Assembly: GCA_951406725.2 (NCBI GenBank)
Contig: OX597820.1
Coordinates: 2,914,001 to 2,978,000, forward strand
Reading direction: 5' to 3'
DNA: 64,000 bases
From: Octopus vulgaris
Lineage: Eukaryota
The notes under the pieces are model-generated. The model was not told the DNA's origin. It saw nothing but the letters and a program-made list of their open reading frames with translations, and ran no database searches. A program made the translations under genes and the position numbers. This document shows positions 1 to 64,000 of the stretch, piece by piece. Position 1 is the first letter of the stretch. Each line of letters starts with the position of its first letter.

Positions 1-700
1 AAATAGAAATTTTTAATCAGTTGGACACATTAATATAATTTTACTTGAATACTCAAATAGAGCGAGAAGAAGGAGAAAGTCCATGTTGCTACTAATGTGA
101 CTCAGAATATACTACACTTCTAAGAACTCTATGAAGTTTGTTAGGGTCATAGCTTGTAAATGATTGTGGTTGCTTTTAATGTATCAGTCTTTTTTTATCA
201 ACTACCAAATCTAAGACAAGAGGACAGTGTTTGTTTAGAATGGATAGACAGAGTGAGTTGATGGTTTATAGTTGGGTATGATCATAAATATTGTCAGGAT
301 TTAGAAAATATATAAATAATTGTCTATAAAGGAGGCTGGGTAGGGGAAGAACCTAAATCAAGATATTAATTACCAGTTAATGGGGCAAGACACTAATAAA
401 ACCTATAATGTTAATACAAAGGAAATTATCATGGGGTACAATGGATGATTGTATATAAACAATATTGTTCTGTTGTATGAAGATAAAATTTAAGATTATT
501 AAAAATGATATTATAACCAGAATAAATAAACTGTGTATATATAGCAATTTTCAACATAGAAAGGGAAGATTACATAGAATTAGTTTAGTATTCATACCAG
601 TACTTAATTATTTTCTTATAAGGTGATTTCTGTAAAGATTGCTCTGGGTATTTACTTAGGGAATACTGGGGCGATAAATCATGCTATCTTTATATTAGTT
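1..700 (-). mobile_element. Highly degenerate LINE (APE endonuclease-like) remnant
   Basis: Broken minus-strand motifs resembling CPINW (GDFNxPxINW) and LDLV; many stops. Confidence 0.25.
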
Positions 701-2678
701 ATAAGCTAAGAATCAGAAAAAAAAATGGAAAAAATAAGTTGTGCACAGATACATACACATATTTAACTATGTGCATACATACAAATATACACAAATATTT
801 GTACTTTATTATGGGTAGGTTACAATCAACTCTTCCTGACTTAAATAATTAGAAAGTTTATATTTCTCTTTAAGAACATTAATAGCTTATAAGAGATAAG
901 AAGTTAATAAGTAAATATATCAAAATAAGAAAACACAATAATAAGAAATTATAGAGAATAAGAAGAAAATATATACAATACTAGCAGGTAAGTTCACATC
1001 ACATACGACACCAAAATTGATTTCTCCTGTCCAGGTTCAAGTGCAGCACCTATAAACGCTAATTTCAAAAATATTTAAATGTACAGCTGACACTATGTAC
1101 GCATGATACCCTTAGGTCTAATCTATTATTAACCAGGTTGCTCTTATCCCTACACTTAAAAATTTCATATATTTCCATAGAGCACAGCTCACACCCATAT
1201 CGACTATCTCTATAAGGCTGCGCTTTCCTTATAATATCCCATTTAAGGCGAAATTTGATTCCGCTTTCCCTCAGTTCCCAAATCTTGCTAGATGAGGACG
1301 TACAATTGGCCTTATGTTTGAGCCTAAAAGATGAAAAATATTTATTAATGCGATTTTTTAATATTTATTGAACATCCTATATATACAATGTTACCAGCTA
1401 CATTTGTGATAGTACACTTATAGAACACATTTTGGGTTAGACATCAGCCTAATAACGGACAGTGGGATTTAACCCTACAATTGCAACTAGAATTACCACA
1501 ATTAATATTATTGATATTCATACCATTATTATTATAAATATTATTATTAATATTAATCCTACTACTACAATTGTATGTGTTATTTTCATATCCGGTATTA
1601 TATCTCCATATATATATATATATGTCGTTGCCAGTACCGCTTGACTGGTTCCCGTGCTAGTGGCACGTAAAAAGCACCCACTACTCTCTTGGAGTGGTTG
1701 GCATTAATAAGGGCATCCAGCTGTAGAAACTCTGCCAGATCAGATTGGAGCCTGGTGCAGCCATCTGGTTTGCCAGCCCTCAGTCATTCGTCCAACCCAT
1801 GCTAGCATGGAAAGCGGACGTTAAACGATGATGATGATGATATATATATATATGTGTGTGTATGTATATATATTATAGTGTGGTATGCCGGTTTATGGGG
1901 TTAGCCCTGGGTTTCTCGCTCATAAGGGGTTTAGCCTTACTGCGCATCTTCATACTCCAAACACCATAAACGGGGCTAAACCACTATAATATCAACTGCT
2001 CTACATCTTAGGGTGTGCTTCTCCTCCGGATTGATGTATTTCTACAAACGATCCATATATATATCATCATCAACATCATTTAATGTTCGCTTTCCATGCT
2101 AGCATGAGTTGGATGATTTGACTGAGGACTGGTGAACCAGATAGCTACGCCACGCTCCAATCTGATCTGGCAGAGTTTCTACAGCTGGATGCCTTTCCTA
2201 ACGCCAACCACTCCGAGAGTGTAGTGGGTGCTTTTATGTACCACCGGCACGAGAGCCAGTATGGCGGTACTGGCAACGGCCACGCTCGAAATGGTGTTTT
2301 TAACTTGCCACCTGCACAGGATGTCAGTCCAGTGGCACTGGCAATGACCTAGTTTAAATGTTTTGCTCCCGTGCCACCGGTACAAGTGCCAGTAAGGCGA
2401 TGCTGGTAAGGATCACGCTCAAATGGTGTTTTTTACGTTCCACCAGCACAGAAGCCAGGCAGCTGCTCTGGCAGTGATCCCGCTCTGATGGAGCTGTTAG
2501 TGCTCCACTGGCACGGGTGCCAGTCATCGGATTTGGTTCAATTTCGATTTCACTTGCCCCAACAGGTCTTCGCAAGCAGAGTTTAGTGTCCAATGAAGGA
2601 AGGTTGGCATGGGTGCCAGTCGTCGAATTTGGTTCGATTTCGAATTCAATTTCGATATATATATATATATATATATAT

Positions 2679-2866
2679 AGGCACAGGAGTGGCTGTGTGG
2701 TAAGTAGCTTGCTTACCAACCATATGGTTCCGGGTTCATTGCCACTGTGTGGCACCTTGGGCAAGTGTTTTCTACAATAGCCTTGAGCTATAATAGAAGA
2801 CATGTGCTGGGAATCTTCATCCCACATGAGTGGATTTGGTAGACGGAAACTGAAAGAAGCCTGTCG

Positions 2867-2957
<91 letters not shown>

Positions 2958-3177
2958 GTATATGTTTGTGTATCTGTGCTTGCCCCCCACCCCACCCCAA
3001 CATCGCTTGACAACCGATGCTGGTGTGTTTACGTCCCGGTATCTTAGCGGTTAGGCAAAAGAGACCAATAGAATAAGTAATAGGCTTACAAAGACTAAGT
3101 CCTGGGGTCGATTTGCTCGACTAAAGGCGGTGCTCCAGCATGGCCGCAGTCAAATTACTGAAACAAGTAAAAGAGTA
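2679..3177 (+). mobile_element. tRNA-derived CORE-like SINE (octopus OR-type) with central (TA)/(TG) microsatellite
   Basis: A-box TGGCTGTGTGG, B-box GGTTCAxT, CTTGGGCAAGT core, AAAAGAGT tail. Other copies approx.: 4598-5098+, 7150-7545-, 8310-8662-, 11030-11410+, 17610-18020+, 18965-19332-, 28743-28905+, 28957-29900+, 30618-31760+, 40298-40646-, 40983-41391-, 41765-42140-, 43545-43905-, 47245-47605-, 60441-61100+. Confidence 0.85.
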
Positions 3178-3269
3178 ATTTATATATATTTATATATATG
3201 GATCGTTTACATACCGTTTATACATGCATACAAACACAGACACACACACAGAGGCTTCCACTCAATTTT

Positions 3270-3793
3270 CGTCAGTTAAATTCCCTCTCAGGACATTTAC
3301 CGACTCGAAGTAACAGTAAACGACTCAGGGTTGAACACGAAATCACGCGCTCCTAAAGCGCGTGCGCGATAAAGAGTGGTGGTGATGGGGGGGGGGGGGT
3401 CGGTGAGTGTGTATAATTATATATATATATATATATATACTATACTATACATATATATTATATATACTTTGAGAGACAATTTGAAAACTATGTCACTAGA
3501 AAAATAAACGCATAAAACGCAGTGGTATAAGCGATATTAAAGTCGAAACTGTGTAAAGGAAAATAGAAGTTGTGGCGTTCAAACTTTTCCTAAAATTACT
3601 GTGAATGATTCTGAGATGAAGATGAACTTTCCTCCACCACACTTCGAAACATCTCGAAAATCCCAAATCACCGTCAGTAGTACAACTCGCTGTATACATC
3701 CGGTTAGGTTTGTGTACCATTCTCTCAAGTGCTGGGAATCTTCATCCCAGCTCAGCATCCTTTCAACGAGGACAGACTCGTAACATTTTGGTA
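3270..3793 (+). promoter_or_regulatory. Likely MTTP promoter/5' UTR region
   Basis: Local CpG enrichment (e.g. ACGCGCTCCTAAAGCGCGTGCGCG at ~3346-3368) directly upstream of exon 1 in otherwise CpG-poor DNA; the TSS cannot be determined. Confidence 0.4.
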
Positions 3794-3863
3794 ATGGCAT
3801 TCCCAAGGAATAATACCCGTTCTTACTTTCTGCTTTGTTACGCGTTGATTTCTTTATTTTCAT
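3794..3863 (+). CDS. MTTP: MTTP exon 1 (signal peptide MAFPRNNTRSYFLLCYALISLFS)
   Basis: ATG at 3794, hydrophobic signal-peptide-like stretch, donor GTGAGT at 3864; phase 1 joins exon 2 in frame (T+AT = Tyr). Confidence 0.8.
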
Positions 3864-4277
3864 GTGAGTATCCACGATTTGCTTTTTTTTTTTTTTGTTT
3901 TTAAAGTGGCATTTTAGAGATTTCTAGAAATGATCAACAACTGAGTCGGACGGAGGGGGGTGGGGCTCGGAATCCCGAAGCCTTACGTTGTGGACAAAAC
4001 AAGATTTCGCTCGCAAAAAAAATAATTTAATTCCTTCTGATATAATATCAAATTATTATTATTATTGGAGTGAAAAATTGTTGACAAAAACGATGTGTCC
4101 CGAAAGTATTTCGTTTTAGCAGGAAAGAAAACTTTACGGAGATTGGGAAACATTAAGCGATGAAATTGTGAAGAACTTAACAATAATTATTTATTGTGTG
4201 TGTGTACATATATATTCTCATACATATACACATGCATATGCATACACACATTGTGTATGTGGTTGTGTGTATGTATG

Positions 4278-4316
<39 letters not shown>

Positions 4317-4400
4317 CCTTTATGGACGGGAAACCTGAGGTAATCCCATAAACTGGCTTTCCCCCTTTTTAATATATATATATGTATGTATATAAATATA

Positions 4401-4446
<46 letters not shown>

Positions 4447-4796
4447 TTTATATACATATACGCACACATATGTATATGCGTGTATGTATATATATATATA
4501 TATACACACACATATTTTTACCTACATTATGTATATATATACACACACACACACAAAACATATATATATTATGTAGAAGTGGCTGTTTGGCAAGATAGGC
4601 GTAGGAGTGGCTGTGTGGTAAGTAGCTTGCTTACCAACCACATGGTCCCGGGTTCAATCCTACTGCGTGGCACTTTGGGCAAGTGTCTTCTACTATAGCC
4701 TCAGGCCGACCAAAGCCTTGTGAGTGGATTTGGTAGACGGAAACTGAAAGAAGCCCGTCGTATATATGTATGTGTGTGTGTATATATATATATGTA

Positions 4797-4851
<55 letters not shown>

Positions 4852-4852
4852 A

Positions 4853-4883
<31 letters not shown>

Positions 4884-5096
4884 GTTGTATTGTGTGTGTG
4901 TGTCTGTGTTTGTACCCCCCAACATCGCTTGACAACCGATGCTGGTGTGTTTACATCCCCGTAACTTAACGGTTCGGCAAAAGGGACCGATAGAATAAGT
5001 ACTACGCTTACAAAGAATAAGTCTTGGGGTCGATTTGCTCGACTAAAGGTGGTGTTCCAGCATGGCCGCAGTCAAATGACTGAAACAAGTAAAAGA

Positions 5097-5132
<36 letters not shown>

Positions 5133-5689
5133 CAAACACACACACACACACATATGTGCGCACCCCCCCCCCCATATTTTTGTTTGAAATGTTTGTGTGT
5201 GTGACCTTTTTTTTTTTAAATTACATCAGTCATATTTCCAAAACATCGTTGTTATAACTAAATTCTTGATGGAAAGGAATAACTTTCCTGAACTCGTCAG
5301 TTGTTTCCCTTCCCCTGTACCACGAGCCTGTATATGTGTATATATATATCGTTTTTGGATTTGGTTTGTAAGATTCTTTATATGAGTTCGTGTGTTGAAG
5401 CATATTCTGTTGTGTCTGGAGAGAGTCATTCTCTTTCAGTGCCCTACAATGTAACACACTCACCGGTAAAATTTCCACTTATTTCTTATTTTTAATTTTT
5501 TTAAAAATATTTTTATTTTCCTATAAGAATAAGAATATAAAAATAAGAAATAAGTGGAAATTTTACCGGTGAGTGTGTTACATTATAAGGCACAAAAAGA
5601 AAATTACTCTCCCCAGACACAACAGAATATATATATAGGACATGCACAAGGAATGTTTTAGTTTGACAGTCAATAAAAAGAGAAAATTT

Positions 5690-5722
5690 TTTGACGTTTC
5701 GAGCCTAGCTCTTCTTCAGAAA
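5690..5722 (-). ncRNA. Minimal hammerhead ribozyme-like motif (Penelope pLTR type)
   Basis: UUU-CUGAAGA-A-GAGC-UAG-GCUC-GAAAC-GUC-AAA; palindromic ACGU stem III, weak stem I. Confidence 0.45.
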
Positions 5723-6189
5723 GGAGAAAGGGAAAAGTCCAAAGAAAGAAAAGAAATCGCCAACAGCACAGCACATGTGTAGTTACATTGCTGAAGTATA
5801 TGTCTGTCATTGTTCAGTTTTATTTCAAGATTTTTTGCCAATAGAGAAAGAGCTGGTTTCTAACCCAGATCCAAGGCTCCTTCATTGGAATTTCAACATC
5901 AACAACAGGGTATGTTTGTATGTACGTATGTATGTATGAATGTATGTATGTATGAATGCATAATGTATGTTTTATGCATTCTCATGCATATAGCTACATA
6001 TCTAGACATGCTCATATATATATTTAAATGCTAAACTTCTGTAAAGTTTTACAGATTTTTACAGTTCCAGTGATGGATTGGATCTGTTGTCTTCCAATTA
6101 GCTTTCTCGTTTCTGGTTTTGTGAAGCTTAATTTCTCAAGATTGGTATTTAGGCAGTGTGTTACATATCCCAGGGCCCCAATAATTGCA

Positions 6190-6878
6190 GGTGTGGAGGT
6201 GCAATGGCCCAGTGGTTAGGGCAGCGGACTCGTGGTCATAGGATCATGGTTTTGATTCCCAGACCGGGCGTTGTGAGTGTTTATTGAGCAGAAACACCTA
6301 AAAGCTCCACAAGGCTCTGGCAAGGGGTGGTAGTGAACCCTGCTGTACTCTTTCACCACAACTTTCTCTCTCACTTGCTTCCTGTTTCTGTTGTACCTGT
6401 ATTTCAAAAGGGGCCAGCCTTGTCACACTCTGTCACGCTGAATCTCCCTGAGAACTACATTAAGGGTACATGTTTTGTTGTTGTTTGTTCCTTCTCGAGC
6501 CATACCTGGCTCATAAGGGCCAGTTTCCCGGTTTCTTGGTGTATAGGTTCCCCACCTGGATGGTACGCCAGTCCATTGCAGGTGAGCTGCAAGATGCAAG
6601 AGGAAAGAGTGAGAGAACGTTGTGGCGAAAGAGTCAGCAGAAGTTTCGCCATTACCTTCTGCCGGAGCTGCATGGAGCTTAGGTGTTTCGCTCATAAACA
6701 CACACATCGTCCGGTCTGAGATTCGAACTCGCGATCCCTCGACCGCAAGTCTGCTGCTCTAACTACTAGGTCATGTGCCTCCACATAGGGTACACGTGTC
6801 TGTGAAGTGCTCAGAGTAGGCTGTTCCGTTGATCAGATCAACTAGAACCCTCATTGTTGTAACAGACGGAGTGCCGTA
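6190..6878 (+). mobile_element. Third tRNA-SINE family, with an opposite-strand related SINE nested inside (approx. 6472-6786)
   Basis: TGGCCCAGTGG A-box and GATTCCC B-box; the nested insert is flanked by an AGGGTACA(T/C)GT duplication. Related copies approx. 11765-11985+ and 44220-44540-. Confidence 0.7.
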
Positions 6879-7135
6879 GTAATTACAGGTATAAACCTGA
6901 ACTTGTAATTTGGATAGAGTAACTGCAGATTTCTCAATACTTCAGCGTCGGTGTTCCCTTTTCCACTGATCTTCAGCTTTACGTTAACATCCATTGGGCA
7001 GCTAATTTCCACAACTGTGCACCGTTTCTCTTCTCTATCCCAAATCATTATATCAGGTCTGTTGTGCTTACATTTTATTGAGGTCTTCTCTGGTACATTC
7101 CACCAGTATTCCTCTTCGTTATGAGTGGTTAACAC
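6879..7135 (-). mobile_element. R4/Dong-like non-LTR retrotransposon fragment, restriction-like endonuclease domain
   Basis: YWWN...HNRPDIMIWD...VVEISCP (PD-(D/E)xK type). A second fragment lies at ~35265-35460; probable 3' ends sit in (TAA)n at ~13845-14040, 36215-36350 and 38140-38350. Confidence 0.8.
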
Positions 7136-9578
7136 TTTAACAATACTCTTTTTTTCTTGTTTCAGTCATTTGACTGCGGCCATGCTGGAGCACCGCCTTT
7201 AATTGAGCAACTCGACCCCGGGACTTATTCTTTTGTAAGCCCAGTACATATTCTATCGGTCTCTTTTGCCGAACCGCTAAGTAACGGGGACATAAACACA
7301 CCAGCATCGGTTGTCAAGCAATGCTAGGGGGACAAACACAGACACACAAACACACATATATATATATATATATACATATATACGACAGGATTCTTTCAGT
7401 TTCCATCTACCAAATCCACTCACAAGGCTTTGGTCGGAACGAGGCTATAGAAGAAGACACTTGCCCAAGGTACCACGTAGTGGGACTGAACCTGGAACCA
7501 TGTGATTGGTAAACAAGCTACTTACCACACAGCCACTCCAGTGCCTATGCGTTTTTTTTTCTTTGTCCTTGGGATTATCCTTCCAAGTATGTATCTTTGT
7601 ATTTGTGTGTGCGTGAGTGTCTTTGTATCTGTGTCTTGACAACTTTGTTGGTGTGTTTACTGTAACCTAGCAGTTCGGCAAATGATACCGATAGAATAAA
7701 TACCAGGCTTACAGAAATATAAATACTGGGGTTGATTCATTTGATTTTTAAAAAATTGTTTAAGGCACTGCCCCAGCATGGCCACCACAGTCTAATGATT
7801 GAACCAAGTTAAAGATAAGAGATAAAAAAAGGAGCCCCCATACCTGACCAGACCTGTCATATTGTCTTAATTAAATACCTGTGATTTACTGTCAATAACA
7901 TCTGTTAATTGCCAGCTAATGTACTTGAAGGAACAACAAATGTGGCTGAACTCCTCTAAGACTTGATGGAATGAAACCAAAGAACATTTAAAATTAGATG
8001 ATTTCAGCATCCATCCATCAGTGAGTTGGCAGAATCAATAGAGTGTCAGAGGAGAGAAACACTTTACCATTTTATGTCCTGAGTTCAAATCCTGTTGGGG
8101 TCAACTTTGCCTTTGAACCTTGTAAGTTTGATGAAATTTGCATGGATTTGAGCAGGTTTTTTTCCTCTTCCTTGTGTCAGGTGAGGAACTGCAACAGACC
8201 CACCTAACCCATACCTGTCTGGATAGATGGACGTAAAAGGGTAGTTGGAATTATTTCTGTAACAAATGTTTAAAATACGCAATGAATTTACATTCTTTTA
8301 GACTTCTATTTGTTTCAGTCATTTGACTGCAGCCATGCTGGAGCACTGCCTTTAGTAGAACAAATCACCCCTGGGACTTACCCTTTGTAAGCCTAGTACT
8401 TATACTATTGATCTCTTTATTGAACTGCTAAGTTACAAGGACGTAAACACACCAACATCGGTTGTCATAAGATGGTGATGGGGGGGGCAAACACACACAC
8501 ACACACACGACAGGCTTCTTTCAGTTTCCATCTACCAAATCCATTCACAAGGCTTTGGTTGGCCCAAGGCTATTGTAGAAGACACTTGCCCAAGGTACCA
8601 CGTAGTGGGACTGAACCTGGAACCATGTGGTTGGTAATCAAGCTACTTACCACACAGCCACGCATGACACCTCTCATTTAGTTAAATCTTGGTATGAAAT
8701 TGTTTCCATTGATAGTTTTAGCTTTGGTGCATGTATAAGTCACCCCCTAGTTTTTACAGCAGAAATCATGTTTAAAACAAGAGAGACGACTGTGCTGGTA
8801 TGGTCAAGTGTTGCGAATGGATGAGAACAGCTGTGTGAAAAAAGATCACATCCTAGCAGTTGAGGGAACCTGTGGAAGAGGTAGACCCAGGAAGACCTGG
8901 GAATGAGATGGTGAAGCGTGACCTTCGAACATTGGACCTTACTGAGGCAATGACTAGTGACCGAGACCTTTGGAGATATGCTGTGCTTGAGAAGACCCAG
9001 CAAGCCAAGTGAGACCATAACCCATGGCCTATGCCAGTGGTGCATAACCAGCCCACTTATGAGTAACCTTCATTCATTGGACAATAAACTTTGCTTGCAA
9101 AGACCTGCTGAGGCAAGTGAAATCAAAATCGCTGACGTGGCTGATGACTGGCTCCTGTGCCGATGGCACATAAAAAGCACCATTCAAGCAGGATCACTGC
9201 CAGCGTTGCCTTACTGGCACATGTGTCGGTGGCACGTGAAAAACAGCATTTGAGTGTGGCCATTGCTAGTGCCACCGGACTGGCTCCCGTGCAGGTGGCA
9301 CGTAAAAAACACCCTTTGAGCATGCACCCACTGCACTCTCGAAGTGGTTGGCGTTAGAAAGGGCACCCAGCTGTAGAAACTTTGCTAGATCAGATTGGAG
9401 CCTGGTGCAGCCTTCTGGCTCGCCAACCCTCAATCGAATCATCCAACCCATGCCAGTATGGAAAGCGGATGTTAAACGATGATGATGATGAATTACACAT
9501 AAGTAAATACAGTTGTTTGTTTTTCAATTGAAATATTTTAAATGAAACCTGATTTTTTGAAATTGCTTTATTTTACAG

Positions 9579-9748
9579 ATCTTACGGCTGGCTTTCAAGT
9601 AGGTGTTTCTTATCAGTATCAATATGAAACTTCAGTTTTATTCAATGAAGTCCATCACAAAACACCAAATGAGGACAAGCTCATCTTGGCAAAGGTTGTT
9701 GTTACCCCTTTGTATCAACTCGGAGAGAGGAAGTTTGTCAAGTTACAG
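9579..9748 (+). CDS. MTTP: MTTP exon 2 (LTAGFQVGVSYQYQYETSVLFNE...KFVKLQ), N-terminal beta-barrel
   Basis: ttttacAG acceptor, GTTAGT donor, open frame; Y-x-Y-x-T-x-V start typical of large lipid transfer proteins. Confidence 0.9.
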
Positions 9749-10564
9749 GTTAGTCCACAAATTATTTGTGTTAAGGAGAGTATTTTAGTTTGCTTGAAGC
9801 ATTGTGTATTGTTAGTAAAAAATAAATAAGAAGAAGAAAAAGGGCTTTGAATGGCAAAACAATGCACTGTAATAACTGGTGTAGTTTAATCATCCATGGT
9901 CTGCTGAGCACTGAATACAATAATTTCATTATTATCAATATAATATTTCGGAATATAAAAAAAAGAAAAAAAGCAGTGTTACGGATGTGCCAGCACACAC
10001 ACGCTTGAGACATGGTCACCATCACAGACTTCTCACAAAGAATTCCAGAAGGGACTTCGTGAGACCAGTGCACAGACGCTTCCAGGGAAAAGACAAAATA
10101 TAAAAAACATTGGAAAGCCGATTATAGCAGTGACTCGATCAATCCCTGGGGATATCAGAAGAAGGAATTTTTATATTCCGCAATATTATTATATCAGACT
10201 ATGGACGATTGAATTACAAGAGTCCATTGTTGCTATTTTGGTGGATTGTTGGTGCCATTCAAAACATTATTATTATTATTATTATTTGTATTATAATTGA
10301 TATTCTTCCTCTCAATCATGTAATGCTCGTTATCTTTGTACTTATTAGTCATTTTATACGGTGTTGATGAATTCTTTTAGATTGTAGCTATTGTTTCATA
10401 TAACAGAAGAAGATTATTGGGAGGGGGGCAGCCATTTGGATAGTGGCAAAAAGGGTTGAAGCTGATGGGACAGTTGGCCTGTTTCGGTGACCACAGTACG
10501 GGTTTGGCTTAAAGCCAAACACACACACACACACACTCACATCATCATCATCATCATCATCACC

Positions 10565-10598
<34 letters not shown>

Positions 10599-10642
10599 TC
10601 ATCACCACCACCACCACCACCACCACCACCACCACCATCATC

Positions 10643-10676
<34 letters not shown>

Positions 10677-11192
10677 ATTCATCCATCAATCCATTTGTTT
10701 TCCATGCTGGCATGGATTGGATGATTTAACAGGGGCTGGCAAACCAGAGAGCTACACCAGGCCCCAGTTGTCTGCTTTGGTTAGGGTTTCTACAGCTGGA
10801 TGCCCTCCTTCCTAATGCCTCCCACTTTACAGAGTGTACTGGGTGCCGTTCATGTGCCACCAGTACCATCAGGATTACCAAACAGCTTGCAAGATAAAGG
10901 CCTTCAGCTGAAAGAAGTAACACAAAAGATAAAAGACAGACTTCTGAGAAGGGAAACAAGGCACAAACTCCGGGAACTCCCAAAAGTAATATTTTTGAAA
11001 CAATATTCATAAAATTTATAAAAATTAAATGCAGGAGTGGCTGTGTGGTGAGTAGCTTGTTTACCAACCACATGGTTCCGGGTTCAGTCCCACTGCGTGG
11101 CATCTTGGGCAAGTGTCTTCTGCTATAGCCCTAGGCCGACCAAAGCCTTGTGAGTGGATTTGGTAGACGGAAACTGAAAGAAGCCCATCGTA

Positions 11193-11223
<31 letters not shown>

Positions 11224-12478
11224 GTATGTGTGTGTGTTTGTGTGTCTGTGTTTGTCCCCCTAGCATTGCTTGACAACCGATGCTGGTGTGTTTATGTCCC
11301 CGTCACTTAGCGGTTCGGCAAAAAGAATAAGTCCTGGGGGTCGATTTGCTCGACTAAAGGCGGTGCTCCAGCATGGCCGCAGTCAAATGACTGAAACGAG
11401 TAAAAGAGAGGCAGGCTTATCAGCCATTTCTTCATTAGAAAATTATGTTAAATCATTGCAGCATTTATAATGAAATAAAATAGAAACTATTTATTATGTA
11501 TATTTGAGATAATTAATGTAACGAGCTGATAGGGTCGTTAGTATGCCAGGCAAAATGCTTAGTGGCATTTTGTCCCTTTTTATGTTCTGAGTTCAAATTT
11601 TGCTATGGCCAACTTTGCCCTTCATTCTTTCAGGATCAACAAAACAAGTACCAGTTGTGTACTGGGGGTTGATGTAATCGACTGACTCCCGCCCCAGAAG
11701 TTCCTGGCCTTGTGTCACAATTTGAAACCAATATTTGAGATAATTAATTCACTGTAGTGAAGGTGCGTGACTTAGCCACTCGGCTGGCAAAAATGAGTAA
11801 TACCTGCATTTCAAAGGGGCCAGCCTCGTCGCATTCTGTGTCACACTGAATCTCCCTGAGAACTACATTAAGGGTACACGTGTCTGTGGAGTGCTCAGCC
11901 ACCTGCACATTAATTTCATGAGCAGGCTCTTCCATAAATCAGATCAACTGGAATCCTCGTTGTCGTAACGAATGGAGTGCCAGTTAATTAATTCACTGTT
12001 TTATGCAAATGATGTGACATGGCTGTGTGGTAAGAAGTTTGTTTCTCAATCACTGGCTTTCAGGTTCAGTCCCTCTGTGTGGCACCTTGGGCAAGTGCCT
12101 TTTAACATAACCCTGGGTCAACCAAAGCCTTGTGAGTGGATTTGGTAGAAGGAAACTGAAAGAAGCCCATCACATGTGTGTGTTACTGTCTCCTTGCTAT
12201 GTCATCACATTGTAGTTGTTAATGGATGTCAGCATCATGCAAGCAGTGTCCTTCCTTTCCAATATTCCCTGAAAATGTGTCCAGCCATGGGGAAGTATTA
12301 CCTTACTTGGAGACAGACGAGAGTTTGGGACAGGAAGAGCATCCAGCCACAAAACATCCGTCTTCAACATATTCCATCCAACCCATGCAAGCATGGAAAA
12401 GTGGATGCTGAAACGATGATGATGATGAATGCTGTTGTAAATAGTTCAGCGTCTTTGTAATGGTCCTTTCTTTTCTAG

Positions 12479-12685
12479 GTCCTGAAACCTGATAAAGATG
12501 CCGCAGGTTCTCATTCGAAATATATAAAACGACTCCAGAAGTTTCCCATATTCTTTGAAATCCATGAAAATGGAGAAGTGACCAATTTATATATGGCAGC
12601 AACTGATTCCATATTTTCAACAAACTTCAAGAAAGGTATCATTAATTTATTCCAGCTGAAGACATCAGAAGAAACATCAACAGAA
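12479..12685 (+). CDS. MTTP: MTTP exon 3 (VLKPDK...NFKKGIINLFQLKTSEETSTE)
   Basis: ttttctAG/GTGAGT, 207 nt; NFKKGIINLFQ resembles human MTP NIKRGLASLFQ. Confidence 0.93.
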
Positions 12686-12877
12686 GTGAGTATATTCTTC
12701 AAAATTCTCATTTTATAAACTTTACTCTATTCCTAAACATTACAAGTTCCAAATAATGTGGTCGATAAATTGGATGTTCTTCAGTTTCAATTATTGGTTT
12801 TATTAGTCGATGGAACAGACAGACTACCAAATGTTTCCAAGTCTTTGGCCATTGCTTTTATTGACCTAATTCATATT

Positions 12878-13029
12878 TATCTAAACCCGTGGTCTGTGGA
12901 CCCCTGGTGGTCCACAAAGCTAATCTGTGAACGTGTTAAGCTGACAGACCTTTCAATATCCTGGGGCCTGTGGGAAAACTCATTTAGATAAAAGGGGTCC
13001 TTGGTGGTGAAAAGTTTGGGAACCACTGG
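12878..13029. mobile_element. hAT-like MITE remnant
   Basis: Right end reads CAGTGGTTCCCAAAC on the minus strand; GGACCCC/GGGGTCC subterminal motifs. Confidence 0.55.
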
Positions 13030-13299
13030 TCTAATTCCTAAGATTTTCTTGCTTCTTTTCAGATTATTATTATTATTATTATGCAGAATCGTTACAGAAC
13101 CAAACGAAATGCTTAATGGCATTTCTCCTGGTCTTAGATTCTGAATTTTAATTCTGTCAAGATAAACTTTGTCTTTCAACCTCATGGGGACAATGAAATA
13201 AGTTCTAGTTGAGCATTTGGGTTGACTCACCTCCTCACCTAAAATTTCAGGCCTTGTGCGTAGAATAGAAAGAATTATTAATATTGTTATTGTTATTGT

Positions 13300-13830
13300 T
13301 ATTGAGTGAGAGAGCAGTGCATGCCATCAAAGTGATACTGGGGTAAAATATACGAAGCCCAATATACCCATCATGACTAACCATCTGATGAGGTTACACC
13401 AGGCACATGTATCACAACCATGTGTGCATGACATGGTGACCTCATATCAATATAAACAGTGCATGACCTTGCAGGTGGGGCCCAGTTAGAATTTTCTTCA
13501 GATCAAGAGTACATCTCACTCAAAAGGTCCTTGAATAAGGGTTGTTTAAGGATGTTGAGCGAAACACCTAGGTTTCCAACTGTGAATTACGAAATCCCAA
13601 AGAATTCCTCCCCTACTATTTTTGCTCATGATCAGAGACGCACATATCGTCAGCCACTAAGGGACATGCTCAACTGGTTAAGGTCAAACAACTGACAAGC
13701 AAATCTGTGGTATTGAGCAGAATATTTGCTGTAGCCCATCTTTTATACCAAGACATAACAATGTACATGATAACACTTCCAATCAGAAGCCATGAGACCC
13801 ACTGCCTGGTACTGCATCAGGGCATTTATT
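13300..13830. mobile_element. Interspersed repeat inserted in (TAT)n, adjacent to an R4/Dong-like 3' end
   Basis: Complex ~530-bp block bounded on both sides by TAT/TGT repeats; family not assigned. Confidence 0.45.
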
Positions 13831-14104
13831 ATTATTATTATTATTATTCAATAGTCTTATTTCTATCACATGCTTTCACTGCACTACCGAGCACAGCTCT
13901 GTGTGCTTTGGGGTATGTGCTGTGGTTTGTTGTGGTGCTCTTATTTTCACTGTATTGAAAGCACTTTATGTAAGATGTGTGCAGTGTCTAGGAATACCAT
14001 TTGCTGTGTGTTATATACATTCTTAAGTCCTGGTTGTTGTTATTATTATTATTATTAATGGCAATATGTTTCCTCATAACTAATATCTCACTTTCACATT
14101 TTAG

Positions 14105-14221
14105 CTCGACATATCAGGAAATTGTTCCGTTAAATACACAAACATGGGAGGCCGCATAATTAAAATCAAAGAAAACTGCACCAATATGGAAATTGCAGGA
14201 GATTTCTCTGGAGCAGAAAAA
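14105..14221 (+). CDS. MTTP: MTTP exon 4 (LDISGNCSVKY...IKIKENC...AEK)
   Basis: AG/GTGAGT, 117 nt; DISGNCxVxY motif and Cys pair as in human VDISGNCKVTY...IKIKALDSC. Confidence 0.95.
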
Positions 14222-15091
14222 GTGAGTTTTTACTTATTTTTTTAAGCACAGATTCTAATTAAAATATTTCAAAGTCATTTAACTTTATTGGTATTTTGCT
14301 AATTCGTAATTTTGGATTACAGCATTCGGTTAATATCAATGAATGCAATCGCATTTAGAAAACCAATGGAATTCTACAGCTTGCCATTGTCTATGTCTTG
14401 CAGCTCCTGCTGACCATTTTCTATTTCTCTCCCTCTCTTTTACTCCTGCTGAAGGATCTGCTTGGCTACACACGTAGTAATCCTCTTGTCCCCTAACATG
14501 AAGCTTCTCCCCCCTCACCCCCACCCCGGGCTTATGTTTCTGCAAATTGCATGGCAACTTCAATAATGCAAGTGGCACAAAAAAAAAGCCCCCACTCCAA
14601 ACTGTGAACTGTGGACATCAGGATGGGCATTCAACTAAAAACCATGCCAAAACAGACATTTGGTGCTTGACGCATTGGACCTTGTCAAACCGTCCAACAC
14701 ATTCCTGCATGGAACATGGATGTCAAATGGTGATGATGATGATGATGCAATTCCACGTAAAGGTTTTGGTCAACTCAAGATTATGGTAGAAGAAATTCGT
14801 TCAAGATCTCACGTGATGGTGGTCAAACCTGGAACCACATGCCATGCTTTCTTAACCAACAGAGGCAGAGTAAACTGGATGAGTTGTAAGAGCTTCAGCT
14901 AGATTAACTTTTGGTGTTTGTTCTGATTCTGATGTCTGAGTTCAAACCCCACCAAGGTCAGCTTTGCCCTTCGTCCTTTTCATTACCATCATCATCATCA
15001 ATCTTCACTCCCTCCATTTCTTTTGTAGGGGTTTATTCCCTTATCCTTTCTTTAAACCCTTGATAACTCACCCCACAAGGCATCAGGGCTT

Positions 15092-15460
15092 TGTTACCTC
15101 TGCCTTAGCGAAGGCGGAAGTATTGTTTTCAGTCGCATTTGTTTGTTTGTTTGTCCATGGACAAGATATCTCAAGAACCGCTCAATGGATTCGGATGAAA
15201 CTTCAAAGGAATGTTTGGCCTCGTGACTGGCACCGACTGATTATATTTTGGGATCAATCTGGTACTGGACAAGGGTTCTGAATTATTTTTCCGTTTTTTT
15301 TACTTAATTTTTGAGAGTGGTCAGGTTCATTTTTAGGATTCTCGTTTGTGAGAGCAATCGAGATTATTTCAGATATTCTCATTTTAAAAATCATTTCTGG
15401 CTAATCGTTGAAAGGACGTTGGTGTTGCCTTGGTGGAGGTTTGCACTCTCTGAGTGCTCT
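15092..15460 (+). mobile_element. Helentron/DINE-like non-autonomous element
   Basis: 5' TTACCTCTGCC sub-TIR with hairpin, (GTTT)n, 3' GGTGGAGGT inverted partner and terminal hairpin GCACTCTCTGAGTGC. Confidence 0.6.
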
Positions 15461-16097
15461 TATTATTACTATAGGGGTCATGGATTGTGCAGATCCACTC
15501 CCACTCTCTCTCATCCCTCAAACCTGTATTGGTCTCCTGCACCAAGTGCCTATGGTGCCAGTAGTTATCAGGACGTAGGGTTTGTACTGAGTTACCTTTT
15601 CTCAGATGAGCAGCTAAAGAACTGAAGGGCTTTGTCTGCTCCGAAACCATTGAGATGTCTGTGAGTGACCTTCTTTTGGAGACAATTCCTGTTGTTCTAA
15701 GCTTAAACAAATTGATACCATAACATTAAGAATTTGGTAATCTGAAATTATGAATGACTTTTATATTTTATTACATTTTTATTTATTTATTCATATTTTG
15801 TTACATGTTTTGGTTTGTCAAAGTCCTTTTGTCACCATTCACAACCTCAAACATAATTGATTAATTGACTGATTGACCAAAAGATTAATCAAACAATCAA
15901 TGAGTTGACTGGTTAAATGATTAACCTACTGACAAATAAATAATAAAGAAGTAAAGTACAACCAGTGCATGTATTTACTATTGGCACAATGACCCTCCCA
16001 AGATACACCAAAATCTGTTCACATCAAGAATCCTCGAAACAAAATCAAAAAACATTACACTCAAAATTTTTACTTTAATTATTTTGTTATTTTGCAG

Positions 16098-16237
16098 TTG
16101 TTGGGTGTTTCTACATCTTCCACATCCGCTATTTCCTATATTCTGAACGATGGTATCATAGACACAGCCGTTGGAAACGGTGCCAGCCAACTGAAAATAA
16201 ACCTAAATACATCAATGGGTGCGAAAATCGATGTTTT
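16098..16237 (+). CDS. MTTP: MTTP exon 5 (LLGVSTSSTSAISYIL...GAKIDV)
   Basis: tttgcAG/GTGAGT, 140 nt, phase 0 to 2; resembles human VLGVSSKATSVTTYKI. Confidence 0.92.
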
Positions 16238-16684
16238 GTGAGTATAATTGGAGCTAAATTTAATTATTGAAATTTTCCCATTTAAATATGAATTTTACTG
16301 GTTGCCTCCTCCTCCTAATCATCATCATCATTCATCATCTGCCTTCCCTGGTGGCATGGGTAGGACAGTATCATAAGAGCTGGCCAGGCCGAAGCCAGCA
16401 CCAGACTTCTGTGACTGTTTTGGTAAGGTTTTTACAGCTGGATGCCCTTCCTAACACCAACCACTCAGCTGAGTGGACTGAGTGCTTGTTACCTGGCACA
16501 AGCACAGGCGAGGTTTTTACAGCTGGATGTCCTGGGCCAAGAGGACAGGATTGGGGAGTGGGAGGTAAGCATAGTGCATGAAGTGGAAATTTCTAGAAGC
16601 AGGATTTTTTCTTTTACATTACAAATTGTATTGAAATCCAATATATTTTATTATTTATATATTTTTCTTTTACTTTTTTTGTAG

Positions 16685-16773
16685 CCAAAAGTTAAAACTG
16701 ACTGGTCAGGTGGAAACGAAGGAGAAAATGATAATTCCAGACCTTGATGAAGCAGAAAGTTTCTTAGACACCA
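16685..16773 (+). CDS. MTTP: MTTP exon 6 (QKLKLTGQVETKEK...FLDT)
   Basis: Polypyrimidine tract + AG, GTAAGT donor, phase 2 to 1; QKLKL resembles human QKLEL. Confidence 0.88.
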
Positions 16774-16864
16774 GTAAGTCAATTACCTTTGATTAGGGGT
16801 TTATAGGTACTGAGATTCTTTTAATCTCTATCCCTTCTCCTGCCCTTCCCTCAGGTTGGGTAAC

Positions 16865-17152
16865 CATGTATCTCCTTGCAGCAGCACACCTGTTTTTCTA
16901 TCTTCATTCTCTATCTCTCTCTCTAGCCACATAACCTTGTACCTCCTCTACAGCAAGACACCTATTTCTGTCTCTCTCTCTCTCTCCAGGTAACCTTGTA
17001 CCTCCTCTACTGCAAGACACCTGTTTCTGTCTCTCTCTCTCTCTCTCCAGGTAATCTTGTACCTCCTCTACAGCAAGACACCTGTTTCTGTCTCTCTCTC
17101 TCTCTCCAGGTAATCTTGTACTTCTTCTACAGCAAGGCACCTGTATCTGTCT
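16865..17152. repeat. ~60-bp minisatellite, ~4.5 copies
   Basis: Unit CCAGGTAA(C/T)CTTGTACCTCCTCTACAGCAAGACACCTGTTTCTG(TC)n, about 90 bp downstream of exon 6. Confidence 0.9.
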
Positions 17153-17769
17153 CACTATAACCTTTTCATCATCATCTCCTCCAATGCCTCCTCCCCTCTC
17201 AAAAGGTTTTTGTCCTGCAAGTTACTTGGTGACCCTGTCAGAGTGGGTGCCACTTAAAAAGCACCCAGTCCACACTATAAAGTGGCTGGCATTTGGAAGG
17301 GCTTCCAGCTGTAAAAAACCTTACCAAAACTGACCTCACCTGTGCTAGTGCCACGTAAAATGCACTGAGTCCACTCTGCTGAGTGGTTGGTGTCAGGAAA
17401 GGCATCCAGCCGTAAAAATCTTGCCAAAACAGTCACAGAAGTCTGGTGCAGGCTTCTACCTGGCCAGCTCCTGTAAAACCATCCCACCCATGCCAGCATG
17501 GAAGGTGGACGTTAAACGCTGATGATGATGATACATTTAAACAGCTCATATTGATAAGATATTTATTATAGAGCAGCTTCTGTTGTGTAAATCGAATTTA
17601 TTCTACTTATGCAGGCATGGCTGCGTGGTAAGAAGTTTTCCCAACCGCATGGTCCCAGGTTCAATCCCATTGTGTGGCCCACTCAAGAAGTGTCTTCTAC
17701 TACAGCCTCAGGCCAATCAAAACATTATGACTAGATTTGGTAGACAAAACCCGGAAGAAGCCTGCTGTG

Positions 17770-17807
<38 letters not shown>

Positions 17808-18757
17808 AGTGTGTTTGTCCTCCATCACTGTGTGACAACTGTGTTGGTGTGTTTAGATGCCTGTTACTTAGCAGTTTGGCAAAAGAGACCGAGAAAATAA
17901 GTACCAGGCTTTGAAAAAAGAACGAGTACTGGAAGTCAATACATTCAATTAAAAATTCTTCGAGGCATTGCTCCAGCATGGCCACTGTCTAATGACTGAA
18001 ACAGGTAAAAAATAAAAGACAAAAGAAATAAATAAAACTGTTTTAGTTAAATCATCATCATCATCATCATTGTTTAATGTCTGCTCTCCATGCTGGCATG
18101 GGTTGGACGGTTTGACTGGGGACTGGCAAACCAGGAGGCTGCACCAGGCTCCAATCTGACCTGGCAAGGTTTCTACAGCTGGATGCCCTTCCTAACGCCA
18201 ACCACTCCGAGAGTGTAGTGGGTGCTCTTTACGTGTCACTGGCATGGGAGCCAGTGAGGCGGTACTGGCATCGACCACGCTTGAATGGTGTTTTTCATGT
18301 GCTACTGGCACAGGAGCCAGTCAGGTGCCACTGGCATTGACCACGCTTGGATGATGCTTTTTACGTGCCACCAGCAAGGGAGTCAGTCAGGTGGAACTGG
18401 CATAGGTGCCAGTCACACAGCACTGGCATTGGCCACGCTCAAATGGTGCTTTTTACATGCCACTGGCACAGGTGCCAGTCAGGCAGCACTGGCATTGGTC
18501 ATGCTCGGATGATGCTTTTTATGTGCCACTAGCATGGGAGTCAGTCAGGTGGCACAGGCATCAGCCATGCTTGAATGGTACTTTTTATGTGTTACTGGCA
18601 CAGGAGCCAGTCAGGTGGCACTGGCATCAGCTACGCTTGAATGGTGCTTTTTACGTGCCACCGGCATGGGTGCCAGTCAGGATAAATTTCAATCTTAGTT
18701 TAGAACAGATTGTTCTCTTCTGGTTTCTTTTGACCATTTTCCAATATTTATTTACAG

Positions 18758-18834
18758 AAATGGGCTACGATCATATTATTTCACTTTTACCAAGCAGCAG
18801 AGAGATCCAGCATTGTACTCAGGGTTGTATATCA
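18758..18834 (+). CDS. MTTP: MTTP exon 7 (MGYDHIISLLPSSREIQHCTQGCIS)
   Basis: tttacAG/GTAAGT, phase 1 to 0; HCxxGC resembles human HCKGCPS. Confidence 0.88.
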
Positions 18835-20634
18835 GTAAGTTCTTTGAAGAATATTTCAACAAGTTCAGTTATAAGAAATAAAAACGGAAAACATGCAAGA
18901 ACATTGAGAATTATTTTGAAAACTATAAGAGAACTTTGGAATCTATGTTTTGTTTTTTTGTTTTTAATTGTTTCAGTCATCATTGGATGGTGGCCATGCT
19001 GGGGCACTGCCTTGAAGAATTTCTAGTCAAACAAATCAACCCCAGTACTTATTGTTTTTTTAAGTCTGGCACTTATTTTATCATTCTCATTTACCAAACT
19101 GCTATGTTACAGGGTTGTAAACAAACCAACACTAAGATTGGAGGGGGGGGGGGCAAACAAATACACACACACATGCACAGCTGGCTTCCACACAGTTTCT
19201 GATTGCCAAATCCACTCCCAGGGCATTGGTCAGCCCAGGGCTATAGTAGAAGACACTTGCCCAAGGTGCTGTGCTGTGGAATTGAAACCAGAACCATGTG
19301 GTTGCAAAGTGAACTCCTTGATCACACAGCCACGGAACTGTATTTTTTCTATGGCATTTGGCTCTCAAGAGTCGGCACTGGTAATTCCAAAGGTGACGCC
19401 TTAGCAGAGAATATCTTTGAAAACTAAATTCTGCTTTCATATTATCATCATCATATACTTCTCCATCCTTTGTTCTCTACTTATCCCTTCTTCCACCTTA
19501 AAAATTGTTACCTGTTTTATCTTGATATCAACAAGTGAACTTTGTTCATGTCTCTTTCATTTGTGGTACATCATCATCATTATCAACATCATTATCATTC
19601 TAATGTCAGATAGAGTGTGTTGAGGCAGATTTTCTACAGCTGGGTGCCTTTCCTGTCATCAACCCTCACTTGTTTCCTTGTAATGTAATATGTCCTCATG
19701 ACCAGATATGTTTTTATAGAAGATTGGAGATGAAGGACACTGCTTACAGGATGGTGACATGCGATGTCAAGGCAAGCTGACACTAACACATACACACACG
19801 ACTACAACTGGCATAAAGCCACCGTCTCCTCTCAAATACTTCCAAACATGTTCTTAGACAAGGAAGATTTGATATTTCTTCTTTCTTTGTCTTGTGAGTT
19901 ACTTAGAGATCCAACTTGTGTCAGTGTCACCAAAAACAAGCACTCAATACATTATGTAAAGTGGGTGGCATGAGGGTGGGCATCCAGCTGTAGAAACCAT
20001 GGCCAGGGCTGACATTGGAGCTTGACATGGCCTTACAGCTTGCTGGATCTTGTCAAACCATCCAGCCCATAGCCCGTATCATCATGGAAAACATATGTTA
20101 AATGATGGTGGTGAACATCAATCAAAGCAACATCGTTTAACGTCTGCTTTCCATGCTGGCATGGGTTGGACAGTTTGACTGAAAACTGGTAAGCTGGAGA
20201 GCTGCACCAGGTTTCAGTCTGGTTTGGCATGGTTTTCTACAGCTGGATGCCCTTCCTGATGCCAACCACTCCAAGAGTGTAGTAAGTGCTTTCTATGTGT
20301 CACTGGCACTATAACATCGACATCGGCCATGACTACAATTTCACTTGGCTCAACAGGTCTTCTCAAGCACGGCATATCACCAAAGGTCTCGGTCACTTGT
20401 CACTGCCCCCATGAGGCCCAATGTCCAAACAGTGCTCTTTACACACCACCAGCACGGTTGCCAGTTACACGACACCAGCATTGGCCATCACTGCAATTTC
20501 ACTTGGCTTGACGGGTCTTCACAAGCACAGCATGTTTTATCTTTTTAGATTCTGTTTTTGGTTTTAGTTGTACAATAAATGAAATGTCTTTTTAACGTGA
20601 ATTACTCTCTTTTTGGTTTCTGTTTCTTGTGTAG

Positions 20635-20795
20635 CCTTTGGATTTGCTGAGTAAAGTGAAAGAGGTTTTAAGGAAGGAACAACTTTCCACACTGGCATCC
20701 GCATCTGCATTCTTGGAATATGTCCGTTCATTTAGAAACCAAGGGAAAGAAATTATTTTACAAACCCTGACACACGCAGACAGTTATTATATTGT
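20635..20795 (+). CDS. MTTP: MTTP exon 8 (PLDLLSKV...AFLEYVRSFRNQGKEIILQTL), start of alpha-helical domain
   Basis: AG/GTAAGA, 161 nt; resembles human [21 protein letters not shown]. Confidence 0.93.
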
Positions 20796-21726
20796 GTAAG
20801 AAACAAATATTTTCATCTTTTGCTAGCTTCATTCATTGGACTGCAGCCATGCTTAGGCACCACCTTGAAGAGTTTATCACTTATTTTAAAGTCTGGTACT
20901 TATTTTATTGTCTCTTTTGGGAAACCATTCTTTTAGGAGTACGTAAACTAAACAACACTGGTTGTGAAGCAGTGGTGGGAAACAAACAAAGACACAGGCA
21001 CATATATATATATATATATATATATATAGGGCACTATTACGCATAGATGCCTCACGCTAGGAGGAAGTCTTAAAGTCAAAAGTTTTGACTTTAAGAGTCC
21101 CTCCGAGCATGAGGCATCGAAGTGTAATAATGCCCTATATATAATATAAATAAATAAATTTAAAGGGAAAAGATTGATGATTTTTTTCCCTTATATATAT
21201 ATATGTATGTATATATATATATTGTGACAGGCTTCCTTCAGTTTCTATCAACCCAATTCACTTTTACAGGTGAAATGTTTCTATGCAATTGACAGTGTCT
21301 ACTTGGTGCTGATGATGTGCAATGACTCAGAAATCCAGATTTGGCAAGCTGACTGCTGCTGCTACATTTCTGTGCTCTTTAGCACTGTAGGTTTCTAAAA
21401 GAAGCTTTCGCAAGATAAATACCGTAGTTTAGTAGCTTACTACAGTATATCCACATTAAGTAAGACACACAGAATATACATATGTATATATATATATACA
21501 CGGTGCCACCGATGCTAGCATGGAAGGTGGGTGTTAAACGATGCTGATAATGATGCTGGTGTATATACATACATACATAAGTTCAAATTAATGAGTTATC
21601 ATTTAAATCCTAATTAACGTGAAATGCTTTAAACGTTCATTTTGCTCTGTTCAAACAATGTTGATAATAATATTGACTAATTAACTTTTCTCCTCGTTAT
21701 TTTAAAATAGTTTCTTTTGTTTTTAG

Positions 21727-21892
21727 CCCCCAATTAATTGACATTGCCAGTGCTGCCCAATCAAAAGGATCTCACAAAGCCATCATGGAGCTTCTCAATT
21801 TTGAAGGGGACCACACGGATTACCCAGAGCGCTATCTCTTTACGTTAGCTTATGCGACCAAACCTGCCAAATTCATTCTGAATAATTTCCTG
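21727..21892 (+). CDS. MTTP: MTTP exon 9 (PQLIDIASAAQS...PERYLFTLAYATKP...)
   Basis: AG/GTAAGG; resembles human PQLVDAVTSAQT...ERFLYACGFASHP. Confidence 0.95.
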
Positions 21893-23004
21893 GTAAGGAC
21901 GATGAAGCAATATCATATTTTCTTTTTATTTTGTTTTTATCGTTGTTATCTAGATGTTATCAATGTGTGTATATATATATGTACGTGTGTGTATATACAG
22001 ACATACATACAGACAGAGGGGTTTCCACACGATTTCCATCTACCGAATTCACTTACAATGCATCATTTGGCTTGGTGAAGGTGCCACACAATGGGAGAGA
22101 ACTCAAAACCCTATGACTGCAAAGCAAACCTCTTTACCACACAGCCATGCCATATATACATCCATAAACATACATATGTACACACACACACACACACATC
22201 CTGGGATATGTAACACTCTGCCTAAATACCAATCTTGAAAAATTAGGCTTCTCAAAACCAGAAAGGTGAACGCTAATTGGAAGACTACAGATCCAATCCA
22301 TCACTGGAACTGTAAAAATCTGTAAAACTTTCCTGAAGTTTAGCATTTAAATATATATGAGCATGTCTAGATATGTGGCTATATGCATGAGAATACATAC
22401 ATAAAACAAAACACACAAATCTGTGCATATGCATACTTACAAAAATACCGTTGTTGATGTTGAAATTGCAATGGAGGAACTTTGGATCTGGGTTAGAAAC
22501 TGGTTCTTTCTCTTTTGGCAAGAAATCTTGAAATAAAACTGAACAATCACATACACACATACATACAAGCATGTATGCATACATACGTACGTACATACGT
22601 CCGTCTGTCCATCCATCCATCTATGCTTGACCAAAGAAGACCTAAGGTCAAAATGACAATAACAACAACATAATTCTAAAATTGTTTTCACTACTGGGCA
22701 CCACATAAAAGGTGCCCAGTGCCACTCTGTTAAGTGGTTGGCATTAAGAAGGGCATCGTGCCATACAAATCTTACCAAAACAGACAATTGGAACCTGGTA
22801 CAGCTCTCCGGCTTGCCAGCTCCAGTCAAACCGTTCAACCCATGGAAAACAGATGCCAAACAATGATGATGATGATGATTATGATATTGAATTGTAATTC
22901 TTTTTTAATTCATCTTTATTTGATAATAAATAATATATTTCATTATTGTCCATAAACTGTCAACAGATTCATATTTAAACTCAAAATGTTTAACTTTATT
23001 CCAG

Positions 23005-23115
23005 AAAATATATAAGAAAAAAATAGCAAACAAGAATTTGAAAGAAAGCGTTGGTTTGACCCTTGGCGCTTTGATGTTCACGTATTGTTTGGTACCGAGT
23101 CAATGTGAGGAAAAT
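23005..23115 (+). CDS. MTTP: MTTP exon 10 (KIYKKK...ESVGLTLGALMFTYCLVPSQCEEN)
   Basis: ccAG/GTAAGT, 111 nt; Cys pair as in human [20 protein letters not shown]. Confidence 0.92.
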
Positions 23116-25175
23116 GTAAGTAAATAAAGATGCTATTTATGTGGCAGATAAATGTCGTGGATGAGTGGAGAGGCACAGGAAGGATTGGATGATGGTTAAG
23201 AAGGTTGCTTTTAAAACCTCTTGGCTTTGGGGTCCAGTCTCATTCCATGGCACTTTGTTAATATTAATGTAGCCCTGGGCCAGCCAAAGCCTTGTGAAGC
23301 CCATCATGTGTGTGGGTGTGTTGCCCCCCCCCCCCCCCACTGCTTGACATCTAGGGTTGGTGTATTTACATCTCTGTAACTTAGCAGTTCGGCAAAAGAC
23401 ACCAATAGAATAAGTACCAGGTTTTATAAGTATAGGTAATGGGGTCAATTCATTCAACCAAAAATTCTTGAAAGTGGTGCCCCAGCATGGCCAGTAAAAG
23501 ACAGAAGAGTATCTTAAAGCAGTCAGCTGACAGAATTGTTAATGCATTGGATAAAAGGCTTCATGGTATTTCTTCTTCCAGCTTTGCTTTTCATTCTGTC
23601 AGGATTCATAGGTACCAGTCATGTAGTGGGGCTATAGAATTGGCAACACAGCAATGCAAAATTGATGGCTTTACTATCATCTCTGTTCTATTATTGATTG
23701 CTTTTTAATATTATATTATCTCATTTGTATTTCTATCACTATTGGCAAAGAATTGTGTATTCTCTCTCTTTCTCCCCCCCTCTCTCCATATAAAGTCCTC
23801 TCTGGACTTTTTCCTCTTTCTGATTAAGAGCCATGCTCAAAACATCATTTCTACTCCTATTTTCCCATCTAAAACTTTCACTGAGTGTCCAGCTAATATA
23901 TTCTATGTGTACATCCAATTGGCTTTGGTTGTCCTGTTTTTTAGTTTTGATTTGCATACACACACCCACACACACACACACACCCACACACACACACAGA
24001 GTAATGCCTCGATATAGGAGTTAATTTGTTCCCGGAGTTTGCTTGTAAAGCAAAGACTCATAAAGCAGAGCAACAATTTCCTGTAATATCAATGTTATAA
24101 ATTGCAATTCATTCCCAGAAAAATATTTTACCTTTATAAGAACCATACCAAATCCGTTAGATTCACTTCAACATTTAAATTTAATTTGTCATAATATTTT
24201 CGTCGCTATGAGAATCTAATGGATTTTGTATATTTTTAAATGGCTTATAAACACCTTCTATGCTGCAATTATATATATATATATATTTAAGATGATAAGA
24301 AATGGAGCAATAATAACAGAAGTGGATCATTGGTGTTTTAAAGTAATTTAATAAAGACATGACTTTAAAACACTAATGATCCACTTCAGTTATTATTGCT
24401 CCATTTCTTATCGTTTTTTTATATATATTAAACCACGATTTTACCTTTTAAATTACCTACTACCGTATACCTCATAACAAGGACCATACATACTGAGGTA
24501 ATACCGGGAGTTCCTATGGATACATCTGTCCCTTAGATGGTTACATTACCTCTAACTTATATCTTACAAAATATATATATATACAGATGAGGAGTGAACA
24601 TATTACTATCATGTTCTTAAGAATGAAATCAACCTCTCTGTCTATATATCTACCCTCTTTATAATGTTGGCAAATGAAATAGAGATAAGAATGTGTATTG
24701 TCCGTTTGATTGGAAAATTCTATATGTGGCTGAAGATTGCTCGACATTTTAAAACTGATGTAATACTTACAGTGTTTAATAAAATGAAGTAGTATGAAAC
24801 GATTGTACTATACTACCTTGGATATCCTTGTTGCTTATTTTGATTATATATATATATATATATATATACAAAATAAGAAAATGGAGGAATAGATTTTTGA
24901 TGATTGAAAAAATCTATTCCTCCATTTTCTTATTTTGTATTATGAATTTGAGGTAAAACATTTTACCTCCGCCCATATAATACAATAAATGAATTAATTG
25001 CATTGCAATTCTTAGCATTTATGTATTAACTTTACTGGGTGCTTTACTGGCAGTATATTGGATAAATGATATCCCATAGTGGATTACACTCACAACCCCT
25101 ATCTCACTTTGTAATTATATATATATATATATATATATATAGCTATTTATCTGTCTGTCTATATATTAATTTCAG

Positions 25176-25391
25176 ATTGTTAAAGAATACATAATGTCTA
25201 CTAAGAGTTTGATATCAAAGTGCAAGACTGAAGAATGTCAGTTAATCTACCTACGATCCATGGGAAATGCTGGCTTAAAAGAATTCTTACCAATTCTACT
25301 TGAAAAGTCACTTCAAACTAAACCATCAAGCATTTCCAGCACAGCTGTTTATTCTTTGCGGCGTTTCAAGAAAGATGTCATCGCAGCTGAG
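25176..25391 (+). CDS. MTTP: MTTP exon 11 (IVKEY...IYLRSMGNAGL...VIAAE)
   Basis: ttcAG/GTTAAT, 216 nt; YLRSMGNA resembles YLLALKNA, an LLTP helical motif. Confidence 0.93.
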
Positions 25392-27138
25392 GTTAATAGT
25401 GTTTTGCTAATTTCTTTCTGAATTTATTGTAATTGTATATTTTAATCAGGTCACTCAAAGACACCTCAAGAGACCCAAGGCAGGCGAGAACCTTCAGCTC
25501 TTTAGTTGCTGGTCTAAGGGAAGGTAACTCCATGCAAATCCTGCATGGTGATACCTACTGGGTTTGAGGTACCTGTTGTACCAGACCCGCACAAATCCGA
25601 AGGACAAGAGAATGGGACTGGCTCTGCACAAACCCTGACCCTTATTATAAACCTTTGCTACCTTGTTGCTATGATGTGTGGCAGATTCCTTGAATATTTC
25701 AGACAAACCTTTGCACATTACAGTTTGGGTTAGTTTGTATCTGTTCTGATATTGTGTTCTCATTTTGGAGTGAGGACATCTGGTGAATATCAGAAAGAAA
25801 TCTGATTAAAATGTGAAAAAAATGGTAATATTAAATGGTGTTTTTAAGGCTGCAAGCTGGCAGAATCGTTAGCACGTCAGGCAAAATGGTAAGAAGCATT
25901 TTGTCTGCCTTTACTTTCTGAGTTCAAATTCCACTGAGGTTGACTTTGCTTTCCATCCTTTCGGGGTTGATAAAATAAGTACCAGTTGAGCCCTGGGGGA
26001 TCGACTTAACTGACTTACTCCTTCCCTTGAGATTGCTGGCCTTGTGCCAAAATTTGAAATCAATATTAAATATTGTTTCATTTGTATAAAAGAGATTGTC
26101 TTACGAATTATCTTTTGATAACAGAATTTTGCAAACACTCCTGGTGGTAGATGGTCACTTATTTTAATGCTATATTGCAGATTCCATTATTGGATTCAAT
26201 ATTAATGCTTATATCACCATCATCATTCCCATCACCGTTCATGCTGGCATGGGTTGGATGGTTTGACAGAATCCAGCTAGCCTGAGGGCTGTGTTGGTCC
26301 CCTGTGTCTGCTTTGGCATGGTTCTATAGTTGGATGCCCTCCTATCACCGCTTTACAGAATATACATGCAAGACAAAATCCCTTCACAGATTGGAGGGGC
26401 TGTGTTGAGTGGAGTGGCTTTGTGCCAGATGAACAGAGGCTATATATTCAAATATCCCCACTGGAACCTTCTTTACTGCTAAGACAAGTCTCTCCAATTC
26501 AAAATGGTGGTGACTATATGAACCTTGTCTGAAAATCTATGGTCAACATTTTTAGCTCATTAGTAAATCATTTTATGTTTTTAAACATTTTATGTAAGCC
26601 AATCTATGTTTTAAAATTTGTTCTTTTGCTTTTTTATTGAGGAACAAAAACGAAATTTTTGTTAGATCAAAAATAAAATTTAAAAGGTCAAAACTGATCT
26701 GGCCCTCACCGGTTTCAACTCATGATGGTGATGATCATTTTTAAAGACTGAACACATTTACATATCAAAGACTCTATACTTTAAGATTTCTTCTAATCTA
26801 ATATCAAGATCACAATCTCATTTTATAATATGGACTCTCAAAAAATTACACTGTAATCCCCATGGCAACTTGTTTTCAAAGCCAAAACTTTGGTTAGTTA
26901 TTCAACAAAATTCTTAAATTTAAGGAAGTTACAATATAAATTAAATTGGTTTCAAATCCTGGCACAAAGCCAAAGTCGATTACATGGACCCCAAAAGTCA
27001 ACTGGTATTTATTTTATTGATGTTGAAAGGTTGACCTTAACAGAGTTTGAACTCAGAACATAGTGTTGCAAATGATTCTACCAGCTTCCACCTTATTGTA
27101 TGAATTTAATTAACGATATACTCTGTGTTAATTTGCAG

Positions 27139-27347
27139 GCTGTTCCAGTAATGCTCAAAATCTACAAAGACAAGACTCGTGAGAGCAGTGCACGTCTTGC
27201 AGCACTGGAAGTTATGCTGTCAACCGATATTTGCCCGTTGGCTTTGGAAGAAGTTCTTCGGTCACTCAAAAAAGGAGACAATTCAGAATTTGCAACATAC
27301 ACCATCTCAAAACTTAACGACATGGCACAGAATGACCCCACATTCAA
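27139..27347 (+). CDS. MTTP: MTTP exon 12 (AVPVMLKIY...SSARLAA...SEFATY...)
   Basis: ttgcAG/GTAAGA; retains Arg and Glu at positions corresponding to human KTVRTAA / QEMNKY. Confidence 0.93.
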
Positions 27348-28101
27348 GTAAGAATAATCAACATCTGATTTAATTAAGGGGCAAAACAAGAATAGGTTTT
27401 TCTTAATTTGTGTCTCATTTGATGGTTGGTGTGCTCCAGCATAGCTAGAACCCACTGCTTGAAATCAGGATAAAGGAGATATTTCACTTCCATAACTAAC
27501 CCCATCATACTTTTACCAGTTATTTAATTATTAGAGAGATTTGCACTTCTGTATCATCATCATCATCGTTTAACATTCAGTTTGACTGAGGTCTGGGAAG
27601 CCAGGAGACTGCATCAGGCTCCAGTCTGATCCGGCAGAGTTTCTACAGCTGGATGCCTTCCTAATGCCAACCATTCCAAGAGTGGGTGCTTTTTACGTGC
27701 CACCAGCACAGGAGCCAGTCAGGGAGCATTGGCCCCGGCCATGTTTGGATGGTACTTTTTATATGCCACTGCCACTGGAGCCGGTCGGGGGGCACTGGCC
27801 CCGGCCATGTTTGGATGGTACTTTTTATGTATCACTGGCGCAGGAGCCAGTCAGGCGGACCTGGCAACGATCACTTTCGGAGAGTGCTTTTTATGTGCCA
27901 CAGGCCAGTCAGTGGCCCTGACATTGATCACGTTCAGATACTGCTTTTTACGTGCCATCAGCATGGGGTTCAGTCAGGGGGCACTGACATCGGCCATGCT
28001 TGGATGGAGCTTTTTATGTGCCATATTCTAATGGCTGAGGATAAGCATCACACCTTGAAACTTTAAGTACCAGAGAATTTGAATCAAACTGTTTTGATCC
28101 A

Positions 28102-28133
<32 letters not shown>

Positions 28134-28597
28134 CATACTATAAACTACTAGATATACAATATACTACTATATACGGTGAATCTTTGGTTTATGAATGCTT
28201 CACATCACAAGCAAATCAGTTTATGGACAATTTTTCAAACAAAAAAATGTCTCAGGTGATGAACAGTGTCTCAAATAACGAACACTCAAGTTGGTAGCAA
28301 GCTGGGGGTATCAGCTGGAGAGTGTCCCTTCCTCTATACCTTTCACTCGGTGCACATCCCTATTCAAATTCACCAAGACTTTTCTTGAGTTTCCTTTGGG
28401 AAAAATAGTTTCAGTTTTCAAACGTCTAACTAAAGACAGTTCACATCCTTATTTGGCAGAAGGTTTGAATGCTTTCCTGTGTAGTGTTTCCTGGAATGTT
28501 TTAGGTGTATAATGAGATTTTTGTAACTGTTACATATGATGCTGTATCTCTGTTTAAATGGCTTCTTGTAATTTTTATAATTTCCCTTTTGTAACAG

Positions 28598-28695
28598 AAA
28601 ACTCCTGAAATCAGTCATTGAAAAGCTTGACTTACTAAATTATGTGGTTTTTACTCAAAATGGAACATCTAGTGCCTTCAGTTCCTATCTTACAG
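28598..28695 (+). CDS. MTTP: MTTP exon 13 (KLLKSV...NYVVFTQNGTSSAFSSYLT)
   Basis: aacAG/GTAAGA, 98 nt; resembles human NYDRFSRSGSSSAYTGY. Confidence 0.94.
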
Positions 28696-28909
28696 GTAAG
28701 AAACAAAATATATTATTTCAAATTTATTTTTTATTATTATTTAGGCACAGGAGTGGCTGTGTGGTAAGTAGCTTGCTTACCAACCACATGGTTCCGGGTT
28801 CTGCCCCACTGCATGGGACCTCGGGCAGGTGTCTTCTACTATAGCCTCAGGCTGACCAAAGCCTTGTGAGTGGATTTGATAGATGGAAACTGAAAGAAGC
28901 CCGTCATAC

Positions 28910-28957
<48 letters not shown>

Positions 28958-30318
28958 GCACAGGAGTGGCTGTGTGGTAAATAGCTTGCTTACCAACCAC
29001 ATGGTTCCGGGTTCAGTCCCACTGTGTGGCACCTTGGGCAAGTGTCTTCTACTATAGCCTCATGCCGACCAAAGCCTTGTGAGTGGATTTAGTAGATGAC
29101 GGAAACTGAAAGAAGCCTGTCATATATATGTGTGTGTGTGTGTATGTATGGAGAACAGGACAAGTAAACACAGGGAAAGGACCCTTCATCAGTTGTCAGC
29201 TGTCTATCTACTCCTCATTTTGAGCATTCAATGACAATATGAGTCTTGGAAGACAGTTGCTCCGATAAATTCTGAAATAAAATTTAGGATATATGGAGGG
29301 TCAAAGTTGGGAACAAAAACATGAGAAGGAAACCAAACGAAAACAAACATAGAGGGTCATTATACCAAAACGAGAGCACTATTTTCCTAAAATTTTATTT
29401 TAGAATTTATGGGAGCAACTGTCTTCCAAGACTCATGTTGTCATTGAATGCTCAAAATGAGGAGTAGACAGACAGACCGACAACTGATGAAGGGTCCTTT
29501 CTCTGTGTTTACTTGTCCTGTTTTCCATTTTTGTCCTATTATTTACGTATTTAACTCGTTTGTTTACATATTTCATGTTGTTTGAACTGTTGCTGATGTC
29601 CTGGTCCCATATATGTATGTGTGTGTATATATATATATACTATATATTATTTACTATTTATTATTTAATTGAACACCACGCATCCATTTCCAAGTTTATA
29701 TATATCTGTGTGTGTGTGTGTGTATCTTTCAGACTGTGTTTGTCCCTGCTCCCCACCGCTAGAAAACAAGTGTTGTTTTGTTTATGTCCCTATAACTGAG
29801 CAGTTTGACAAAAAAGACTAATGTTACCATTTAACTACAAGCCCTTCAAGGCAGTGCCCCAGCATGGCCACAGTTCAATGACTGAAACAAGTAAAAACTA
29901 AAGATAATATACTTTTATATCATCATCATCATCATCATTTAGCGTCCGCTTTCCATGCTAGCATGGGTTGGACGGGTCAACTGGGGTCTGTGAAGCTGGA
30001 AGGCTTCGTCAGGCCCAGTCAGATCTGGCAGTGTTTCTACGGCTGAATGCCCTTCCTAACGCCAACCACTCCGCGAGTGTAGTGGGTGTTTTTTACGTGA
30101 TTCTGGCACACGTGCATGCACACACAAACGCACGAACACATACACACGCACAAACATACGTACGAACAGACACACACACACACATGCACACACTCATACA
30201 CATGAACACACACACTCACGCAGGCACACACACACACACTCATACACGCACGCACATGCACACACACACACACACACACCATGCTTTTCTAAGAATGGCA
30301 TTGAATTTCTCTTTGCAG

Positions 30319-30440
30319 TTTCTAAATCCGTCAACTCCACTTATGGACTCTTCATTGAAAACTCTAAATCTTCTCTTATGAAGAGGAGTTCCCTCGATGT
30401 AGAATTGTTTGGCAAAGAATTTTCAGAGAAGCTTCTGTCT
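30319..30440 (+). CDS. MTTP: MTTP exon 14 (SKSVNSTYGLFIE...LMKRSSLDV...)
   Basis: tttgcAG/GTGAGT, 122 nt; resembles human [22 protein letters not shown]. Confidence 0.93.
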
Positions 30441-30784
30441 GTGAGTTTCCTTTTCAACTTTCTCTTTCATTTTCATTCTGATATAATTTTAGAAAAAATC
30501 AATTAGCCATTCTTTGGCTGTCTTATGTGCAAAATGTTGTTCTGGAGGTCAAGAATTTAACTGTAAGGAACCGTGTGTGTCACTGACAGGACAGTAAGCT
30601 GTTAGGTTCCTCATTGGCTGCGGTTGTGTGCTTGAGAAGTTCGCTTCCCAACCACATGGTTCCTGCTTCAGCCCTACTGTGTGGCACTATGGAAAAGTGT
30701 CCTTTGCTATAGCCTCGAGCCAACCAAAGACTCGTGAGGGAATTTGGTAGACGGAAACTGAAAGAAGCCTGTCATATAATAATA

Positions 30785-31562
30785 AATAATAATAAAACAT
30801 TGTGTTCAGTGCTCAGGTGCACTACAACTCATCTAAAGTGTATGTATAGTACATAGGGTAATGTACAAGTGTCAGGAAAAAAACAGTGTATGAGCCATGA
30901 CATACACATATGTGTATGAGTATAGAAGGGGGACAATCAGGTGTAGTTTCGGCGGATTTCGGAAAGCATGAGGACCTTAAAGGATGCAGTGTCATGGCAG
31001 TCAACAACTGACGCAGGCAGTTTATTCCATGCTTCAGCAACTCTGAGCGTGAAAAAATGTTTCCGAAAGTCATGGGAGCTGTGTTGTTTTCTGACTTTGT
31101 AGGCATGTCCACGTGTGTTAGACACATGGAGATCAAAAAGGTGTTCAGTGTTGTTGTTGGTGAGGTGGTTGATAACTTTGTGGATGTTTACCAAGTCCAT
31201 CGCCAGACGCCGGAGCTTCAGTGAATCCATGCCCAGGGAAACAAGGTGCTCAGAGTATGGTAGGTGTCTGATGGAGGGTATGCGTTTGGTTGCACGTCTC
31301 TGAACAGATTCCAGGAGGTCAATGTTCTGAGCAAGATAGGGGTTCCAAACTGATGATGCGAATTCCAAGTGTGGTCGTACCATAGCTGTATACAGTTTTA
31401 AATAGATGGCTGGAGAGCGGCTAACAAAAGTCTTGCTGAGTGATGCCAAGACACCCTCGGCCTTCTTGACAATTTTAGAGATATGCTTTGTCCAACGCAA
31501 ATCTGCTGACAGTGATGCCTAGGTCACGCTCGCAAGAGGATTTCTTGATATCAGTGTTGTGT
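30785..31562 (-). mobile_element. CR1-clade LINE, 5'-truncated 3' end inserted in a SINE microsatellite
   Basis: ORF 30937-31500: LYTAMVRPHLEFASSVWNPY...LESVQRRATK...FFTLRVAEAWNKLP. A short copy of the same 3' end lies at ~35490-35590. Confidence 0.9.
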
Positions 31563-32226
31563 GTGTATGTGACTATTTGTGTGTGTATGTGAGTATTTGT
31601 GTGTGTCCCCTGTCACCACTTCACAACTGATGTTGGTGTGTTTATGTCCACTTAACTTAGAAGTTTGCTAAAAAAAAAAGGAGACCAATAGAATAAATAT
31701 CAGACTTTAAAAAAAAGTACTAAGCCTGATTTGTTTGACTAAACCCTTCAAGGTGGTGCCCCATTCCTAATGCCTCCCCCCACTCACCATCACAGACATA
31801 AGCCATTTTCTGCAGCAAATTCAGAACTACAATTTTTCACAAATAAAACTTCACCTAATTAACCTTTGTTTTTTTAACATCCATTGCCCCGTCTTGGTCA
31901 CCCCATTATTGCCTCAGTTTTCTTCAATGCCCCTGCTGGACTTTTCCACCACTCCCTGTGGTGGGGTACTGCCCACTTTGGCAACCACTGATCTAAGGCA
32001 AATTCATCAGATCAGTATGTCAGGCAATACGCTTAGCAGCATTTCTTCCAGTTCTTTACATTCTGAGTTCAAATTCTGCCACAGGCACTTTTGCCTTTCA
32101 TCTTTTCAGGGTCATCTGTGCAGGGGGCTTGATGTAATCAACTTTGACCCTCACCTAAAATTCCTGGTCCTGAGACAAAATTTGAAACCATTTTCTAATT
32201 TATGTCTTTATGTTTTTTTAATGCAG

Positions 32227-32418
32227 TTCAGACTATACGCTGATGGTATTGAGAGTTTGGTGTCCGATGAATCCACTTCTGAAGAGGTTGAACCTACAGC
32301 CGGAATGTCTTTGACACTGTTTGATGTTTTATTACGACCAGTTGAATTCTTCCGTGGGTCAGGAGAGTTGATGTCCGCCGCATGGAATGCACCGTCTGAA
32401 CCTACATCAGCTCTGCAG
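32227..32418 (+). CDS. MTTP: MTTP exon 15 (FRLYADGIESLV...AGMSLTLFDVLLRPVEFFRG...)
   Basis: tgcAG/GTAATA; near-identical to human [20 protein letters not shown]. Confidence 0.97.
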
Positions 32419-33057
32419 GTAATATTTCTTTCATCATCATCGTCATCGTTTAACATCTGTTTTCCATGCTGGCATGGGTTGGACAGTTTGACTGAGGGCT
32501 GGTAGACAGAAACTGGAAGAAGCCCGTCGTATATGTATATATGTTTGTGTGTCTGTGTTTGTCCCCCAACATCGCTTGACAACCAATGGTGGTGTGTTTA
32601 CATCCCCGTAACTTAGTAGTTCGGCAAAAGAGACCAATGGAATACGTCCTAGGCTTACAAAGAATAAGCTCTGGGGTCGATTTGCTCGAGTAAAGGCAGT
32701 GCCTCAACAGGTCTTCTCAAGCACAGTTTATTGCCCAAGGATTGAAGGGCACCCTTAAATGGGCTGGTTATGCTGCACTGGAATAGGCCATGGTTACGGT
32801 CTCCCTTGTCTTACCGGGTCTTCTCAAGCACAGTTTATTGCCCAATGATTGAAAGGCACCCTTAAATGGGCTGGTTATGCTGCACTGGCATAGGCCACGG
32901 TCTCCCTTGTCTTACTGGGTCTTCTCAAGCACAGCATATCTCCAAAGGTCTTGGTCACTTGTCATCGCCTCCATGAGGCCCAACATTCGAAGGTCGTGCT
33001 TCACCACCTCATCCTAGGTCTTCCTGGGTCTTCTACAGGTTCCCTCGGCTGCTAGGG

Positions 33058-33880
33058 TGTGTACATTTGTCCACAGCCAGCTTGAGTTGCCAGTCCATGA
33101 TCCACTGCTGCATTGTGTCCAGGTCTGCTTGCAATAGAGATCTATAGGAGCAGAAGCAGAGCTGGCGACCATTGTTTTTGAAGGTACAGCTTGATGTCAT
33201 CTGCATATTTCAGCACTATGGCATTCTTTAAGTTGGCATCTATGTCATTAACATATGCAACAAATAAAAGGGGCCAAGAACAGATCCCTGTGGTACACCA
33301 GATGTCATCTCATAGGGTGAAGAGTGCTGTCCTAGAACTGTGACAACCTCTTTTCGGCCAAAAATAACCATTTATAGAGTTCATCTCTTACGCCCAACGC
33401 AGAGAGTTTCACCATAATTCTTTTGTGTGGCACAGAGTTAAAAGCCTTAGCAAAGTCCAGGTAAACAACATCCACCCAGGATCTGCAATCAGTGATTTGG
33501 GTAATGTCCTCAAGAAACTCGATGAGTTGATTACAGCAGCTGGAGTTAGGAATAAATCCAAATTGTGACAGCTGGATGAGGCTGTGAGACTTCCAGAAGT
33601 TCCAGAGGGTTTCCCTGATACAGGATTCCATCAGTTTGGTGATGCAGCTAGTAAGACTAACGGGGCGATAGTTGACAGGCGATGTGCGGTCACCTTTTTT
33701 GAACAGAGAGATAACACTGGCAGTTTTCCACTGCTCTGGAGTAACACCATTGTCAAGACAGAATTGGAAGAATAGGGAAAGTTGGCTTAGAAGAAAGTAC
33801 CCACCGCGTTTGAGAAGTAACACCATCGAGACCAGGAGAGGCATAGTTGTGTTTGTTCTTAAGGTGGCGTTGTAGCATTG
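33058..33880 (-). mobile_element. CR1-clade LINE RT core fragment
   Basis: WKTASVISLFKKGD...NYRPVSLTS...VYLDFAKAFNSVPH; GVPQGS and YADD motifs (~33190-33300) in shifted frames. Confidence 0.9.
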
Positions 33881-33998
33881 CTGGTGTAAATTTCATATTT
33901 TGAACATTTCTTTACAAACAAGAGATAATTACTTGAAATATATTCAGTTTTTTGATAACGATGTGATATTAAAAATATTTGGATTTTCTTTATTGCAG

Positions 33999-34153
33999 GG
34001 TAACATACTTTTACAAGATGAACACCAAACTCTACATCTTATGAATGGCTTTATTGCCAAAGTCGATCTAATGACAGCACTGTCTCTTGACATTTCTGGT
34101 TCAATGGTAAATAGCATTTGGAGCCGAACATCTCAAAGCGTGGTAACAAACAG
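33999..34153 (+). CDS. MTTP: MTTP exon 16 (GNILLQDEHQTLHLMNG...LDISGSMVNSIW...VTN)
   Basis: ttgcAG/GTAAGT; resembles human GLILLIDHSQELQLQSG...IDISGAMEFSLW. Confidence 0.96.
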
Positions 34154-35457
34154 GTAAGTTGAACTACCTTTAGCCGTTTAGTATTTAGACCAGCCATATA
34201 TGTTTTATGTTCAAACTGGCCAGATCCAGCCTCTTGTACATACCTTACAAAGTCATTCCATAAATAAGCAATCAGATCATCAAAATCTCAAAGGTTTGAG
34301 ATAATCCATGATTAATTCAAAACAATGTGAATAAGTAAGCATTATGTTTGACGGAGTAAAGGCAGTGAGCTGGCAGAATTGTTAGCACGCTGGGAGAAAT
34401 GCTTAGCGGTATTTTGTCGGTTACTACATTCTGAGTTCAAGCTCCGTCGAGGTCGACTTTGCCTTTCATCTTCTCAGAATTGATTGAATTAAATACCAGT
34501 GGGACACTGGGGTCAATGCAATCGACTAATCCCCACCTCCAAAATTTTCAGCCTTGTGTCTTCAGTAGAAAGGATTATGTTTGACACAGTAATCTGAATG
34601 CTAAAGGCTTAAAGACAATTTAATTGCATCAGAAAGTTATTATTTAGACAAACATACCCATCAACAGGAATGGTCAGAGGATGAAGCAGCTCACTTCAAA
34701 TACTCATGGTTCCCAGTTCAATATCATTAAACAGCACTTTGGACAAGTATCTTCTACTATTGTATTAATCCAAGCTTTCAGAGTGAAATTGTCAAAAGGG
34801 AAACTACAGGAAGCCTGTCTTCTGGACCTATTCTTAGATGATAGAATTAACCGATTATCCAGTTGAACACCAACTCTGGTTCTTTGTGATGTATGAGATA
34901 ATCCATATATTACGATTGCTTCCTCGTTTCTCATCAGAAATTTTGGAGGTCCTGTCAAAGGTCATAACTGCTGCCTTTTCTCTCTGCTTAAAACTTTAAA
35001 AGCATAACGAACACAGAGACGAAGCCTGTCATACATTTATCATCATCATACGACATCTGTCTTCCATGCTGGCATGGGTTGGACAGTTTGACAAGAGCTG
35101 GCCAGGAAGGAGACTACACCAGGCTACTGTGTCTCCTTTAGCAGGGTTTTTATGGTTGGATGCCCCTTCTTAACACCAACCACCCTATACACATATATAT
35201 ATATATATATGTGTGTTTGTCCCCCACTCCTGCTTGACAATTAGTGTTGATGTGTTTACATCCCATAACAATATCTGGCCTGTTATCTTTGCGCTTGGTA
35301 GAAGTTTTGATGGGTAGGTTCCACCAATATTCCTTGTGTTGGTGTTTACACATGTATTCAGAAACAACGGGGTTCTCTATATTTATCCCTGGACAGCCTT
35401 TGGTTGGGGAATGGCATTGTATATTGTTTTAGCAACAACATTGTGTTACATTGTGAA

Positions 35458-35492
<35 letters not shown>

Positions 35493-35589
35493 TGTGTACA
35501 GTGCTCAGGTGCACTACAACTCATCTAAAGTGTATATATAATCAGGTGTAGTTTCGGCGGATTTCGGAAAGCATGAGGGCCCTAAAAGA

Positions 35590-35903
35590 TGCGTACATGT
35601 GCACATACACGCGAGTACTGTCCAAATCTCCGACCAATCACATACAGCTAGCTGGCATTCAATTGGCGTATCAAGTTTTGGGCATTTTGATTGGGTTTTG
35701 GATAGAAAATTCACAAAAAAATCACTTCTATTGATTTTTTAATGGCTTTGCGGGGTGACTGGGGAAATGTAAAGATGTGCATGACCACCCTTGGACAATT
35801 TTGAATGACCATAGAAAGTGCGAGCCCTCTAACTGAAAAATTGTGGATTTGTATAAAGGATACACAGACACAGACAGACATTTTGCCATTTATATATATA
35901 GAG
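35590..35903 (-). mobile_element. Helitron-like non-autonomous fragment
   Basis: Begins TCTATATATATAAATGG followed by (GTCT)/(GT) repeats, a typical non-autonomous Helitron 5' end. Confidence 0.45.
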
Positions 35904-36005
35904 ATTTTGTAGCAATCTCCAGCTCTTGTATATGTATGTGTGTATGTGTGTGTGTGTGTGTGTGTGCGAATACCTTTCCATCTAATCATTGTTTCATTGT
36001 TGCAG

Positions 36006-36176
36006 TGGAGCCTTGCTATTCGATGGTTCTGTCAAGTTGGAGTCAAAAATATTGAAAGCTGGAATTGATTTTAAAATTGGTGGTGAAGGACACATAGACT
36101 TCAAAACCGATGTTGATTTTCTTAAAATGCCAGTGAAAAGTTGTATGAGAATGATGCGACCCCATGTATCATGGAC
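36006..36176 (+). CDS. MTTP: MTTP exon 17 (GALLFDG...KAG...DVDFLKMPVKSCMRM...)
   Basis: ttgcAG/GTAAGT, 171 nt; resembles human VKAGLE...VQFSQYPFLVCMQM. Confidence 0.94.
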
Positions 36177-36353
36177 GTAAGTAAATCTTCATTACTATTA
36201 TTATTATTATTATTCAGTAGCCTAATTTTTATCACATACTTTCACTGCCGTACTGAGTGCAGCTCTGTGTGCCCTGGGTGTGCGCTGTGGTTTGTGATGC
36301 TATTTTCTCTACATTATTTATACTTGTTAGTCCTGGTGATATTGTTATGTATT

Positions 36354-37925
36354 TCATCATCATCATCATCGTCGTTTAATGTCCACTTTCCATGCTGGCA
36401 TGGGTTGGACGGTTTGACTGAGGACTGGCGAGCCAGATGGTTGCACCAAGCTCCAATCTGATCTTGCAATCTGATCTGGCAAAGTTTCTACAGCTGGATG
36501 CCCTTCCTAACGCCAACCACTCCTAGAGTGTAGTGGGTGCTCTTACATGTCACTGGCACAAGGGCCAGTCTGGTGGCACTGGCAACGGCCACGCTCAAAT
36601 GTTGTTTTTCATGTGCCAGTAATGCAACACTGGCAATGATCACACTCGAAAGGTGCTTTTTACGTGCCACTGGTACAGGAGCCAGTCAGCTGCCTTGGCA
36701 ACAATCACGCTCAAATGGTGCTCTTAGCGCTCCACTAGCACGAGTGCCAATCAGGCGGAACTGTCATCGGCCATGTCAGCGGTTTTGATTTCACTTGGCT
36801 CAATATGTCTTTGCAAGCAAAGTTGATTGACCAACGAATGAAAGGTACTCATAAGTGGGCTGGTTACACCCCTGGCATAGGCCATGTTCTCACTTGGCTT
36901 GTCGGGTCTTCTCAAGTACAGCATATCTCTAAAGGTCTCAGTCACTAGTCATTGCCTCATTGAGGTCCAACTTTCGAAGGTTGTGCTTCACCACCTCATC
37001 TCATGTCTTCCTGGGTCTACCTCTTTCACAGGTTCCCTCAACTTCTAGGGTGTGACACTTTTTCACACAGCTGTCCTCCTCCATTCACAACACATGACCA
37101 TACCAGCACAGTCATCTCTCTTGCACACCACATCTGATGATTCTTAAGTCCAACTTTTCTCTCAGGGCGTTTACCTTCTGTCGTGTATGCACACTGACAT
37201 TACATATCCATCGGAGCATACTGGCTTCATTCCTTGCAAGTTTATGCATGTCCTCAGCAGTCACAGCCATGTTTCACTGCCATGTAGCATGGCTGTTCGT
37301 ACACAAGCGTCATACAGTCTACCTTTTACTCTGAGCGAGAGACCCTTTGTCACCAGCAGAGGTAAGAGCCCTCTGAACTTTGCCCAGGCTATTCTTATTC
37401 TAGCAGCTACACTTTCAGCGCACCCTCCTCTGCTACTGACTTGGTCCCCTACGTAACGGAAGCTATCAACTACTTCTAGTTTTTCCCCTGGAATGTGGCA
37501 GAAGTTGTTCTCTGCGCATTTTCAGTGTTTATTGCTCCAGAGCATCTGCCACATACAAAAACTATCTTCCCCATTAGCCTTCCTTTGACATTGCTGCACC
37601 TCTTATGTGTCCATAGCTTACACTGGGTACATCTTATAGCGTTTCTACCCACGCCTCTACTACAGATTGAGCAGGGCCATCTACCTGAAGGGATTTGTGG
37701 CTTGCCTGCCTTTCTACTTATTAGGACTTCGGTTTTACCTAGGTTGATTTTAAGACCCTTCGATTCTAATCCTTGCTTCCACACCTGAAACTGCTCCTCC
37801 AGTTCTGATAGTGACTCAGCAATTAGAGCAAGGTCGTCAGCATAAAGGAGCTCCCAGGGCATCCTGTCTTGAATTCCTCTGCTATTGCCTGGAGGACTAT
37901 GTTGAATAAGAGGGGGCTGAAGACG
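36354..37925 (-). mobile_element. RTE-clade LINE, 5'-truncated, with (GAT)n tail
   Basis: PWELLYADDLALIAES RT motif followed by a Cys-rich insert and the 3' UTR. The same 3' end occurs approx. at 1624-1841+, 2062-2655-, 8770-9490+, 18050-18680-, 20130-20535-, 27553-28025-, 29920-30110-, 32700-33058-, 42510-42970-, 43100-43396+, 50128-50505-. Confidence 0.88.
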
Positions 37926-40900
37926 TCTGAATATTTTTTTAATCATACCTAATGAGCCAACTATGATAGGAATTGTTTCTGCTTTTAAACTCCACGTTCG
38001 AGTTACCTATATTCCCAGGTCTTTGTATTTTGAAAGTTTCTTTTAGAGAAACATTGTCATCTGTTGCTACTGATACATTGATTAAAAAGCATTTTATTCT
38101 TGATGATCTCTGACAACTATATCTGGCCTATTATTATTATTCAGTAGTTTTATTTTATCACATGCTTTCACTACACTACCGAGCACAGCTCTGTGTGCCT
38201 TGAGTATGTGCTGTGGTTTGTTGTGGTGCTCTTATTTTCACTGTATTGAAAGTGTTTTGTGTAAGATGTGTGCAGGGACTAGTAGTGCAATTTTCTGTAT
38301 GTTATATATATTTATAAGTCCTGGTGTTTTTGTTATGTATTTGTCTGAATAGTTTTTTTTATGATTATTATTATTATTGTTATGTTCTGAGTTCAAATTC
38401 TGCCATGGTCGACTTTGCCTTTCATCCTTCTGGGCTCAATAAATTACTAGGGTCGAAGTGATCGATTGTCCCCTTCCCCACAAAAATCCAGGACTTGTGC
38501 CTATAGTAGAAACGATTATTATACTACTACTACTACTACTGCTGCTGCTGTTATCATCATCATCATCATCATCATCAAGATGGAGAGCTGGCAAAACCAT
38601 CATCATGTCTGACAAAATGCTTAGAAGCATTTCATCCGTCTTTAATGTTCTGAGTTCAAATTCTGTTGAGGTCGGCTTTGCTTTCCATCCTTTCGGGGTC
38701 AACGAAATAAACACCAGTTGACAACTGGAGTCGACATAATCAGCTGGCCCCTTCCCCACCAAATTTCAGGCCTTGTGCCAATTACAGAAAAGGTTAATAT
38801 TGTTATTATTATTTAATCAAGGAGGCAAGCTGGTAGAATCGTTAGCACATCAAGCAAAATGCTTCACAGCATTTCATCTGTCTTTACATTCTGAGTTCAA
38901 ATTCTGCTGAGGTCAACTTTGCCTTTCATCCTTCCTGGGGCGTCAATAAAATAGTTACTAGTTGAACACTTGGGACGATGTAATCGACTGACTTCATCCT
39001 CGAAATTACTGGTCTTGTGCCAAAATTTGAAACCATTATTATCATTATTATTTAATTAATAAGGAAGGGAAAGGTTTCTCACAGCCGTTGGCCAGATAAG
39101 AGACACGTTAGAAACTCTTTTGAGTTGAGGAAGAATTATTGAAAACTGCAGAGGAAGCAGAAAATTTTGGATGGGACAAACATGCCAAGTTTTAGGAAAA
39201 GTTTCGTTTTCACATTTGTTTCCTTAATTTGTTTAAAAAGATACATTGCAAACATAAATGGAAGTTATTTCCTAAATTCTGGAATCCCTTAAAATATTAC
39301 TGCCAGCTTTTTATGTAGTGTTTTAGAAACGGAAATCTGTGAACAGTGGCTCTCCTCTCCAACATCGCAGTTAGAGAAGTGTAGCTGCAGAAGGGAGATA
39401 ACTGTAATTTCACCGAGAATGTGAAGCAAATAAAGGGAGACAATCTTCTTCATCTGTTTAAATGTCATAAAACTTACCAGCGAGTGATATTCATTGTGCA
39501 AGAAATAGCAGCCAAATTTCCTTCATATCTCATTCTCAAATTACGTGTCCATTTTGAGACTTTTGCTGAAAAAGGACACTTTTAATTCATCATATTAGAA
39601 AATTTGTGATGGTCAAGACTGGAACGTCTTCGATCCTAGGTCTCACTTGCTCAGAATTTACCAGAAATTAAACAGTAATTCAGTGCAGTTACTGTATTTA
39701 ATAGTGTATAAGACATGGTTTTTTTTTTAATGCATCAAAAAATTGCTCTACGTTTAATGAGGCTTTATAACGGATGGCAGACTGAGCGCCATAGACAAGG
39801 GAACTGGATGAACGTAAATCCGCTGGGTACAATACGATAACTGTTACTAAGAATAAATTATTAAAAACAAAAATATCCAGTCTTATGGTGACGTGTTTAG
39901 AATACGTTAACGGTTATGTGAAGAGATCACATCATCTCATTATAACCTCTTCCTCAGCATACGTAACCCACACTTGATCTGCGTCTTACATTGTTTAATG
40001 GCTGTAATACTTTTAAGAAACAATTTTTAATTATCTAAATGAAAAACTCTCCTGGAAAGAAGAAAGCAATGTTAAACTTTCGTCTACCAGTCAGCCATTT
40101 GCAATGAGTGGATGACAACAAAATCATAGCAGTGGTGCACCACCCTGGTGGCCAATCACAGTAACAATAAGCATCACAGCCATAAATATGAGTTTTACAT
40201 CTTGTATGACAGTTCTCTGGACCCAAATATAATCAACTAAAACTGTTGATCTGAAAGAAGATAAAACTGAAGTGCAATAGTCATATCATGTGGTTTACTC
40301 TTTTACTTGTTTCAGTCATTGGACTGCGGCCATGCTGATGAGGAGGCCTTTAGTTTAGCAAATCGACCTCAGAGCTTATTCTATCAGTCTCTTTTGCCGA
40401 ACTGCTAAGTTATGGGGACATAAACACACCAGCATCGGTTTCCAAGTGATGTTAGGGGGACAAACACAAACACCCATACATATGACGGGCTTCTTTCAGT
40501 TTCCTTCTACCAAATCCACTCACAAGGCTTTTGTCAGCCTGAGGTTATAGTAGAAGACACTTGCCCAAGGTGCCACGCAGTGGGACTGAACCCAGGACCA
40601 TGTGGTTGGTAAGCAAGCTACTTACCACACAATCACTCCTGTGCCTATATGTATAAGATAGATTTATAGTTTTATATTTTATTCCAGTATACTATCACAG
40701 CATTGTATGTTTTCATGGGCAGAACCATGCATTTCCCCCAACAAAGCCACTTTGAAATATCTTTCAATGTGTGCAGAGTGAAATGTCCCAATTTTGTTTG
40801 GTTTTTTTCTCCACACAATATATTCATCAAATAGGGTTGCATCATGTGAGAGAGTGTATTAAATGCTGCTAAATACAGCAATTAAAAGGATGTAAATGCT

Positions 40901-41468
40901 GCAGAAAAGACAGATTGGAAACTGCTCAGATTTGCCAACCAAATTGTGAAAGTAACAGAGTTTTCTCACATTTCCATTGTATACTCTTTTACTCTTTTAC
41001 TTGTTTCAGTCATTTGACTGCGGCCATGCTGCAGCACCGCCTTTAGTCGAGCAAATCGACCCCGGGATTTATTCTTTGTAAGCCCAGTACTTATTCTATC
41101 GGTCTCTTTCGCCAAACCGCTAAGTGATGGGGACGTAAACACACCAGCATCGGTTGTCAAGCAATGCTAGGGGGACAAACACACACACACAAACACATAC
41201 ACACACATAAATACATATACATATATACGACAGGCTTCTATTAGTTTCCGTCTACCAAATCCACTCACAAGGCATTGGTCGGCCCGGGGCTATAGCAGAA
41301 GACACTTGCCCAAGATGCCACGCAGTGGGACTGAACCCGGAACCATGTGGTTGGTTAGCAAGCTACTTACCACACAGCCACTCCTGCGCCTATATAATGT
41401 TTTTTTTATATTTCTTTCGAAACACAATGTTAATATTTTAATATTTTATTTTATTTTATTTTTCACAG

Positions 41469-41616
41469 GCAAAATATTACAAAATATGACAGTTTTTCAA
41501 GCAAAAGGCATAAAACCAAAATTAACCGAACATACCAGCTTCCTGACATGTCCTATTTCTTGAACCAATTCAACTCAAAGCAATGCCATAACATGATAGA
41601 TTCCTTGGAATTATAG
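41469..41616 (+). CDS. MTTP: MTTP exon 18 (QNITKYD...YFLNQFNSKQCHNMIDSLEL*)
   Basis: Long T-tract + cacAG, phase 2, TAG at 41614-41616; NSKQC resembles human LHQENSEMC. Confidence 0.92.
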
Positions 41617-42509
41617 TCTGAGATTGGTTCCAACAAGTGTTTGTCCCATTTTGTTTTTCTCTTCACCAGAATTTCATTATTTTGATATAAACTATATTTT
41701 TTTTTAATTATCTTTGTTTTGGGTTTGTTTTTTTTTTTTATTTCATTTATCTTTTTTTTTTCTTTTTACTTGTTTCAGTCATTAGACTGTGGCCATGCTG
41801 GGGCCTCTAAGAATTTTTAGCTGAATGAATTAACCCCAGCACTTATTTTCTTTTTCAAAGATGGTACTTATTCTATCGATTTCTTTTGCTGAACTGCTAA
41901 GTTACAGGGATGTAAACACACCAACACCAGTTGTCAAGCAATGGTGGGGGACATATACACACACACACACACACATACACACACACAGAATATATACATA
42001 CAACCGGCTTCTTTCAGTTTTTGTCTACCAAATCCACTCACAAGGTTTGGTCAGCCCGAGGCTATAGTAGAAGACACTTGCCCAAGGTGTCAGACAGTAG
42101 GACTGAACCCGGAACCATGTGGTTGAAAGTAAGCTTCTTACCACAGAGCCACACCTGCAGTTTTTGAAAATATTTAAAGATAAAGACATCAATGATGAGG
42201 AACAAAAATAAATGCCACTGATGGAATTTATGAAACGATAAGAAGTTTGTGTGTGTGTGTGTGTGTGTATGTAATTCTTATCAATTCACAAATATATATT
42301 TGAAATATTGGTTTCTAATTTTGGCACAAGGCCAGCAATTTCAGGGGAGGTGGTAATTCGGTTACATCAACTCCATGGCTCAACTGGTTCCTATTTGATC
42401 AAGCGTGAAATGAGGACAGGCAAAGTCGACCTCAGTGGAGTTTGAACTCGGAACGTAAAGACAGACAGAATGCCACTGAGTACTTTGCCCAGCATACTGC
42501 CTTAAATAT

Positions 42510-42786
42510 ATATCATCATCATCATCGTCGTCATCGTCATCATCATCATCACCATCATCGTCATTATTGTCATCATCGTCATCATTGTCATCATCATTAT
42601 CATCGTCATCATCACCATCAGCGTCATTGTCATCATCATTATCATCGTCATCATCATCATCGTCGTCATCATGGTCATCATCATTGCCATCATCATCACC
42701 ATCATCGTCATCATCAGCGTTATTGTCATCATCATCATCATCCTCATCATTATCATCGTCGTCGTTATCATTGTCATTGTCATCAT
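42510..42786. repeat. Degenerate (CAT)n, the expanded tail of an RTE 3' end
   Basis: CAT/CGT/TGT triplets running directly into TTTAATGTC...CCATGC. Confidence 0.9.
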
Positions 42787-43696
42787 TTAATGTCTGTTTT
42801 TCCCATGCTTGCATGGGTTGGATGGCTTGGCAGGCTTCGGCAATCCAGACAGTTGCCCCAGGTTCCAATTATGTGTTCTGGCCTGGTTTCTACGGCTGGA
42901 TGCCTTTCCTAATGCCAACTTCTTTACAGAGTGTCCTGGGTGCTTTATACTTTGCACCAGCATGGGCACTTTTATGTGGTACTGAAAGAAATATTAATTA
43001 ATAATTCTTTCTAATTTTTTGGCACAAGGCCAGCAATTTTGAAGGGAGGAAGAAAGTCAATTAAAATCAATGCCATACTTGATTAGTTCTTTACTTAGTG
43101 CCACCATCGTTACCAGTTCCGCCTGACTGGCCCCTGTGCTGGTGGCATGTAAAAAGTACCATTCAAGTATGGTCAATGCCAGTACCCCCTGACTGGCCCC
43201 TGTGCTGGTGGCACGTAAAAAGCGTCCACTACACTCTCGGAGTGGTTGGCATTAGGAAAGGAATCCAGCTGTAGAAACTTTGCCAGATCAGATTGGACTG
43301 TGGTGCAGCCTCCTGGCTTGCCAATCCCCAGTCAAACCGTCCAACCCATGCCAGCATGGAAAACGGACGTTAAACGATGATGATGATGATGATGATCGCT
43401 GAGGGGAAGAAAGGCAAAGTTGATCTGGATGGGATTTGAACTCAGAATGTAGAGAGCCAAAAGTAATTCCTTGAAGCATTTTGTCTGGCAGGATGCTGAT
43501 TCTGCTGGCTCATTAACGATGCAGCTCTCATTTGATAATTCTTTTATTTGCTTCAGTCACTTGGCTGCAACCATGCTGGAGCACCTCTTTTGTCGAACAC
43601 ATCAGTCCCAGGACTTATTCTTTGTAAGCCTAGTACTTATTCTATTGGTCTCTTCTTCCGAACTGCTAAGTTCCAGGGACGTAAACACAGACGCAT

Positions 43697-43748
<52 letters not shown>

Positions 43749-46180
43749 GACAGGCTTCTTTCAGTTTCCATCTACCAAATCCACTCACAAGGCTTTGGTC
43801 GGCCTGAAGCTATAGTAGAAGACACTTGCCCAAGGTGTCACACAGTGGGACTAAACCCAGGACCATATTGTTGGTAAGCAAGCTACTTACCACACAGCCA
43901 CGCCTGTTCCTAATCCCAGGATTTAATGACTTTTTCTTTTTCTATAGCAAATATAATTCAAGCCAAACTTTATCTTTGTTGTTTTTTTTAAACAGTGAGT
44001 TAACAAAGTGTCGGACCAAATACCTTGTTTTATTTATTTCAGTTCTTTGAGATTTAATCTTGCTGGGTCAAAGTGGACAAACACAAAGCCATCCATTGGA
44101 TGTAGTTGTTGTTGTTGCTTAGCTACAAGCAGGCCTATGAGCAAAGGTGTTACAGTCATGACCATCCAGCCTTTTTCTTAGGCACAGTGCCCTTGGAACC
44201 ATATTGTAGAAAATATATCGTGGTACTCTGTTGATCACAATGATGAGGGTTCCAGTTGATCTGATCAATGGAAGAGCCTGCTCGGGAAATTAATGTGCAA
44301 GTGGCTGAGCACTCCACAGACACCTGTGTACCCTTAACATAGTTCTCGGGGAGATTCAGCATGGTTCTTTTGAAATATAGGTACAACAGAAACAGGAAGC
44401 AAGTGAGAGAGAAAGTTGTGGTGAAAGAGTAGGTATTTTTGCTCAATAAACACTCACAACGCCCAGTCTGGGAATTGAAACTGCGCTTCTATGACTGCGA
44501 GTCCGCTGCCCTAACCACTGGGCCATTGCACCTCCAAGCCTTGGGACCATATTGTAGAAAATATATATTCAAACAATGTAACAACAGATGAAATAGAGAA
44601 AAAGTTTGTACAGTTTGGTTTATTCTATAGAAAATACCATCTCCACAGATTCTGCTTACCATTAGAAGTTGTGGACTGTGACAAAATTGGGTGGAATAAT
44701 AATGTAATAAATAGTAAAGGGGCTTCTTTTTCAGTTTTAAGAAATGTCTGTTCTTCATAATCAGGATTTTATGTCTGGGCTGACAGTGATTAGTCATGCC
44801 TGTTGATATAGCAGCACACTAATTGCTGATTAGTGAGAATTAACTTAGTTTGGCTGTTGAGTAAGTCTGTTAGCATAGCTGACATGTATTAGTGAAGTCC
44901 ACCCATCCAGTATAAGGTTTTTATAAGATGGCAGGGTGGGAGACCATCAGTTTCTGATATTGCATTAGGTGAGCCAACGAGTTATCATTTACATCATTGT
45001 TTGACCTGATATAAATATAATGAAATTACCTGTTACTGGGCAGCCAACTAGGTTACTACAAGCAGGTGATTTTGCACATTAATCTATCGGTAGTGGAGTT
45101 GAAAGGAAAAGGGAACAATGAAAGGGTCTGGTCCAGGCTATGCTTTTAAGGAGACATTTTATGGTCAGTTGTATAAGTGTGTGTGGGGAGAGGGGTACCA
45201 GCAAAGTCAAGACCTACCTGGAGCAGTAATCTCTAGCTACACTATCACAGCCCTCAGTCTGTTATAACACCTGCAGTTTTTGACTAGAACTTTTTATTGA
45301 TCCTGGAAGGATGCATAGCAAAGTCAGCCTTGATGAGATTTGAACTCAGTACATAACAGACCATAGATTAACACTGCAAGTCATTTTGTAAGACATTAAT
45401 GATTCTCTTAATCCCTCAGTATTAAACAGGGTCTCTCACAACGATCCTAGTGTCTCTCCCCTGTTTGTTACTTGTGCTCAAAGCGTGTCTCATTATTAGA
45501 AGACTCCCTAATAAAGTCAGCTGGCAGAATCGTTAGCATGTCGGGTGAAATGCTTAGCGGTATTTCATCTGCTGCTACATTCTGAGTTCAAATTCCACCG
45601 AGGTTGACTTTGCTTTTCATCCTTTTGGGGGGTTAATAAATTAAGTACCAGTTGCATACTGGGGTTGATCAAATTGACTGGCGTTGTGCCTATAGTAGAA
45701 AGGATTAATATGAAACTCCCAGTACAAAGTAATTTTTAAACAGCCCCATCACCATTTAGTATTTCTGCTTTGGTTAATGGTATCTAAGTCATTACTTCAT
45801 TCTGGCAAAGTGCCAAGTTCCAAGAACTCACCCTTTCCCGTTATTGCTTAAGAATTTGTGTCAATGCTGTAGAATTTAAGATAACATACCTTCCATCTGA
45901 GAGTACTGTAATCCCATATCTGCAGTGTGTCGTATGGCATAATATGATGCCAATCACTGCTTGTGAGTTTCCTCCACTGTTATATATAATTTGGGTCAAA
46001 TTCTTCGTTAATTTTTATGAATAGAGCAAAATGTTTGTATCCAAAAAAACATTTGTCAAACTTGACCGTCTGCTTCTGCTTCAGTATCTAGTCTCAGTGA
46101 GACAGGTCAGACATTGATGAGGAATATTTCTGTCCAATCTTAGTCCCAGGAATAGAGAACAATAGAGAAACAATTCTTAA

Positions 46181-46402
46181 CCCTTTCGATACCAACCCAG
46201 CTGAAACCGGTTCTGGCTCTGTAGTACAAATGTCTTGTTTTCGAAAGTTTTGAATTAAAATCTTCCACCAAACCTTAGTCACAATTTATGTTCCTAACAC
46301 TGGCTTAATGATAACTAAGTTATTTTACTAAATTCTTTGTTATATTTAAAATTAATTGAAAGAAACACAAAGCATCTCAACAGAAATATGGTAACAAAAG
46401 GG
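46181..46402. mobile_element. piggyBac-like MITE
   Basis: TTAA on both flanks; imperfect TIR CCCTTT(C/T)G(A/T)TACCA. Confidence 0.85.
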
Positions 46403-46907
46403 TTAAATATTAGGAAATGAAATTTACTGAAAACAAATAAAAGAGAATTACAGTAGGACATGTTCACCCATGTCCTACCTTTTGGACATGACACCTAAAG
46501 AAGAGAAAAAAACAGAAAGTTCCAGAGGTAATTAAGTGTGTTTATTTACATTTTATATTGAAATTATCTTGTGAGATGAAAAAATTTTTTTAAAGTGTTG
46601 GCAGCCTGCTCTGACGCTCAACAAAATGTAGAAATTTTAAATTTACATTTAATTTATTCAAGATTTAATTCATTTTATGTTTTTATTCCATTTAGCTTAG
46701 TAGGAAAATATACATAGACACAGATAGATACGACTGAGTGGTTTGCAGCCAATATGGTTCCAGGTTCAGTCCCACCGCACGGCACCATAGGCAAGTGCCT
46801 CCAACTACATATTGAACCAGTTTTGGTGACAGTACTTTTTGGCAAATACGCACACACACACACATACACACACACACACCTGTACAGAAATATACACATA
46901 CAGATAA

Positions 46908-46946
<39 letters not shown>

Positions 46947-47622
46947 CTACAACTTATTCGTTGAATATGATTGACAAACTTTTCTCCCTCCTCAGAAACA
47001 TAAAAAGAAATAAGCTCATACACAGAAACTGAGAGGGAGGGGCAAAGGAGAGAGAGAGAGGAGGAGGAGGAGGAGGAGAGAGAGACAGACAGAGAAAAAG
47101 AGGGAGGGGGGTTGAAGGAGGAACATTAAGTCATCTGATGTCAAATAAGTCAGCATCGACTGAATGATGCCATCACAGCTGGGCCAAAACCATCTCCAAA
47201 CCTTTCAGCATAACTGATAGTATAATTTCTAACATTATCTTTTAGTTTTTACCTATTTCAGTCATGCTGTGGCCATGCTGGAACACTAGTCAAAAGAATT
47301 GACCCCAGTCCATATTTTTCAAATCTTGGTATTTAATCTGTCAGTATCTTTGGTTGAACCGCTAAGTTACAGGGACATAAACACACCGGGTGTCAAGCGG
47401 TAGTGGATAGCAAACACACACACACACATATGTATATATATATATACGTTGGTCTTCTTTCAATTTCCGTCTTCCAAATCCATTCACAAGGCTTTGGTTG
47501 GTCCAAGGCTATAATAGAAGGCACTTGCTCAAGGTGCCACACAGTGGGACTGAACCTGGAACCATGTGGTTGGAAGCAAACTTCTTACCAAGCTGCCATG
47601 TCTCTGCATACATGAATAAAAA

Positions 47623-47695
<73 letters not shown>

Positions 47696-48183
47696 AAGAG
47701 ACAGACAGACAGATATAGATAGATAGACAAAACTATATATATATATATATAAATAAAGGTTGGTCACGGCTGGAACACTTTAATCAAAAGCTTCCTCATC
47801 AGAGCTGAAACCAGCAAGAAACCAAATTGAATGTATTTTGGGTTCCCCTGACAATTTGTTCCAGTTCACTGGCGATAACATTATTCAAAGCAGTTCACTG
47901 TTTAATAGCAACTGAGTTTGGGCAACAAGGATTCAAGACTAACAGCCGACACTCTGCTGCTCCCCACCGATTCCCGCTTTTCTGGTTGTCTTTCGTTTCT
48001 ATTGCTTAATTGTTGTGCTTCTCTCTCTCTCTCTCTCTCTCTCACTTTTTACATGAACACAACAATAACCAGCAGATAATTGTGTCATACTCATTATAAA
48101 GTGTGTGCCTGTGTGTGTATGTACACACACATACACATACTGGCTTATACAAACTTACAGTCATTACTTGTACATGCTCCCAA

Positions 48184-48537
<354 letters not shown>

Positions 48538-49249
48538 TTTATAGAAGGAGCTTCTACAGGACTAGAACTGTTTCATTCAAATGAAATCATCATGCTGGGG
48601 TGCGACCTTAAAGGGTTCAGTCGAAGGGCTTAGTTGAACAGATTGACCCCAGTACATATTTTTTAAAGTCTGGTCCTTCTATCAGTCCTTTCTGCTGAAC
48701 TGCTTAGACAGACAGACAGACAGATATACAGGCTCGCATATTCATACAAGGACAGTGACACACACACACACACACAAAAGGGGTCGCCTAAGATAGAATA
48801 TAACTATGCTGTTTTAATACTGCTACATCTGGTTCTCCCAACGTGTGTCGCGGAGGGGGTGAAGGTGGGGGAGGTGTGTCTATATAAAAATAAGGTACAT
48901 TATTTATAAAACAGTCAAGATTTGGCTTTCTGTCGGCCCTTTTGAAGCAAGGTCTACACTTAAAAGGTGGGGGAGGTTTCTGCCTGGTTTGATCAAACAT
49001 GCCAGAAATACGTTCAGAGTCAACGATTCGAATGCTCGGCAAAAAAAATGTAACTTGATAAAATATTTGTGTAAACCAGAAAAGCAGATTGAATGTCTTT
49101 GTTTTGTAATGATTTGTATTTCTGATTTGTATCCAATAAATAAATTGACATGTACGGGGATTCTACGAGTTTCTGTTCTGCTCTCCCTCTCTCTAATCTA
49201 TCTATTTTTGCAGTGAGACAGAGAGAGAGGGAGAGAGCAAAAGACAGAA

Positions 49250-49285
<36 letters not shown>

Positions 49286-49357
49286 TGTGTAAAATAAAGG
49301 CAAAGACAACAACAAATAGTCTCTATACTGAATATTATACTTACAGTTCAAACTGTC

Positions 49358-49417
<60 letters not shown>

Positions 49418-49435
49418 CCTATCTACCTATCTCTC

Positions 49436-49468
<33 letters not shown>

Positions 49469-49839
49469 ATAACAATATTGACTGAGGTTACCGTGGTCTT
49501 TTTTGTAGGCTTTTCTTTCCACGGATAAACCTTATCTGCTTCTCCCTTTACACCGTACATCATGACATTGTGATACACGATCCCTATTGGTCGTTTTTTT
49601 TTTCCTCTTCCCCTTTTTTCCTCCTTTTTCTTTTTTTCTTTTCTTTTTTTGGTTTCCTTTTTTCCTTCTTTTTTCTCTTTTTTTTTTCTTTTTTTCCTTT
49701 TACGATCCCTTTTGATCAAAAACCTACGCCACTTTTTTTGTTTCTTTTGTTTTTTGTTTTTTTTTCATCCCCCAAAATAAAAGCTCTACCTTGTAATTTG
49801 TCCCATCTGTGTGCAGCCCTGTGTGGCCAATAGAGAAAC

Positions 49840-49933
<94 letters not shown>

Positions 49934-50020
49934 TAGATGGATGGATTGATGGATGGAGAGATGGACAGAGAGACAGAGAAGTGGACAGATAGATAGATAG
50001 ATAGATTAGATGGATGGATG

Positions 50021-50086
<66 letters not shown>

Positions 50087-50507
50087 CAAGTAACAGACGG
50101 ACAGGTAGGTAGGTAGATAGATAGATAGCCAGGAGGCTGCACCAGGCTCCAGTCTGATCTGGCAGATGTTTCTACAGCCGGATGCCCTTCCTAACGCCAA
50201 CCAATCTGAAAGTGTAGTGGGTGCTTTTTACGTGCCACCGGCACGGGAGACAGTCAGGTGGTTCTGGCATCGACCACATTCGGATGGTGCTTTTTACGTT
50301 CCACCGGCACGGGGAGCTTGTCAGGCTGCACTGGTATCGACCCACGCTCGAATGGTGCTTATTATGTTCCACCAGCACGGGTGCCAGTCCAGGTGGCACT
50401 GACATCGGTCACAACTAAGATTTCCATTTTGATTTCCATTTTACTTGATTCAATAGATCGCCCGACGATTCAAGGGTACTTTAAAATGGGCTGGTTATGC
50501 GACAGAG

Positions 50508-51785
<1,278 letters not shown>

Positions 51786-51892
51786 TATATGAAATTTTGA
51801 ATTTAGTTGACGGACTCCCAGTACTATCTTTGCGGACAACCAGGAGTCCGCGGACCACTGAGTTAGGCATTCATATGACTATATATATATAG

Positions 51893-51936
<44 letters not shown>

Positions 51937-52491
51937 GCGCGCAACAGCGTGTGTGTCTAGTTATACATGTAAAAATGCACGCACACACTTTCAGCATGAA
52001 TTCCACGAATACTGTTCAACACACAGGTATAATTTCCATTTTCCTCGTAATTTTAGTGCTTCCTGTCTGTCTGTGTCTCTCAATGTGTATCTGTGAGTAT
52101 GTGTGTTTATTTAACTTTAGAAGCAATTTTCCAAATAACATTCACTGATGTTTCGTTTTTGGATCTGATTTGCAAGATTCTTTGTTTGAGAGTCGAGACT
52201 ATTGGAAAGGTTGCAAGACGCAACGAAAACTTTCGGAAAATAAAAATAAGAAATAAGTGGGAATTTTACCGGTGCGTGTGTTAAATTATAAGGCACAAAA
52301 AAGGAAAATGACTCTCCCCAGACACAACAGAATTTACTGATGTGGAGTTGAGATTCAATAAAATCAGTGACATTAAATTTATTATGAACCAACACTATTA
52401 TAATAGAAGGAAAATTCCTTGGCACTGAGGGCGCCCTTCATGGCAGAGTGGTGCTCAGTGGGTCGTTGGATGATGGGTCTTGGCTATTTAA

Positions 52492-52711
52492 CCCTTTGGT
52501 GTTCACATTATTCTGTCTAAAGAATTGATTATTCAATCTCATTGCTTTGAATTATTCTTGTATTATTTTGTAGCTTTGAGAGTTTGATGAGGTAACTTTT
52601 AATTCTTAGAATGACATTGTAGGGTTGGTGTGAGAGACCAGATCTGGTCAGTTTGAACATAAAACATGAGGAATATTTTGGCCAGATACGACCAGTTTAA
52701 ATGCTAAAGGG
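52492..52711. mobile_element. piggyBac-like MITE, second family
   Basis: TTAA-CCCTTT...AAAGGG-TTAA. An inverted relative at ~34170-34612 is interrupted by a SINE with an ATTATGTTTGAC duplication. Confidence 0.8.
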
Positions 52712-52964
52712 TTAATCGTAGGAAAAAAACCCCCCAAAACCATGAAGGTCGTCGTTATAGTTCAATGATTTGGGAGTTTGTGGGAAAGTAGGATAGAAAT
52801 AGAAATAAGAATTTAGCTGACATATGTAAGATGATGAAAGTCTAGAGCAGGGAGTGGAAGACTTTCGTGTTGGATACAGAATACTTCCGTTTGGTCGTCG
52901 TTAATAATCATGGAATTTGTAAGAGACAAATATTTATACAACTGTACCGACATACGAATATACA

Positions 52965-53297
52965 TGTGTGTGTGTGTGTGTGTGTGCTTATGCGTGTATG
53001 TGCGTGTGTTGTGTGTGTGTATGTGTTGTGTGCGTGTGTATGTGTGTGTGTGTGTGCGTGTGTATGTGTGTGTTGTGTGTGCGTGCGTGTGTGTGTGTTG
53101 TGTGCGTGTTGTGTGTGTGTGTGTGCGTGTTGTGTGTGTGTGTATGTGTGTTGTGTGCGTGTGTTGTGTGTGTGTGTCGTATGTGCGTGTGTGAGTGTCG
53201 TATGAGCGTGTGTGTGTTGTGTGCGTGTGTTGTGTGCGTGTGTGTTATGTGCGTGTGTTGTGTGCGTGTGTATTGTGTGTTGTGTGTGTGTGTGTGT
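52965..53297. repeat. Degenerate (TG)n/(TGTGCGTGT) satellite
   Basis: Directly visible. Confidence 0.9.
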
Positions 53298-56004
53298 CCA
53301 TGCCGGTACAAGCAAGTATTATGCGCGCAGTACGGACGCATGCAGACGATGTCGGTTTAGAACCATATAAAATGTTATGTAAACTTTTTTTTACATGTTG
53401 GATGTATTATAGGAATCGATCCCATTAATTGTCCGGTATTTATTTTATCAATTTCAGAAATACGAAAAGCAAAGCTTACCTTGGCAGGATCTGAGCTCAC
53501 GATTGTAAAAAAGCCGTTACAAAATGCTTCATTCTGATTTTGGCACAAGGCCAGAAATTTTGACTGGAGCAAGAAGTTAATTGTATCGACCACAGTATTT
53601 GATTATTTTGTCGAACCCGAAGGATGAAAATAGCAAAGACAATCTCGGTGGAATTTGAACTCGAGACGTAACTTAACTAAATATTGCAGGCATTTTGTCC
53701 ATGCTTTAACGATTCGACCAGTCCGCCATCTTGTTGCCTGCACCAAAGTCACAGCAATGTCTTAGTCTACAGCACAGATTTCCAACTGGTCTGCCGCGGA
53801 ATATTCATATGTATGTGCTATCATGATTGGTCATTTAGAATAAAAAAATATATTTTGATACTATTTTAACAATAAATATTATTGTCATCTCATATTTTGT
53901 ATTGTCATCTATTCTATGTTTATTATATTAACATTGGCGAAATAAATTTTTTTATTATTAATTCTAGGGACAGAGTTTTCTCATACAGATGTTATTATCC
54001 TGGAACAAAGATTTGTTATATTGATGTTCAATAAAAAAAAAAACTCACATTTTAGATTTCTAATAGGGTTCTGAAAGGCTTGGCAAGGGTGCCTCTAGGC
54101 AGAAAAGGTTGGAATAGTGTGATCTAAGACCAACCACTGTAATTCAGTGATATTTAAATAGGATCTTTTAATCATTCGCTAGAATGTCTGACCACTGTTA
54201 CTACACTCGAAACAGAAGATAAAACATTTTAAAAAAACATGCGAATGATACGCCATAATTATTGAGAATAATGGTCTTGGACAATCAAGGAACTCCAACC
54301 GATGATGATGTTCCTCAAACTTCTGAATTCCTGAGTTCAGAAGTTTGAGGGTGAATGGAGATATCTCTTAACCATTTCTTCTCCCCGCTCTATCCTAGCA
54401 CGGGATGGCAGCACTTATCGAAGACTATATTTACGTACCAGACAGCAGAAGATGGTCCTGTAGCTAAGGCATTCAGGATTCGGAGAAGGTCTGGCTCCAA
54501 ACGTTTCATCACACAAGCTTACCACCGTGTGGACGTACCTAGGTGTCACGCGAACTAACCCCTCTTCCGAAGATATAAACAGGTCCTCTGTTTTAAGAGC
54601 AAACTCAGGAAAGCAGAAGAGTTGCAGAGTAAACTGGAAATCAACCAACAGAAGACGATGGAAAGGCATTGTTGTATTTTTCTCAACAAAGGTTTTTGTA
54701 TCCTTAGACTTCATCTTTCGACTCGTAGTATGGAGGTCATGATCGCCGACTCCTGTGTGCATGTCACTTGAAAAGAAAGAGACTTGATAACGAAACAGTT
54801 GATAATTAAGTGCAGACTACTCGGTTACATGGAAGTATTATATCCGTTCTTAGTTATCCAATAAAGAAATTATTATTATATACTTTCGTTTTCTTGACGC
54901 GTTAATACTTTACATCCGCTTAGAAGTACATAGACATTAATACCGATTCTACAACAATGGTCGGTTCTCCCAGTTGCCAAAGTGGTTACAGATGGGTGGT
55001 GCACTTTCATAATAGATTCTCTGTACTTTATTCTCGCCAGTTTATTGACCCCATTACGAAAACATGTGCAATTAAATGTTGAAGTTATTCTGGTAAATAA
55101 TTAAAAAGCAATTACAAAGACTCTGCGGCAGTCGGGGGTCAATAAAATGACCCCACTTAAATGAAAGCCTGTATCGACATTGCTTTGACGTTTCCTCACT
55201 AACACCCTTATACAACTTTAATATATTTCAAAATAATAAGACTGGGTAAATAATTCATTAGAATATCTTTTCTGATTTGTCGATTACGTCAACCAAATTA
55301 TTAAAAGGTTTGAAAATAATTTTTATTTCCATTTACCGCGCTTAGGGCAAGTATAGAAATATATTCCCTGTAATCCAGCCAAAAATAACTGAATTACATT
55401 TTTTAATGGGGGTGAGATAACCAAAAAGTACCATCTTGCATTATTCATTGTGGTAGTCCTTTTTTAAAACAGTAGAATATGATTTCATGGACATTTGGCT
55501 GCTATCTCTAGCAGGTCGAATAACATCACACTTCTTGGCGCATTATTTTCGTATGGGTTGCGGTGTTATCAAAAATCTGTCCGCTTAATCCTTTGCCTAA
55601 CCAAATCATTTATACAGCTTTGTCCTAAACGTCCATGTTTGTTATCAGACGTCACTTAGCCTTTAATTCGTACGTTCCGAGTAACCTAAAGCTTCCCTTT
55701 ATATTAATCTCTGGAGGTTGAAAAAATAGTAAACGTGTTATCACATATGATGCATGAATTTCAGGGAAATATGTCCTGTGTCACATAAGTTATAGAAAGG
55801 ACAGGCAAATGGTTAATACGTAATGTTCTTATAATCTTTCTCAACCATTTTTTTTTTTCCTATGGACCCTTTTGATTCCTGTTTTGCTCAGATAGACCCT
55901 CGTGGTCGTTCGATGTGTTTTAAAATCATATATTTTTATAATAAAATACTATTAGGAATTATGTTAAAAAATTGTTAAAATATTTTGTGCATTGTAGAAA
56001 TAAA

Positions 56005-56262
56005 AAAAAAAAATAAATGTTCTTTCTCGAGCCATGCCAGGCTCATAAGGGCCGGTTTGCCGGTTTCAGTGGCGTAGAAATTCCCCACCTGGACGGGACG
56101 CCGATCCGTCGCAGGATTACTCATTTTTGCCAGCTGAGTAGACTGGAGCAACGAGAAACGAAGTGTTTTGCTCAAGAACACAACGCATCGCCCGGTCCAG
56201 GAATCGAAACAACAACCTTACGATCATGAGTTCAACACCCTAACCACTAAGCCATGCGCCTC
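56005..56262 (-). mobile_element. tRNA-SINE inserted in a hAT-like MITE (approx. 55835-56368)
   Basis: TSD TGTGCATTGTAGAA on both sides; the host element ends ...AACCACTG, a hAT-like TIR. Confidence 0.7.
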
Positions 56263-57289
56263 CTGTGCATTGTAGAAGTCGAACCGATTTATTATACGTA
56301 AGTTTTAATAAAAATATCTTCTATCGACCCCTAAGGGCCATATAGACCCTAGTTGACAACAACCACTGATCTACACAGATTTGAATATTTCGCTTCTGTT
56401 GGTTCCGTCGTAAGAAAACCTATTTTGCGAGAATAGGATTTAAGTAACAATATAGATTACATTTTCATGGCTACTGATGTTTATCGCTGGCGGAGACAGT
56501 ATGTGCTGGTGTCAGCGTTATATAAGTTGCTTGCTGGCTGAAGTTGAGTGTCCCATTTTAAATAGATTTTAAAGCAACGTAAAGAAATTTTATGAATGCC
56601 AAACTATTATTTATTCCGCCGCCCCCTCCACCAGATTTGGCGTTGATTATTACAGATGTAGACACGAACAGTCTGTGTACCAGGGTCTCCGAGAGAAATT
56701 ATTGCCAGGCGGAACAAGACTCCTTCCGTTCTCCGGGACATGTAATTATATATATAGGAAGGATGCTCTCATATGTTTTCGAGTCCTTTCATGACTCTCC
56801 AGGTCGACGTCCTGACTAAACCCCTATCGCCCCGCGTCCTCTTATAGGCCTGGCTGAGTGTGTTTTTTCATTCTTGTACTATAATTCCATTGGCATCAAG
56901 GGTACTTTATATCGACCTCGGTTCTTGACTGGTACTTCCTTTCATGAAGCCACGAAATAAAACTCGGCGAACGTAAAGTGTTGTAACTAAATACAGCAAC
57001 GCATTTTGTCCAGCTCTCTACCGACTCAGCATCTAAATAGGAAACTATTATTCGAATTGAATTCTGTTTTGTCATTGGAGGACTTCGGACGAAAAATTAT
57101 AAGTACACACACTCACGCAGGCACGCCCCTCTCTCTTTCTTTCCCGATTGCCCATCAAAATTTCATAAAGATTTCCCCCACCCTTAATTGCCGGTAAGAT
57201 GTTGATAACTGAACAGTTCTCTCCTGGATCAACAAACTCTAATAGACAAATGACAAATATATGTAATGGTAGCAAGCGTGACCACCATG

Positions 57290-58860
57290 GATACATCTCT
57301 CCCAGATCTCTTCAGCAGTCTGCTCTATTTCCAATAAATGAAACTTTTTCCTCACAACTATCGACGGTCAGCAGCATTGGCCTCCAGATACTCGGACCTG
57401 ACTTCACAACTTCTCAAGACGTTTTGTATTTGATCCTTAGAGTGCATCTTTGGTTCTCAGCTGAGTATCGTCCATGGTTTTGCTGGTCGTATACTCATTC
57501 AGTGGGATAGCTGATAAGGAGACATCTTTATGGTGCGCTCCAGCCTCCGAGGTTCTTCACTCTCTGCAACGTGTAGGCGGCCATCGACAACTTTTCTCCT
57601 CTCTTCTCAACTCCGAGCTGTCTTTTCCTCTCTCAGGTTTTGGTGGTTTTGAATTGTCATCAATGATTCTGTAACTTTACATTTTTTTCTAGTTAGGGCT
57701 GCTGGCCCTACACAACTGCCCCCTTTTTACCTCTGCGAAGAAGTGGGCCATATTAGTCAGGCTTCCATCGTTCGATCTGTCCAGCGTGAAAGGGCCTGCC
57801 AGAATCCTGCGCTCCGCTGGTATAGCTCTTAAGGTCATTGAAACAGACAAGTCGTCATACCGCAACAAAAATTGCACCTTGCAGTGGAACCATCGCGGTT
57901 GGAGTTGGATAATTATGAACAAAATAATTTGGGGGTTAGGTTTTGCAATGATTTCAGTTTGTAGTATACGGTAACCCCAAGTAATTCCTTGGATAGCAGG
58001 AGGCAACTCATCAGAAAACGCCCCAACGACCTAACGTGACGACTATAGGTTGCCTACGTTTCACGGCTGTAAAGAAGAATGGTTATACATCAGAACCAGA
58101 TGTGTGGTATTTGTTATTTCCAAGTATTCGATATTGCCCCAAAAGAGCTTTTACAGGGGTGTCCTCAGTAAATTTGTTAAGATCTTCCACAAGTTCCACG
58201 CTGGGATCGCTGCGCTGGTGACCATCGGAAGATATGAGTCCGACCGTAGCGTAGCTAAAGTGTGTGCCGTTCAGGGCAACCCTTTGAGTTTTCCACCCTG
58301 CTTCCGACCACCTATACAGGACTATACAGCAGACCCAAAAGTATTGCACCCGTAAAATCGTCATCCAATAGGGACAGCTACCCTCAACATTTAGCTATTC
58401 TACCGGAGTCCGAGCCCTTCTTTGTGCGCACAAGAATGAAACAACAGTGTGTGGTAGCATCAATACTCTTTAACACATTCCACTTGTGTTATCAGGATTG
58501 TTCCTAACAAGATAAAGGACAACAACAGTATTAGAGTGAATGCCGGATAAAATATCGAGCGCTTTATCATCCGGAGGTTCCATGCAATTATAGAACTCTG
58601 AAAAGAGCGAGCCTCGGAGCTGCAGTATACAGAAAGGCGGCCGTGCTCTCGTGACCCATACTCAGGAATATCTTCAGACCGTCCTTATTGTAACAGCTGG
58701 CGTGTACAACATGTTAACCTTATCAAATTGGAAGTGATCTACTAACGGGCCACTATCGTACCTACTCAACCTGCTTTCACTGTTGGCAAACAACAGCTGT
58801 CGGTCGCACATTCAAAAAATATCTGGGAAACTCAGATATAACCTATTGTACTCGTGAGGT
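57290..58860. mobile_element. Mosaic of old LINE remnants (RTE C-terminus -, CR1-like RT -, RTE RT +)
   Basis: Minus PKMHSKDQIQNVLRSC...LEANAADR (~57350-57460); minus TQRVALNGTHFSYATV (~58240-58295); plus SEPFFVRTRMKQQCVVASILFN and ELQY (~58410-58635). Confidence 0.65.
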
Positions 58861-59357
58861 GGGTGATCAGCTGATTTTTGGAATAACGATCACTACTTCA
58901 TGTAGAAGGAAAAAAGCAAGGAATTGGATCACTGTTTTCTTCTGTGAAAGAATTGTTTTCTTTTTGTACAAAACATTTCATTTCATACATTTTTGCCCTC
59001 CGATTATTTTATTAATTAAAAAAAAACATTGGGTGTCGATAATTAATAAGTGCCGATTATTATATCGCATGACCCGGTGGTTATTGTGTTGCACTCGTAG
59101 GCCAGGTGGTACGTTGTGTTCCTGAGCAAAACACTTCACCTCACGTTGCCCTTTGATCGCTTCGGCACCTGACGTGTGGCACACCGTGTGCCTGTTCAGG
59201 CAAGGTCGATTCGATGGAAAGAATGAGCCAACGTACGGCACATACACTTGATCACTATAAACAAATCATTTGTTCAGATCGTTCGGCAAAAGCTGAACAT
59301 TTATACGCCATCCATCATTTATATTGCTACTCTATCACTTGAAATAGATTGTCTTTC

Positions 59358-60000
59358 GGATCTTTACGTTTTGACCGACAGATTTTTTTAATATTTTTTT
59401 GTAGCTAAACACTTTCAAACTTCAGACACTGGTAGAATGTGTCATATAAAACGTCTTTTACTCTTAGCATTTTTGAGAAAAACTTATATTTAGGAAGTTA
59501 TTTCACGTTAAAGTTCTCGTATTTCGGTAATTTCAACCAATCAATGACGTGTATTCAGCTGAATAAAATTACTGCCGTTGTTTATCAACAACAACTTCCG
59601 GCGGTGTATATTTCGTTTGTCACTGTTATTTATGACAACTCTAACCCTAAAACCCTCGCCCTCACCCTAACCCTAAAATCTTAACCCTAACCTTAAAACC
59701 AGTACAAACGCACGAACGATGTCATAAATAACAGTGACAAACGAGAAATACACCGCCGATAGTTGTTGTTGATAAACAACAGCAGTAATTTTATTCAGCT
59801 GAATACACGTCATTGATTGGTTGAGATTACCGAAATACGACAACTTTAAGGTGAAATAACTTCGTAAATATAAGTTTTTCTCAAAAATGTTAAGAGTAAA
59901 ACATGTTTTATATGACACATTCTACTAGTGTCCGAAGTTTGAAAGTGTTTAGTTACAAAAATTTTATTTCTTAAATCTGTCGGTTAAAAGGTAAAGATCC
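59358..60000. mobile_element. Non-autonomous fold-back DNA transposon (Merlin- or Mutator-like): ~280-bp TIRs, 8-bp TSD
   Basis: GGATC...GATCC termini; arms 59358-59637 and 59720-60000; TSD TGTCTTTC at 59350-59357 and 60001-60008; spacer contains TAACCC units. Confidence 0.88.
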
Positions 60001-61274
60001 TGTCTTTCTCTTATTAACGATTTTCCGTGAAGAGAATGCCATACCAAAAGTAATTTGAACACTAAGTGTTTTTACAAAATCGAACTTCAATCGCGTCGGA
60101 AACTTTTTCAATCTTATAAATTGAAGAGTTTCAGGTTTTAAAATAATTTTGCAGTTTATCTTTTAATTACTTCTTTACTTCCTGTTGAAGTTTATACAAA
60201 GACGAAGCTAAAATAGTCCAGAGTACTTTTATATATTTCTCGTGAAAAAGAATATATTTAATCTCTATTTAATGAATCAAAATCTCTACCGTTATTACGA
60301 AAGTTATTTGATATAGGCGTTGTCTATGTTTGTATATTATATACAGATATGTGTGTGTGTACAAACACATATATGTACACACATATATACACACATACAC
60401 GCATGCATACGTACATACAGAAAGTGAGAGAGAGAGAGAGAGGCGCAGGAATGGTTGTGTGGTAAGGAGTTTACTTCCCGATCACATAGGCCCGAGTTCA
60501 GTCCCACTGCGTGACACCTTGAACCGTGTGGTTGATGGAAATCACGAGGGAGTTGTATACGTGTGTGTGTTATCCCCTACCACCGGTTGAGAACTGATGT
60601 TGGTTTGTCTACGTCCCCGTAAATGAGCGGTTCGGCAAAAAATATCGATTCGTTCGACTAAAAACCTATCAAAGCAATGCTCCAGTGTGGTCATAAACCA
60701 TTACTGAAACAAGTAAAAGGTTATGTGGTAAGAAGCTTGCTTACCAACCACATGGTTCCGGGTTCAGTTCCACGGCGTGGCACCTTGGGCAAGTGTCTTC
60801 TACTATAGCCTCCAGCAGACCAAAGCCTTGTGAGTGGATTTGGTAGACGGAAACAGTAAGAAGCCTGTTGTATATATATATATGTGTGTATATATTTGTG
60901 TGTCTATGTTTACCCCCCCCCCCCGTCCCACCATCACTTGACAACCGATATTGGCGTGTTTACGTCCTCGTAACTTAGCGGTTCGTTAAAAGAGACCGAT
61001 AGAATAAGTACTCGGCTTACAAAGAATAAGTGGTGGGGTCGATTTGTTCGACTAAAGGCGGTGCTCCAGCATGGCTGCAATCAAATCATAAAAGAATATA
61101 TATATATACACATAAGGGACATTAGCCATTTGAATGTGGCTAGGGACAGGGCAGGGCGGTGGGGGTGATACTGATGCATTTAGCCCCAGGCGATCATCAA
61201 CGTCACCAGATAGGCTGACACCATCACGGTGTCCTCTATCCTGCAAAGGGAGATCATTCCCCGAAGAAGCGGAT

Positions 61275-61325
61275 GCCACACACGGACCCAGGTTTCAAGG
61301 TATTTGCCTATCGTCAACGTATGGC
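61275..61325 (-). ncRNA. Minimal type-I hammerhead ribozyme-like motif (C3>U variant)
   Basis: GCCAUACG-UUGACGA-UAGGCAAAUACCUU-GAAA-CCUGGGU-C-CGUGUGUGGC: stems I, II and III all formable, GUC cleavage triplet. Confidence 0.55.
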
Positions 61326-61459
61326 TGGTGACGTTGATGATCGCCTGGGGCTAAATGCATCAGTAACATCCCCACCGCCCTGCCCTGTCCCTAGCCACAT
61401 TCAAATGGCTAATGTCCCTTATGTGATGGAGCAGTTACTGTCTATATCTCGTTTAGAGA

Positions 61460-61490
<31 letters not shown>

Positions 61491-61496
61491 ATAAAA

Positions 61497-61556
<60 letters not shown>

Positions 61557-61729
61557 TTTTATGTGTTTCAGTCATTTGATTTGATTGCAGCCATGCTGGA
61601 GCACCGCCTTTAGTCGAACAAATCGACCCCACCACTTATTCTTTGTAAGCCGAGTACTTATTCTATCGGTCTCTTTTAACGAACCGCTAAGTTACGAGGA
61701 CGTAAACACGCCAATATCGGTTGTCAAGT

Positions 61730-61773
<44 letters not shown>

Positions 61774-61777
61774 TATA

Positions 61778-61937
61778 GGACCGGCCCTTGGGTTGCTGGT
61801 GTCCCAAGCTGAACTTCAGCGCCCTTACAAGTATAATTTTTTTTAACTTTCACAAGGAGAAAAAACTGAAAATGTTGACTAAAAACACATGGCAGCCTAG
61901 GTGACTGCCTGAGTTGCCGGTACCTTGAGCCGGCCCT
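61778..61937. mobile_element. Short GC-rich TIR MITE
   Basis: AGGACCGGC...GCCGGCCCT termini within a TA-rich tract. Confidence 0.45.
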
Positions 61938-63526
61938 CTATATGTATGCATGCATGCTGGGATTTGCACTTACATAGCATGGAGTGCTGAGCACAGTTTA
62001 TGAAAATGCCACTACCATGCATACATAAAAACCAAAAAATAGTTAAAATATCCTCTTAGTATATAATGGTGGCAAGTTTTACATCATCTGAAAAAGTCAT
62101 TAGTTGAACAATTAGTCCTCTTGCATTCTGGCGGGTATCGGAGCGTTTGAGTGACATGAGACCCCAACAAACGTCTATAAATTAAATGCATCTGTCCGGG
62201 CCACGATGGAGGCCTGTCAACCTGTGCCTGACGGCCACGATCGTGGGTCGTCGCGCTTTATGTGTCAATATAAAACATCTCAGCTGATACACGATCGCCT
62301 CTCGAGTTTTGAACAAACAATAATTATTTCTCATCTTTGCAGAATCTTAGTGAGAAGGAGGTAAGCCAGTCACATCGACCCCATTTCTCGACTGCTACTT
62401 ATTCTATCGACCCCAAAAAGATGAAAGGCAAAATTTACTCTGGCGGCATCTAAACTAAGAACGTAAAGAGTCGGAAGAAATGCTGCTAAGCATTTTGTTC
62501 GACGCACTGATGAATAATAATTGTACAACTGTGCCAACAGTTGTTTTTACTGTGAGCGTTGTATCTCATCGTTCAGTGGTTTGTAATAGATAACTACTGT
62601 TATTTTAACTCCACCGATGTATTTCGAGTCTAACAATTCAGACCATATGTTCGTGGCTGTTTGAAAGTGAATCAGAGAAGATACTCAATGGCTTATCAGA
62701 ACATCTTCTAATTATTTGCTTTTCTTTTTGTTTTTATTCTTTGCGCCTATCCTTTATCAGTTTCTCTAAATTTTCTTTTTAGAATTAAAAATCTGTTTAT
62801 CATCCTGTTTATCTAATGTCTCTCTTTACTGTCTTATGTACACGCATTAAAATCTTTTCAAAACAAATACCAGTGGAAGCGCGTAGCCCGAACTAAACAC
62901 TAACCTCTCCAAAACAGTGAACTCTTTGAATGCCTTCCATACTCAACGAACCTTACAATCTCATCCATTCACTTAAAACATTCCCAAGTTTCTAAGACTT
63001 GGAAACTTTGCATTACTTGTGCTTCTCTCCCCAGCAATAAATAATTAAAGAACCAAATGCCTAACTAAAATCGATCCCTCATTGCCTGAACCTCCGAACC
63101 AACGTTTGCAAATTTAAATAACATTTCTTTGACATGCAGCCCAGGGTGCGTCTTTTAAAAGTCAAGGGAGATGTCGGAGTTCTTTCTAAGGAGAGGGCCG
63201 GCAGATATTCAGGGGCTCCTCCTTAGTTCTCAAGGTCCTGGGTTCAACTGAAGTCTTTTGTGAACCTTGCTCGCCACACTCGAGTCCAGTGTTTATAGGA
63301 TTATGGCGAGCGAGTTGGATGAATCGTTAGCACGCCGCACGAAATGACTAGCGGCATTTCGTCCGTCTTTACGTACTGAGTTCAAATCTCGCCGAGGTTG
63401 ATTTTATTTTCATCCTTTCGGGGTCGATAAAATAAGCACCGGTTGAGCATTGGGATTCATGTAATCAACTTTGCCACTTCCCCGAAACTAATATTTATTG
63501 GGTCATGAGGGCAATTATGTACAATC

Positions 63527-63753
63527 TGTTTCTTTATTGCCCACAAGGGGCTAAACATAGAGGGGACAAACAAGGACAGACAAACGGATTAAGTCGATTA
63601 TATATCGACCCCAGTGCGTAACTGGTACTTAATTTATCGACCCTGAAAGGATGAAAGGCAAAGTCGACCTCGGCGGAATTTGAACTCAGAACGTAACGGC
63701 AGACGAAATACGGCTACGCATTTCGCCCGGCGTGCTAACGGTTCTGCCAGCTC
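63527..63753 (-). mobile_element. tRNA-derived SINE with Deu/Nin-like domain; young copy with 16-bp TSD
   Basis: GCCTTTCATCCTTTCxGGGTCGATAAA domain; TSD GCAATTATGTACAATC at 63511-63526 and 63754-63769. Other copies approx.: 11520-11733, 13085-13275, 25848-26065, 34360-34575, 38580-39035, 42310-42505-, 45515-45705, 53535-53730-, 62340-62510-, 63304-63485. Confidence 0.85.
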
Positions 63754-64000
63754 GCAATTATGTACAATCGTCCCAGCAAAACTTTAGAATATGTCAATCT
63801 AACGATTTCCGGGAAAATCAACTGCTATCCTCGTTTATCACAGGGGTGGGGTGCTGGTTAAAAGAAGAAAGAGTGTTAAATGAATCATCTCCATGCTCTT
63901 GGTAAATAAAATGAATGCTAAATTCATTGACACCAAACTCGCGGACCACAACAGTGAAGCTTCCACCTTTACATATTTTCTTGATCATTTCTTTTTCCGT

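What the first reader, a model, noticed from the sequence alone, without database searches (positions are those of the whole stretch)
61108..61470. Hairpin insert whose loop carries a near-complete hammerhead ribozyme
Seen: ~100-bp inverted arms (61109-61208 / 61326-61425) enclose a ~117-nt loop. The minus strand of 61275-61325 reads GCCAUACG UUGACGA UAGGCAAAUACCUU GAAA CCUGGGU C CGUGUGUGGC. That gives stem I (GCCA-UACG/CGUG-UGGC), core (C>U)UGAnGA, stem II AGG/CCU, GAAA, a self-complementary stem III ACCUGGGU and a GUC site (C17 = 61285). The insert sits in (TA)n with an apparent ATAAAAGAATATA duplication. Established: Penelope-like elements and non-coding retrozymes carry minimal type-I hammerheads with palindromic stem III that cleave as dimers. 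Inference: this is a non-autonomous, ribozyme-bearing retro-element or an inverted pLTR relic, possibly an undescribed cephalopod family.
Basis: partly seen in the sequence, partly recalled or inferred. Interest (0 to 1): 0.75.

Follow-up and report, generated by a model that had tools for sequence, protein, structure and literature searches.

The report
Wobble-core hammerhead retrozyme, Penelope-type insertion
This is one truncated copy of a small non-coding repeat whose 357-letter units carry a predicted self-cutting RNA with an unusual wobble pair in its core, likely pasted in by Penelope-type jumping-gene enzymes; such elements are already known, and only the core variant is unusual.

Summary
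The hammerhead motif and the 101-nt arms are real, but the arms are not element termini. The insert is one head-to-head, sub-unit-length copy of a young 357-nt non-coding tandem unit, and unit positions 214-314 simply occur twice. Across 45 loci, 24 of 26 two-armed copies pair one long with one short fixed end, mostly in (TA)n, and four show 12-nt target duplications: the published Penelope footprint.

U3 is not a private lesion: 46 exact family motifs read U3, none another base. Related hammerheads split C3-G8 503, U3·G8 232, U3-A8 265 and C3·A8 37. U3 copies form one clade in which U3·G8 spans lineages about 73% alike while the stems covary. The fold is Schistosoma-like type I, not the minimal Penelope type.

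Cleavage, circular RNA and the enzyme donor are unshown, and this copy is probably dead. Verdict: a non-LTR-retrozyme-like element with a core variant. The scan reported this clan before on other DNA (e1-8670037, e1-8669336).

The parts
61109..61325 (-). Reverse arm: unit positions 98-314 of the 357-nt repeat, ending at the family's short 3' end (61109)
   Evidence: 2 differences from the family majority
61325..61467 (+). Forward arm: unit positions 214-356, ending at the family's long 3' end; 61325 is a 1-nt overlap at the inversion junction
61426..61467 (+). Tail between the short and long ends (unit 315-356), present on one arm only
   Evidence: PLE tail described in PMC8557442 and PMC11167929
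61275..61325 (-). Type I hammerhead motif; its 5' distal stem-I strand is cut off by the inversion junction
61311..61317 (-). Core strand U3-U4-G5-A6-C7-G8-A9 (U3·G8 wobble instead of C3-G8)
61297..61310 (-). Stem II with U10.1·U11.1 mismatch, three pairs and loop CAAAUA
61286..61293 (-). Self-complementary stem III ACCUGGGU; predicted intermolecular duplex -9.8 kcal/mol, no stable hairpin alone
61285..61285 (-). C17, predicted cleavage 3' of GUC
   Evidence: cleavage inferred from hammerhead rules
61278..61284 (-). 3' strand of helix I (61284-61279, with a private A>G at 61281 giving U·G) and the invariant internal-loop U (61278)
61088..61099 (+). Candidate 12-nt target duplication, left copy
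   Evidence: 12-nt duplications at 4 other loci; here separated from the element by TA runs
61491..61502 (+). Candidate 12-nt target duplication, right copy
61468..61554 (.). (TA)n target tract, interrupted by the right duplication copy
60933..61088 (+). 3' part of a SINE-like repeat, left arm of a 156-nt perfect inverted duplication; not part of the element
61577..61732 (-). Inverted duplicate of 60933-61088; locus-specific and unexplained

Best explanation
The insert is a truncated head-to-head copy of a 357-nt non-coding tandem unit that carries a type I hammerhead motif with a family-fixed U3·G8 core, likely copied from RNA and pasted into (TA)n by a borrowed Penelope-like reverse transcriptase/endonuclease. 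Shown: the unit, the tandem arrays, two fixed 3' ends about 43-45 nt apart, one long plus one short end per two-armed copy, TA targeting, 12-nt duplications where readable, and stem covariation. Inferred mechanism: arrays are transcribed; neighbouring hammerheads pair through their palindromic stems III and would cut at GUC as dimers, giving unit-length and perhaps circular RNA. A PLE protein would nick both DNA strands 12 nt apart. Each nick would prime reverse transcription, one at the long and one at the short start site, and the two cDNAs would be joined head-to-head. The 101-nt arms are the stretch copied by both primers. This copy has one hammerhead, lacks unit 1-97 and the distal stem-I strand, and is probably inactive.
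For: Family of 97-100% identical copies with 357-nt periodicity. 24 of 26 two-armed loci are long+short, 0 long+long, 0 short+short; 55 of 71 3' ends abut TA runs against 8 of 19 5' ends (45 loci). 12-nt duplications at L004, L011, L116 and L143. The same layout recurs in sisters 58-75% alike. The layout, tail and TA bias are described for PLEs (PMC8557442; PMC3846280); a PLE protein cuts and extends both strands and starts at two sites bounding the tail (PMC11167929). Hammerhead pairs: 86 double-change cells against 36.0 shuffled, 0/500, with slid controls lower. Stem III stays 100% self-complementary through ACCUGGGU, ACCUAGGU, ACCCGGGU and ACUAUAGU. Ten units fold as circles with z -3.0 to -5.6. 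One guessed-RNA run holds a 387-nt contig, i.e. unit + 30. Three protein-coding PLE families exist in the genome.
Against: No cleavage or circularity was shown. C3 of the consensus core is missing and 10.1-11.1 is U·U. Hammerhead mutants did not affect insertion by the Anolis PLE in vitro, and 8 of 9 Xenopus retrozyme dimers did not cleave, so amplification does not prove activity. A U3-A8 to U3·G8 reversal appears in the tree, which fits weak selection on this pair. None of the three PLE families examined shares sequence with the unit. Units within an array differ about as much as between arrays (2.0-2.2% against 2.5%), only 16 of 138 multiply covered variant sites are shared by all units, and L016 is mosaic, so copying of a single circle is not supported. 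Covariation counts reflect a few subfamilies, not independent events.
Confidence: 0.8

Rival explanations
1. Same element and carrier, but the U3·G8 hammerhead is catalytically dead or negligible; the fold persists only as a binding or structural signal for the PLE protein and the RNA moves as an uncut multimer.
For: Non-consensus 3-8 pair and U·U at 10.1-11.1. Hammerhead activity was dispensable for PLE insertion in vitro. Mosaic arrays fit multimeric templates. A8 reverts to G8.
Against: The rest of the core is invariant in 37 of 37 family motifs covering position 3, apart from N7, and in a subfamily found without using the core. The stem III palindrome is kept through double changes inside the U3·G8 clade. 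A8 is common only with U3 (265 against 37). U10.1·U11.1 is reported as the best-tolerated mismatch.
Confidence: 0.35
2. The unit is the pseudo-LTR of an autonomous Penelope-like element that I did not find, and copies such as this one are stumps of it.
For: PLE pseudo-LTRs carry hammerheads and give inverted stumps. In L040 a Neptune-like endonuclease fragment runs straight into a C3 sister unit.
Against: Arrays are pure unit-to-unit tandems of up to about five units. No ORF adjoins any U3 locus scanned; the only direct junction is L040, and it did not recur among 29 other loci of its subfamily. The full-length PLEs examined carry different 3' ends.
Confidence: 0.12
3. A MITE-like or fold-back DNA element whose 101-nt arms are terminal inverted repeats, or an assembly artefact.
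For: Near-perfect arms and a second perfect inverted repeat outside them. No public contig bridged this junction in 4 runs.
Against: Arm length and junction position differ at each locus while the outer ends are fixed and unequal; 19 of 45 loci have no inversion at all. The arms differ at 2 positions.
Confidence: 0.03

Closest known systems
Animal non-LTR retrozymes (Cervera and de la Pena 2020, PMC7229834: passages and section 14 read; Li, Clavereau and Pollet, bioRxiv 10.64898/2026.07.22.740005: parts 1-3 of 5 read)
   Same: Non-coding tandem units of retrozyme size (mussel 350-390 bp; here 355-360), one type I hammerhead per unit, GC 45-47%, highly self-paired predicted circle, long target duplications, coexistence with PLEs.
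   Different: The core has U3·G8 or U3-A8 instead of C3-G8. Arrays are short and head-to-head with two fixed ends. Circular RNA and cleavage are not shown here. No cephalopod family appeared in the parts read.
Insertions of endonuclease-bearing Penelope-like elements (PMC8557442, PMC3846280: passages; PMC11167929: parts 1-2 of 4)
   Same: Partial tandems, inverted 5'-truncated copy, tail on one end only, (TA)n bias, target duplication near the reported 8-10 bp.
   Different: No ORF; the tail is about 43-45 nt against 30-40; the duplication is 12 nt; no sequence match to the three coding PLE families examined.
Schistosoma mansoni full-length type I hammerhead (PMC2632901: passages)
   Same: Internal loop in domain I, CAAAUA loop 2, conserved loop-1 U and loop-2 3' A that form the reverse Hoogsteen contact.
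   Different: U3·G8 core, U·U at 10.1-11.1, three-pair stem II, 8-nt palindromic stem III, one-nucleotide 3' side of the internal loop.
Natural 3-8 core variants: U3-A8 in Schistosoma PLE hammerheads (PMC4209133: parts 1-2 of 4) and others (PMC3088659: section 8); a U3/G8 saltern variant with a 2-nt insertion (PMC7151607: one passage)
   Same: Change at the 3-8 tertiary pair; U3-A8 occurs in sister subfamilies.
   Different: Here the uncompensated U3·G8 state, without insertion, is fixed in amplified animal subfamilies about 73% alike, alongside both Watson-Crick states in one genome.

Membership tests
Animal non-LTR retrozyme | Tandem units of about 170-400 nt | tested here: met
   357-nt unit in arrays of up to about five units; this copy itself is shorter than one unit
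Animal non-LTR retrozyme | No protein-coding capacity, GC below 50% | tested here: met
   No ATG ORF of 35 aa or more within a unit on the ribozyme strand; antisense frames vary 50-104 aa between units; GC 0.45-0.47
Animal non-LTR retrozyme | A type I hammerhead fold in every unit | tested here: met
   fold supported by covariation
Animal non-LTR retrozyme | Expression as unit-length linear and circular RNA | tested here: inconclusive
   Only contigs of runs guessed to be RNA; one 387-nt contig fits a circle or a multimer
Animal non-LTR retrozyme | Self-cleavage | not testable with these tools
   Needs in vitro transcription
Canonical type I hammerhead | Consensus core C3UGANG8A ... GAAA, UH site | tested here: not met
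   U3 in 46 of 46 exact family motifs, 0 with A, C or G; all other core positions are met
Canonical type I hammerhead | Paired 10.1-11.1 (usually G-C) | tested here: not met
   U·U here; G-C or G·U in sister subfamilies; U·U is a reported tolerated natural variant
Canonical type I hammerhead | 6-bp helix I, internal loop, loop I/II contact nucleotides | tested here: met
   Helix 90.8% paired with 3 double-change pairs; loop-1 U invariant and loop-2 A at least 90% in 40 rows; distal helix lost in the window copy
Canonical type I hammerhead | Short palindromic helix III allowing dimer folding | tested here: met
   Four sequence versions, 100% self-complementary in 16 distinct rows
Minimal PLE hammerhead (min-HHR) | Short helix I, long helix II (6-8 bp), extra base after A9, little or no helix III | tested here: not met
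   Helix I 6 bp plus distal helix, helix II 3-4 bp, 8-nt helix III
Penelope-like element, non-autonomous | Partial tandems, inverted 5' copy, tail on one end | tested here: met
   24 of 26 two-armed loci are long+short
Penelope-like element, non-autonomous | (TA)n target bias and target duplication | tested here: met
   55 of 71 3' ends; 12-nt duplication at 4 loci
Penelope-like element, non-autonomous | Sequence shared with the pseudo-LTR of an autonomous partner | tested here: inconclusive
   No match in loci of three PLE families; one chimeric junction, L040; search not exhaustive
Penelope-like element, autonomous | RT plus GIY-YIG ORF | tested here: not met
   No hit in the window or beside U3 loci
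MITE / TIR DNA transposon | Fixed, symmetric terminal inverted repeats | tested here: not met
   Arms vary per locus, ends are unequal, 19 of 45 loci are uninverted

The most novel reading that the evidence does not exclude
A large animal retrozyme lineage runs on a wobble-core hammerhead: U3·G8 is active in dimers, has persisted across subfamilies about 27% diverged, and this one genome preserves the whole compensatory path C3-G8 to U3·G8 to U3-A8 and back as amplified subfamilies, a natural series for measuring how much cleavage a retrozyme needs.
Probability: 0.45. Interest if true: 0.55.

Novelty: new variant of a known kind. Interest (0 to 1): 0.33.

Why it matters
The element type and its Penelope footprint are published, and this scan has met them many times. 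What remains useful is a set of closely related natural subfamilies differing at the 3-8 core pair, at 10.1-11.1 and in the stem III palindrome. Comparing their cleavage rates with their copy numbers would test an open question: whether hammerhead cleavage matters for PLE-driven retrotransposition. The descriptors I read (CUGANGA core, paired 10.1-11.1) and Rfam miss these motifs, so retrozyme censuses are likely to undercount them.

Tried and rejected
Rfam scans found no hammerhead in the window, a full unit or a C3 sister: uninformative.

No RNA holder was listed on record. Contigs of guessed-RNA runs cover parts of the unit: X1 22, X4 19 and X10 21 of 30 bins; X2 and X3 do not cover the hammerhead part. 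No contig bridged the window's junction in 4 runs. None of this is evidence on expression or on the assembly.

Search for the enzyme donor: Neptune-like, Poseidon-like and a young C-terminal-endonuclease family show no shared sequence; clade labels are from recalled motifs. ORFs near L158, L168, L183 and L111 lie beyond microsatellites or in unrelated orientation. Pfam gave RVT_1 for L091 and nothing for the other two proteins.

Single-circle copying was tested by within-array variants, with a mixed result. Flank inverted duplication as a family feature was rejected: near-identical only here among 38 loci. CpG decay as the source of U3-A8 was rejected for most copies, since the listed A8 cores nearly all have U7. 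CpG decay may explain many C3·A8 hits, many of which read C7-A8.

Three papers on 3-8 pair exchanges and dimeric PLE hammerheads were not held, so the rate cost of C3U is not cited.

Full report
Observation. The arms (101 nt, 2 mismatches) and the minus-strand motif are present as described, with U3 at 61317 and C17 at 61285. A loose core pattern occurs once in the window and in none of 100 shuffles. Rfam misses it, but also misses a C3 sister. A 156-nt, 100% identical inverted repeat encloses the whole insert.

What the insert is. The loop sequence found 40 scored matches at 97-100% identity among 1,512 first-look candidates in the 2.8-Gb own genome. The loci are arrays of a 357-nt unit. The window copy is unit 98-314 on the minus strand joined, with a 1-nt overlap at 61325, to unit 214-356 on the plus strand. 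The arms are therefore the part present in both halves, and unit 1-97 is absent. The exact subfamily is small (46 motifs) and young (2.5% between copies). It belongs to a larger clan whose sisters are 58-95% alike over 222 nt.

Insertion footprint. I classed 45 non-overlapping U3-clan loci chosen (overlapping duplicates and one unrelated hit, L131, left out). Of these, 26 are two-armed: 24 have one long end (unit 344-357) and one short end (305-318), 2 have a short and an irregular end, and none has two alike. The other 19 are one-armed. TA runs abut 55 of 71 3' ends and 8 of 19 5' ends. Four two-armed loci with informative flanks show a 12-nt duplication. The window's candidate duplication also fits 12 nt but is separated from the element by TA runs, so it is plausible rather than shown. 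Partial tandems, inverted 5' copies, a one-sided tail and TA bias are described for PLEs (PMC8557442, passages; PMC3846280, passages). The Anolis PLE protein cuts and extends both strands and starts at two sites that bound the tail (PMC11167929, parts 1-2 of 4). Two-nick, two-primer insertion is my inference from these.

The hammerhead. In 40 aligned motifs (picked by me from the 63 distinct contexts) the structure has 86.7% paired cells and 86 double-change cells against 36.0 in shuffles (0/500), with slid controls lower. Stem III and the 3-8 pair were preselected by the search pattern there, and related rows inflate the counts. The fold has a 6-bp helix I, an internal loop with an invariant U, a distal helix and loop II CAAAUA, the loop of the Schistosoma hammerhead (PMC2632901, passages). 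It is thus the canonical type found in retrozymes (PMC7229834, passages and section 14), not the minimal PLE type (PMC4209133, parts 1-2 of 4). Ten natural units fold as circles with z -3.0 to -5.6 against 40 shuffles each, with helix I extended into a rod. The window copy has lost that extension and carries a U·G in helix I.

The core variant. Position 3 is U in 46 exact family motifs and A, C or G in none, and in 37 of 37 similarity-selected motifs that cover it (38 rows). With stem III ACCYRGGU the genome holds C3-G8 503, C3·A8 37, U3-A8 265 and, by subtraction, U3·G8 232 (controls 0, 1, 2 and 4 for the U3 total); a few listed hits are unrelated sequences. A further subfamily, found through a 3' motif with 606 hits and not through the core, has U3·G8 in all 27 rows that keep the core strand (33 rows from 22 partly overlapping loci, 6 cut by junctions) and a different palindrome, ACUAUAGU. 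With it, stem III stays fully self-complementary through double changes at 2 of 4 pairs. In a 58-row tree (63 loci picked, 58 passed the filters) U3 and C3 copies are separated by a 100/100 branch. Both U3 lineages, 72-75% alike, contain U3·G8, and U3-A8 is nested in one of them with an apparent reversal. The root is a midpoint and the bootstrap had not settled, so the order C3-G8, U3·G8, U3-A8 is the simplest reading, not a tested one, and it rests on few events. U3-A8 and U10.1·U11.1 are published natural variants (PMC4209133; PMC3088659, section 8), and a U3/G8 saltern variant with an insertion is mentioned in PMC7151607 (one passage). Searches returned no paper on a fixed U3·G8 animal family, and searches 15 and 91 none on an octopus retrozyme. 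The library lacks most subscription papers, and I did not open supplements, where such motifs may be listed.

Against activity. Hammerhead mutants did not change insertion by the Anolis PLE in vitro. Only 1 of 9 Xenopus dimers cleaved (bioRxiv 10.64898/2026.07.22.740005, parts 1-3 of 5). I put the chance that U3·G8 dimers cleave usefully at about 0.55.

RNA and template. No holder is on record as RNA. A guessed-RNA run has a 387-nt contig, equal to one unit plus 30, as a closed cycle of 31-letter words would give; a circle and a tandem transcript both explain it. Within arrays, units differ by 2.0-2.2%, close to the 2.5% between arrays. Some variants are shared across opposite arms (L004, L009, L020, L030), but L016 is mosaic. 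Copying of one circle is neither shown nor excluded.

Enzyme donor. The genome holds at least three coding PLE families. One is young and shows its own two fixed ends and head-to-head pairs. None shares sequence with the unit in the loci examined. One old C3 copy is fused to a Neptune-like endonuclease fragment (L040), and that junction did not recur in 29 other loci. The donor is unidentified.

Verdict. It works like an animal non-LTR retrozyme moved by PLE machinery (0.8). Because the consensus C3 and the 10.1-11.1 pair were tested and not met, I file it as a variant of that kind. Earlier scan notes describe the same clan on other DNA, including several versions of the core pair and a 12-bp duplication; I read them after my own tests. 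Interest 0.33.

Noticed in passing
window 60933-61088 and 61577-61732: Perfect 156-nt inverted duplication of a SINE-like 3' part; 65 other copies reach at most 91% (median 87%). The right copy continues with about 14 nt that are missing on the left, and 61491-61562 is a perfect palindrome centred in (TA)n. Likely a recent fold-back at the TA tract, or an assembly artefact.
   Followed up: partly
window about 59345-60010: MITE-like element with inverted arms of at least 138 nt (94%) and a loop of AACCCT-like repeats.
   Followed up: no
window 50511-51637: About 740 nt of TA-rich repeat followed by a pure 389-nt poly(A) run, possibly low-quality assembly.
   Followed up: no
L250:3170-5506 (G000:C5): Young PLE family with a 778-aa open frame, C-terminal GIY-YIG-like domain, 11,781 first-look candidates, two fixed 3' ends about 135 nt apart and a hammerhead-like motif with a long stem II in its 3' region; no Pfam hit.
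   Followed up: partly
L091:4050-4090 (G000:C8): The Neptune-like family carries a different hammerhead-like motif in its 3' region, with an apparent A6U change and a 4-nt palindromic stem III.
   Followed up: no
L040:746-1760 (G000:C1): Neptune-like ORF fragment joined directly to the start of a C3-type unit, perhaps a template switch.
   Followed up: partly
L274-L277 (G000:C1:94320560-94327727): Four copies of a U3·G8 sister unit at about 1,385-nt spacing, apparently carried within a larger tandem duplication.
   Followed up: no
L027 right flank: Short inverted repeat centred on a (TA)n run beside another family copy, resembling the window's fold-back on a small scale.
   Followed up: no
run X16 laid on L006:2129-2842: A run labelled as another organism holds the family with a G8-to-A variant in 5 contigs, so the clan spans more than one labelled organism.
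   Followed up: no
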